Shown here in pieces: positions 1 to 64,000 of a stretch of DNA of 64,000 nucleotides. The number at the start of each line of letters is the position of its first letter. The first letter of the stretch is position 1. The position numbers and the translations under genes are program-made. The notes beneath the pieces are model-generated. The model saw only the letters and a program-made list of their open reading frames with translations. It was not told the origin of the DNA and made no database searches. Source of the stretch: Oikopleura dioica (Eukaryota; Animalia; Chordata); assembly GCA_907165135.1 (NCBI GenBank), contig OU015569.1, positions 310,001 through 374,000 of the forward strand, written 5' to 3'.

Positions 1-1779
1 GGTAAATCTCCTTCCCTTCACGACTCACAAACTCTCCAAGGCGTCTTTTCACGTCGCTAGAAGTACAGCTATTCATTAAATGGCCGAGCATGGTCTTCGA
101 AACGGGCGTGCGGAGTTCCACGTGATACTCTAGCAGATTTTTGAGACTGGCGCGCTCGGGAAACCAGCTTGGTCTCTTTCCCCCTTTTGCGAAGACAGCA
201 ACGTCCGTCCCTCCAAATGCCTTCATCGCCAGCTCCACTTCTTTTGGATCATTTGGCGTGAATAGTGCCACGCAATCGCCGCAATGCAACTCTCGCCCGT
301 TATCACTTCCACAGCGGGTGCTCTCTGGCAAAGAAAGGCTGATTTCCCAGGCTTGTTTTTCCGCTTGAACCGAGGTTAGCCGCTTGCCATTGAGTACCGT
401 GCATTCGTAAATTGGCGACGAAACTGGCTCAAAAGCTGCACCATTTTGAATCTCGGAAAAATTTCTAGGAGGAGAATAGGTTTCCTGAGAATCGTCGGTA
501 GCTATTTCAAACGCTGGTTCTGGCATTTTCGGTATTTTCAAGGCGGTTGAAGCGGCGACATGATCGCTTCTACGAATCAGCTCAATAACTGCGTCGTACT
601 GAGATGCTTGCTTGGCTTTTTGACTGGTGCTCGAGAGGGGATGGAAAACTGGCTCGACACTTTGAGTGAGCTCATTGTTAACCCATTTTCTGACGAGACC
701 TTCGATGCCTTCGATGAATTTGTCTGTGGCATCCGCAAAAGCATCGTTGTTCGAATCGTCAGCTTCGACAATCTGATCGACAAGTCTCATGCCAGCGCGG
801 AGCATCGCTTTGAGAAGCCCGTGCGGTCCGTCCATAAACGTCGTGTAGTTCGAATCGCCAAGGCAGAGCATGCAGAAGTCAGTTTGATGCAGCTTCTCTA
901 CTTTTTCGATTTTCGAAAGAAACTGGGCACCATTCGGAGGGAGCTCTCCTTGCCCAGTCGAGGACGCAATGACGACCAGAAGAGTCGGTATCGTTTCGCT
1001 GATCACGCTTTCTGTTAGAGAATGTTAGTAAGATGAATTACCATAAGAATTTTTTGTCCGAAAAAAAAATTTTTCAGATAAGAACATATTCTGAAAGCCC
1101 AAGTAAAAATTAGTCGATTCCCAAATTTCTAGGGCTCAATGACGACATTATGACGTCATTTATAATGAATAAATGTCCGAAAAGGCTCCAAATTAATGAA
1201 ACTTTGGAACGCTTTTTGAGGCGGTTTTCGCTGGAAATAGATTTTTCTATTGATGGCATGTTGTTCGCCATCAAAAACTACGTAGGGACCCGAGGCTTAT
1301 TTTTCGAACCGACCGGTTTCAAAAATTGAACCGGTCGGTAATGGTTGATATTCAATGGTTTGATCCCGGGTTCCTACGTAGTTTTTCATGGAAAATCCGA
1401 ATCCGTCGAGAAAAATAAAATTAAAAAGCGTTTTCGGCTCGAAAAAGCGTTCCAAAGACAAAATTTTCAAATCAGCCCGATGACGTCATAATGACGTCAT
1501 CTGACCCTAGAATTTGGTCATTCTGTATAAATTTTTACGGGCTATCGGAATATACCAATATCTCAAAAAAAATTTTTTTGCCCGAAAAATTCTTATGGTA
1601 ATTCATCGTAAAGTCATTTTAGAGAAAAAAGAGTTACCCGCGAGATTATTGAGTTCATCCGGCAAAACAAGGTCCACAGAATCATCAACGGCTTCCGAGG
1701 CCAACGCGTAGACTTCCTCCGCCATGGCTGCTCCTGTGCCTCCCTTGGAAGCGAAGCCGAAGAGTATTCTTTTCTCCAT
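1..1779 (-). CDS. MTRR: Methionine synthase reductase-like diflavin reductase (5' part; runs off the window). Exon 1 1779-1638, exon 2 from 1011
   Basis: Manual minus-strand translation gives a flavodoxin domain (ILFGFASKGGTGAAMAEEV...VVIASSTGQGELPPNGAQF...FCMLCLGDSNYTTF) followed by the start of the FAD-binding domain (GDCVALFTPNDPKEVE). GT-AG intron 1637-1012 restores the frame. Confidence 0.75.
1032..1607. mobile_element. Non-autonomous foldback/MITE in MTRR intron 1
   Basis: Perfect 23-bp TIR GATGAATTACCATAAGAATTTTT, long imperfect sub-terminal and internal inverted repeats, GTAA direct repeat on both sides (1028-1031, 1608-1611). Confidence 0.8.
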
Positions 1780-1911
1780 TCTTAGGGGAAGCATAAGGAA
1801 GTGAAATAAGTTTTTGGATAAATTGTATTTGATTGAATGAAGAAATTGCAGTAGATTGCTATCAGAATAAGAAGACGCGTAAGAAAAATAAAAAAAGGAC
1901 GGAAGAACTTT

Positions 1912-3213
1912 TCAGCATGCGGCTGGAGTGGTCAGATCGAAGCGATAAAGGCAGGTAGAGGGTTCACTGACGTAGGAGATTTCATCCGCCACGCCGCAGA
2001 CAAAATTGACTTCCACCGATCTGGAGATTCCGCTGGGGCAGCCGTCTCCCTTTCCGTTCGGCATCAGTAGCTAAAAATTGATAGAACACTTGATCGTTTT
2101 CGAAGTGATGTTATTTACCTTTGGCGAGTTTGGATCAGAAAGGTTGAGGACACCGCCTTTTCCTAAAGTGAGCGGATTTGCCTTCATTCCGTCGTCCTGG
2201 CTTGCTTCAGAGTAAGGACACAGTTTGTACACATAAGAGGGACTTCGGTACGTCAGGCAGATTTGGGAGAGTTTGTAGAACTCGCCATTTGGACCGTAGT
2301 TTGCTTTTTCTACGTTCTCCAAGTGCTCAGCAGCTTTTACATATTCTTCCTAAACGGGGCCTTTATAATGATCGAAAAAGCAGCGAAACGAACCTTTAGC
2401 TCTTTTCCTTGTGCAATAACATCTAGTCTGGCAGATTCTTGAAGCTCATAATCGTAACACACATCAGAACAGGGAGTGAAGCGAACGTTTTCGCCCTGTC
2501 TCGGAAGCTTGTTTTCTTCCGACAATTCTAGCCCCTTCCACTCGTCAGAACCATCGCAGCAGTCACACACCCCATCGTTTACCAATTTCGAGCGGATATA
2601 CCTGAACAACCGAGTTAGAATCAATCGAAATCAACAATTTTCAGCAGATATTTGGACGAACCTGTGTTCTGGCTCGCAGTAAAAGTGGTAATCACACGCT
2701 GAAGTACCCGGCTCGTCACTGCCATCTTCGCAGTCGCAATTGTTGTCATTGACCTAGAGCACCAAATAAGTTACAGAAAAACGAAAAAATGAGCTCTTTA
2801 CTTTTTCGAATTTCACGGTCTGTTTTCCATCGAGACACAAGAAATTGGCATCTTTATCCGGTAGATAGCGTTTGCGATCTTCCTTTCTCACGCCAACGAG
2901 GAGGGTGCCGTTGACTTTGATGGGCACTTCTTGCTCGAGTTTGTGATGGAACTTTGGATGCAGATTGCGCTGTTGGCCGCCACCGTACTTGTTTCGCTCG
3001 TGATAGGCGTGCCCTGCATGGCCAGCTTGTTGCGCTTGCATGTGCCGGTGCAAATTGGCCTTGGAAAAGCGTTAAATCGGAAAAATGAAAGATGAACACC
3101 TGAAAGGATAGAAACATTAGGGCCATGATGACGAGCGTGAGGAGATTGTTCTGAGGAGGTCTCCTCTCCTCGAACACAAATTCGCCATTTCGATGTCTAC
3201 GTATTACCAGCAT
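1912..3213 (-). CDS. Glucosidase II beta/PRKCSH-like protein (LDLa-like Cys region plus C-terminal MRH domain), N-terminal signal anchor, no HDEL
   Basis: FLCLDGKQTVKFEKVNDNNCDCEDGSDEPGTSAC; KLVNDGVCDCCDGSDEW; YGPNGEFYKL...YVYKLCPY; GCPSGISRSVEVNFVCGVADEISYVSEPSTCLYRFDLTTPAAC-stop. Joined across GT-AG introns. Confidence 0.8.
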
Positions 3214-3355
3214 CGACAAGCTTACAACATAGAAAATTGAAAATGCTGAAAAATCTGAAAACAACCATGTTTTTTTTTCGATTTTTTATAAAAATATATT
3301 TTTTTCTCGAAGGTGAGTGTACACTGTATAAAAATAAAGAAAAGGATTGGGGAAA

Positions 3356-4609
3356 CTACTGTTCTTGGAAGGCGGAAAAGTGCTCGCGCGCGAAGGCATA
3401 AATGTCTTCTGGCTTTTCGGTGATGACTGCGGTGTAGAAGTCGCGCACGACACTGACGATTTGCGGATTCTCCGTCAGGTATTGCTGGTTCTGCCGAAGG
3501 ATCGCCGCTGCTTTCTGAAAGCAACTACTTTCCTGAAGAGAAGAACTCGAACTTACTTGTCTGTACTCTGATCTGAGCATGATATCGTCTCTCCAGAAGA
3601 TTCGCTTCTCCGGAAACTCCGGCACCTTGTCCTCCTTATCCTGCACCAGCGTTGGCACTTCGGATACCTTCGCCTGGAGCTCTCCCTGGTCCGTCTCTCG
3701 CACGCAAATGTGCCCGTCCTCGAAGAGCCACAATCTATAAGACTAAATTTATCGTCACAACTTTACAAGGCGCGCTGTCTTACATTCTTTCCATAAGCGG
3801 TTTGTGTCGATCTTCGGATGCCGACAACCTCGACTTCCTTTTCGTTGATCTTCTGCTTTCCGTGGCCCAACGATGACAGGGACGATAACGAGATGAGTTT
3901 TGCATCCACATCTGAAAATGAATCCCTGCATTTTTTGATAAAGATGCCTCGTTCTTACCTAAATACGGCAGCTCGATTTCATAAACGCCGACTTTCGGCA
4001 ACAGTCTCTGTAAAACGACGCAGGCGCCCTCGGACAAGATGTGCTGCCACTTCTCGACGTTGACGAACATTTCCGACTTCTGCTCAGTTTCGCTGTCGAA
4101 GAAATACGTCGTCTGAGTGACCTTGTATCCCTTCCCCGTCAAGTAGTTGATCTCTGTCGTTTTCTCGAACTGGAGGGTTTCTTCGATGCGTTTTTCGTAA
4201 CGCAGCTCCAGCTTCGCCGTCAAATTACAAAGCAGTTGCTGGCGGCTTTCCATCCCCGCTGCCTCAATGTTCGTCTCCGCCTCGATTTGGATGATGTTGT
4301 CTTCCACCCGCAGGTCGACGCTGATCCCGACCGTGCCCACCGCTTCCCCTTTCGAGTAAACATTAAGATGCTCTTCGAAATCGATTGTGTGAATGTCGTT
4401 GGGCTGCAGCTCCGCCAAGAATCGATGAAATTCCTAAATAGCCAATTTTTTAATTTGAAATAAAATAAGAGTATTTTCCGATTCCATCTACCATTTCTCA
4501 TCTCTCTCACCTCATTTGGCTCAGCTTTGACGTACTTTATCTCCTTGGAGTGTGGAGTCGTTATTCGCCGAACATATTGCAGATCGTTCGGATCCTGCTG
4601 GCGAAACAT
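3356..4609 (-). CDS. CATIP: Ciliogenesis-associated TTC17-interacting protein-like
   Basis: C-terminus RDDIMLRSEY...YLTENPQIVSVVRDFYTAVITEKPEDIYAFAREHF matches the CATIP/RIIa-like tail. ATG is preceded by ttttcag-g. Confidence 0.7.
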
Positions 4610-4768
4610 CCTGAAAAGAAAGAAACGCTTGAATAAGTTATCATTTGTTGGGTTCTTTAAATGGAGCAAAGTGGCAGTGAAAATAAATTTTCTAACTCAG
4701 TGCCATAAATGACAGGATTATACTAAATGTGTAGCTCAAAAAAATAAAAATATCTCTTTCAATTTTCA

Positions 4769-8479
<3,711 letters not shown>

Positions 8480-8789
8480 CTAAACAGCAACCCTCAACAC
8501 CAAAATTCAACTTTCCAAAAAAATCATTTTTTCTCGGAAAATAATAAAACATGTGAAGCTTTGTTTATTGAACTTCGTGGCAGTAATCTTAATCTTTTAG
8601 GACAGTGAATGAATCTACTAGGAGTAAAAGTGAATTGAATTGGGAATTTTAGTGATCGCAATTTCGAATTGAAGTTAAATAAGAAAGAGAAGTTCTAGGG
8701 CTGCTCGTAGGATGAAGCTTCGCTGAGATCAGACAACACTCGGCTCCTAAACATTTCGTTATTGAAGTAAGTAATGAAGAAAGTGGGAC

Positions 8790-9399
8790 TCACTCTGTCT
8801 CCGTCTCCGTTGTTGTTTTAGTTTTGGTTTCAGATTCTTCTGGCTCCTCCTCCTCAAACGATGAGCCGCTCAAAATCGCGATGGAGTCGCCATCCTCGCT
8901 ATCAGAATTATCGTCATCGATCACCTCGAACGACTCATCTTCGACGAAGCTTCCATCGAGCTCAATCACGCGCCGCGGGTTGACCCGTTGACTCGCCTGT
9001 TCTGAATCGTTGAAATCAACAAAGAAACAAAGAAAATTGAACTTACTCAAAATAGCATCAATTTCTTCGGGCGAGAGTCTTTGCTGGCGCGTGTCAAGAA
9101 TCGGCGGCAAATTTTTGATCGAGCCAAGTGGGAAGGTGACCTTTGAATGGCAGGAAGGACAGACGATGTTTTCAGCGTACGCTTTTCTTGAAAAATAGAA
9201 AGTGGAAAATACTAATGCGAAACAAAACTTACGTGCAGCAGGCAACGACGCAGGGGAAGCAAAGAATATGGCGACAGGGCATTTCTAGCGGGTGTCTGAA
9301 GTCGCCCTTGCATTTGGAGCATTTGGAGTCCTCGACTCTGGCATTCCCAATCTCCAAGTTTTGCAGCAAGTTGGAGACGTCTCTCAGTTCGGTCACCAT
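8790..9399 (-). CDS. C3HC4 RING-finger protein with acidic C-terminus
   Basis: CSKCKGDFRHPLEMPCRHILCFPC...IVCPSC after removing a GT-AG intron near 9230-9195, then an Asp/Glu/Ser-rich tail. Confidence 0.7.
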
Positions 9400-9645
9400 T
9401 TTCAAAATTTGATTTGAACCAAGAAAACAGAAAAGAGAAAAAAGCAGGGCAAAAAAAGATGCAACTGATGCTATCTAGATCGCCCGATCGAATTTGCCCA
9501 TCTTTGCATTTTCTTTGAATGCATCACTGATCAATCGTCTTTTTTCTTAAAATGCCATCTTTTGTTATTTATAATCGAAAATGGAAGCTATGAACGATGA
9601 TAGTATCAAATAAATAAATTTGAAGGAAAGAACAAATATCTTCGT

Positions 9646-9761
9646 CTTGGCTCAGCAGCCTGTGTAGAAAACCTGAGTCAGGTTTCTGGAAAAGCTTTTC
9701 ATAAAATGTAAGCATCTTTCAGGCCCTGACTCAGGTTTTCTTCACAGGTCGCCGAGCCCAG
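9646..9761. mobile_element. Short MITE, CCTGAGTCAGG family (intergenic copy)
   Basis: Ends CTTGGCTCAGCAGCCTGTGTAGAAAACCTGAGTCAGG ... CCTGACTCAGGTTTTCTTCACAGGTCGCCGAGCCCAG, shared with at least 9 other copies in the window. Confidence 0.85.
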
Positions 9762-10019
9762 TCGATAGTAAGTGAATTCTAAATAAGAATGTGAGTAATA
9801 AAAGTAATACTGTACTAGTTAAATAATGAACTGGATTCTGAAGTGAATTTTCGTTAGTGACGATTTTATTTCTGAAAGTTTTAACTTTCTCCGTGGTTGA
9901 AATTGAGTAGAATTAAAGACTGAGCAAAACCGCGTATTTTTAGTATACGATATACTACAAGTATACCCTTAGTTTTTTCGGAAGCCGCATTTTGGAAGAC
10001 AATGAAGAAGAAGCAACAG

Positions 10020-12990
10020 TTAGAATTTTTGATTTCTCATTCTTGGTTCTTGATTCTCTGATGTTTTTCTTAGTTTTTGACGCGTCATTTTTTGAAGTTT
10101 TTGGTTCCCAGTTCTTGAGAAATAATCCGTGCATCTAGCCAAGTGGAAAAGCGCGCTTTCCGACTTTTGCGATGCGCTCAAAACCGCTTTCAACAGCTTT
10201 TTGCCTAGTTTTAAAACAAAGTTAGTTTGTTCTAGTCTAGAAAGAAAGTGTTGCTTTACCGTGGATTTGCTCAAGATTATCTCCGGAGGAATACAGTGAC
10301 AGTTCGGGAAGGGAGGGCGTGAAGTCGAAGCACGAGAAAACGTCGAATTCGATGAAGCAAGAGGTTTGGAAAGAGAAAGGGTTGAAGAGGAAATCGTGGC
10401 GAACATTTGAGCCCAAGCGGCCAACGCAAGAAATGCTCTGTTTGTTTCAAGGAGTTATTATTCAAAGCGCTGCTGTTATTTTTACCTTTTTCGTTGGGTC
10501 GCTATCGCTCGGGCGGAAGAAGAAGATCAGTGTTTCGATATCGAAAAAGCAGTTGTACTGAGATAGCTCGATTAAATATTGCACAAGTTGTTGCTCCGGA
10601 TGTGAAAACACCCGGCCGCGGATCATTTCGAAGTAATCGCTCGTTTTCGGCGCGCTGGAGACGAGAACGAAGCTCCTCTCCTTCTCCGTTTTCACATTCG
10701 GCGTGATGGAGAGCCGCTTGAGCAGGTTTCTCGCCGCCTCCTTCGCCGGCTGCCTGAGCAAGTTGCGAAGAAGCACGGCGTGCACCAATTGCCCGTCCGT
10801 TAAATCCCGCTCGAGGAGAAAACCCGTCTCGCTACTGCTTGTTCTGCGCCGCAGCTGGGCAGGGATTTCCACCCTTCCGCCATGCTTGGCTTGGTCCACC
10901 GCTTCCGAGAAGATTTTCGCAAGTTGGCGGCACTGCTCGCTGTCTGGGCCCACCTCTTCCGCCCAGACTTTGTAGTTCTTGTCGACCAGGCCGAGTGGGG
11001 ACTCGTAACGAGCAAAAAAGGCGATCAAATCGTCCTTGCTGATGTTTTCTTTTACGGGCGGGGCAATGCGTGAGCAGGGAAGCAAAGGGGCTTCCACTTT
11101 TTTAGGAATGAGGCGACGATCCCAGGAGACGAAATACTCGTCCCCGTCGAGATCGCTTTCGTGGATTTCGTGCGGATGCGGCCGCTCCAGCGACTGATGC
11201 GTTGGAAAAACGATCACGTCGGTCAAATGTTCGAGGGAACGGACACGACGCTGGGTTAATACACGCACATCGCCGGGATAATAAGTCGGGCTCTTCATGA
11301 CGACGATTCTAGTGCCATTCGGCGGGCTGCGGATGATCAGCCGCCTCCTCGATCGCCTCGTTTCGCCGCTCGAAAGAAAGGTCTCATCGTAGTCGGTGTA
11401 CTGGATGAAGCACTCGCCTTTGCGCAGAGTTTGGCCAAAGTCCGCGGCGCCGTAGAGATTCCTCGAGTGTCGCAGAGGAATAGAGAAGGCTGCGGACTCG
11501 GCTTTCTTCGCATCTGCATCTGAAGTGAGCGAGTAGCTTCGTTGGAATATCGACTCGTAGATGCCCTCCACTGCGAGCTTGATGTCCGGAGGAAAGTCGT
11601 CTTCGCAGTCGATGTTTTCCAGCGTTAGTTTTTCCGCTTCTTCTGTTTTCGACGAGAGAGAAAGAAGATCGAACGCGGACGAGATGTTCTGCTGGCTGAA
11701 CTTGACGAGGTCGAAGAATTCGTTTTGAATTTCGAGAAAGGTCGTGTTAGCGATTCCCAGGGCGGATAAAACTAACACAAATTGCCGATTCAAGCGCCCG
11801 TAAACGAATGGTTTCGACTCTCCGCCTCTGCAGATCCCCAGCAGTCTGCCCGTGCGCCCTTGCTTGCGCTCAGTGTACTTTAGGCGGCCCTTGATCGTGG
11901 CGAAATTCCAGTCGAATTTTTTCTGAATCCCTTTTCTCAATGAATTGAAGACTTGAGTTGAACTTGTGCTGTTATGGTTAATACCTGTGATTCGCGGAGA
12001 ACGAGCTCGAGAGAACTGCCATCAAGTGCCGGGTCGTGAACGAGGATGCCTTTGCAGCCCATGAAGCGGATTTGGACGATGGAGGGAACCTGGAAGGGTT
12101 GATGGCAGTATCTGAAAGTGATTCATAAAGAAAACGGCAATAAAACAGAAAATACCTCCGCGCGCAGTGCTTGTTGAGAGTGAACCGCTCGGCCAGACTC
12201 GTTGACATTCGTCCACAACCGTCAGTAAAGTTATAACCGTGGTGTCGAATGTCCTCTTCGATTTTCCATTTGCCGTCTTCGATGAACTCAGCGTGGCGTG
12301 TAGAAGAGAGAAGAAGGCCCAATCTCGCGCCAAACTTGGGCACCGTCTTGATCGCCGCGAACTTGCCAAAGTAGTTCCAAATCAGCGACGGGCAAATGAG
12401 ACAGCGTCGTTGCTGGGTTTTCCGTCTCGTTCGTCGGAGAAAGTCGAGTCTGCCGCTGTCGTACTCGAGCCACCTGCTTGTCCACCACTTGGCGTCGTAG
12501 TTGACCAAAATGCACATCTTGTAGCGGAGCTGGGACGACGAAAAGGCGAAGAATCTGAAGAGACATTCACCCTGCCCGTCGACCTCGCAAAGCACCCCTT
12601 GCTTCAAGACCTTCTCGATGACATCCTTAGGGACTTAAATTATTCCAAACGTTTTTGACAAAATTGCTTACTTTTGCCCTGGCGCTCGTCGAACTCGAGC
12701 TTGACGAAATCGTCGACGTCGAAGTCCCGTGTGAGCGGGCACTCGTGAAAGTCCTCGATCATCGTCTCGCACGTGATCGTGCCAAACTCGTGATCTTGCC
12801 GACTTCTTTCGCACTCCTTCGAAATCTTGAAACACTTGATCTTGTCTTTCTTCTTCCACAATTTCGCCGCGTTCTCTTTCTCGTCCTCCTCGTTGTCCTC
12901 ATCGTTGTTTTCAGCCGGCTCCCAAGTCAACGCCCGTGCCGCTCGGTCCTGTCCTCGATAGAGACAGTCTTGCAAACGACATCTTCCCAT
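10020..12990 (-). CDS. Eukaryote-type (cellular) RNA-dependent RNA polymerase, RDR/RRF/EGO family; 5' and 3' ends approximate
   Basis: All hallmark blocks appear in order: FRFFAFSSSQLR, YFGKFAAIKTVPKFGARLGLLLS, YNFTDGCGRMS, VPSIVQIRFMGCKGIL, KSPTYYPGDVR, DVIVFP...RPHPHEIHES-DLDGD-EYFVSWDRRLIP (DLDGD at 11140-11154), LAKIFSEAVDQAKHG. Short GT-AG introns join these blocks in frame. Confidence 0.93.
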
Positions 12991-13052
12991 AGCAAATTCC
13001 AAACTGGCTCAATCCATTCTAAAGCAACCAAAGTCGGCATTGATTTCAATGG

Positions 13053-13818
13053 TCAGTACCAAATGAATATTATCAGAAAAGCAATCAACATGTCAAGGTA
13101 AATATCGTCAAAGGGCATTACTCCGATGAACTTCTGAAAAATCGCTCTTTCTTCTAACGGACCAAACGATCAGAAAATAGGCTCGCATTCGATCAAAGGA
13201 AGAAAAAACCGCAGGAAACAAGGCCCGCTTTAATGAAAGCGACTGCATGAGAGCCCGAATCTAGAATCAATAGATCGTTCCTTATTATCGCCCTCTACCC
13301 AGACACATCCATTTGGAACTTCAACTTCCCCGACATCTTCCCATCCATCACCTAGATACACGCGCCGCCTCCAGTACGCTACAGTAGGCGATTTAGTAAA
13401 ATAAAAATCAGCTGATCTAGAATTTGCCTCTTTCGCCAGCCAAATGAGTGATTCTTTTCAAAATAGTCTTTCCCTCTTGTTCCGGGTCTTCAGCTACAAT
13501 CACGTCGTTTTTAGAGAGCTTTTCGATTCCAGCGAAAAATGGGCGAATAATGATCAACGAGTTGTGTTCTATAGTGGGCTCCATCGAGTGCCCGTTCACG
13601 AGCAGGAGAAGTCTGCGAAGGGTTAGCGGAAGTAACTCGAATTCTACTTAGACAAAATCAAGAATCGTAGACTTATTTTCCTCTCCCATACTCTTTCCTA
13701 GAATCATTTTAATTTTACGCACTTTCGAAAGTGGAAACGATGCCTTAGCTGCGTAGAAGGAGCACAAACAGCCAGTGTACAAAATTCTTGAGCGATTAGT
13801 GAACTGCCGAAAGACCAT
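13053..13818 (-). CDS. IMMP1L: Mitochondrial inner membrane protease subunit (IMP1/IMP2, peptidase S26); 3' end uncertain
   Basis: VNGHSMEPTI...KNDVIVAEDPEQEGKTILKRITHLAGE; VEVPNGCVWVEGDNKERSIDSR. Catalytic Ser and Lys are present. Confidence 0.75.
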
Positions 13819-13947
13819 TCTTTGGAATCAGAGGCGTTCTTTATTTACATAATAAAATATCAATAATCAGACAAGGCACTTGAGATTTTGGATTTTGGAA
13901 GAGCAAAGGAAGAAGTGTGGCGGAGAAAAAGGGGAACAGATCGGAGG

Positions 13948-15735
13948 TCAGTGAGTGTGTTGGTTTGAAGCAAGGTTTGGAGAAGACGAGGAACAAATTT
14001 GGAGACGCTGCAGTTCTTGAAGAATTTGGTGGATGTTTTTGCGTTTTGAAGAGCTTGAAAAGGGAATGAATCGCTTCCTGTAGAAGTTTTATTTTAGTAC
14101 CTGTATTGCCAGCAGCTGTTTCCGATCAAGTTCCAAAGAGACTCGGGAAAGCCATCTGGCTGAACGAGGCGATACCCTTCCGAGAGATACTGGGAAATGT
14201 TCAGACAGTCAATGTCTTTGTAAGGGGCTTGGGCTAACGAGAAGAGCTCCCAGACGAATATTCCATAAGCCCAGACGTCGCCGCTCAAACTGGCGTGGTT
14301 GGGAGTGTCGATGCATTCTGGAGCTTGCCAACGAATTGGCCGTCCTTCGAAGTAGTCTGCCGGGAAGAGCTCGAGGGAGATGACGGTGTCGCCCAGGAGA
14401 ATGTTTTCGTTATATTCGTCCAGGACGAAGTTGCGTGAAGCAACGTCGCCGTGGATGATGTCATTCGACCTGAATCACCAGTTGTTTTCAAATCTGGTTT
14501 AAAAGATTGCCCGGGTGCAGTATATAACGGTAGTTCAAGAACGCTTACGATAGATAGGCGAGTGCTTCAGCCGCCTGATAGGTGAATCGTTTCAGTTTGA
14601 CAGTGCTAACTGTACTTCTATGCGACGGATTTGTTCGCAGTTGGCAACGCTTGAGAAACCATTTCAGCGGTCCTAGATTTCGATTGTCGAACTGTTTGTC
14701 TCGAGAAAGGAAGAACTACCTTCTACGTTCTGGAAGTACATCGCTTGGAAGTTCCGTTCTTGAAAGCTGGTCATGTTGACGGAAAGAATGAGATCGCAGG
14801 GCTTCAATCTTTCGAAAATCTTCGCCCGGCCCATCATTTCTTCTCGGTTGCTTACTTCGCGCAGTTTCTTCACAAAAACTAAAAAATCAAGTGAGTTATT
14901 TCCCTCCCTTTTCCATTCTACCTCGTCTACTTTCGCCATCGTGCTCGAACTTGCCGATCAAGCAGGAACCGTAGTCGCCCTCGATGACGGTCTTGACGAT
15001 TGTAAGTCTTTCAGGAGTGTAATTCGAAGTCAGGCGCAGCGAGGAGCGATTAATGAGCTTTTCTTTTTCGGGCGAAAAGAAGCCACGAAGCTGCGCTTCT
15101 TGCTCGTTTTGGCGATAGTTGACGGCGTAGATTACCAAAGCCAGAGCAGATATCTAAACACGCAATATCTCTATTATGAGGTCATTTGCTTTACTCACGA
15201 TTATGGCCAAGAACGAGATAATAGCGGCAATGGTTATACTCGAATCGCTGCAACTCATTTCCAAATTTGAAGTTTCTGATTTCACTTCACATTTGATTGA
15301 GCCGGAAATCGTCGATTTTTTTGAGGATGATCTATTGGAGTTCTTCCAATGGGTGATCGATTTGTTGAATTGATGAATGGGATCGTCAGAAGAACAGCTG
15401 ATATTCAGGGAAATTGGAGTGTCATTTTCAGAACTCGAATCTTGAGATTTTGACGAATCGAGTGAGCAATAACCGCAGGCGAGAGTGATGATCAAAGAAG
15501 AGCGCGAAGAAATCTAAGAAAGCGACTAGTTTTCGGTTTTTTGTTGACTCCTTCTTACCCATTTGGCGGAAAATTGATTGGGACTGGGGCCTTCGTAAGT
15601 GATGTTGTATTCATCAGCCGAAAGAGACAACTGCGTTTTTGGATTGAACTGCGATTTCCCCGGTTTTCCAAGCGCCACGCCGAAAAGTCCAAAAATCGCT
15701 GCTAGAAAGAGCAAAGCTCGAGAGAGAGTCCTCAT
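13948..15735 (-). CDS. RYK: RYK/derailed-like receptor tyrosine pseudokinase
   Basis: Signal peptide (MRTLSRALLFLAAIFGLFGVALG), TM (ITIAAIISFLAIIV), kinase IIHGDVASRNFVLD...LLGDTVISLELFPADY...RPIRWQAPEC...GDVWAYGIFVWELFSLAQAPYKDID...YLSEGYRLVQP. It lacks DFG, as RYK does. Confidence 0.8.
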
Positions 15736-15860
15736 CACTCACATTCTAAAAGAGAGGAACTCAACTCATTCGGCCGATTCTTTTTTCGTTTCAACTTTTA
15801 CACAGTGAAAAGCGCGCAGTTCTCGCCTTCAATAAATAAATTTAAAAGTGAGTGTCAGTT

Positions 15861-17117
15861 TTACTCTTGTCCAATCGTTTCAACGGCTTTGATTACGTCC
15901 TCGTACTTGAAATCCTGCGGTCTCGTGTTAAACGTTTGCACTAGAATTGAGTTAACACTACTTCCAACCAGCTGGTTTTTTACTCACCGAGGCTCATTCC
16001 TTTTGCTTCCGTGTGAAAGTACTGAGCGTAGTAGGCGAGTAATTGAGCGTCCTGCTTTTCAATTAGACTTTCATCGACATCTGCGACCATTAAACAGATT
16101 CCTTTCGTGTCTGAAACAGAATCAGCAAGAGCGCCCTACTGCTCTGCCTTACCAATTAGGTCTGGATAATGGCACATGGACAGGAGAACTGGAGCATCGG
16201 CGCCTTTGAGCTTGTAGTGCTCCAGCGTCGTGAAGTTGAGCTCGTTTCCGCCCCAGAAGCCGATGTAGAAGAGCCACTTGTTGTCGTCGCGCGGCAGTGG
16301 GTAGATAAACGAGGGAAAATGCGTCTTGATCGCGGCGATGTAGTCCCAGTACTTCTTCGAAATCGACGCTGAAGAAAAGAAGAATTAGACTGCAAGAGCC
16401 CGGAGGTCCAGTTGCTCACCGAAAACTGCCGATCTGTGCGCATGATACTTTCGCCAAATGTCGCCAATCTCCTTTCCGTCCTTGTTCTTCAGCCTTTCCA
16501 AGTCCATCACGCTGTCGAGAGTTTTCGGTGCGACGTAGCTTGGCTGCGCAGCTGAAGCAGCCGCTTGTTCCGCCGTCATTTCTTCCATCGTCTTCGGATT
16601 TCCGGCTTCTTTCTTTTTCTGCGCTTCGTGCTGCTGGTGCATCAGCTCGAGACGCTTTAGATACGTCTCGGGGTCTGATTGCTTCAGTTTCACGATTCTG
16701 TCTTTGAATTTGATGAAGTAGGGGTTGTTCTGACTACCGTTTCAGATAATTCAGTCATATTGCCTAGATACCCTTAAGAAATTTGAAAATGATTTGCATA
16801 ATCTTGTAGGCAAGAAATTGGTAAAGGGCACAAAACAGGTTAACCCGCGTGCGAAAGACTAGAACCTCACGAACCAGGGAGTTAAACTTTTCAAACGCGA
16901 ATAAACCCGAGATTCCCTTAATTTTTCGATTTTTTCTTCGCTAAAAATTTTCCTCAAGCTATGAATAAGGATAAAGTAATCAAAAATTTGCTTTTGTCTG
17001 TCTGAAACATGCCTGTAATGAGTCCTCAAGCTCGGCGATTTTCTCCGGCGAGAGCATCGTGCTCGACATCGATAGACTTCTGTTTGCTGCGGACATGGCC
17101 AGGAAGCGCCTCAGCAT
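15861..17117 (-). CDS. ATPAF1: ATP synthase F1 assembly factor 1 (ATP11)
   Basis: Mitochondrial presequence, NNPYFIKFKDRIVKLKQSDP, KTLDSVMDLERLKNKDGKEIGDIWRKYH, FPSFIYPLPR, VQTFNTRPQDFKYEDVI. Confidence 0.9.
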
Positions 17118-18041
17118 CTAGAAACGAAGCATTTTAGCGGATAAGAAAAGAGAGGCAAGAAGTAGGAATGTGAATAGTTAGTACAAAATCCAGACAATTT
17201 CAGTTGGCAGTTCACTTTTGTACTGGTTATTTAAACAAGTGTCCCTAAGTTGTTTTTTAATTTTTTTCGTTTTCACTTTTTTGGATTGTTTAAAATTGTT
17301 AAAGTGCTACCGATAAATAAATAGTTGTTTCCATTTGATGATACAATCGAAATAGAGATAGTCTTTTAATTAAGATAGGTGCACAATAAGAAAATAAGCG
17401 TAAAATTGAAGTAAAAAGGAAGTCTGAAAAATAGCAAGTTGCGAGAGTTGAAAGAACTTTACAAAAGTTTAACTATGATGCGGCCAGTTGAATTTCAATC
17501 ATAATGCCGTGGATAAAACAAATATGAGAGGCGCAGTTTTAATTTGAGACCGCGAGGTTGGGATAAAAGTTGGGTACTTGATTTGAAAAGTCACTTTTGA
17601 ACCTCTTTGGTGACGATTCAAGCGATTATTATTGACAATCTTAGAAAAGCAAGCTTATTTCTGCTTCATTTTTTTGCGATGAACTTTTTAATTTTCAATT
17701 AATCTATGTCTAGGCTCTAGAATCGAGAAGAACGGACGTTGATTTGAAGAAAAAACAAAGAAGCAAATTTTTCGTTCTCTTCTATGTCTCCCAAATTCAT
17801 TTTGAACCGAAGCTCATTTTTTACAAAGAACTCTTCTCTTTTTTAATTTTTAAATTTGAATTTCAGAATTAAAAAAATCTTGGTTGTGTGATTTTCAATC
17901 TCCTGCCGCTTGAGCAAAAGCAGCAGAAATGTAAAAAAAAGAGGTAAACAGCGGTATGTCTTTTTTTAATGATAATCGAGAGGTTTTGGCGCCGAATAGA
18001 GAAAAAGAATAATAATAAAGAGATAGAGCAGTTTTAATCGT

Positions 18042-20160
18042 TCAAGCTTCCTCGTTCGCCAGTTCGACGTCCACGTAGAGGAGCATGTACGCTTGGGAGG
18101 CAAGGACATCGGCAGTGTTTGCACCAGTTACTTCCGAATCGTTGTACTTTTTTCAAGTTTTTCAAAAGAACTTCTGCGCTCTGTAACTTCAGTCTGGGTC
18201 TTGAAAAAGCATTAACTTTTTGTCAAAGCTCTTGCAGGACCCTGACTCAGGTTGCTACGCAGGATCCAGAATTTTCATGAAAGATGAATAATTTGAGATT
18301 GTTTTGAAAACTCTCCTGAACCCAGCCGGATGCTTTGCCGTCCTTCTTCTCCGAGTCCTTGTAGCAAAACGTCGTGTAGTGGCCCGAGTTGAAGTACTTT
18401 CCGTGGTGGACAACAACTGCGCGAAGAACGTACTCTGGGCTGGTCGCTTTGTGCGTCATGTAAGGCGTGAGGTTGAGCTTTTCTGGGAAGTCCACGTGGC
18501 AGGCGATCTTCTCCTGCCCGGATGAATGACTGAAGGGAGAGTTAAAATAGTATGTTAGAAGGAAATTGACAGAAACCTGTATTTTGCCCGTTTCAAATGG
18601 ACAAAGAGACACTTTGGCGACTCGAGAACTGTAATACGCTTGTCCGCTTCTGTTCGCACGGACTGTCGCCGCGTCCGCCCGTAGTTGTGATTGATTCGAC
18701 AGTTTTCGCAGTTGTAGACGCGGCCTAACCGCTCAGACTTCGTGTAGATCTTCAGCAGGAAGTCCAACGAGACGTTTTTGTTCTGAGTTTAAAAAAAAGG
18801 TTGAATGATTTGGCGTTGGCAAGTTAGCCTGACCTGATCCTGAGCGAAGTCAGAAAAAAACATGCATCCTGCTAATTTCCTGTTTTTTACCCTGTGTTAT
18901 TGACTCAGGCCTGATTTAGGACAACAGCATTCCTGAAAGAAGAAGTACTTGTTTCTCCCTGCTTGTGAAATACTTGTCTTGAAATAGTCGTTAACTCAGG
19001 TCCTGTTTTTTGACCTGTCCTGACTCAGGAATCCTGACTTTTGCACCTTAGTAGGTTGAGTCTCTTGAGGCTGAAGCTGACCAAAAATTGTTGAAAAAAT
19101 GCTCCAAATCTGGGAAAATTTACCTGGGTGCCGGATCCAGTATTCTTGTAATACTTATTTGGGAATTCCAAAGGCAGCGTGTTGAACTTTTCGATTTGGT
19201 GGTTTTGTTTCCGCACTGGGTGCAGATGACTTCCGACTGCCACTGCCCGGTGAACATTCGATTGACGACGCAGTTGAGAATGTCTTCCGAGCAGCCCTTT
19301 GTCCGCTCCTTTTCCAGCTTGTAAAGAAGCTGAAGACATAGAAGAGAGCACGTCGGGCGAGCAAAAGTACCTGGCAGAAGAACTCTTGGACGTCTTGCTG
19401 AATGTGGCCGTTGAAGTTGGGCAACTGGTCGTGGACTGCTTGGACGAACGAAGACGGCTCCACAGTGAGTCGTCGGCCGGCATTGAGCTCCCCAACCAGC
19501 TGCTGCAGCGATTTTGTCTGATCGATGGCTTTTGAACTGTTCGATTTGTAATGCCGAATTACAGTAATTAGCCCCCAGTTTTTAAGCCCGCTAGAATGTC
19601 CTACTTTCGGATTCAGATCAGGGGCCAAAATAATTTATCCATTGAAGCGTAAATAAAAAAGCGAGCCTCGCTTAAAGAAAGAATAAATTCAAAGTTCTGA
19701 ATAAGCCGTTCCAGAGAGTTGACGCCGCGTTTGCGCTTGGCGCGTCCATCCACCGGCTCACTTGATCCGTCGTCGGAGGAGTTGCGCGTCGGGCTTTGGA
19801 CGGCGAACTCGACTTCTTGCAGCGCCTCGCGGAAGCATTTCAACGACGCGAGTACTTGCACGATCGTGTTCAAGTAGCAAGTGTTGCCGAGATTTTTCAG
19901 CCCTGGAAATTGAAAATAATCACTCTCTCTTCTGTTTGATTTACCAGTGACTCCGCGGAGTTGTTGCGGCTTCGCAGACTTGGATGGCTTTTGCTGACTT
20001 TCCGTGTTGCCTTCCGAAGCAGCGGAAGAGTCTTCTTTGCCTTGGCACGCTTTGGCCGGGATTCGGACACGCTTCTGGAGCGCTTTTGAGTTTCGGCGGA
20101 GTCGGAAGTCTTCGATTTTCGAACTTAGATCGGATTTTTAAAATGATTTACAATTTTAAA
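18042..20160 (-). CDS. Ubiquitin-specific protease, USP3/44/49-like; 5' end uncertain; one apparent frameshift at 19195-19197
   Basis: Cys box GVTGLKNLGNTCYLNTIVQVL, QQDVQEFF, His box AVVVHHGKYFNSGHYTTFC, YNDSEV...QAYMLLY. Confidence 0.88.
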
Positions 20161-20400
20161 TTTACGATCATAAAACAAGTCATTTCTTAAAAAAGTAGCT
20201 CTAATAATCGATCCAAGCGGTAGGTATGCTCTTATCTATCTGCGTTATTTAGCTTTGACGTCAAAATAAAGAAAAAAAAGCGAGTAAATATACTTATCAT
20301 TTGATTTCTTAATTTTGCCGCTTTTCTGTTGCCTCTGTTTCGAAATTAACAAAGCTCGAATTGAGCAGTGAAGCTCATCTAATACTCAAAATGGAATAAG

Positions 20401-21439
20401 CTACAATTGGAAATTGCAGAATTGCAATTCGCTTCTACTTTTATACTTTCGATCACGTGTCAAGACAAAACACAAAAATCCCGTAACAAGAGAAGATGAG
20501 CGAGAAACGCGCTGCGTTGGAGCAGGAGCTTCAGAGGTCTCGCTGCTCGTGCTGTTGGAGCTCTTTCGCTTGCGCTTCGACGTTCCGCTCCGCGTTTCCG
20601 GGGAAGTTGATGAAGCAACCGGCTCCGCTGTGTTTTTCCCCTTTGGAGCTTGAGTTGGAGAAGCGCTGAGTCGAGCGGAGCTCCTTCTCACTCGCGCGGT
20701 TATTCCACCTTCGAGTTCGGCCTTTCCCTTTGGGTCCTTGAACCTGGCTGGCTCCGCCGCCTCTCCACCTCTCGATCCGCTTTCCGAACTCTTCGATTCC
20801 GACTTTCTAGGTCGCAGCGGCCGCGGCGCCACCACCATTCCCAAATCGATCAAATCATCATCCTCCTCCTCTTCTTTCGCCAGCTTCCCGCTTTTCACAG
20901 AAGTGGCAGTAGCACTTTCATTTTTCGTCGTTTCTTTCGTTTCCTTCGCTTCGTTCGCTTTCGCAGAAGAGTTCTTTTTCTATTTACAATGTCGTAATTC
21001 GACGGGTTGAACACAGCAGAGGGCCTGATAAGTAGCAGCGTCGCATGGTCGTAATCTTTTCAAGCGTGAAAAGGTTTTTTTAAAAGGTCATTATTAATCT
21101 GAAACTTATGTATTGATACCCTTATTTTCTTTTACAAATAGAAAGTAGAAGACCTTAGTTTGTTCCTCTGATGTCCAGAGTCTTCCTTGATATCATTATT
21201 TATCATAATTGTAAATCATTATTATTAATCGTATCATTAATGGAAGCACACTATCCTAGCCGAGCGACATCGTCTTGTTCGGGAAAGCTCTCCTCGACAA
21301 ACAAGTTGAACTTTTGCTTGGAGCGTAGTTTGCGCTCCTCGACGGCCTCGGCAAGACTGTGTTTGGTGATGACCGAGCCGGACGTGTCGATCAAGTCTGG
21401 CATTCGACCGTTGGCGAGTTCCATCTTATTGAGTGCCAT
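20401..21439 (-). CDS. Hypothetical Ser/Lys/Glu-rich protein, or 5' exons of the USP gene
   Basis: ORFs 21251-21439 and 20401-20898 read as plausible protein and follow a ttcag acceptor near 21482. No family recognised and exon joins are uncertain. Confidence 0.35.
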
Positions 21440-21620
21440 TCAAAGTTCATCCCTTACTCATAGCGCCCGAAAACGATGCTCTGAACGATCAAGAACGAGT
21501 TGTTTTTTTTCTGTCTTTTGCTTTTTTTATTTGAATTTGAAAGTAAAAATAAAAAACAGGAAACTCGAAATTGAGAAAGAGCAGCTTTTACTTGAGCATG
21601 GAACGGCAGGTCACAGGTAG

Positions 21621-23588
21621 CTACTGTTCTAGCAAGACCTTTCTCTTGCAGGACATTGTAGAAAGGTGGCAGTTGAAACTAGAAACGATAAAAAAGGGAG
21701 AGGTCATTTCAACTCGAGCGCGAGTTTTGGAAAAGCAACTCCAGGAGCGCCGATTGCCGCGAAATCTGCTGTCTCTCCCTGCGTGATTGCCTAGAAAAGA
21801 GCGAGTTAGAACATTCCCCGATTTTTCCGACTTTGGTTCGACCAATCAAAGTCTCCAAAAATCCTCTCTGGCAAATCAAAACTGCGAATCTTTTCCTTCA
21901 AAAGAATGATCAAGAAGAAGTAGCGGAAAAGAACGCATCAGAAACATTTGACTTTCTGATTGGTCAGAAGACTATAATAGTTTTGGAGATTTTGATTGGT
22001 CGAAACGTACCATGGCAGTAGAGGTGCGTTGAAAATTCAGCACTGGTCCTGGATTGATCACTTGCGGCGGCGGGATCATCGCTCGCCCCACTCGGATTTG
22101 CTTTTCTTTCAATTCGAACATGTTCATCGATTCCGTCGCATCCGCGGCTGCTTTTACCGTCGTGTACTCGACGAAGCCTTATCTCAAAGATTAAAGCTCA
22201 AATTGGTAGAAAACCGCGGTACCGTAAGTTTTGTGCTTTCCAGTAACGAAGTCGCGAATGAGCACCGCTTTGACGACGTCGCCGAAAGGCGAGAAGATGA
22301 CGCGGAGATCGTCGTCGACGACTGAAGGCGCCAAATTCGAAACGTAAATGATCGACGACTTCTTCGACTTTTCTATCAAATTGTCGATTAACTCCTGGTA
22401 GACGTCCGTGTTCGTCGGGCGCCCAACGCGGATCGGCCGGTTGTTCAACTAAAAAGCATGAATTCAAGAAAAGGGAGCCTCAGAAATGGGCAAAGCTAGA
22501 AAACTAAAAATAGGGAAGTCAGGAACAGGACTGGGCTCAGCAACCTGAGTCAGGGTCTCAAAGATCTTTTATCAAAAGCCTGTTTCTTTCTGACTCAGGT
22601 TTTCAACACAGGTTGCTGAGCTCAGGGACAGGGTTTTCTACAAATGAAGAAACTTACGCTTATTCCACACATTTGTTCGATCGCAAGCTTCAAATCGGAT
22701 TTTTATTTCAGAAAATTGAAAAATCAAAGGTAGAAATTGAAAGCTATATAATTCGACTTTACCACAAATTTCTCGTGGGAAGTTGATTTTAAATAAAATC
22801 CGCGCCTGGGAGCCTTCGGGAAGATCGTACTCGACATAGGCGTAGCCCTTGTGTCTGCCGGTGAGGGGGTCGATGTCGAGATTGACGGCCTTGAGGATGC
22901 CGAAGGGACTGAACGAAGAAACGTTGATTGTTTTGAGTCTCAAAGTCGGGGGGCATTTACGCAAAGGCTTCGCGGACCTCCCGCATGCCCACGTTGTAGT
23001 CCAGCCCGCCGATGAAGCACTGCGTCATCAGCAGCGTCACTTGCTGCTTCTGGATCGCCTCCGCCGTCTTGTTCTGGATGATCGCTTTCTGCTGCTTGTC
23101 TTCTTTCTTCATCGAGTGCCTGGCAAAGTACAAAGATTAAAAACAATAAAATATTTTTTTTTTTAATTTAATTATTCAATTTTTTTATAAAAATTTTATT
23201 CGAAAACGACGTTTCTAAAATCGAACAAAAAATCGAGATATAAGAAAATTTTCAATAAAAAGACTGAAAATTTTGAGCGTTTTACAGTTGAGACGGAGAT
23301 TTTCTTGCGCTATAATTTTGTCTTCATCGCTAGAATATACCCTTGAACTGTAAAATTCTCAAGAATTTCCATTTTTTTAATTGGAAATTTTCTTATTTCT
23401 CGATTTTTTCTCGATTTTGAAGCTGTCGTTTTCGAATAAAATTTTTAATAAAACGCCGAATAGTCAAATTAATGCTGGAAACTCAAATTAATTACTAACT
23501 TGATACTTTCATTCATGCAATATCTTTTCGCCTGTTTAAGCTTCTCTCTTTGTTCAAGAGTCAATTTAGGAAGTTTTTGAGGCGCCAT
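21621..23588 (-). CDS. PUF60: Poly(U)-binding splicing factor PUF60/half pint (RRM1 + RRM2); 3' end 21621-21703
   Basis: LTLEQREKLKQAKRYCMNESIK; RRM1 CFIGGLDY...FAPFGILKAVNLDIDPLTGRHKGYAYVEYDLPE; RRM2 IYVSNLAPSVVDDDLRVIFSPFG...GKHKTYGFVEY...MNMFELKEKQIRVGRA. Confidence 0.88.
22531..22625. mobile_element. CCTGAGTCAGG-family MITE in a PUF60 intron
   Basis: CTGGGCTCAGCAACCTGAGTCAGG ... TGACTCAGGTTTTCAACACAGGTTGCTGAGCTCAG. Confidence 0.85.
23171..23470. repeat. AT-rich foldback element in PUF60 intron 1 (ends approximate)
   Basis: TTTTATTCGAAAACGAC...AAATCGAGATATAAGAAAATTT pairs with AAATTTTCTTATTTCTCGATTTT...GTCGTTTTCGAATAAAA. Confidence 0.65.
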
Positions 23589-23933
23589 TTTAAATTTATC
23601 GTGCTTTAGTTAGAAATTATGGTTTTTTGAAAATTATCCTTCTTTTTTGGATTATTTTTGAATAGCGCGCGCTGATTGGCTGCGCCACTCTCTCGCCAGC
23701 TCAGTTGTAAAAAAAGTGCCTTTTTCTCGTTTTTCGTGTAGTTTTGGCTCGAAAAGACTAATCACAGGAAATAAGAGATAAATTTTAATACAGAGAGTTC
23801 AACTTATGAGTCATTTATCTTCTGTTTTTTTAGAAATTAAAAAAAAAATATTAATTTTTCTTCTTTGCCAGAAAAACGGCGAAATTTCGATTTGTGAAGA
23901 AAAAACTGTAATAATCGTGAATAATTTCAGAAA
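23589..23933. promoter_or_regulatory. Candidate bidirectional promoter between PUF60 and EIF3B
   Basis: 345-bp head-to-head gap containing GCGCGCTGATTGG (inverted CCAAT/NF-Y box, 23667-23679). Confidence 0.55.
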
Positions 23934-26272
23934 ATGGTCGAAGAAGGAGGCTGGCAACGCGCCGGAGGCGAAAACTCAGAAGCCCCAGAGCCCGATTTTG
24001 ACGATCCGGAAGGATTCGTCGATGACATCTCCAACGAGGAACTTTTGCCCGATTTGATGGCCAAGGTAAAAAAAACTTGTCTTTTTCTCACTTTACAAAA
24101 CTCTGCTTTTCAGGCTCCACGAGAAGCAGATGGAATCGAAAACGTCGTGATTATCGATGGTATTCCAAAGACGGAGAAAGTCGCCAAGTTGAAAGAAAAA
24201 CTTCATGGAATTTGGAAGAAACTCGCTGGAGAGCCGATTTATGAAGAGTTTCCCACTGAAATGGCGCCGCAAAAGGTAATTTATTCATTTTTAGTTGATA
24301 GACAAATTTCGTTCAGAAAACTGGAGAAATGATGGAGCATACGAAGGGCTACTGCTTCTTGGAATTCGAAGACGAGGAAACAGCTCTGCGCGCGATGGAG
24401 AACCTGCACAAGTACGCCTTTGACAAAAAGCATATTTTCTGCGCGAATTTGTTCACCGACTTCGAGAAGTTCGAAAGCACGCCCACCGAGTGGCAAGAAC
24501 CGACCAGGAAGGAGCACGAGGACTTGGGCAATCTCATGCAACACATGGAAGAGCCGGACGCCTTCGATCAATTCGTCGTCACTTACGCGGACGGAAAACA
24601 GACGGAATCGTACCTCAACCGACGCCCGGAGATCGAGTTGATTCACTCCCGAAAATCCTGGACCAACCGGGGCGTCGATTTCTCACCAACTGGCAAGTTT
24701 ATCGCCACTTACCACGACCAGGCACGGTTCTGAATCTAAGTAATTGGAAAGAAAAGTCCATCATAGAGTAGTTGATTTAGAACCATGTACCAGGGTATCG
24801 CTCTTTGGGTGTACACGCCACAATTCGCCGGAGCATCGTCGAAATCCCGAGGCATTTGGTCCCGCTCGCATCGATTCAAGCACGACCAAGTCGACAACAT
24901 GGCCTTTTCACCTGACGAGCGTTACATTTGCACCGGCAACGGAGCGCGCGGAGAGGGCCACTCGACTGTGATCATCCACGACGTCTGGAGCCAGAGCGAG
25001 AAGCGAAAGTTCACCGTCCAGACCGGCGAGAGCGGCCACATGGAATGGCCCCATCTCAAGTGGAGCAGCGACTCGCGATATTTTGCAAGGCAGACGGCAG
25101 ATACCATCTCCGTCTACGAAGTGCCCAACTGTGGCCTCCTCGACAAGCGCAGCATCAAGTGCCCAGAAGTGCGAGGCTTCAGCTGGTCCCCTAAGGACAA
25201 CCTCATCGCTTACTGGCTGCCAGAGCAGGGCGAGGCCCCAGCTCGTGTGACCATTATCAGCATCCCCCGCCGCAACGAAATCCGAGTCAAGAACCTCTAC
25301 AACGTCCACAACATCGAAATGGCCTGGCAAGATCAGGGCAAGTACTTGGCCGTGCGAGTGGACCGACCAGTCAAGGGCAAAAAGAGCAGCACCGTCTCTT
25401 CCTTCGAGATCTTCCACATCAAGGAGAAAGAAGTGCCCGTGGACACGATCGAGGTCAAGGACTGCGTCACGCGTTTCATGTGGGAGCCAAAAGGCAACAA
25501 GTTGTGCACGCTTCATGGCGAGCCTCAGCGCGTTTCCTGCACCATCTACAACGTCACTCAAGGCGGCAAGGTTGCTCCTTTGGTGACCATTCCTGACCTG
25601 CGCTCCATCGACTGTATCTTCTGGTCGCCCGCCGGTCAATACTGCGTCCTCGCACAGCTCCTCAACTTGCAGCAGAACAAGTTCCAACAGGGCGCTGGCT
25701 GCATGATGTTCCTCGACACTGGTGTCAACTCTTCCAACCCAGCCGACTACAAGCTCGTTGCTACCGAGCATCCGTACGCAACGGACGTCGAGTGGGACCC
25801 AACCGGTCGCTTTGTCTGCACCTACGTCTCCGCGTGGATCCGGCCGAACGACAACGAGTACCAGATCTGGTCTTTCCTCGGCCGACGAATTCGCAAAGAA
25901 TCGTCACTCAACCGCCTTGTCCAGTTCGTCTGGCGGCCGCGAATGCCGACCCTGCTCTCGGACAAGGAACTCAAGAAGGTCAAGAAGGAGATGAAACACT
26001 ACTCGCGCCAGTTCGAGATCAAGGACCGCGCCTTCTTCTCGAACCAGAACAAGGAAGAAGTCGAGAAGCGCCGCGTCATGATCGAGCAATTCAAGGCCTT
26101 CCACAACATGCGTCTCCGCGAGTTCAACACGCCCGAAGCTATCGCCACCCGAAAAGCGCTCCGCGACGGCCTCGACCAGGACGAGAACCACGCCGACGAC
26201 ACCGAGGTTGAAACCGTCTTCGAGCGACTCATCAAGGAAGAAGAGACCGTCGTCGATCCCTCTTCTATTTAG
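23934..26272 (+). CDS. EIF3B: Translation initiation factor eIF3 subunit B
   Basis: EPDFDDPEGFVDDISNEELL; RRM (TKGYCFLEFEDEETA...KYAFDKKHIF); WD region FSPTGKFIATYHDQGIALW; WDPTGRFVCT; WRPRMPTLLS...KHYSRQFEIKD. Three introns. Confidence 0.97.
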
Positions 26273-26688
26273 GTAGATTATCTATTGTCTTGAAGTGGTA
26301 ATTATTGGTTTTTAGGTTAATTAATTTACAAACAAACGGCTGGAGAAAGAGTCACTTCCGGAATGCATGCTTTCTTTTGTCAATCATTCAAAATTAATCG
26401 TCTCATTTTCTGAAAGTTCACTTTTCTGAAAGCGCTATAATAAAAATTGAATTCGTTCATGATTATTGACCTCAAGGCGGAGTTCCTCGCAGGAGTCGTT
26501 TCCGAGAAAGTAACAGTTTTGCTTACTTTCTCATTCACTTTTGGCAGTTTCAAAGTTTCAGTTATTTGCCGAGCAATAAATAATAATAAAATTAACGAGC
26601 AGGCAAATTTTCGTTTTTACCCACAGCTCCGCACTTTTACTCGCTTCAAGACTTGTCCTTTTAGAGAGAGAGAGCTGTCCCTTTGCGG

Positions 26689-28154
26689 ATGTCGGTTGTC
26701 GAGGATTTTGATGTTGAGGGAGCATTCGAGTTTGCCAAAAAACTGGCGGTAGAAAATGGCGAAATAGTCAAGGAAGCCTGAGTTGAATTTTAAAGTTCGA
26801 TTGCGATTCCCGATCGTTTGGAAAGACACTCTCCGGTCAGCTCAGATTAGGTCGCCTTTCACAAGCCAAAGAATGTCGACACAAAGAGCAATCCGACAGA
26901 TCTTGTCACTGAGACTGACCGCCTGGTCGAGAAGAATATTTTTGCAGCGATCCGGCAGAAATACCCAAATCACAAACTTATCGGAGAAGAAAGCTTTACT
27001 GGACCTATGAGTTTGACACTAACGTAAGTTCAAAGATTTTTTCATACTTCGCCAGTTGCTGAAATAAGGTAGATAATCAATGATGATAAGGTCGCTTAGG
27101 AGCGATTTCTGGCGCTAAAGGGCTTTTTCTAGAGTATTTAAGCGGAGCAAAAATTTATTACACAGCAAAATGTTAAGCAAAATTTACTTAAATTTGTGGC
27201 AACTAATTGACGAAAACTAAAATGAAACTATTCTTTGTACAAAATCTTTGAATGCATCGAGAGCTCTGCAAAAAACATCGCGAGGGTTACCATTTGTAAT
27301 ACAAATAAATAAAAATTTCTATGTATATTTAGTGCAGTATATAATGTTGCAGACCGATCATTTCCAGTAGATATTCCACTACAAGTATTTTATTTAGTAA
27401 CGAACCGACTTGGGTGATAGATCCAATCGACGGCACGAGCAATTTCGTCACCGGCTTTCCATACGTCGCCGTGGTCATTGGCCTCTTGCTAAACAAAGAG
27501 CCCGTTTTCGGCGTCGTTTTCAACCCCATTCTCGGCGAGTTATTCAGCGCGCGCAAGGGCCACGGCAGCTTTCTCAACGGCAACCAAATTTTCGTGAAAA
27601 AAACGACGGAACTGAACGAGTCCGTGGTCCTTTCCGGTTTCACGTCGGGGCGCAATTACGAGAATTTGGCGAAAGTGAGGGGCAATCTCGAGGCGATTTT
27701 GATGAATCCGGCGATCGGAATTAGAATGCTCGGGTCGACGGCTTGCGCGATGACGATCGTCGCGGCTGGAAGAGGAGGTACTCTACTTGCTTTTTAACTT
27801 GCACTTTTAATTTTTTAATGAAGCGGCCAGCACGAAAATATACCAAATGAAGCTCGCATGTAGAGTTCGTTAAGAAAAAAAACATCTCAAAAAGAAAATT
27901 GACAAATTGAAATTTTATATATTTTCTAATGCCATTTTTTAGATGCTTACTTTGGAGCAAACTTTCACATTTGGGACATCGCCGCGCCGACGATTATCAT
28001 CACTGAAGCTGGAGGCGTCGTTGGCGATCTGGCTGGCGAGGAGCTCAATCTTATGAAGCGGCAGATCATCTCCACTTGCACGCCGGAACTAATGCGCAAG
28101 ATAGCCGACAAGATCACGCCCATCAACCCGGAAGCAGACGGAAGTGTCGAGTGA
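26689..28154 (+). CDS. IMPA1: Inositol monophosphatase
   Basis: TDLVTETDRLVE...HKLIGEE; TWVIDPIDGTSNFVTGFP; IRMLGSTA; HIWDIAAPTIIITEAGG. Confidence 0.92.
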
Positions 28155-28299
28155 AACAACCTCTTTTCTCCAAAATCATGAAAATCAAATGTCTTCATCC
28201 CTCTTTCTCTCCCTCTTCCCATTTGTTCCTTCCTGTTCAATTTATGTATTCTCTTGTCAGACTAAATTAAACGCCAGAGCTAATTATTCTCGTTTCAGA

Positions 28300-29052
28300 A
28301 TGCCAGAAGAAGTGTTTGAAAGTAAGCTGCTGAAGAAGGTTGATATGTCCGATATCAAACTGCCGCCGAATCTCGTTGTCCGTCCCTTAACTAGTAAGTC
28401 TCGTTCTGGGCTCGGCAACCTGTTTAGAAAACCTGAGTCAGGCTCTGAAAGAGCTAAAAGCCGCGTTTTCTACACAGGTTGCCGAGCCCAGTTCTCACAA
28501 TAACTCTTTTACGATAAAAAACGCTGTTCACTAATCGTTTGATTTAGTCGAAGACAATGAGAACGGATTTTTCGAGCTGCTGGCCCAATTGACGAAAGTA
28601 GGAGAGATCAGCGTCGAAGAGTACACCGCCCGCTTCAACCAGATGAAATCGTCCAAGTGCTACTTCGTCCTGGTCGTCGCGGACAACGAGCAAAACGGGA
28701 AGATCATCGGAACGGCGACGCTCATTCTAGAGCAGAAGTTCATTCGCCAGTGCGCGCTCAAGGGACGAGTTGAAGAGGTTCGTTTTGACTCTCGTTTCAT
28801 TCATTTGGAATTCATTTTTGAAGGTTGTTGTCGACGAGTCGGCGAGAGGAACTGGCCTTGGAAAGTATTTAGTTTTGGCTTGCACGCGATTGTCGAAGCA
28901 ACTTGGAGTTTACAAAGTAAGCGCCCCCTCACTTTCCTTCTTGATGGCTTCTCTTTCAGACGACGCTAGAATGCGCGCCGCACAACGTCAAGTTCTACGA
29001 AAAAGCAGGCTACTCCGACGCCGGCGAGAAATACATGCAAATTCGATTTTAG
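28300..29052 (+). CDS. GNPNAT1: Glucosamine-6-phosphate N-acetyltransferase
   Basis: [72 protein letters not shown]. Confidence 0.93.
28406..28491. mobile_element. CCTGAGTCAGG-family MITE (internally deleted) in GNPNAT1 intron 1
   Basis: CTGGGCTCGGCAACCTGTTTAGAAAAC ... GTTTTCTACACAGGTTGCCGAGCCCAG, a near-perfect TIR. Confidence 0.85.
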
Positions 29053-29408
29053 CCGCTCAAATTGATCGAATTGATGCTCCCTATCAAAAGGTGTCTAACA
29101 ATAACGAATCCAAACGAAATATATATTCTTTACTGACAGTAAACCAGTCCTTCTGTACTCGACTTATACCAACTCAAACAAACAAATATACAGTCATCGT
29201 CGCTGTAAAAAACGTTAATCTTCATGAAATCGTAATTTTCAATTTTCCGTTTATTTTTTATTCAAAAAATCCAATCCAAGAATTCAAAATTTTTTGTAAT
29301 TTTCAAAATACAATTTTAATTTTCTGTAGAGCGTTCCGGCTCATTTCCTAGATTTTTAAAAATAAAAAAGAAAAATGTCTCAATTTCTATCAATTTTTTT
29401 CGATCAGA

Positions 29409-30112
29409 ATGGAAATTAACTGGGAACAGACGAGGAAGGACGCGGTAGAGCTGGTTCTTCGGGGTTGGACGGCGCTCGACTTGCAGATTTCCAACAATCC
29501 TCACGAGATGGAGATTAGACAGTGGATGCCGGAGCCCATTTCGCAGGCGCTACAGTAATTATTGGCTAATCCTTGGCTCGACTAACTGTATAGAAAACCT
29601 GAGTCAGGGTCTGAATTATCTTTGGTGAAATGCCGAAATGACCCTTTCAAACCCTGACTCAGGTTTTCCACACAGATTGCCGAAGGCAGCACTAAACTGA
29701 CAGTCGATAATCGTTTTTTCAGGGACAACCCTTGTGTGGACGAAATGGAAGACTGGCTGGCAGGTCTTCTAGATTCAAACTTCCACCTGGTGTGCGAGGA
29801 CGACTCCTGCTTTGAAGTTGCGCGACATTTGGTTGAAGTACAGAGGCTAGTGCACAGAAGAGACCACCAGAAATTGCTTGATTATTGCGAGAAGCTTCCC
29901 AAAGTAACTCTTCTATTAATAATTAAGTAATAATAATAAAGTGTTCCGGCGTTGCAAGCTCGATGCTGTCGAAAAACGAAGAGGAGGATTCTAGCTCCGA
30001 CGAAGAAACGACGAGTCCTCCTGTGCAACAACAGTCAAAGCCGAAGCCGCGGAAAGAGGAACCAGAGGATGATATGGAGGTGGAAGAAGGATGGAGCGTT
30101 GTCCGGAAATAA
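29409..30112 (+). CDS. TSR2: Pre-rRNA-processing protein TSR2
   Basis: VELVLRGWTALDL; DEMEDWLAGLLDSNFHLVCEDDSCFEVARHL; acidic tail ending EEGWSVVRK. Confidence 0.8.
29572..29689. mobile_element. CCTGAGTCAGG-family MITE in TSR2 intron 1
   Basis: AGAAAACCTGAGTCAGG ... CCTGACTCAGGTTTTCCACACAG with degenerate outer TIR. Confidence 0.8.
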
Positions 30113-30157
30113 TCAAAGAAAAAGTTCTGTAAAAAAATTGATATTTTTGGATTCAGA

Positions 30158-31547
30158 ATGAGCACTAGACGGGCGAAAGTGAAAGGGGCTGAAATCGAGG
30201 CGTTTGTTGTCACTCACGATGCTGTGCCGCGCATTTCCAGCGGCAAGACTGGAACGAGTCCGAAAAAGGATCAAGGAGGACAGGAGCGGGAGAGAACGAG
30301 CTCTTTGGCGAGCGCTATTTCCAAGAGCAGAGCAGCCTCGCAGCTGCAGGACGTCAAGATTGACGAAGAATACGCGGGAATGAACGATTACGAGAACTCG
30401 GACGGGAGCGAGCGAGAGGAAGAGGATTTCGCGCACAATGACGCGATCGCCTTTCACGACAGATTCTTCGAAGCGTCGAAGAGATCGAAAACGTCGAATG
30501 CGACGCTCAAAATCGACAAAAACGAGGTGCAAAAGCGAATGGAGATTTTGGGCGATTCGGCGAAGCCACTTCCGTGTGGCGATTTTGCTGCCCATTTTCC
30601 GAGCTGGGACGCGTACTTGGCCCATGATTACAGTCTCTTACTCTACGGACTGGGCTCGAAGCTGCCGGTAATGAAAGCGTACTACAATCATCTGCGCGCA
30701 CAGGACTTTGACTGCCTCTTCTTCAACGCATGGAGAGAAGACGCGTCCGACAAGGTGCTTTTCGACACGATTTTGACCGACGCGTTGGACGAGAAACCAT
30801 CTTCTTCGGTTGAAAACGCGATCGAACGACTCGTCGAGCACTACAAAACCGACGAGGCCTATCATCTCGTCATTTTCATCAACAACATCGAATCGAACTG
30901 CATCGCCAGGTCGTTGGATCTTCTTGTCGAGCTCGTCATGCTCAAGAAGATCAGCCTCGTCGCCACGATGGACAAGGTTTGTCTTGAGCAAAAGAATGAT
31001 AAAATAACAGCATTTGCTTTTAGATATACGGAGCATTTGCATTTGACCAATGCCAAAGATCGCAGCTCAACTTTGTTTCAATCGAGACTGCCACATTTAT
31101 GCCCTACGTTTTCGAGACAAAGTCGGGCCACAGTATTTGGGCGAAAAGCGCCGGGAAAATTGGTAAGAAAATGCTCTTTTCGTTCATGTCTTTTTAAACA
31201 GTGAAATTGCAGGTGTTGCTTCACTGCAGCATGTTTACGACTCGCTGACGCAGAATGGCCAGGGAGTGCTCAAGATTATCATCAAAGACCAAATCGCGAA
31301 GATGAAGGAAAAGAAAGACGGCCCTTCTTTCAAAGGTAAATACTTCTAGCAATCGTAATTTTCACTTTCGGCTTTAGAATTGTACAAGCTCTGCCGAAAG
31401 GGCTTCTTGGTCAACTCGGAAGCGGCTCTGAAGGCGCAGCTGGTCGAGCTCAAGGATCACCAGCTGATTGGCGAGGGCACTCAAGAAATCAGAATCCAGC
31501 TTCAAACAAGCCAGCTCGAGGAATTCCTCCGGACGAATGTCAAATGA
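30158..31547 (+). CDS. ORC2: Origin recognition complex subunit 2
   Basis: WDAYLAHDYSLLLYGLGSKLPVM; LVIFINNIES; ISLVATMDK; ETATFMPYVFET; SLQHVYDSLTQNGQGV; FLVNSEAALKAQLVELKDHQLI. Confidence 0.92.
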
Positions 31548-31680
31548 TGATCATCACTCACCGCTTTTTTCAAATCCTCACTTCAATTATCACTTCGTTT
31601 ATCAACTTAAACTGCCAAAAAATGAATAAATAACAGTTTGACTGAAAATTGCTTCTCTTCGTTGATTTCAATTTTTCAGA

Positions 31681-32250
31681 ATGGCGGAAGTAAGCGCGGA
31701 AGTAGCAGCTATCCCTTGTCTGAGTACTAATGCGGGCCCTCGAGATACTGAGAATTGGGTGACGCGAGTCAAGGAAGAGTACTTGGCTTTGATTCAGTAC
31801 ATCAAGCAAAACAAAGAGCGCGACAACGACTGGTTCAAGCTCGAGTCTAACAAGTATGCTGGTTAAATTGTTTTTGAATTGAATGATTTGTTGAGGGAAG
31901 GAACCAAATGGTGGGGCAAGTGTTGGTACCTCTATGAGCACCAGCGCTACGAGTTTCGAGTCGAGTTTGACATCCCCGTCGCCTATCCCCAAGCCGCCAT
32001 CGAAATCACCCTGCCCGAACTAGAAGGAAAAACTGCCAAGATGTACCGCGGCGGGCGAATTTGCCTGGTAACAGATTCCTAGTCGTTCGAAAAGTCTAAC
32101 TTTTACATTCAGACGGATCATTTCAAGCCGCTTTGGCAACGAAACATCCCTAAATTTGGCATTGCACACGCGATGGCGCTTGGTTTAGCTCCTTGGCTAG
32201 CTGTTGAAGTTCCCGATCTTGTTCAAAAAAAGCTTATTTCTGTCGAGTAA
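31681..32250 (+). CDS. UFC1: UFM1-conjugating enzyme
   Basis: [12 protein letters not shown]...[15 protein letters not shown]...[21 protein letters not shown]; [26 protein letters not shown]...[20 protein letters not shown]. Confidence 0.97.
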
Positions 32251-32527
32251 TGTTTCGTTAAAATAGTATTTGTGCAATTGTCAAAAATGAATAAAAATAC
32301 AGCTCTTCATCCCTCATTTTTTCTCAGGTGGAATTTTCCTCGTTGAGAAAAAAAAATGTTTCTCGTTTATTTTTTGCAGGCTTTTCTCGTGAACAAGAGT
32401 TCGCCCCTTTTGTCCTGCGAGTTGATTTTCGCCGGGCAAGTGAGCTTGTTTGCGAGAGCTCAGATTGGCTACTTTACGCTCTGAATTCGTTTTCGCCAAT
32501 TCAATTTTCAATTTTGCTGAAAAGAGA

Positions 32528-33392
32528 ATGAGCAACTCGAAAATCCTGCTTTACGGGTACCCCGCTTCCTCCGCCACCTGGCGCGTGCGGGCCGCCATGA
32601 TCTACAAAAAAGTCGACTTCGAGGAGAAAATGATCGACATCAACGTCGGTGACGCGGGCTTTACAGCGAAGGTCAACCCGATGGGCTTTGTTCCCGCCGT
32701 AAAGTTTCCTCAAAACGAAGAGGCTCTTTTGAATCGCTCCCGATCATGGAGCTTCTTGATCAACTCTATCCCGAGCAGCCGATTCTACCCAAGGATCCAT
32801 TTCAACGAGCCAGGAAAGAGTTTCCCCTTTGACCCCTTAATTTCAGTTTCATTAGTAATGATTTGTTTATACAGTAATCTTCTCAGTTAATCTTAATTGG
32901 GAAGCAAAAACAGATGTCGCCAAATCACGGAAATAGTCAATTCCGGCATGCAGCCATTGCAGAATCCCTTCATGATCAAGGTCAATAATGAATAACTAGA
33001 TTTTTCCCTTCAAATAAAAACTCAGCTTGCTGGACTGGAGGGCGATGCAAAGAAGGAGTTCATGGAGTTTACTCAAAACCGCGGGCTCAGAACGCTCGAG
33101 TCCCTTGTCGGCGAAAAATTCTGGTAAAAATAAACAAAATAAAGGAAGAACAAGATGATTTCAGCGTTGGGGATCATTTGACAATCGCGGACTTTGCTTT
33201 CGTTCCTCAAATTCGCAATCTGGTCGACCGCTGGAACATTTCCATCGACGCGTATCCGAAAGTCAAGGCTCTTTACGAGAACCTCAAGGGTTGGTTTTTT
33301 AATTTTGATTTTGCATTTTGTTTATCATTTTTTTCAAATTCAGAAATGGAGTGCATCGCTCAAGCTCATCCAAAAATCAGAAGATGGATTAA
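32528..33392 (+). CDS. GSTZ1: Glutathione S-transferase zeta / maleylacetoacetate isomerase; apparent frameshift at 32727-32730
   Basis: LYGYPASSATWRVR; VNPMGFVPA; (E)SLPIMELLDQLYPEQPILPKDP; VNSGMQPLQN; CVGDHLTIADFAFVPQI. Confidence 0.85.
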
Positions 33393-33445
33393 TCCTTTTC
33401 AAATTCGAATTGATGATTGTTTATTTAATAAAATCTAAATGAAAA

Positions 33446-35212
33446 TTACAGCTCGAGAGTTTTTGGCGTTTCCCAAGAGAATCCTTCTCGTCCAAAATGG
33501 CCATAAGCAGTTGTCGGTCGGAAGATGGGCTTGCGGAGGCCAAGTGCTCTGAAAGTAAAGTTGAGATAATTCCTCCTTGTTGTCGATTGATTACTTGACG
33601 ATGGCTCCGGGTCGGAGGTCGAAGTTCTTCTTGACGATTTCGGAGAGCTCGGCATTGCTCTTCTCGGAGGTGCCGTAGCTGTCGACGTGGATTGAGGTGG
33701 GCTGGGCGACACCGATCGCGTAGGAGACTTGGACGAGGACGCGCTTGCAGAGACCGCCTTTGACCAGCGACTTGGCTACCCAGCGAGCGGCGTAAGCGGC
33801 AGATCGATCGACTACGAGATTGGACTAAACAAAGAGAACGCTTCTCTTACCCTTGGTGTAATCTTTTCCGGAGAAAGCTCCACCGCCGTGGGCTCCCCAT
33901 CCGCCATAAGTGTCGACGATGATTTTTCGCCCGGTGAGGCCAGCATCGCCTTGAGGACCGCCAATGACGAATCGACCTGAGGGCTGGAGATGGTAGATCG
34001 TGTTCTCGTCGATCAGATGAGCGGGAATAACTGCGTCAATGATCTAAGCAATTTTTACCAGAAAAAACTTTGAATGTCTTTTTGAACCTTGGACTTGAGC
34101 TGGGCTCGTTGCTCTTCGAGGGTGATCTCTTCAGCGTGCTGGACGGAAATGACGACTGTGTGGACTCGAGTGGGAATGACTTCGCCATTTCGCAGCTCGT
34201 GTTCGCAGGTGACCTGTGTCTTCGAATCAGGTCGCAGCCACTCGCAAGAGGGATCCGTCTTCCTTAGCTCGGCCATTTTTCGGTTCAAGTTGTGCGCCAA
34301 AGAAATCGTCAGCGGCATGCACTCTTCTGTCTCGTTGGTAGCGTAGCCAAACATCAAGCCCTGATCACCAGCGCCAACATCGTCATCGTCTCTGAATTTG
34401 ACTTTTTTATTGAGGGCATAATCAGACACTACTGGTAATAAAAATGTGTTTTCATTTTCATAAGTTATGTTTTTACTTGATAATATGTAATTGCTGATCA
34501 AATGGTTTTACACGAACTGATCATGTCACTTATATAATTACCATCTCTTAATTATGATGAAATCTGGGCTCAGCAACCTGAGTCAGGTATTCAAATTTGA
34601 ATGAAAACGAAGCCTTGCGGCTTTGTCTTAAAAAAAGCCGCTAGGCGGCTTTCCATTTATGCTCTTGAAAACCTGGTTTTTACACAGGTTTCGTATCAGT
34701 ATTTTGTCTCAAATGATTCATTACCTGTCGATGTGAACACCTTGAGCAATATCAGGAGATTGTTCTTCCAACGCGACGAGGATGTTGCAAGTCTTGTAGT
34801 TGAAACCCTTGTCGTCGGAGTCGTAGCCAATGTCTTTGATAGCTCCTCGGATGACCTACGGGTAGGATTGATGTTTTCAAGGAAGAAGCACTTGATTCCT
34901 TACAGATTGGTAATCAACATTTGCTTTGGAAGAAACTTCGCCGCAGACCATGATCATGCCTGTCTTGGCGACGGATTCGCAAGCAACCTTGGCATTTGGG
35001 TCCTGGGCGAGGTGAGCGTCGAGGACGGCATCGGAGACGCAATCGCAGATCTTGTCCGGATGGCCTTCGCCAACCGACTCAGAAGTAAACAGAAACCTGA
35101 AAAGAACGAAGCCTGACTGATCAAATCAACTTGGAAATCCACTTTAGACTCGAAGACTCTAGAATTTCGAAGCGCTCTCTAACTTTGCATGAAAATCTTA
35201 CTTGTCCGACAT
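33446..35212 (-). CDS. MAT: S-adenosylmethionine synthetase
   Basis: [22 protein letters not shown]; [12 protein letters not shown]; [10 protein letters not shown]; [52 protein letters not shown]; YGHFGR. Confidence 0.98.
34564..34699. mobile_element. CCTGAGTCAGG-family MITE in a MAT intron
   Basis: CTGGGCTCAGCAACCTGAGTCAGG left end, AAAGCCGC/GCGGCTTT core, degenerate right end GGTTTTTACACAGGTT. Confidence 0.75.
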
Positions 35213-35628
35213 GATGCTGATGATCTGATACGACGATGATCAAAACTCGAATAAAATAGCCGACTCTCGAATCCGCCCCACTATAAAACAAGGGCAGCAC
35301 AGGCGGCGACACGATATTTTAATGGGCGGGGCGACAATCAAGAATACCAGCTGTGCACCTTCTCCCGATCTCGATTCAGAGCTTTCCCGTTCTCACAAGA
35401 CTCCAACGCCCACAGCGACGATGACCTAATTCGTTATCGAACTCGAGTACTACCGGCATTTACAACTTCCCAATTACACAACTCGTTTTTCAATTTTTCA
35501 TTTTTTCTAAAGTTTATTTCAGCTACTCTGCTACTTCTAGGCGAAAGTCACTCATCATTCGTATTCATAAATGGGATTGTGGCCACGAGAAAAGAATAAA
35601 TTGCGCTTCTTGACTGAATGACTGGAGT

Positions 35629-36165
35629 CTGGGCTCGGCAACCTGAGTAGAAAACGTGAGTCAGGCTCTGGAAGAGCTAAAATGAAAAGCCGCGTAGCGG
35701 GATGTCGGGCTCGTAGGGTCTGCCAGACCCGGGGTCTGCAAAAACAGACCCGGGGTCTGCAAATGCAGACCCGGGGTCTGCAAATGCAGACCCGGGGTCT
35801 GCACTGACGAGCAAAATTTTGGCTTCTTTGGCCCGTTTTGATTTAGAAATGTTCAAAGATGAAGTCTTCTCTAAGATCAGGCGCGAAGCGCATGAAAGCG
35901 CCTGTTCAATGTAAAATTCTGATACATTTTTTTCATGTGCAGACCCGCGGTCTGCATTTTGCAGACCCGGGGTCTGCATGCAGACCCTACGCGCCCTACA
36001 TCCGCGTAGCGGCCTTTTTAAAAACAAAGCCGCAAAGGAGTTTAAAGAAAATTTATATTGTTTATTTTCGAAGCGGCTTCGTTTCTTAAAAAGCCGCTAG
36101 GCGGCTTTTCATTTAAGCTCTTCCAGATCCTGACTCAGGTTTTCTACTCAGGTTGCCGAGCCCAG
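35629..36165. mobile_element. Composite CCTGAGTCAGG-family element with nested insert carrying CAGACCCGGGGTCTG palindromic repeats
   Basis: Outer TIR CTGGGCTCGGCAACCTGAGTAGAAAAC / GTTTTCTACTCAGGTTGCCGAGCCCAG, four 21-bp-period copies at 35724-35801 and two more at about 35940-35976, flanks ACTGGAGT/TCTGGAGT. Confidence 0.85.
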
Positions 36166-36635
36166 TCTGGAGTGGATCGTCTTCGAAAGTTGTCTCATAA
36201 ATCTAAAGCTCTTTTTATTTCTAGCCTTTTTGAGAACTTACTTCATCGGATCCTTGTAGCCACTTGTCAGGTCGAAAATGAAAAAGGCAAAAGTGAACAA
36301 AGTCAAATTCATCTTCTCCGGATAATTTTTGTTTGAAGAATTGCTTGAAATAGATGTTCTTTTATGTGCATTCTGGAATAAATCATTCATCAAATCGGCA
36401 CCTAATGAGAGGTATTAATGCATTTGGATGGCCCACATCTGTCTTTTTATGAGACAAGGTCACCGCAGTATCAGACGATTTTACGCCTCTCAAAACCTCA
36501 GAAAATTACGGGAGAAGCCTTCCTTCATAGGAAACAGCTTACTTTGTTTTTATTTGTATTCTTGCATTAATTTTCAATTAAAAAGAGTGAAAAACAGAAA
36601 TTTTCTGAATCTGGATTTATTGGCAAGGGCTGTGT

Positions 36636-39600
36636 TTAGTGTAAGAGTTCGTTTTCAATCCAGTCTCGGATTGGCAGCATTCCAGTGAGTACTCCGACGT
36701 TGCCTTCCTCGTAGCAAGTGTCGAACTCGTCGCTAAAAAGGCAATTTTTAATATCTTGAATGAAAACAATCCAACCGGGTAAATAATCCAGCGAGCTCAA
36801 GTCTTCCGTTCTTGCTCTGGAAAACGGGCGAGCCGTGTTCTGTCTTGCAGACGGCGCCGTTGTCGTCTTCCATCTTCGCGTAGCACTGCTGATTCTTGTA
36901 GAGCCACGTCTTCTTGTCGCACCAGCGCGCGCTTCTCACTGTCAACTGACTCGAGAGTAGAGCGTCGTTAAAGAATCCCACGTCGTAGACCTTCTCGCCC
37001 CCGTCGATCGGAGCTGTGGGAAGACAGGCTTGACCGACACAACGAGAGTCGCAGTGTTTGAACGACTCTTCCGAAATCGACTTGTCGAATTTGATGAGAC
37101 AGACGTCGTTGATCTTGCGAGAACGAAGGTACGCCGGGTGAATCACCATTTTCGACGAAACCAGGTCGAAATAATAGGGTCCGAATGAGACGCGCACTTC
37201 TTTGGCGTAATTGCAGCATTGTGCAGTTGTTATCACTGCGCGGTCGCTGATCACAGTCGAGAAACAGGGCCAACTGGAGGAGTCATCGGAGAACCAAGCG
37301 TCGGCGACAGGAGTGAGATCATTTTTGAACGTTCTCGACTTGCCGATCACGTCTTCCCACTTCTGGGCCGGCTGCGACGATGAGAAATGATTGTCAAAGT
37401 CGGAGCAGAACTCCAAACTGCCCGGAATCATGTCGTACTTGGCATAAGCCACTTCTCGCGCTCCTCCGCCAACAGTCGTACTTGAAACGGCTGTAGTAGA
37501 AGTCGCCGCTTGTGAAGTTGTCGAAGCGGTGGCACTTGTCGTTGTTGGATCGGTTGCGAAGCAGCAAAACTTGACATCAGCTTCGATGCAGAGTCCATCG
37601 CCATCGACCAAGGAACAATTTACACCAAAAGTGGGCGGAATCAACGATCTGCTGGTGTCAAACGACATCTGCCCACCTCTGATCGCGCCGCAAACTTGAT
37701 CCGCTGTTGCTTGATTCAATAGATTTGCGAAGCCATTCGACGGGGCCGGCACCCATTCCGATTCAACTGTCTCCCAGGGCTCCACTGTACTGTCGTTGTT
37801 GTGGTTTGTCGGACAATCAGGGTAGATTGTCGGAGTATTGACCCAATCGTGAGAATATATGTCGATGTTGCCCGTGTTGGTGATCACTGGTCCCATTGTA
37901 GTTGTTGTTGATGTCGTTGTGGGAGATGTTGTCGACGTTGTAGTTGTTGAATTTTTGGTGGTGGTGGAGGTTGTCGTCATCGTTGTCGTCGTGTTTGTTG
38001 TTGTGCTCGTAGTTGCCGTTGATGTTGTTGTTGTGGGAGATGTAGTCGTCGTTGTAGTTGTTGAAGTGGTGGATGCAGTTGAAGTTGAAATCGTTGTACT
38101 CGTCGTTGTTGGATTAGTTGCGAAGCAGCAGAACTTAACATCCGCTTCGATGCAATTTCCATCGACGACCAAGGTACAGTTAACCCCAAAACTCGGTGGA
38201 ATCAAAGATCTGCTTGTGTCGAATGTCATCTGCCCACCTCTGATCGCGGCGCAAACTTGATCCGCTGTTGCTTGATTTAGCAAATTTGCGAATCCATTTG
38301 ATGGAGCAGGAATCCATTCCGATTCTACTGTTTCCCAAGGCTCGACTGTACCGTCATTATTGTGACTTGTCGGACAGTCGGGATAGATTGTCGGGGTGTT
38401 GACCCAGTCATGTGAGTAAATGTCGATGTTGCCCGTGTTGGTGATGACTGGCCCCATTGTAGTTGTAGTTGTAGATGCTGTCGATGTCGTTACATTCATC
38501 GGAGCACTAGCCAAGTTCATAACGCTGAACCAAAAAGAAAGAAAAAAAGATAAAAAAAAATGTGCCATGAAAAATAGATTGCCATAAAAATCACTATTGT
38601 TTGCCTTTCAAAAATCATTTTTGCCATGTTTTTTTTTTGTTAATTGTGAAATTTCGAACTCTCCCTAGTTGTTGTTGGAGCACTTGTGGAAGCACTGGTC
38701 GTCGAAGTAGTTGTTGATGTCCTGAAAAGAATAGAGATGTTTTCCCGATAGCAGGATCTTACGTTGTCGAGGTTGTTGTCGATGCAGTTGTTGTCGATGT
38801 TGTTGTTGAGGTCGTTGAAGTTGTAGTACTTGTGGTCGTACTTGTTGCTGTTGTGGAAGTCGTGGTACTCGTTCTAAATTCAAATATGAAAACGAGTCAT
38901 TTATTTTTTCTTACGTTGTTGAGGTCGTAGAAGTACTCGTGCTCGCTGTCGTGGAAGTCGTCGAGGCTGTAGTTGTAGAAGTGCTTCATTTAGAGTTCGA
39001 AAATCATTTCAAAGAAAAAAAAAACATGGCATTTGTCGAAAAAAAACTGGCATTTTCAAAAAAAAGATTGTATAAATGGCATTTTCGGCAAAAAAACGAC
39101 TCTTGGTTGAAAAAAAAATCAATCAAATTATCGAGAAAAATCAAAACTCTCACTTGTCGTGGTAGGAGGCGCCGTGGCTGGGCAGAATCCGTTCTTCATT
39201 GCAGTGAGTATGTCGCCCATTTGGACCTCTCGGCTGCAGTACTTGCCCTCGATATGAATAGGCGTCGAGCAAGGAACAGTCCTCTCGCCGAACTCGTCCA
39301 GGCACAAGTCGTTCAAATCATTTTCGAAGTAAGCATAGCATCTCCACTGCGGAAACTGTCCATTTTTGTTCACTCCGAATCGAGCCTTCATTTGTCCTTC
39401 GACGCTTTTCGCCTTGTTGCAGAAGAAATCGGAAGATTCGGGCGCACTTGGGCTCATGAAACTGCAGTACTCGTCGAGCACTTCTTGGTAGCGCCTTACT
39501 CCGGCGTTTTCTTGAATTATTGCTTCAAGTTCGGCCGTTCGAGGGCAGTAAACAGCATCTGCCGGATTCGGCTCCAAGCAGGACGTCATTTCTCCCCAAT

Positions 39601-42600
39601 CATTGACGCAATTTTCGGCTGAGGAGGTTTTCAAGTAGCCATAGCACCTCCACGCAGGCGCTGCGTCGTTTTTGTTGAGACCATAACGAGCGACCATTTT
39701 GAGACCGTGGGCCTCGGTTTTCGATGCTTTTTGACAAAAGAACTCTCCTTCGCCAGTTGAAGACATTTGTGAGCAGTAGGCGTCGAGTTTTTCTTGAAGA
39801 TGGCAGTAGGGTTGAATTGGAATGCTTGAAGTCGTAGTTGTCGTTTTTTCAGTCGTAGAAGTAGTTGAAGTGGTTGTTGGAGCCGGCGCCAAGCAGCAGA
39901 ACTTGACCTGTGCTTCGACGCAATAACCGTCAGTAACCTGGGTGCAGTTAACGCCAAAGAGAGGCGGAATCACTGATTTCCCTGTCGATGCTTTTTCAGT
40001 CGCAAATGGGATCTGCTCGGCTCTTATAGCGTCGCAAACTTGGTCAGCTGTTGCGCTATTGAGCAAATTAACGACGGCATTCGATGGAGCGTCGATCCAG
40101 CCGGACTCGACAGTCTCCCAGGACTCGACGGTACTGTCGTTGTTATGATTCGTTGGACAGTCGGGGTAGATTGTCGGCGTGTTGATCCAATCGTGGGAGT
40201 AAATATTGATATCACCCGTGTTGATGATCCATCCGCTTCCAAGAGTTGTAGTTGTAGTTGTAGTAGTCGTGGTAGTAGTGGTGGTCGTCGTCGTTGTCGT
40301 CTTTGTCGTCGTTGTCGTCGTCGTTGTCGTCGTCGTGGTCGTCGTCGTGGTCGTCGTCGTCGTCTTCGTGGTTGTAGTAGTCGTGGTCGTTGTCGTTGTT
40401 GACGTAGTCGTAGATGTAGTGGTTGTCGTTGGAGCAGCCGTAACAGGGCAAAGTCCATTTTGCAAGGACGTAATTATTTCTGGAATTTCAAATTCTTTGG
40501 TGCAGTACTTTCCATCAACATGTACAGGAGTGCTACAGGGAACAGAAGCTTCACCGAAACTATCCAAGCAAAAATCTCCAAGATCGTCATGGAAATACGC
40601 ATAGCAACGCCATATTGGATTCGCTCCATTTTTGTTGACTCCGAATCGAGCTCTCATAGTTCCATCAACGACGCCAGATGCGCGGGCGCAGTAGAACTCG
40701 CTCGTATCATCCACGTTAGCACTCATTTGGCTACAGTAATCATCGAGTACTTCTTGGTAGCGTCTTTCGCCCATACTTCCTGCAATGATAGCTTCGATCT
40801 CTTCAGTTTTCCCACAATAAAACCGTCTTCGCCGACCGGCTCGCTGCAAAAGTCAGTTCGCCCCAATCATCGACGCAACTTTCCGAATTTGTGTCCGAAC
40901 GAGTGTAGGCATAACAGCGCCAAGCTGGAACTGCTCCATTTTTATTGAGTCCGTAACGCGCCACCATTTTCATTCCCCTTTCTTCTACAATCGATGCTTT
41001 TGCGCAGAGATGGTCGCTTGTGGCAGTTTGAGAGGAGGACATTTGACCGCAGAAATCGTCGAGTTTCTCTTGGAGATAGCAAAACGGCTGGATTGGCGCT
41101 GTTGTTGTCGAAGTCGATGTAGTTGTCGTTGTTGTGGTTGTCGTGGTTGTTGTTGTAGTAGTTGTAGTAGTTGTCGTACTGGTTGTAGAAGTAGTTGAAG
41201 TAGTAGTTGTCGATGTCGTTGTTGTTGTCGTGATTTCAGGGCAGTCGCCGGCGGTAAGATTCCCGATAATCCAATTCATCTCCACGTCTCTCGTACAGTA
41301 TTTACCATTGGAAGGGATTGGATCCGCGCACATTGCTGTAAATTCTCCTTGATCGTCGAGGCAAGCATTAGATTCTGTATTCTCAAACTGCCCGTAGCAT
41401 CTCCACATCGGATTCGCTCCATTTGCATTCACATCAAATCTAGCTTTCATCATTCCCTCGAATCCCTTTGCTCTGTTACACAAGAATTCTCCGCTTCCAT
41501 CTGGCGACATTTTACTGCAGTAGTCATCTAGGGCAGCTTGGAACGAACCGCAGCCTGGCTCGGATGGGCCGGTTGTTGTTTCAGTAGAGAACGCGTTTGT
41601 CGAAGTCGTGGAAGATGAAGTTGTTGTAAAGATCGCGCAAGATGTAAGTACAGTTGTAATGATTCCTTCCAGCTGCTCGGTTCTAGTGCACAACGAGCCA
41701 CTCTCGAAGTTTGGATCAGAACAACCAACGTTTGTTCTCTTGCCATCGAGGCCGATACACGCCTCTGTGGTGGAACTATCGTAAAGGGGACCGTAGCATC
41801 TCCAGCCATAATTGCCCCCACTTGCGTTCGGTCCGAAGCGAGCGACCATTCTCCCTTCGTATCCCCTCGCTCGATTGCATTTGAATTCACTTCCATCTGG
41901 AGCATCTGGACTCATTTGAGCGCAATAAGCGTCCATCTCCGCTTGAACTGGGCATTCTAGCGGCTCGTCGTAGCATTCAGCTAGAGCGGCGTCAATAATT
42001 TCCTGCATCTCCTCCGGCCGGGTGCAATATCTGCCTCCTTCAGAAGTGGGGTCGCTGCAGTCCGAAGCCGTGAAACTTCCGTCCTCAGCGATGCAGGCTG
42101 GCAGGTCCTCCTCCATTTTCGTTGAGGCCGTATCTCGCCACCATGGTTCCTTCAAAGCCTTTCGAACGGCCGCAGAGATTGCTCCCGACGCCAGTTGGAG
42201 ACATCAACTTACAGTAGTCGTCCAGTCGCTGTTGAATATTGCATGTCGGCGCGGCAGTAGAAGTCATCGCCGTCGTCGAAGTCGTCACGTTTGCAGTAGC
42301 ATCACATGCCGTATTGGCAATGATTTCCTCCATGGCCTTCGATCGGGCGCAATAGTCCGCTTTCCAGGGGTTCACTTCTGTGCACCCTTCGCTCGTCATC
42401 TCTCCCGCTTCGTCCAAGCAGCCTTCGATTGTCGTCTTGTCCCAGATCTCTCCGTAGCATCTCCAGGCATAGCCGCCGCCTTTCCTGTTGACGTGATATC
42501 GAGCGACCATGTTTCCTTCGAAACCCTCGGCGCGTGGGCATTCGAAGTCGCCCGTTCCATTCGGCGACATCTGCGAACAGAAATCGTCGAGTCGCTGCTG

Positions 42601-42981
42601 AAACTGGCACTGGCAAGCTGTCCTGAGCACTTCTTCCATTTCCGCAACGCGGTTGCAATAGTGCCCATCGCCGTGGATCGGATCGGAGCAGCCCTCGGCC
42701 GTCAATTCTCCATCAGGACCGATACAAGCGGCGGTCTCGTTCGACATCGAGGTGTATCTGTAACATCGCCAGCCCGGGTTCTCGCCGTTTTTATTCAAGC
42801 CGTATCGTGCGACCATTTTGCTCTTGGCCTTTGCACATTTGAAGGGAAAGGCAGGCGCGTCTGGATGCATCTGAGCGCAGAAATCGTCCAGAATTTGTTG
42901 ATAATTGCAATTTCGCGGCTTCCCCGCTGTCCATAATTCCGACAAACGAGCGCTTTCATCTTTGAAAAGAAGGTTAATCAT
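36636..42981 (-). CDS. Large secreted mucin/oikosin-like protein: 9 Cys-rich modules, Thr tracts, 3 CysD-like domains, C-terminal inactive trypsin-like domain; 5' exons (to about 43300) unresolved
   Basis: ORFs 42085-42981, 40803-42155, 39128-40849 and 36748-38568 are collinear and continue the same repeats. Breaks coincide with frameshifts near 42100 and 40819-40851 and with short Thr-coding exons at 38650-39000. Confidence 0.75.
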
Positions 42982-43984
42982 CTTGGATCATTCCTCTAGT
43001 TTACCTTTTCTAGCAGCTTTGGACTGCGAAAAAGCAGCAGAAACTGCAAGCTGCCTCTCATAGCCAGCTCTCTTGACGACTGATAAAGAAAATTTTCATT
43101 TCATGCATACCCAACTCGGCAATTCATCAAACTGCTGCATAATGCGGTCGCCAAGTAAATGGTAAAACCTGAATGACGAGCATCTCAGGCGCCTTCGAAA
43201 AGAGCATAAGATCTAATTCAATGCCCTTTTCAAAGTTTCGCCGCGAAAAGCACTTTCTTCGGAGCATTTTGGAACGACTAGAAAATGAGCATCAACGAGG
43301 AGCACTTTCATATATTCCTTCCAAAAAGCACCTTTTTGTTTGCATTTTTTTGAGAGGCTTTTGTTTGATTTTCCTTTTCTTTTTGTTTGAGGCGTTCTAT
43401 TTAGTAGCTCGAGCGATGAGCAATTCAAAAATGCGCGATGAAAAAATCGAGAAATTCGAAAAAAATTCGTTGAAAAACGAAATCACCAAAAAAGGTGATT
43501 TTTGAGAAGCTGGGGGAAGAGGGAAGTTTGGTTGGAAGTCGAGCTGGGCCGCGGCACGTGCCTGGAATGCGCGGCTCTAATTCGGCATTTCCGTCTGATC
43601 CTTGCGCCAATCAACACCTGCTAATTGCGGTCAGCATCGAGCAGCACTCCTCTACGTCACTGCCAGTCCTGCTGCTGACGCAAGCAGTCAAATCAGAGAG
43701 AAACCAGCTTATCTCAAAAGTGGGAACAAACACTTGGGCAAGTTCAACCCTCTTTTACTTCAGGAAAGGCTTCTTATCAAGAACTTGGGGATAATCTCCG
43801 GATTAGAATTTCTTTTCAAATTTTCAAGATTTTCAAGCTTTTCAAGTTTTTCAAGATTTTCAATCTTAGTTTCAAAAAAGAAGTCATTCATAAGCAGCGG
43901 CGCTAGAAAATCCAACCAGCTGGCGCTCCAACCACTGCCAACAACGCCACCACTGCCTGCTTCCTTTTCCGCTCGAAAATCATC

Positions 43985-44700
43985 ATGCTCAAGAACTTTC
44001 ACTCACTGGGTGATGTGCTCGACCATGAAGATCAAATCCCCCTTATTTGCTGCCTGGCCTGGGAAGAGCGATTAGGAGAGCGTGGAGATACATCGACAGT
44101 GAGGAGGAGGATTCCAGCGAGGAGGAGAGTGATGAAGAAATCATGGAGGAAAGCTCGAATTTCGAGAAAGGAGAGACGATGGAAACGGAAGAGGACTGTT
44201 GCTACGAAGCTGACTCGGAAACGGAGGAGAGCGAGGAGGAGTGTTACCCGGGAACTCCATCTACCGGCGACGAGACATCTTCGGAGGACGACCAATTCGA
44301 CCTCAAAGAGATGTACGACAGGGGCAAGGTGCCAAAGGAGCTCGATTTCCCCGGCGCCTTGTGGCGGGGACCTAATCTCGTCGTCATCGAAAATAACGGA
44401 TTGAAGCGACTCGGCGCTGTCAAGTAAGAAAAATTCATCCTTGATTTTTCCTCCTTTCAGAATTTTACAATTTTCCAATCTCTAGAAAGCCGCATTGATC
44501 CTCTCATGCGCCTTCTATTGGAAATTCTAGATCTGAGCCTTGTAAACACACTTTTCTCTCTTTAGGCGAAAGTTGAAGGAAATCGAGAGAGAAGGACTGT
44601 CCGACAGCGAGTTGAATTACCAAGAAGAGAAGAAGTTCTTGATCGAGAGCAAGCACGCGCTCATAAAGGAAAAGAGTCTGCTCGTTGTTATCTCCTGCTT
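43985..44700 (+). CDS. Hypothetical acidic protein (exon structure uncertain)
   Basis: ORF 44047-44427 is Glu/Asp/Ser-rich, ends at a GTAAG donor, and is followed by a plausible coiled exon at about 44566-44683. Confidence 0.4.
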
Positions 44701-44953
44701 TTTTTTCGTAGCTTTAGATTAGTATTGAAGAATCTGTGCATACTTTTTGAAAAAGAAGAGTTTGCAGCTGGTGAAGCTGCGCGCCGAGAAGTTCTCTCAG
44801 AAGGATTGGATTACTACTATTACCTTTAGTTCTGTCACCTACAGTAGATAGAAAACCAGATAGACCTGTTTAAAAAAGCCTCGAATTTGAATGTTTAAGA
44901 TGATGGAGTACTGAAAGGGTTGCTTAGTTGTAATCCGAGAGTAGCCGCCGCTG

Positions 44954-45131
44954 ATGAACATCGACATCGACTCGGAGCAAGAATTCATTCCAGCGACGCC
45001 GCCCGAAATGGTCGAAATGGAGAAAGTGTCCACTTCCATCGTCCGCGACGAAAAACTCTTCGCCACTTCCCGCTTCATGTTCGCCAGACCGGACACTGAA
45101 GACGAAAAAGATCCTGCTTTCAAAACACTTG
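44954..45131 (+). CDS. Short hypothetical exon (MNIDIDSEQEFIPATPP...)
   Basis: Coding-like composition, ends at a GTAAG donor before a MITE. Gene assignment unknown. Confidence 0.3.
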
Positions 45132-45151
45132 GTAAGCAACAACATCGTTTT

Positions 45152-45319
45152 TTAGGCCCGGCAGCCTGTGTGGAAAACCTGAGTCAGGGTCTGAAGAGCT
45201 AAAATTAAAAGCCGCGAATCGGCTTTTTTAAACGAAGCCGCATATGATATTGTTCCGGCTTTTCATTTAGGCTCTTTCAGAACCTGACTTAGGTTTGACA
45301 CACAGGTAGCAAAGACCAA
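45152..45319. mobile_element. CCTGAGTCAGG-family MITE
   Basis: GCAGCCTGTGTGGAAAACCTGAGTCAGG ... CCTGACTTAGGTTTGACACACAGGTAGC with AAAAGCCGC core. Confidence 0.8.
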
Positions 45320-45564
45320 AAGTTGCAAGGATAAATTAAGATTTTGTCACTTTCTGGCTTTTTAGAAAATTGGAAAAGTTTCTGGAGCTTGTGGAAAAAA
45401 TAGCAGAGGGCAGTTACTTTTTAATCGAGTAAATATGACAAGCGAAAAAAAGGGTTTGATTTTTGGTGTTTTTTGTAATCAACAAGTGTCGTGGAAGGTG
45501 TGTTTGGTGAAAAGCGAAAGAAATTTCGCTAGGTATAATTAGATTTATTTTAGAAAATGCTGGC

Positions 45565-48500
45565 ATGAATCTCTTCTCCGCGCTCAAAGTGGCGCATGAC
45601 CAGCCCAGTCCGATGGCCAACTCGAAGAGCATTGAGTTCCACTCTAACTCAGCCAAGCCAGCTTCCAAAAAGAGCTCCAAATCGAAGAAGAAGGGCTCCA
45701 AAGGGTCCTCCAACAACAACAACAACAACTCTAAAAATACGAAAAACGAGGAGCCCCCGCGACCGAGTTTCTCCGAGTTGAATTTGCCGATTCTGTTCGA
45801 TCCTGAAATGTCCGGACGCGAAATTCCGCGAAGCTTGCCACCTGCCAATCTGGAGCACGCGATTCTGCTCACTGTCAGGCTCGAAGCACTTGGCGTAATC
45901 GCCGCTGCTGATCAAAAGGCAAACGCTAAACACTCGGCTCAAAAGCTCGAGTTCGATCTAACGTACGCGTTTTTGATCACGTGGCTGCTCCAGCTGGTCC
46001 CCAAGTATCACGATTTCGCAGAAGGCGAGCCGGTCTCCCCGCTTCAGGACGAAGTGCCCTTCAACGTACTTGGCTTCGACGTTCGCGGCCGCGGTGGCGA
46101 CTTATATCTCAACATCTCCGTCGTCGTCAAGAAAGAAAAGGAGCCCGAGCAGCGCCAGAAAAAGGGAAAGAACAAGCAACAGTCGTACTTCAACGAGTTG
46201 AGCAACACGGTCAAGAAGTACCTCAACGCAGTCACCATCATGGAAGTCGTCAGCTCGGTTTGGCAATCGGAGGAAGGGGCAACGCTGCACAAGCTCACCA
46301 ACCTCACTGATGTCACCTGGAGCGAGAAGAAACTCGGCAATTTCATCCAAGTTTCTACTGATAGGAATCGGCTTATTTTTGTTTTTTACTCAATTGAAAG
46401 TAACTACAATGAGTTCTTTCAAGTTTTCTGTTCGATTGGCTTTATTGAAGCTTCGACCAATCAGCACGCCGGATGAAAATGTTCACTATCCGATGAACTC
46501 GCTGTAAGAACATAAAACATTTCATTAAAAGCCGAAAAAGCAATGCGATTTCGCGCATTTTCGGCAACAGTCAATACGATCTCGAGTTCGGTCTCGTCGG
46601 GGAGCCACCGGTTAACATTTCCCAGATCAACAACACGAGCGCGATTCCTCTTGAAAATGCGTTTGGATTGATCCACGGCGGCGCCTTCGCTTACGGCTGG
46701 CCGATCATGGAGATGTTTCTGCGCATCCAGGCCGAGTGCATGGACATTTCCGCGCTGCGCCTTGTCTGGATCGTCAAGTCTGAGTACAACGCCGTCACTC
46801 TCTCGCAAACCTACACGGACGAGAACTTGGAACGGAACAACGCCTTCGTCCCGGCCTTGGCGATCGGAGTGCGCGGCTTCAACGCCTGCCAAATGTGGCA
46901 AGACATCTGCGGCCCGCGAAACGTCAAGGTCGCCCAGTTCACCGACTCTAACAGTCTCTCGGCGAACCACGGCGACTACCTCTTCCAGAAGCTCTATCTC
47001 TCGCAAGCGAGCCTCCACCAGCTCAAAGAGATCCGCACTGAGAGCGAAATGCTCATGAGCCAAGTGAGCGACACCTGCCTCTTCTACGCGCCGCGCAGCC
47101 CGAACCGCAGCCACGAGCAGTACAGTCTCTTCTTCGGCGGCGAGGTGCACATCTACTCCCTCAAAAGAACAAACTCACTGTCGAATCGATCCGGGCGGAG
47201 TGCAGAGACCACTTCTGCTCTTACCACGACCCAAGCTCCATTGTTTTCTTCGTCAGCCATCGACTTCCTGTAAGAATCATTATTTTTTTGATAGAAAAAT
47301 TTAAAATAATTACTTTTCAATTCTTAAATTCTCGGCTACCTGTGTAAAAACCTGAGTCAGGTTCTGAATAGCCAACGCAGCTTTTCATTTCAGCTCTTTC
47401 AAACCCTGACTCAGGTTTTCTACACAGGTTCCTGAGTCCAGCTAAAGACCCCTAAAAGGGTTCTTTTCTTGAAGCAGATTAGACTATATTTCCAAAATCA
47501 ATTATTATAGCTAAAATCAAACACGCCAGTTTGGGAAGCATAATTTTAAATAAACATAAATCCGATATTTTCCCTTTTTGGAGCGCGCTCGTGTTTGCCG
47601 CTAAACAGGCTATTATTCCGCTTTTCGTAAAATTTTGATGCATTTATTTTTCGCCAAACAAGCACTTTTTAGCTGCGCTACTTGGGCGATTTTACGCGAA
47701 ACTTGCAGAACTACGGCTGCTCCATCCAGGCCATTAGAAGAGTTTCTGCTTCCGCGTCTTCGAATCTCTCTAGGAACTGGCTCAAAGAAAAACACACAGA
47801 TTTAATTACAGAAAATTCTCAAAAGAAAAAATCTTGTTGAGCCGCTTGAAAGTCTCTTCGGCGAGGGATTTGAAAAAGTGATCGGCCAAGAGGTAGGAGG
47901 CTTCTGCGTCATTGCCAAGCGCGAGAACGCGGGACTCCACTGGGTCGGGATCATGAACAGACTCAAGGAAGAGATCCTGGGCTTTCTTCTCCGCGACAAA
48001 CCGGACATGATCGACGACGTCCTCCAGCACACCATCTATTGCCAGCCTCTTACTGTGAGTCCCTTTCCGCAGACCTTATTTAAAACCGTCTTTTAGGCGG
48101 AGATGGTCCGCCCTCTCCGTGATCTAATGTGCTCGAATCCGAAGATCGAGCCCTTGTCTTGGAAGCCCGTCGGCTGGTACAAAACGCTTTCTGAAAGTTG
48201 CGAGCAGACGACTTGCCTGATCATTTCCGGTCCTCACGCTCCCGCTTCGGTCGCTATAACGCTCTACGAAATATTCAGCGGCGAGAACGGTTCCTCCGAT
48301 TACCAACTTTGCGATGAGCTTTCCTCTCTGCCCAACGGCGGCTTCGAACTGGTCGCCATTCGCCAAGTCTACCAAGTGACGGAATACCAAGCCCGCGAGC
48401 TGGTGAACGTCGACTACTCCGACAAGAACTACGAAGAGAGCATCAACGAGTTGTACGAAAACCCGCTGGTGGTTTTGGTGCTCCGAAGAATCGACGCGAT

Positions 48501-50517
48501 CAAGCGAGTCGACGAGTACGTTCAATCCGTTTTCCTCAAAAGGAAAATCAAAATGACGTTCACCGACTCTGCCTCCTGGACCAGACGGGCCATTAATTGC
48601 CTGTTCTTCCCACATGAACTGGAAGGTAAAAGCCTAAGCTGCCAAAACCGACTTCAAATTAAAGCTCAATTTTCAGAAGACAATTCCTGCCGCGGCCACC
48701 TTCGATTTTGGCCAGAATCGAAAGAAAAATCCCCGAGTCTCTTTTTTCTCAAAGCGTGCCCACCCAAGTGGTGCCCTTCTTGTTGAACCCAATGGCGCAC
48801 AGTTGCTTTTCGCAAGTGCTGCTCTCCCTGCTCCAGAATGTAGAAAATTGCGAACTCGTCTCGCTGAGATTGTTTCCTCAAATGGACGAAAATCAAGGTC
48901 CGAAAAACTTATTTTTAATTAATTATTATTTTTTATTTGTTTTGAGTTAAGAATTTTTGTTTTTAATAATTTTGTTAATAATTTATTTATCTTTTTATTA
49001 AATTTATCAACAATTTTTATTATCAAAATTTTAATTATTTATTTATTAAATTTTTGTTAATAATTTTTGTTTGTTGAGAGAACGGAAAAAGGCCAATTTT
49101 GATTTTTTATAAATAAAATTATTTATTAATAAACTAATTATTTATGATTGGTATTTAGGCGACCTGATCGCCCGACAATTTGAAGCTCCAGAACGTTTCC
49201 AAAACTCACAGGTAATTTTAAACTGTCTTGTTTTCGCTTTCAACAGCGAATTTGAAGGTGATGCGACGAATGTACGGAAACGTGAAGCGAAACTGCGCGG
49301 ACATTTGGATGAACGGCTCTTCTGTTCTCTTCGTTGTCCGGGGCGCCGACATCTTCCGCCGGCTGACGAACTGGGCCGGCTTGGCGGATCCGGAAGAAGC
49401 GCGCATCAGCTGTCCGGGCTCGATCCGCGCTCGCTACGGCGTCGATCGGCTGAACAACGCCGTTCACTTGCCAAGGGTAATTCGCGCTCAATTTACGCGC
49501 TGTTGGTGAAATATACAATCAACTAATTATACAAGTAGTCGATTAGAGATTTAAAAGCGCGCATTATTGCTTTCTTTTCGTGTTTTTATTGCATGTCTGG
49601 AAAGGAGCGATAAATGGCCAGATAATTGACCAAAACAGAGCCCCAATTAAAATTATAAAATCGCCACAAAAAGGAGTAACAAAGGAATAATCGAAATTAA
49701 GGACATGGAGGAGAGCGAGGCACTGCTGTCTGGATTGTGCCCGGCTGGGGCAGAAGAGGAAACCACCGATTATGACATCTCCATTGAATGCGGCTCACTA
49801 GGACAGGCACACTTTTTAGCTTCCGTGTATTATTGCTACAGAGACGTCTTTTGATAACGAATTTTTCATAGAGTAGTAAAGTAATCCTGAGTCAGGTTCT
49901 GAAGAGCTGAGATAAAAAGCCGCGTTGCGGCTATTTTTAAAACGAAGCCGCGGAGCTACGCGGCTTTCCATCTCAGCTCTTCAGAACCTGACTCAGGTTT
50001 TCTTCACTAATCGATGGAAAAAATCGTCATCAAAAGATGTCTCTGTAGTAAAAATACAGGTTGTCAAGGCCCTGTAGCTTTTCTTCTGTAATCATATTTC
50101 TGTTGAGCCAATTCGAAGCCGACTTGGAGGACAGCATTCAAGAAAACATCGTGCTCGTTTTCGAACTCGAGCGCGCGGGCGAATTGATCGACCAATTCAA
50201 CCGCTCCAACTTCCGCATCATCGGCTTGCGAACAGTGCGCTTCACCAGAAACACGGCGAAGAAGATCTTCAAGACGAACGCGGTGGCCAAAGCAGTCGCC
50301 AACAAACCCGTTCTTTGCGCAGTTGTCTGGAGAAGCTCGAATTGGAACGGTTTAATTTCAAGTTGAAAATTAAATTCCATTTTTTCAACTTGAAAAACCG
50401 CGAAAAAGTGTCGAGACTCTGAAGGCGCTGGACAAGGGCTTCATCTATCAATCTGCCAGCTACGAAGAAGCAGCCGAGCAAATTCCGAAGATCTTCGCGG
50501 AGCTTTTGATTTCTTAA
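45565..50517 (+). CDS. Multi nucleoside-diphosphate-kinase-like domain protein (architecture reminiscent of NME7/8/9 or DNAAF8/Daap1)
   Basis: Several NDK-fold-like segments: FGLIHGGAF...MFLRIQAECMDISALRLV...WQDICGPRNVKVA; GFELVAIRQV...PLVVLVLRRIDAI; WAGLADPEEARISCPGSIRARYGVDRLNNAVH; NFRIIGLRTVRFT...SASYEEAAEQIPKIF. Confidence 0.65.
47331..47441. mobile_element. CCTGAGTCAGG-family MITE in an NDK-like gene intron
   Basis: CTCGGCTACCTGTGTAAAAACCTGAGTCAGG ... CCTGACTCAGGTTTTCTACACAGGTT. Confidence 0.85.
49886..50006. mobile_element. CCTGAGTCAGG-family MITE core in an NDK-like gene intron
   Basis: CCTGAGTCAGGTTCTGAAGAGCTGAGAT ... ATCTCAGCTCTTCAGAACCTGACTCAGG, a near-perfect inverted repeat. Confidence 0.85.
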
Positions 50518-50825
50518 TTATTTTCTGTACGTGACTCCCTTTTTTGGACTAAACCAAAAATGGAAGAGCATTTTGGATTACCAATAAGATTGCTGTATTT
50601 TGCCTACCGGTCAATCAAAACCCTGATCCAGAAAATCACTTCCATTTTTGGCTCTGCCCCTTTTTTCGAAAGTATCTTTGCCATATCTAATTTTATACCA
50701 CACACAATTAAATTTCATAACAAACATTTTTTGTTGTCTTTTTCGTTTTTAATTTATTTACAATTATAATTTTAATTTTAATCAAAATTTAAGCAGGGAA
50801 AGCATTAATTAAAAAGCAGGATGGT

Positions 50826-51496
50826 TCAGCAGCGCCTGAGTCTCATGAAAGGCTTGAAAATGTTTTCGAGTTTGGCGGCGACGGCTTCGATGTGGCTGAA
50901 TCTGTGGAACTTGGAGTAGGGGTTGAAGTTGACTCCTTCCAGCGCTTGTCCTTCTTTGTGGCAGTGGGGGTTGTAGCGGCGAGTCCACGACTTTCAGCGG
51001 GTTCAATTTTTGTCCGAATAAAATATGGGGATCTTTAATTAAGGGTATCTCTTTTTAAATTTGCAACCACGTGGCTTGACTCTTTTCACCAATCTGGGTA
51101 GAACAGTGCACACATCCACAGATCTAAAACAAAATAGCAAATCAGAAAAACAGCTCATTTCGAACAGCTGTTTCTTTCTTACCTTTCTTCGACTTCTTCC
51201 TCTTCGTCGAAAAGTGTCTCGGGCCAGCAGACTCCGTCGATTCGTCTAGCTCGTCCTTTCAGCCGCCGGAAGAGGTTGTCCAGCCGTTGCTTCTTCGCGT
51301 CGAAGTGCGCGTATTCCGGGTGGAAGGGCTCGACCCCGAAGCTAAAATACGCTAGAATGTCGATCCCTTTTCGAAGTTACCTGATGGCTCGGTCGATGCG
51401 CTCGGAGATGATGTCCAGTTCCCTTAACCCGTCCGAGGTCGGAGCTCTACCGGCGGAGACGAGCGAGGCCGCTAAAAATGAAACGGCTGACTTCAT
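50826..51496 (-). CDS. Small secreted helical protein, family unknown
   Basis: MKSAVSFLAASLVSAG signal peptide, four exons with GT-AG introns, ends ...SWTRRYNPHC...FMRLRRC-stop. Confidence 0.6.
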
Positions 51497-52062
51497 CTTC
51501 GATAATGATCTTTGCTCTCTTGGAATTCAGCTGGACTAGCGGTAGTCACTCTCGGTCTATTCCAAAAGTAACTTGTGGCGGAGCAGCGAACGTTCCGTTA
51601 TATTTGGGCGATCGCGCTAACTCGGGTGCGCCAGAGAGTACCGTTGCGATTTGGCTTCGCTTGTGCCAAACCACAACACAGCTACAATTAACTGGAAATT
51701 ACGTTAATGCTAAACGATAATCTCCTGTTGAAAGAGCGTCGTCTAAACTAAACTTACTTGTCGATGAAATTGGAAAGGCGCTTTCTCAGCAGCGAAAAAG
51801 TCTAATTTCTGATTTCTTCCATTTCCGAAAATGTCATTGAATTTTGCATCAACTTTTCTCAATCGCGTCTCGTTCAATTTCTCACATTTGAGAGAATTCT
51901 GCACTTTCAGGCACACTTCTCTCGCTGTCTTTTTCGAGCTTTTCAGAGAAAAATAAAAACGAAAATTGTCGACCGGAGAAAAAGTTCCAGCGCGATGGAG
52001 TTCATTCTTCTCTACGGCGATTTTCATTTCTCAATTTAATTTCTATCGCTAACTTTATTCAG

Positions 52063-54890
52063 CTGCCCAAACTACAACAAGTACGACTAGCACTACTAGC
52101 ACCACTACGACAACCACAACTACAACGTCTACGACTACCACAACCTCAACTACGACGACTACGACTACTACGACATCAACTACAACAACAACAACTACCA
52201 CTACTTCAACCACAACAACTACAACTACGACGACGACTACAACTACGACTACAACAACAACAACAACTTCCACCACAACTACTACTACTACAACCACAAC
52301 ATCAACAACAACGACGACGACGACTACGACTACAACTACCACAACTACTACAACCACAACTACAACTACGACGACGACTACGACTACGACTACGACTACG
52401 ACTACTACGACTACGACTACTACAACTACTACTACAACTACTACTACTACTACTACCACCACGACAACCACGACAACAACAACAACTACGACAACAACCA
52501 CCACAACCACGACGACAACTACCACAACCACTACGACAACCACGTCAACAACAAGCACGAGCACTTCGACAACGAGCACAGAAGCTCCAACCACGACCAC
52601 TATCCCCCACACAACTGCGGAAGAAACAACCACAACTCTTCCCCATTACTGCAACACAACATGCAGCTGCGAATGTGTTCAGGAAAAGCTCAAAATCTCA
52701 AAGTCCGAATTTCACCGGAATCCGTAGTTTGCGAGCTCTCATAAAGGACGTGATGCTCTACTCAGAACCTTCCTTCGGAAATCGCCAAATGGTGAAAATG
52801 AAGTACATAGGCGACAAGGGCGTTATGGTCCAAATCGCGACGAAAGCGGTAACGGATGCGGTACTGCAGTACCAGCAGTACTGGGTCATTTCGAAGAACG
52901 TCTGCACTGGCCCGGGCCTGACTCTCTTCCGAGAAGGAGGCTTCAATATGACTGTGTTGGAGACGCGAGACAAAGGTACCATCCTTCACGTTTAACGTTT
53001 TAAGGATATACCCGATAAAATTGAACTTTTATAGCGCCGAAATGCGACGTAGGATCATTTTTATTTTAAAAGCAATTCTACCGTAAAATGCACTAAGAAC
53101 TCAAATCTGGTACTTTTTTATATTTTCTCATTCGAATTTTTCTCTTTAGAGCGATTTCAAATCTTACTCTCTCGATTACTCGAAATTTTTGGTATAAATC
53201 GGTCGAGTTTTTTCGATAGATAAGTTCTTCAGACCTTTATCTACAATATTGATGGCTTACTTTTGCTTAATTCCGAAAAAAACCGATTCTAGAGCCATTT
53301 CACTGAGGGCTACTCAGCGCGTGAAAGCTCTACAAAGCGGCGCGCTGGACGCTCACTCACTCGACTCCTCTTTTCTGCGAGAAAGTGCGTGGTTGAGCGC
53401 ACCGCTCTGATTGGTAGCACGCGAAAAAGCGCGCAGTGAAGAAAACCAGGAGTATAAAAGAGGAGAACACTAGAATGAAAATTCGTTCGGGTTAAAGTAT
53501 TTGATCCCATCAATTTTGTAGCTTAGCATTATTACAATACAGAACACGGCTCAGTTTTAGCGATTTAGTGGAAAAATTTCGAGAAATCGAGAGAGTTCGT
53601 TTTCAAATCGCTCTAGAGAGAAAAATTCAAATGAAAATTTTCAAAAAAGTACCAGAATTGAATTTTACGCAAAATTTCAGATAGGATTGCTTTTGAAATA
53701 AAAAAGATCCGACTTCGTATTTAGGCGCTATGAATGTTCAATTTTATCGGGTATATCCTTAAAAGTCGTTAAGGATACGAGGGCGAAATCACCAACTACA
53801 ACTCGATGAAGAGTCTCTACTACCGAAACCGAAAGGACGAGGCCTCCAAGCACCGTTCCGTCACTTTCGGCTTCACGTAAGTTTTCTTTTTTTGTTTTTC
53901 CATTTCCTGGGCGGCCGTATTGCCGGAAAAGAGAGTACCTCTACCAAGCAAGAACGTTTATTTTGAGTAAACTGAGAGATCCGAATAAACGGATTCGGCG
54001 ATCCCTTTTTTCATGAACTTTTTTTCTGATTAATTTTATTTACAGGGGTTAATTTGGTTTCTAGGGCCGACAAGGTGAATCCAGATCCAACTGCCAACTC
54101 GAAACGTGATCAGTACCTGGCGTACTTGGGATTCGAGCAGGGCTTTGGCGACATTACCACTGAGCAACTCTGGGCTTGCATTCAAGGACCGGGTTTTCCA
54201 CAGTTTTTTAAGGGGGCGGACCCTTACCAGAGGGTCCCCTTCAATTGTTGTTAAATCGTACTTTTGATATAGCGTACCCGTGTATTTTTTAAGTGTTAAA
54301 AATGGCGACGTGACAACGTGAAGATGACTCATTCGCGATGTCACGTCGTCTTTTCAACACTTTAAAAATACAGGGGTACGTTATATCAAAAGTTAAGGGG
54401 GTACGATTTAAGAACAAAGGGGGCTCTCTTGTAATTAAGGGTCCGCCCCCATAAAAGAGGACGTGAATATAAACCCAGGACAGGTGCGAAGCCGGTGACG
54501 ATCCTCCCGAGTCCAGGAGTCTCGATGGAGTGCGACTACTCTGAATGCATCGGCGAGTTTGTCACTGTCGGTTGGTAATGGTCAACCAACAATCAGAAGA
54601 ATCAGAAGAATTAAAAATAAAAAAGAACTACTCAAAAATTACGATAAGTACCCTGTCAATAAAAAAGCGAAAAAACGTTCAAGTTGGTTTGTCAAGTTTG
54701 GAATTCTGATTTTGGAGCACGTGGTTAGATTTCGCTTGTGATAGCTCCAATCTGCGAAATTATGATTTCGGTGGTGCCGCCAATTCACTCTGCGGCCGAG
54801 GTCGACCTTTTAGAAAAGAATCAAAACAACATTTTCGCAGATTTATTCGCGACGCCCAGCATGTACAAATTCACTCCAAAATAGTTAAAA
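52063..54890 (+). CDS. Thr-rich mucin-like protein (both ends uncertain)
   Basis: About 190 codons of almost pure ACN after a ttattcag acceptor, then a CNTTCSCEC motif. Downstream exons join in frame across the MITE-containing intron (ETRDK/GYEGEITNY). The frame link near 52700 is unresolved. Confidence 0.55.
52071..52640 (+). repeat. (ACN)n coding low-complexity repeat (poly-Thr)
   Basis: Directly visible ACT/ACA/ACG/ACC tract. The antisense frame gives the poly-Val ORF 52055-52633. Confidence 0.9.
53004..53758. mobile_element. Non-autonomous DNA transposon, TTAA target, GG...CC termini (Kolobok-like)
   Basis: Perfect 23-bp TIR GGATATACCCGATAAAATTGAAC, TTAA on both sides (53000-53003, 53759-53762), interior related to 57724-58472. 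Confidence 0.8.
54212..54450. mobile_element. Foldback element, GGGGGCGGACCCTTA TIR
   Basis: Nearly the whole element is an imperfect palindrome. Flanks are TTAA (left) and ATAA (right). Confidence 0.7.
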
Positions 54891-54928
54891 ATTACAGAAT
54901 ATTAAATAATTTTACAAAAATCAAAAAA

Positions 54929-57270
54929 TTATTTTCCTTTTTTCTTTTTCTTCTTCGCCGCGGTTTCGGGATTGACTTTACCCGGTTTTCTGACAGTTTT
55001 CTTCGACTTGCTCTTTTTCGTCGACTTCTTCTTCTTGGAGCCCTTCTTGTCTCCCTTTTTGCGCGCTCCTCCAAACAGCGCACAGGCGGTGAGTCCGCCC
55101 AAGAGCACCAGCTTAAAAGAATCGACGAATTCGATGAAAATTAAATTCGATGCTTACCAAACCCGTGACACCACCAGCAATAGCACCACCCAATTTCGGC
55201 CCGCTTTTCTTTTCCTTGACTTCTTTTCGCTGCGGCGGCTCGACTTCGAACTCGGCGGGCGTCATTTTCACTGGAATCATCAGCGCTCGCGAAGCTCTGC
55301 CGACGTTTTTCGCCGGATCCAAGGCTGCTACTTTGATGTAGCGGTTGTACTTGTCTGCCGCCTGGCAAAGGTCTTTCACAATTTGGCCGATGTCCGCTTG
55401 ACCAACAAAGTCGGCACCACGGTCGTCGGCAGACTCTCCCAGCGTGATACTGACATCGACCGGCGCGCTCTTCCAAAAAGTCAACGGTTTCTCCAAGTTT
55501 GAAAAATAATTCTGCATGCCGAATCTAATAAAACGGATAATAATCTTCTCTAGTGTCTTTTTTCTAGTCTAGTCTAGTCTAGTCTAGTCTAGTCTAGTCT
55601 AGTCTAGTCTAGTCTAGTCTAGTCTAGTCTAGTCTAGTCTAGTCTAGTCTAGACTAGACTAGACAAGTGTTTAGTCTTTTCTAGTCTAGTCTTTTCTAGA
55701 GTCTCTTCTCTAATGTCTGTCTTTTGCTTACGATTTGTCATGAATGAGTATTTTGAAGGACTTGAATCTGTCGCGTCTTCCGGGATTTTCAAATTCGACG
55801 AAGAAATCTGTCGTTTCGTTGGCCAAAACTGAGGTGAGGCCGCTCTCTTCTGATTTTTGTTTCCAAGGTCGGTAGCCAAAATACTCCGCCTGGTTAGTAA
55901 ATTCCGCATTGTTTCGAATGACAACTGCTCAATTACCTGAAAATCCTGGCTTCCGTAAAACAAGGCGGCGTTGAAGAAGGAATGCAACTGCACGGCCGTG
56001 GCGTTGATCAACTCGTCCGACTCAAACGCCAAATAAATGGCGAGATCGATGGGCAAGTTCTTGGGACAGCTGGTGATATCTCTGGCCGTGCGGTTGATGT
56101 TGCTGAAGCCGATGGTCTGGACGCGCTCGATGAGGCGGTATTCTTCGAAAGGGGCCTCCTCGACCAAAGCAATGCGCAGCTCGATTTCGCGCTCTTCATT
56201 TCGCGCGCCGAAATCGTCCGGGTTCGTCCACGAGAAAATGTAGGACCAGTTACCATCTGCACTTGCGTAGTCCATGTAAACGTCTTTTTCCTCTTTTTCT
56301 AGTTTCAATATTTAGCAATCAAAGACCGCGAATTGGGCCGCGAATTTCGATCCGCGAATTTTGGCCGTTTTTGGCCTAATTTTTGAAATTTCTGAAATTT
56401 TGGCCGTTTTTGACCGAATTTTGATCCGCGAATTTTGGCCGCGAAGTTTGCTTGTTTACCTGCGACGGCTCTGATCGACAAGTCCGTAATTTGATTTGGC
56501 GCGATACTGTCGATTTCATCCCTCACGCAAAAACTCCTAAAGCCAAAAGTAGTGTCTTCCAAAGTAGAAATTTCATCTTACATGTAGTTTTTGTCGCAAG
56601 CCTGAGTCGTCGAAAGCGCTTGGCCGGTGCTTCCTTGAAAAACTTGCACTTCCCTTTGTAGTAGCTGGGCTCTTCTATCGGTTCGTATTGGCCAGCAATG
56701 GCCACGGAATTGGACTCGTCTTCTGTGGGAGATGTCAGGGAGTTCTTTTCAAGCCAAATGGTGATGTCCAAAGGAGGATCGCTTTTCTTGGGCTCAATTT
56801 TTAACTCAGTTTACATAACATAGCGATACCCTTATTCTGGGACGGCAACCTGTGTTGAAAACCTGAGTCAGGAAAACCTGAGAAAAGCCGCTCTTTGAGA
56901 ACCCTACTCAGGTTTTCTACACAGTTTGCCGAGCCCAGAATAAGGGTATCGCTATCTTAACTGAGTTAATTCAAAAGCCTGTCCTGTTTTTCTGCTTGTA
57001 TTTGACCAAATCGTAAAGTGCGAAAAACGAGTCCGAGGAGTTGACAAAAGGGAGAGCAGCGCTTTTCTGTCGACAGTAAGTGCTCGCTCCTTCGTAATTC
57101 ATCTCGTTTCCGACGAAAAGCCAGCACTTGCCCAAGTAGTGCTCGAACTGGTCCAAGCAGGGTTTGTAGTTTCCGTCTGAAACGAGCGCGTTAGCGAGAA
57201 TAAACGACGAGGCGGCGGAACATACCGACACTTGTAATCGACGATCTCGTAAAACGCAGCTCTTCGACCT
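54929..57270 (-). CDS. Type I membrane protein: C-type lectin-like domain(s), FN3-like region, TM, Lys-rich tail; 5' end not found; apparent frameshift at 56638-56642
   Basis: CLDQFEHYLGKCWLFVGNEMNYEGASTYC; ITIWLEK...KCKFF(Q)GSTGQALSTTQACDKNYMSFC; PNQITDLSIRAV...YIFSWTNP; GGAIAGGVTG/LVLLGGLTACALFGG then KKKK tail. Confidence 0.65.
55563..55661. repeat. (TCTAG)18 pentanucleotide microsatellite followed by inverted ACTAG units, intronic
   Basis: Directly visible: 55563-55652 perfect repeats, then ACTAGACTAG. Confidence 0.95.
56326..56449. repeat. Degenerate 11-13 bp minisatellite (CCGCGAATTTTGG), intronic
   Basis: About 10 imperfect units visible. Confidence 0.7.
56805..56965. mobile_element. 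Nested element: CCTGAGTCAGG-family MITE (56837-56938) inside TAGCGATACCCTTATT inverted repeats inside CTCAGTT termini flanked by TTAA
   Basis: Three concentric inverted-repeat pairs, TTAA at 56801-56804 and 56966-56969. Confidence 0.75.
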
Positions 57271-57723
57271 AAATGCGCAATCGAATCATTCGCTTCTATT
57301 AACTCGCGTAACATCAAAAAAGAAAAGAAACTTGTTTTCGCCAAAAACACTCTTGGATATTTGCACTGGAAATATCGCCCTCTCGCAGCTGTGTTTTTGA
57401 TTTTTCATAAAATCAAAAATAATCCCAAACATTATTTTTTCTCTCTAAACGTACCCTCGGACGGCTATCTTGTCTTTTCTCTGGTGGGATATCAGGGCTT
57501 CTGATATGCCGCGCTCTTTTCTGAAAATATTCTTTCAAATATTTCTTAAATTAGGTATAATTTAAACCGTATAAATATATTTTTCATATTATTTTTTTAA
57601 TTAAATTTAATTATTAAATTATTATTATTGTGAATAATTCTGATATATTATTAAATACATATACATATAATAAATAATATATTTATTGTATTGTTATTAA
57701 ATTTTCTTATTATTAATTTTTAA

Positions 57724-58472
57724 GGATATAGCCGTTCTCAAGGCACTTTCGTAGCGTCAAAAGGGGACGATAAAATTTTTCATTTCAAAGGGAACCCTAC
57801 CTAAAATTGCCAAAGAAACCCGATTCTAGTGTTCTTTTTAATTTTTTAATGGAAAAATTTCTCTCTAGAGCAATTTTAAATCTTACGATCACTTTTTCTC
57901 GAGAATTTTCCACTAAATCGGTCGAGTTTTTGATAAATTAAAAATTTGGACCTTTCCCTACATTCCTAGGGTCTAAAGTTTAATAGATTCTAATTATTTA
58001 TGATTCTAGAGCCATTTTTATGAGGCTTACTTGAGTAAGCCGAAGCGTCAGACAGCGCTCTGGTTTGCTGCGCTGGGCGCCCTCCTCCATCGCGCGGTGA
58101 GGCGCGCATGTGAAAGAGCGCGCTGATTGGCCGAGCGCCCTGAACGCAGCATTTATGAAAAAGAAAAGCTAAAAAGAAGAAGACGCTAGAATAAAAATTT
58201 GCTCGGGTTTTGAAATTTTTAGGCCCTAGGAAGATAGATTAGCAGTTATTTATAATAATACACGGTTTAGTTTTAGCGATTTAATTGAAGTATTTCGAGA
58301 AAAAGTGATCGTAAGATTTCAAATCGCTCCAGAGAGAAATTTTCTTTGAAAAAAAATTTAAAAAACATCAGAATCGAATTCTAGACATAATTTTAGGTCG
58401 GACCTGTCTTGAAATGAAAAATTTATCGCCCCATTTCGGCGCTACGAAAGTGCCTTGAGAACGGCTATATCC
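57724..58472. mobile_element. Non-autonomous DNA transposon, TTAA target, GG...CC termini (Kolobok-like), second copy/subfamily
   Basis: Perfect 33-bp TIR GGATATAGCCGTTCTCAAGGCACTTTCGTAGCG, TTAA at 57720-57723 and 58473-58476. Confidence 0.82.
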
Positions 58473-58595
58473 TTAAATTATGTATATATTTTTAAATAGG
58501 GTATAAACTTAATCTTTGCGCGCACTTTTCTAGAAAAATTTAATAAGTGAGTGACACCCTTATTCTCATTTAGGCGAGAAAAGTCTCCTCTGAGA

Positions 58596-61500
58596 TTAAT
58601 ATATGAATATTTTTTGATAAAAGTTTTTTTTATATAAATTCAATAATTCTGCCTCTGGTAGTTTTTTCTGCGAGAAGATCTTGTATCGGAAGTTTCTGGT
58701 GATGTCCTCTGTGTTTTCGAGTTTGATGATGTATTGGCCACTTGGCGCGCCTTGCTCAAGAACCGCCGCGACTAGATCGTGCGTGGCGTCGTTTTTGAAC
58801 GAGATTTCGCCCTTTTCGAAGCAGCAGCGGATTTCGGTGCTGTTTGGCAGTCGCAAGAACACTTCTCGGTTTTGGATGCGGCCGTCGACGGTCGCCCGCA
58901 GCATCGTCATTTCGCTGTCTCGCTGGAAATGCACCAGCTCGATGCCGAAAGGACTCAAGCTCAGAGTTCCGACTTGCGTGTTCGACTGGATGAGACTCTG
59001 GACACTCCTGCGAAGGCGCTGCTCTGGCGACTCTTCGAAGCTCTGCCCGTGGCCGAGGTAGACTTGTCTGTCCACAGTGGCAGTGATGTTGGGCCCACTG
59101 GCGATCACGCTCACCATCGAGGGCTTGCCGTCTTGATTCAAGTCCACCAGCGCCGTGTAAACGCCGTCGTTTTCGTAAATGTCGTAGCCGATCCCGTCGT
59201 CGTAGAACTCGATCGTCTTTTCCGACAATTGATCGTCGTCCAGCTCCGAATGAAGAACCCTCCCGTAGATTTTCGCCGAGACAATGGCGTTCATCCTTTC
59301 AGAGAGCTCCGCGAAAACGAGCGCCCGTTCCTCAGAAATTCTCATCGAATAGGTGTTCAAAGAGACTTGCCCGTACAGTTTCGACGGTTTAGCGGTAATC
59401 ATTACAGTCACTACTTGATCCTCCTCGGATTTCGCGCCTTCCATTCGGAAAAAGAAGCGGTCGATTCTGAGTATGGCAAAATGACGATGTTGTAGAGGCC
59501 GGTTTTGGAAAGTGGCTTCGAAATGAGCACTTCGAAGATGTTGGTGTCCCAGTAGCGCTTGAACTCGGCATTGTACTTGAAACCGTACTCGCTGCTGATC
59601 TCGTCCGTTCCGTCCGGAAAGATGATTTTCTGAACTGTTGGCACTTCTCCGGACAAACAAGTCATAAATATCCGCATCGATTCTGATTCATGGTGAAATT
59701 TTTGCGCAAAATTGATTATTTGAAATCAACAAGGAGAACCTACTTTCTGAAAAAGTTTCTGAAAATTTGCACCAAAGTTGCCTGTGGAACTTTCGACGTT
59801 GAAAGGAATGATGAGTTCTTCGTTTCTGAGAGTAAAGTGGCCGGAGAGGATTGTGACGACTTCGTCCTGCAGTTCCTGGAACTGTTCCAGCAGCGCGTCT
59901 TGCAAGCCAACGATAATTTGCTCCGGCGGACGAGGAGCAGCGGGCGTGAAGATAAACTTTCCCCCAGTCGCGTCTGCGATCCTCTTGCCGCGCTCGGCAC
60001 CGGCCGGTCCAAGCGCGATCACGTGCACCAGGACGTTCTTTGTCTCCAGCTCACGCAGCAGTTTATTCAAACTGGCCTCGCCGCCCTCGACGTCGTTCAC
60101 GATCACAATGATTTCGCCATCCCTGCCGTTCAGCAATTGCAGCGCGCGTTCGACCCCGACCGCCATTTTCGCCCGCCCGCCGACTTTTTCCCGCTTTGGC
60201 AAGCGCTCCACCATCTTGTCAAAGACTTTCTCGAGGGTGGCCATCGTCACTACTTCGATTTCGTTGAAGGTGCAGATGCCCAGCTGCGTGTCTGACGAGA
60301 AGGATCGAATGAATTGCGTCGCCGCCTTGTTCACTGCTTCAAAACGGGCGAAGCTCATTTCCTCTCCTTGAGCAGGTTTCTTCATTCCCTCCGAAGTGTC
60401 GATCGCCAGGACAATGTTTCGATGCGTCTTTCTCATCACTTTTACTGACATTTCTGCAAAGGCGAACGGACTAGATTTGCCCTTGAGATCTTGGCAGGAG
60501 TCAATCACGCTCCAAACAGATCGGCCATCGCAGTGAGCATTGTGAATGGTCGGCGCGAAGGGATCGTGCGCCGCGCCCGCAGATACGTCCTCGTTGTCCT
60601 CTCCCCGGCAGAATCTTTTCAAAGCGCCGGAACGAGTGTACATTATCGACGCCGCCTCTTCTGACTGTTTGGAGCCCGGTTGGAAATAACAGGCTCCGGA
60701 TAATTTGTCCCGTTCACTGCAAGACCCACTGGGGCCTTCTTTTCCAACAGCTTTGCCCTTAGAAATGAGCTTCATAATAGCTTCATAAACGATGAAAAGT
60801 TCCACTTAAAAGCCCTTCCTGAATATCAGCCGAGCACTTGGTCGCCTGAATTTTCCGATCGCTGTCAAAATAGAACTCGTGCTTGGGGCTAATCGGGGTT
60901 TCGTCGAAAACGCCAAAGCGTAACTTGGCGAATTGAGCCACGAAATCCCCGCCAAAGTTTTCCTCGTCTTTTTAAAAATAGTTTAAAATGATTTTTATAA
61001 ATTATTTTCTCTACCATTATTTAGATAAGACTCAGAGACGCGAATGGATCTTCCTCGTTGTTCGCAGGGAGACGTTTTCACGGTATAAATCAAGGAGCCG
61101 CCTTAACATTCAAAATACTCGAATAGAAGATGACTCATTCACCTTCTCTGCCGGAAGAAAAGACCTGCATGTCCGCCGATCCAAAGTGCTTGTTGCTCGT
61201 TTCGCCATCGAAACTGATGCCAGTAATATCAAGTTCTTCTCTCTCCGGTTCTTTCCAATGACTCGGCACGACAATCACTGCATCTCGAATGAATGTGCGC
61301 CCTTCCGTTACCTCGAACAACTGCCTGGATCCTTCCTGTAGCTTGCTGATTAACCTCTGCAAAAAGGTTCCAAATCGAGCGCTTGAATTTCCGAGCAGAT
61401 GAGTCATTCTAGCTGCGAAGCTTTGGAACCTTGCTCTGCACTAGCTGATAGCTTTGACCGACCTCATTGCTGATTGCGACTGTGAACTGCGAGTAAGTAC

Positions 61501-61600
61501 TGTCTTGGCGCGTGTGCAATTTGTTCGGCGCGGAAAAAGCGCAACTGTAAAAAGTGAAAAAGCAAAATCATCGGCCATCTCAATCTTCGATCTTCGATCA
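58596..61600 (-). CDS. CLCA (chloride channel accessory)-like protein with VWA domain; ends approximate; apparent frameshift at 59449-59453
   Basis: YSQFTVAISNEV; QLFEVTEGRTFIRDAVIVVPSHW; LRFGVFDE...IQATKCSADI; ASIMY...FC...HDPFAPTIHNAHCDGRSVWSVI; VWA NIVLAIDTSEGM; FYDDGIGYDIYENDGVY. Confidence 0.85.
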
Positions 61601-62036
61601 TTGAAAAGAAGTGCCCTTTTGATCTCTGAACTGCTCTCTTTTTCGACTGACTATGTTTTGCATGCATCTTGTCGAAGACGAGAATCAATAAGGTTTGTTT
61701 GGAGTTTGAATGTCAAATGCTCAACGTCAAGAAAGAGTGTTGTTGTTAATTATTCCCTTGATTGCGAATTCAAAATCGACTTCGAGAAACAATCAAAGAA
61801 ACAAGAGGCGATTGGGTTCTATTGGCAGTTTTTCTGCCCTGATTTGCAAAGAAATGAGAAAAGTCCCGATACCAGCAATTTCGACTGAAATCAAGGAAGA
61901 GTCTTTTTGTACTGGGCAGTAGCATCAACAATTTATTGCCTAACAAATTGGTTCCAGGGAATAACTGTAAAAGCGACAAAAATAAAGACGAGTTGTTTTC
62001 TCCCTGCAACAGTTTTTGAACTTTGGAATCGGTTGA

Positions 62037-62904
62037 TCACTTCTTCATGTCCCCAATGTCTTCTATCATATCCGCCGGAATCTGAAAAGAATTTGAGGTT
62101 TCATTTGACTATGCGCGGCTCTTTTTCCTGTGAAATAAAAAAGCCGCATGCGGCTTTATCGTCATTTCTCCAAGCCGCAAGCGGCTACTTTAATTTGGAC
62201 TTACAATTTTAAGAAAATAATGAAAAAGAGAGGTGAAATTTACCTTGTCTCCGAATTTCTCGAGAATGAGGTCTATAACTTCGTCGATAAAGTCTCCCTG
62301 AATGACGATTTCGTCGGCTTTTTCGTTGCTAGAAGTTCCGCATGCAAATTTCGATCCGAAAATCTTCGCTGTCTTTTTTAGATCAAGCTGAAATAAGCGG
62401 AAGTTAAAGAAAGCTCTTGCGTTCTCAATTCTTACTTCATAAGAGTGGAGTCCCGTCACGTGGGTGACTGCCTTCTTTCGGCCTCTCGGGACGCGGCCGA
62501 CTTTCACTTTTGCGGCTCTGCCTTCTTTTTGGCTTTGATGTTTCCTCGGCCGCCGCGCGATTGGGATTTCTTCTTTCCTTCCGTTTCTTTGATTTCGAGT
62601 CCGCCAATGTCGATGTCTTTGTTCGCTGCTTGCTAACAGAACAAATGACCATCTCGATCAAAACCTCGTAAAAGAAACGAACCTCTAAGGCTTGTTTTCT
62701 CATCTCCTCGGAAAGGTACTCGACGTATTCGAGCGGCATCTCGCAGTCGCCAAGGTAGGTAACTTTGACGGGGAACTCCTCGATCGCCTTGATCTTGTGC
62801 CATCGCTTCTGGAGCGGGTTCATCTCCTCAAATGGAATATCCGGCAGCTGGTAAGTAGCTGGGTGCGCTGGTGGCCCGTCCTCGATTTCTTCGCAGTCCG
62901 ACAT
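62037..62904 (-). CDS. DENR: Density-regulated re-initiation factor (SUI1 domain)
   Basis: PVKVTYLGDCEMPLEYVEY; RVPRGRKKAVTHVTGL; LDLKKTAKIFGSKFACGTS...DEIVIQGDFIDEVIDLI; ends IEDIGDMKK. Confidence 0.9.
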
Positions 62905-63108
62905 TTTTCAACTTCTAAAAATTGATGAAAGAGACGAGACTTTTTGATAAAGGAGTGTGTGAGAGAGATTAGGCACGAATGTGGCGGTCACTGCGGCAGA
63001 AAGTTGCAAGCAAAAAAAAAAGAAAGCAAGAAAAAGACGAGAAACGCGCAACAGAAACATGTGCAAAAATGAGAAAATAAATTAGCGGCTGTGTTTTTTG
63101 ATTTGCTA

Positions 63109-63364
63109 AAATCCGACCTTTTTTCCGACGTTTTCTCTCAGACTTCACAAAGGAAAGAGTTCTCTACTGAAAATTTAACTGCTGAAAGTCAAGAAGCCGC
63201 TTGCGGCTTCGAGCGAAACAAAGGCGTAAGCCGCGCAAGAGAGCTCGGCTTTTCGCCTCTTTCGCTCGAAGCAGCATGTCGTTACTCGATTTTTAGCAGT
63301 TAAATTTACAGTAGAGAACTCTTTCTTTGAGAAATCTGAGGGAATTCGCCAGAAAGACGGATTT
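63109..63364. repeat. Intergenic foldback element/MITE
   Basis: AAAGAGTTCTCTACTG(A)AAATTTAACTGCT pairs with AGCAGTTAAATTT(A)CAGTAGAGAACTCTTT, with AAGCCGC/GCGGCTT in the core. Confidence 0.7.
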
Positions 63365-63797
63365 GGTTATACACTTGGTGTAAAAATAAATAGGCGGTAG
63401 TATTGTTAGCAAGAAGCATATTTTTTGTTGAATAAATTATAAAAATAGAGCTTTAAATAAATATAAAAAAAGATGATGGGTTGAACGGTTTTTGTGTAAT
63501 AAATAAATTAGAAACGTTTTTTGATTTAAAATTTGAAATAGAAAATGAACTTCACGAACAAAATTTGCCTAAAATTCAGAAAAATGAGTGTTCATGAAAA
63601 CGAAAATCAGCAATTTGAAGAATTGCGGTGGCAGAGTGCCCTTTTGGGAGCGCTGGGGAAGCGACAGTGGAGATAAATGTGGATTGATAAGTGGCAGCTC
63701 GGGAAATAGGAGCCCATGTCGAAAATAGTAGAAGTTGGCGACTCGGGGCTAGAAAAATGCTTGATTTTTAAAAGAAGAATGAGCTGGGCTCACCTTA

Positions 63798-64000
63798 TTA
63801 ATCATCAGATTCGGCGGCGTTCTTCTTCCAGTAGTAGTAAAGGATTACAATATCCTTTATCTGCTTCTGGGGAAGTATTCGTCCTTGATCACCTGCCACT
63901 TGGGGCCGTGCTTCTTCAGTGCTTTTTCGAAAATGGGAATGTCGCGATCCGTAAAGTCCAAATGGTCGGGAATCCAGTCGCAAGGCTTCACAACGCAGAT
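63798..64000 (-). CDS. 3' end of a SANT-domain protein (MTA/RERE/MIER-type), truncated by the window
   Basis: FTDRDIPIFEKALKKHGPKWQVIKDEYFPQKQIKDIVILYYYWKK-NAAESDD-stop. Confidence 0.7.
   Translation of the reverse strand, partial: LRCEALRLDSRPFGLYGSRHSHFRKSTEEARPQVAGDQGRILPQKQIKDIVILYYYWKKNAAESDD

Follow-up and report, generated by a model that had tools for sequence, protein, structure and literature searches.

We analysed a 64,000-nucleotide stretch of Oikopleura dioica contig OU015569.1, hereafter the window, and identified a single gene that, judged from its sequence, is an intact eukaryotic RNA-dependent RNA polymerase of the cellular family (RdRP; PF05183). Cellular RdRPs are RNA-copying enzymes that amplify silencing RNAs in worms and plants. 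The gene lies on the minus strand and consists of six exons and five introns, all with GT–AG boundaries and with lengths, from intron 1 to 5, of 38, 44, 62, 48, and 55 nt; it runs from an ATG at 12990 to a TAA at 10020, and its spliced frame is open over 907 codons, encoding a 907-aa protein. An earlier note made from the sequence alone had placed the gene at 10020 to 12990, the positions of its stop and start codons, and had described short spliceosomal introns and a DLDGD catalytic loop at 11140 to 11154. The introns are indeed within 38 to 62 nt, and the loop is encoded exactly there (11154 to 11140 on the minus strand). The positions of all five junctions are backed by relatives, namely an mRNA contig (L001), a further contig (L003), and a protein model from Norwegian O. 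dioica (P0032). The features are as follows.

13053..13055, minus strand: stop codon of an IMMP1L-like (peptidase S26) gene, from frame reading and the Pfam S26 match of the upstream exon
13019..13020, minus strand: predicted spliced-leader trans-splice acceptor AG; L001 reads SL/AATGGAT... and the window ...ctttag/AATGGAT...
12672..12990, minus strand: exon 1, ATG at 12990-12988, residues 1-106, with an acidic stretch and a Cys/His-containing N-terminal region; residues 3-106 align to L001 and residues 1-109 to L003
12634..12671, minus strand: intron 1, 38 nt, GT-AG; gap of ~31 nt between L003 blocks at the same site
12156..12633, minus strand: exon 2, where the RdRP domain begins (PF05183 profile positions 72-178)
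12112..12155, minus strand: intron 2, 44 nt, GT-AG; junction contiguous in the L001 mRNA contig and the P0032 model
11985..12111, minus strand: exon 3, with the conserved Q-x-R-x-x-G-x-K-G block (Q279, R281, G284, K286, G287)
11923..11984, minus strand: intron 3, 62 nt, GT-AG; junction ...RESQ/KKF... identical in the L001 mRNA and P0032
10486..11922, minus strand: exon 4, 479 aa, catalytic core (PF05183 profile positions 229-547) and C-terminal helical region
11140..11154, minus strand: catalytic loop DbDGD, D565-L-D567-G-D569, by direct sequence reading
10438..10485, minus strand: intron 4, 48 nt, GT-AG; L001 continues into GTAAG at the homologous site
10260..10437, minus strand: exon 5; residues 788-852 kept as coding sequence in L003 with 48% identity
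10205..10259, minus strand: intron 5, 55 nt, GT-AG; gap of ~80 nt between L003 blocks at the same site
10020..10204, minus strand: exon 6, stop codon TAA at 10022-10020; residues 847-897 match L003 with 39% identity
9865..9870, minus strand: candidate AATAAA poly(A) signal ~150 nt past the stop codon, from sequence reading

Exons 1, 5, and 6 gave no matches to additional Pfam domains. The protein P0078, on contig L006, continues through sequence that differs from the coding sequence just ahead of the intron 3 junction, which fits an intron in that lineage.

The profile search proposed in the earlier note was run and assigned the gene to PF05183 far above the curated Pfam cutoff of 23.8 bits, with 182.8 bits (E 1.5e-53) for the open reading frame of exon 4 and 66 bits (E 3.6e-18) for that of exon 2. 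The full ordered set of RDR motifs described in the same note was also borne out. Among 53 near-invariant columns, those with 90% conservation or more across 41 non-larvacean RdRPs, 50 are kept, and the D, L, D, G, and D columns of the catalytic loop are invariant in our alignment (A1) and in at least 40 of the 41 non-larvacean proteins. The three exceptions, V533R, G551Q, and G563E, are lineage specific. The last of them concerns the Gly two residues before DLDGD, found in all 41 other RdRPs and replaced by Glu in all five larvacean proteins; as it is common to all five, the change must be old and tolerated.

The predicted fold agrees with the family assignment. An AlphaFold model of exon 4 (pLDDT 74.6, pTM 0.75), which covers that exon only and leaves the first barrel, encoded by exons 2–3, outside, was matched by Foldseek to maize RDR2 (E 1e-16) and QDE-1 (E 5.6e-11), and the top 21 matches, with E values from 1e-16 to 6e-9, were all RDR2 or QDE-1. 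Plant RDR2 (PDB 7eu0, 7roz, 7w82) is the best solved-structure match by both sequence (E 6.6e-25 for exon 4) and fold, and its P-G-D, D-L-D-G-D-x-x-F-V-x-W-D, and A-V-D-x-A-K-x-G blocks align with the larvacean protein. Nevertheless, it belongs to the alpha clade, a different subfamily (100/100 separation), and no N-terminal RRM was detected in the larvacean protein. RDR2 acts coupled to Pol IV, which is not known from animals. Neurospora QDE-1 (PDB 2j7n, 7y7p) shares the two-barrel polymerase fold (Foldseek E about 1e-11) and represents a more distant subfamily, as it gave no sequence match at E 1e-3. The protein would be an active polymerase using single-stranded RNA as the template for complementary RNA, presumably by the mechanism of RDR2 and QDE-1 with two barrels and three aspartates.

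The setting among conserved animal genes, which the earlier note had recognized, was confirmed with Pfam, which finds SPT16, CATIP, peptidase S26 (IMMP-like), and USP neighbours; the RdRP gene sits between the IMMP1L-like, SPT16, and CATIP genes. The arrangement recurs elsewhere, RdRP being followed by SPT16 on the Norwegian O. dioica scaffold FN655687.1 and by CATIP on a second larvacean contig, from a metagenome (L002). As far as sequence can tell, the gene is a long-standing resident of the Oikopleura genome. The stop codon of the IMMP1L-like gene is separated from the predicted acceptor by ~35 nt and from the RdRP ATG by 62 nt, and given this short spacing, the two genes are probably one operon with RdRP as the downstream cistron; the criterion quoted for O. 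dioica operons is 60 bp (PMC7986045).

Transcripts of relatives point in the same direction. Four mRNA contigs from three data sets (L001, L004, L005, and L009) start with the last 20–25 nt of the O. dioica spliced leader, the sequence of which we checked in PMC6883708. Three of them have uninterrupted frames of 972 (L004), 1091 (L005), and 1037 (L009) codons, L004 and L005 as called proteins, and L001 gives a 635-aa product following a frame break. By comparison with these four mRNAs, we infer that the transcript of the RdRP gene receives the Oikopleura spliced leader by trans-splicing at 13019/13018; the predicted mRNA start, AATGGAT at 13018, would give a 28-nt 5' UTR with a two-codon upstream open reading frame (ATG GAT TGA, 13017–13009). 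We found no spliced-leader gene in the window.

In a phylogenetic tree, the larvacean sequences formed a clade (100/100) that was sister to a metazoan clade of sponge, mollusc, sea-spider, crinoid, and amphioxus RdRPs (97/93). The alpha clade, comprising plant RDR1/2/6-like, nematode, and spider sequences, was similarly supported (100/100) and excluded the larvacean sequences. The phylogenetic check suggested in the earlier note is thus answered for the alpha references, outside which the gene falls, and for the animal RdRPs, to which it is sister, the labelled references in the tree being those of the alpha clade. The support values overstate how secure the exact sister relationship is, since the stem branch leading to the larvaceans is long (0.98). 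In comparisons with the PDB structures, both major clades were nearer to RDR2 than to QDE-1, which does not settle beta versus gamma. According to PMC6396948, cephalochordates have only alpha and gamma RdRPs; since the amphioxus relative is non-alpha, a gamma label in the sense of that study is likely.

A contaminant, a viral insert, or an origin shared with fungi could be suspected from the patchy distribution of animal RdRPs and from the tree, where a fungal clade falls in the same superclade as the larvacean and metazoan clades. The earlier note had argued against a contaminant or viral insert, and synteny, the spliced-leader mRNAs of relatives, and phylogeny all agree with it. The gene contains Oikopleura-type mini-introns, shares its contig with animal housekeeping genes on either side, keeps a collinear arrangement in two other larvacean assemblies, and has relatives whose mRNAs bear the Oikopleura spliced leader; PF05183 is a cellular family and no viral RdRP family. 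The sister group is metazoan, and a grouping of larvaceans with the fungal clade was rejected (p-AU 0.006). With introns, flanks, collinearity, spliced leader, and tree all against it, a foreign origin is largely refuted, and we consider the remaining chance of it negligible.

The positional orthologue in Norwegian O. dioica, P0032, is the same gene with SPT16 next to it and is 63% identical to the window's gene over 727 alignable codons. It is also the only part annotated before, as a 265-aa fragment on FN655687.1 named "unnamed protein product [Oikopleura dioica]" in NCBI and "RNA-dependent RNA polymerase" in UniRef; the annotation is fragmentary because two N runs break the gene in the 2010 assembly. 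The protein database contained no full-length or near-identical protein from the window's lineage and so yielded no transcript-derived copy. A literature search, the coverage of which stopped short of the original DNAi paper (PMC4424657), found no paper joining Oikopleura or tunicates to a cellular RdRP.

Identities to the Norwegian orthologue at the first, second, and third codon positions are 69, 79, and 41%, with a dN of 0.31; as dS is saturated, we give these values and no dN/dS. The pattern indicates that purifying selection acts on the RdRP coding sequence. RdRP has diverged more quickly than the neighbouring SPT16, with amino-acid identities to the Norwegian lineage of 63% and 78–90%, respectively. 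At least five larvacean lineages retain orthologues or paralogues.

A decaying or silent relic, with the frame open yet expression or catalysis gone, would be consistent with G563E adjoining the catalytic loop, with the frequent loss of RdRPs in animals reported in PMC6396948, and with our seeing no transcript for the window's lineage. Over 5 kb, 0–5 partial reads came from four RNA runs labelled as the same species (three oligo-dT RNA-seq, one single-cell), and housekeeping neighbours were equally bare; as these runs probably come from a divergent cryptic lineage, the counts are void and no sign of silence. None of the gene's words was present in RNA-like runs with the same species label, and JGI metagenome and metatranscriptome contigs, searched for the exact exon 3/4 junction sequence, gave no match, an uninformative outcome. 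On the other hand, the 907-codon frame remains open once five introns with canonical splice sites are removed, the 50 of 53 family-invariant residues survive on a very long branch, and second codon positions remain 79% identical while third positions are saturated. Moreover, the larvacean orthologues and paralogues are expressed as full-length spliced-leader mRNAs, and G563E occurs in every one of the five larvacean proteins. We therefore regard a relic as highly improbable. The window very probably harbours a genuine, intact, and vertically inherited cellular RdRP gene of a lineage within the O. dioica complex.

For comparison within animals, we used the non-alpha relatives from Branchiostoma belcheri (KAI8492821.1 / XP_019625576.1), Anneissia japonica (XP_033122012.1), Antedon mediterranea (XP_071941136.1), and Patella caerulea (KAK6177765.1) and a transcript of Oscarella pearsei. 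They have the PF05183 core and DLDGD loop in common with the larvacean protein, although the identity is only 29–36%, and the similarity to the amphioxus protein spans residues 49 to 788, past the limits of the Pfam domain. The Branchiostoma and Antedon proteins and two from a neighbouring clade are 1560–1860 aa long and carry a C-terminal UPF1-like SF1 helicase (AAA_11/AAA_12; E 3e-66 against human UPF1); these are the ones scanned, by Pfam or PDB, and further long relatives are those of Patella (1915 aa) and Oscarella (1638 aa). In contrast to the scanned long proteins, the larvacean RdRPs are 907–1091 aa and have no such part: Pfam gave no SF1 helicase match in exons 5 and 6 or in the larvacean relatives, and tblastn with the amphioxus helicase found no match in the whole window. 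The enzyme would do without the UPF1-like helicase found joined to RdRP in the scanned long animal relatives.

The C. elegans-type RdRPs EGO-1, RRF-1, and RRF-3 share the family and catalytic loop with the larvacean protein and, to our knowledge, are the only animal RdRPs proven to be needed for RNAi. Nematode sequences (Plectus, Meloidogyne) are placed inside the alpha clade, apart from larvaceans, and their role in RNAi is for that reason not transferable by orthology. For the larvacean enzyme, an active role outside RNAi, for instance in gene regulation or RNA surveillance through long antisense or double-stranded RNA that it would synthesize, is a serious candidate, if somewhat short of an even chance. 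PMC6396948 concludes so for Branchiostoma, and the UPF1-like helicase fusion of the relatives suggests surveillance-type chemistry as much as RNAi; however, no positive evidence for such a role is known from any animal, and the larvacean proteins lack the helicase.

Alternatively, the enzyme may amplify siRNAs: with targeted transcripts as templates, it would produce antisense RNA or dsRNA, from which secondary siRNAs directed at transposons or viruses would arise, and this would account for the strong RNAi and the dsDNA-triggered silencing (DNAi) of O. dioica. Such a reading is subordinate to the best explanation and does not compete with the identity of the gene. The intact and selected catalytic core speaks for siRNA amplification, as do DNAi functioning in O. 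dioica ovaries (PMC5345011) and amplification in RNAi being the family's only established role (PMC6396948). The faster evolution relative to SPT16 is frequent in defence genes but is explained equally well by relaxed constraint. The DNAi study (PMC5345011) mentions neither mechanism nor RdRP. Amphioxus is the one chordate studied, and it showed no RdRP-dependent siRNAs: small-RNA sequencing designed for 5'-triphosphate RNAs gave no RdRP products (PMC6396948). The amphioxus RdRPs include the named chordate relative in our tree. On balance, we hold siRNA amplification to be possible but doubtful, and a role in it, in transposon defence, or in DNAi is speculation.

Larvaceans are tunicates, the invertebrates closest to vertebrates and their sister group. 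We know of no cellular RdRPs in vertebrates and, as far as published, of no RdRP-based RNA amplification in other tunicates. Larvaceans might have kept a working form of it, in which targeted or aberrant transcripts serve a helicase-less enzyme as templates for antisense RNA or dsRNA; this would explain the potent ovarian RNAi and the silencing by promoter-less dsDNA (DNAi) and could provide defence against transposons and viruses. We offer this broader scenario tentatively and consider it unlikely; if true, it would be the first chordate RdRP-dependent silencing pathway. Oikopleura is a tractable laboratory chordate: it completes its life cycle in 5 days, can be injected in the ovary, responds to RNAi, and shows a DNA-triggered silencing that awaits an explanation. 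A full-length, apparently functional RdRP in it makes the role of non-nematode animal RdRPs directly testable. As the public annotation holds only the gap-broken fragment, surveys demanding a near-complete domain, such as that of PMC6396948, may have missed the gene. The absence of the fused UPF1-like helicase in larvaceans offers a further point of comparison.

The RNA-dependent RNA polymerase (RdRP) gene of the window is, on well-supported evidence, a real, full-length new member of a known family. After removal of five short introns, its frame on the minus strand runs from an ATG at 12990 to a TAA at 10022-10020 and encodes 907 amino acids; an earlier note, made from the sequence alone, had bounded the gene by 10020 and 12990, exactly the stop and start codons of this frame. 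The DLDGD loop that it placed at 11140-11154 is encoded at 11154-11140 on the minus strand, and the short spliceosomal introns that it described number five, of 38-62 nt, all GT-AG:

12671-12634, minus strand: RdRP intron 1, 38 nt, GT-AG
12155-12112, minus strand: RdRP intron 2, 44 nt, GT-AG
11984-11923, minus strand: RdRP intron 3, 62 nt, GT-AG
10485-10438, minus strand: RdRP intron 4, 48 nt, GT-AG
10259-10205, minus strand: RdRP intron 5, 55 nt, GT-AG

At junctions 2/3 and 3/4, an mRNA contig from a larvacean relative (L001) and the NCBI model P0032 are contiguous with the same residues, junctions 1/2 and 5/6 coincide with short gaps separating aligned blocks in the Norwegian O. dioica scaffold, and at the position of intron 4 L001 runs into GTAAG, its 3′ end entering the donor. 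The window contains one copy of the gene. Intron positions vary among larvacean lineages, as ~340 nt (L003 827-1166; intron or insertion) split the Norwegian orthologue where exon 2 of the window is uninterrupted, and introns 2 and 3 are absent from a larvacean metagenome contig (L002).

The Pfam RdRP profile PF05183, which the earlier note had proposed as a check, matched the ORFs of exon 4 (E 1.5e-53, profile positions 229-547) and exon 2 (E 3.6e-18, positions 72-178), and the conserved Q-x-R-x-x-G-x-K-G block sits between them in the small exon 3. Aligned with 41 RdRPs of plants, fungi, protists and non-larvacean animals, the protein retains 50 of the 53 columns that are at least 90% conserved among these, including all three catalytic aspartates. 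The exceptions are V533R, G551Q and G563E: position 551 is variable among four larvacean relatives, while at 533 and 563 all four share the residue of the window protein. G563, two residues ahead of DLDGD, is invariant in the 41 other RdRPs and Glu throughout the larvacean clade, and is the single active-site-adjacent feature whose catalytic consequence could not be judged. The best solved-structure match by sequence was Arabidopsis RDR2 (E 6.6e-25), with the hallmark blocks aligned. An AlphaFold model of exon 4 only, built from a 23-row alignment (mean pLDDT 74.6, pTM 0.75), gave RDR2 or QDE-1 as all of the top 21 Foldseek matches in the PDB (E 1e-16 to 6e-9). Identity to the Norwegian orthologue over 727 codons was 69% at first, 79% at second and 41% at third codon positions (dN 0.31, dS saturated), a pattern of purifying selection acting on a fast-evolving protein. 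Of its function, the chemistry is the confident part: the enzyme should be a two-barrel, three-aspartate polymerase, predicted to copy single-stranded RNA into complementary RNA.

The family is well known, but the O. dioica record is only an automatically named 265-aa fragment, P0032 (NCBI "unnamed protein product [Oikopleura dioica]"; UniRef "RNA-dependent RNA polymerase"), encoded on FN655687.1 of assembly GCA_000209555.1. Our literature search found no published report of a cellular RdRP in Oikopleura or any tunicate. A 2019 survey (PMC6396948) kept near-complete domains only and thus may have missed the O. dioica fragments. The window now provides a full-length RdRP in an experimentally useful lineage. 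Its setting among conserved animal genes, recognized earlier, is borne out by the Pfam matches of the neighbors:

upstream of RdRP: peptidase S26 (IMMP1L-like) gene
about 8500-4766: SPT16 (FACT) gene
about 4430-3470: CATIP gene
beyond CATIP: USP gene

The Norwegian scaffold is collinear with the window, having the entire RdRP gene followed by SPT16, but two N runs interrupt the former, which accounts for its annotation as no more than two pieces, 265 and 203 aa long. Window and Norwegian sequences are 63% identical in RdRP and 78-90% in SPT16; the window lineage is thus well separated from the Norwegian reference. In L002, an RdRP of 39% identity is followed by CATIP in the same orientation, and the sequence runs containing the DNA comprise four assemblies under one species label, a single assembly under a second label, and metagenomes from the sea. 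Between RdRP and SPT16, the window has a small minus-strand gene (8790-9405), whose N-terminal exon is rich in Cys and possibly RING-like and whose tail is acidic; it had no match in the Pfam search and lacks an equivalent at the corresponding position of L003, where RdRP and SPT16 are ~530 bp apart. An inverted repeat at 9642-9765 (41 nt, 85% complementary, 42-nt spacer), ~260-380 nt past the RdRP stop codon, looks like a MITE family, and its arm has four further copies in the window (28409, 36129, 45155 and 47405; none expected by chance).

Four RNA runs of the same species label had almost no reads over 9000-14000, neighboring genes included, and most likely represent a different cryptic lineage. 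The family is nevertheless clearly expressed in Oikopleura-type larvaceans, as seen in transcripts of relatives rather than of the window gene. In four RdRP contigs from three independent data sets, the 5′ end consists of the final 20-25 nt of the O. dioica spliced leader (PMC6883708):

L001 and L004: spliced-leader contigs, source SRR26381724
L005: spliced-leader contig, source ERR9850594
L009: spliced-leader contig, source JGI Ga0314683

Unbroken RdRP frames of 972, 1091 and 1037 codons follow the leader in L004, L005 and L009, respectively, and L001 is the closest relative of the window protein (53% identity). Since AATGGAT directly follows the leader in L001 and is preceded by ctttag in the window (ctttag|AATGGAT, 13020-13012), we predict trans-splicing at 13019/13018, which would leave a 28-nt 5′ UTR with a two-codon uORF. 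A tiny uORF (ATG GAT ...) lies 5′ of the RdRP start codon in both the window (13009-13017) and L001 (22-36), beginning 1 nt past the trans-splice site, predicted in the former and observed in the latter. Between the end of the IMMP1L-like gene (13055-13053) and the RdRP ATG lie 62 nt, a gap at the limit for calling O. dioica operons (PMC7986045), and an IMMP1L-RdRP operon is plausible. Seven extra nucleotides (GTCTAAG, 357-363) sit precisely where exons 1 and 2 of L001 join and shift its frame; most likely, splicing chose an AG that lies 7 nt ahead of the productive acceptor, and the isoform is unproductive.

An exhaustive phmmer search with exon 4 returned 1845 relatives, the best match beyond larvaceans being the crinoid Anneissia (E 9e-95), followed by fragments and then amphioxus and Antedon. 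The IQ-TREE phylogeny of 46 RdRP domain sequences separated an alpha clade of plant, nematode, spider and SAD-1-like fungal sequences (support 100/100) from a second superclade (100/100) consisting of a fungal clade, a long-protein clade and a 19-row clade (97/93). Within the last, five larvacean RdRPs form a clade (100/100, stem length 0.98) sister to those of sponge, mollusc, sea spider, crinoid and amphioxus. Grouping the larvaceans with the fungal clade, an arrangement chosen after the tree was seen, cost 13.9 log-likelihood units and was rejected (p-AU 0.006). The position agrees with the argument of PMC6396948 that animal RdRPs descend vertically from an ancestral metazoan RdRP and were lost many times. 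Of the placement against RDR-alpha, -beta and -gamma proposed in the earlier note, the separation from alpha (100/100) and the affinity to animal RdRPs (97/93) were obtained, whereas "gamma" in the sense of PMC6396948 is probable by elimination: the amphioxus relative is non-alpha, and cephalochordates, according to that paper, have only alpha and gamma. Two gene-poor, animal-like ENA contigs (L007 and L008) carry a single-exon 799-aa RdRP of the metazoan clade at 10001-12400, with an SH2 exon and zf-RVT nearby.

RNAi amplification is the sole established role of the family, RNAi and DNAi are potent in the O. dioica ovary (PMC5345011), and the RdRP gene evolves faster than its neighbor, yet we hold it rather unlikely that the window enzyme amplifies siRNAs: secondary siRNAs were not detectable for the amphioxus RdRPs (PMC6396948), and orthology cannot transfer function to the larvacean enzyme because the nematode RdRPs whose role is proven are in the alpha clade.

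The larvacean proteins also differ from their relatives in architecture. Amphioxus (P0008), Antedon (P0014) and the two scanned members of the long-protein clade (P0009 and P0010) have an N-terminal RdRP fused to a C-terminal UPF1-like SF1 helicase (Pfam AAA_11 and AAA_12; amphioxus against human UPF1, E 3e-66). In PMC6396948 we found no mention of a helicase. The larvacean proteins, of 907-1091 aa, showed no second domain and the window no UPF1-like helicase; the larvacean helicase is either lost or encoded elsewhere in the genome. In fission yeast, Neurospora and C. elegans, RdRPs cooperate with SF1 or ZNFX1-type helicases that are separate proteins, and by analogy a separate partner would be a reasonable expectation for the larvacean enzyme. 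Similar lengths (1560-2400 aa) are found in many further members of the superclade, the helicase scan covering four proteins; P0010 additionally has AAA_28 at its N terminus, and two RdRP stretches occur in the Anneissia protein.
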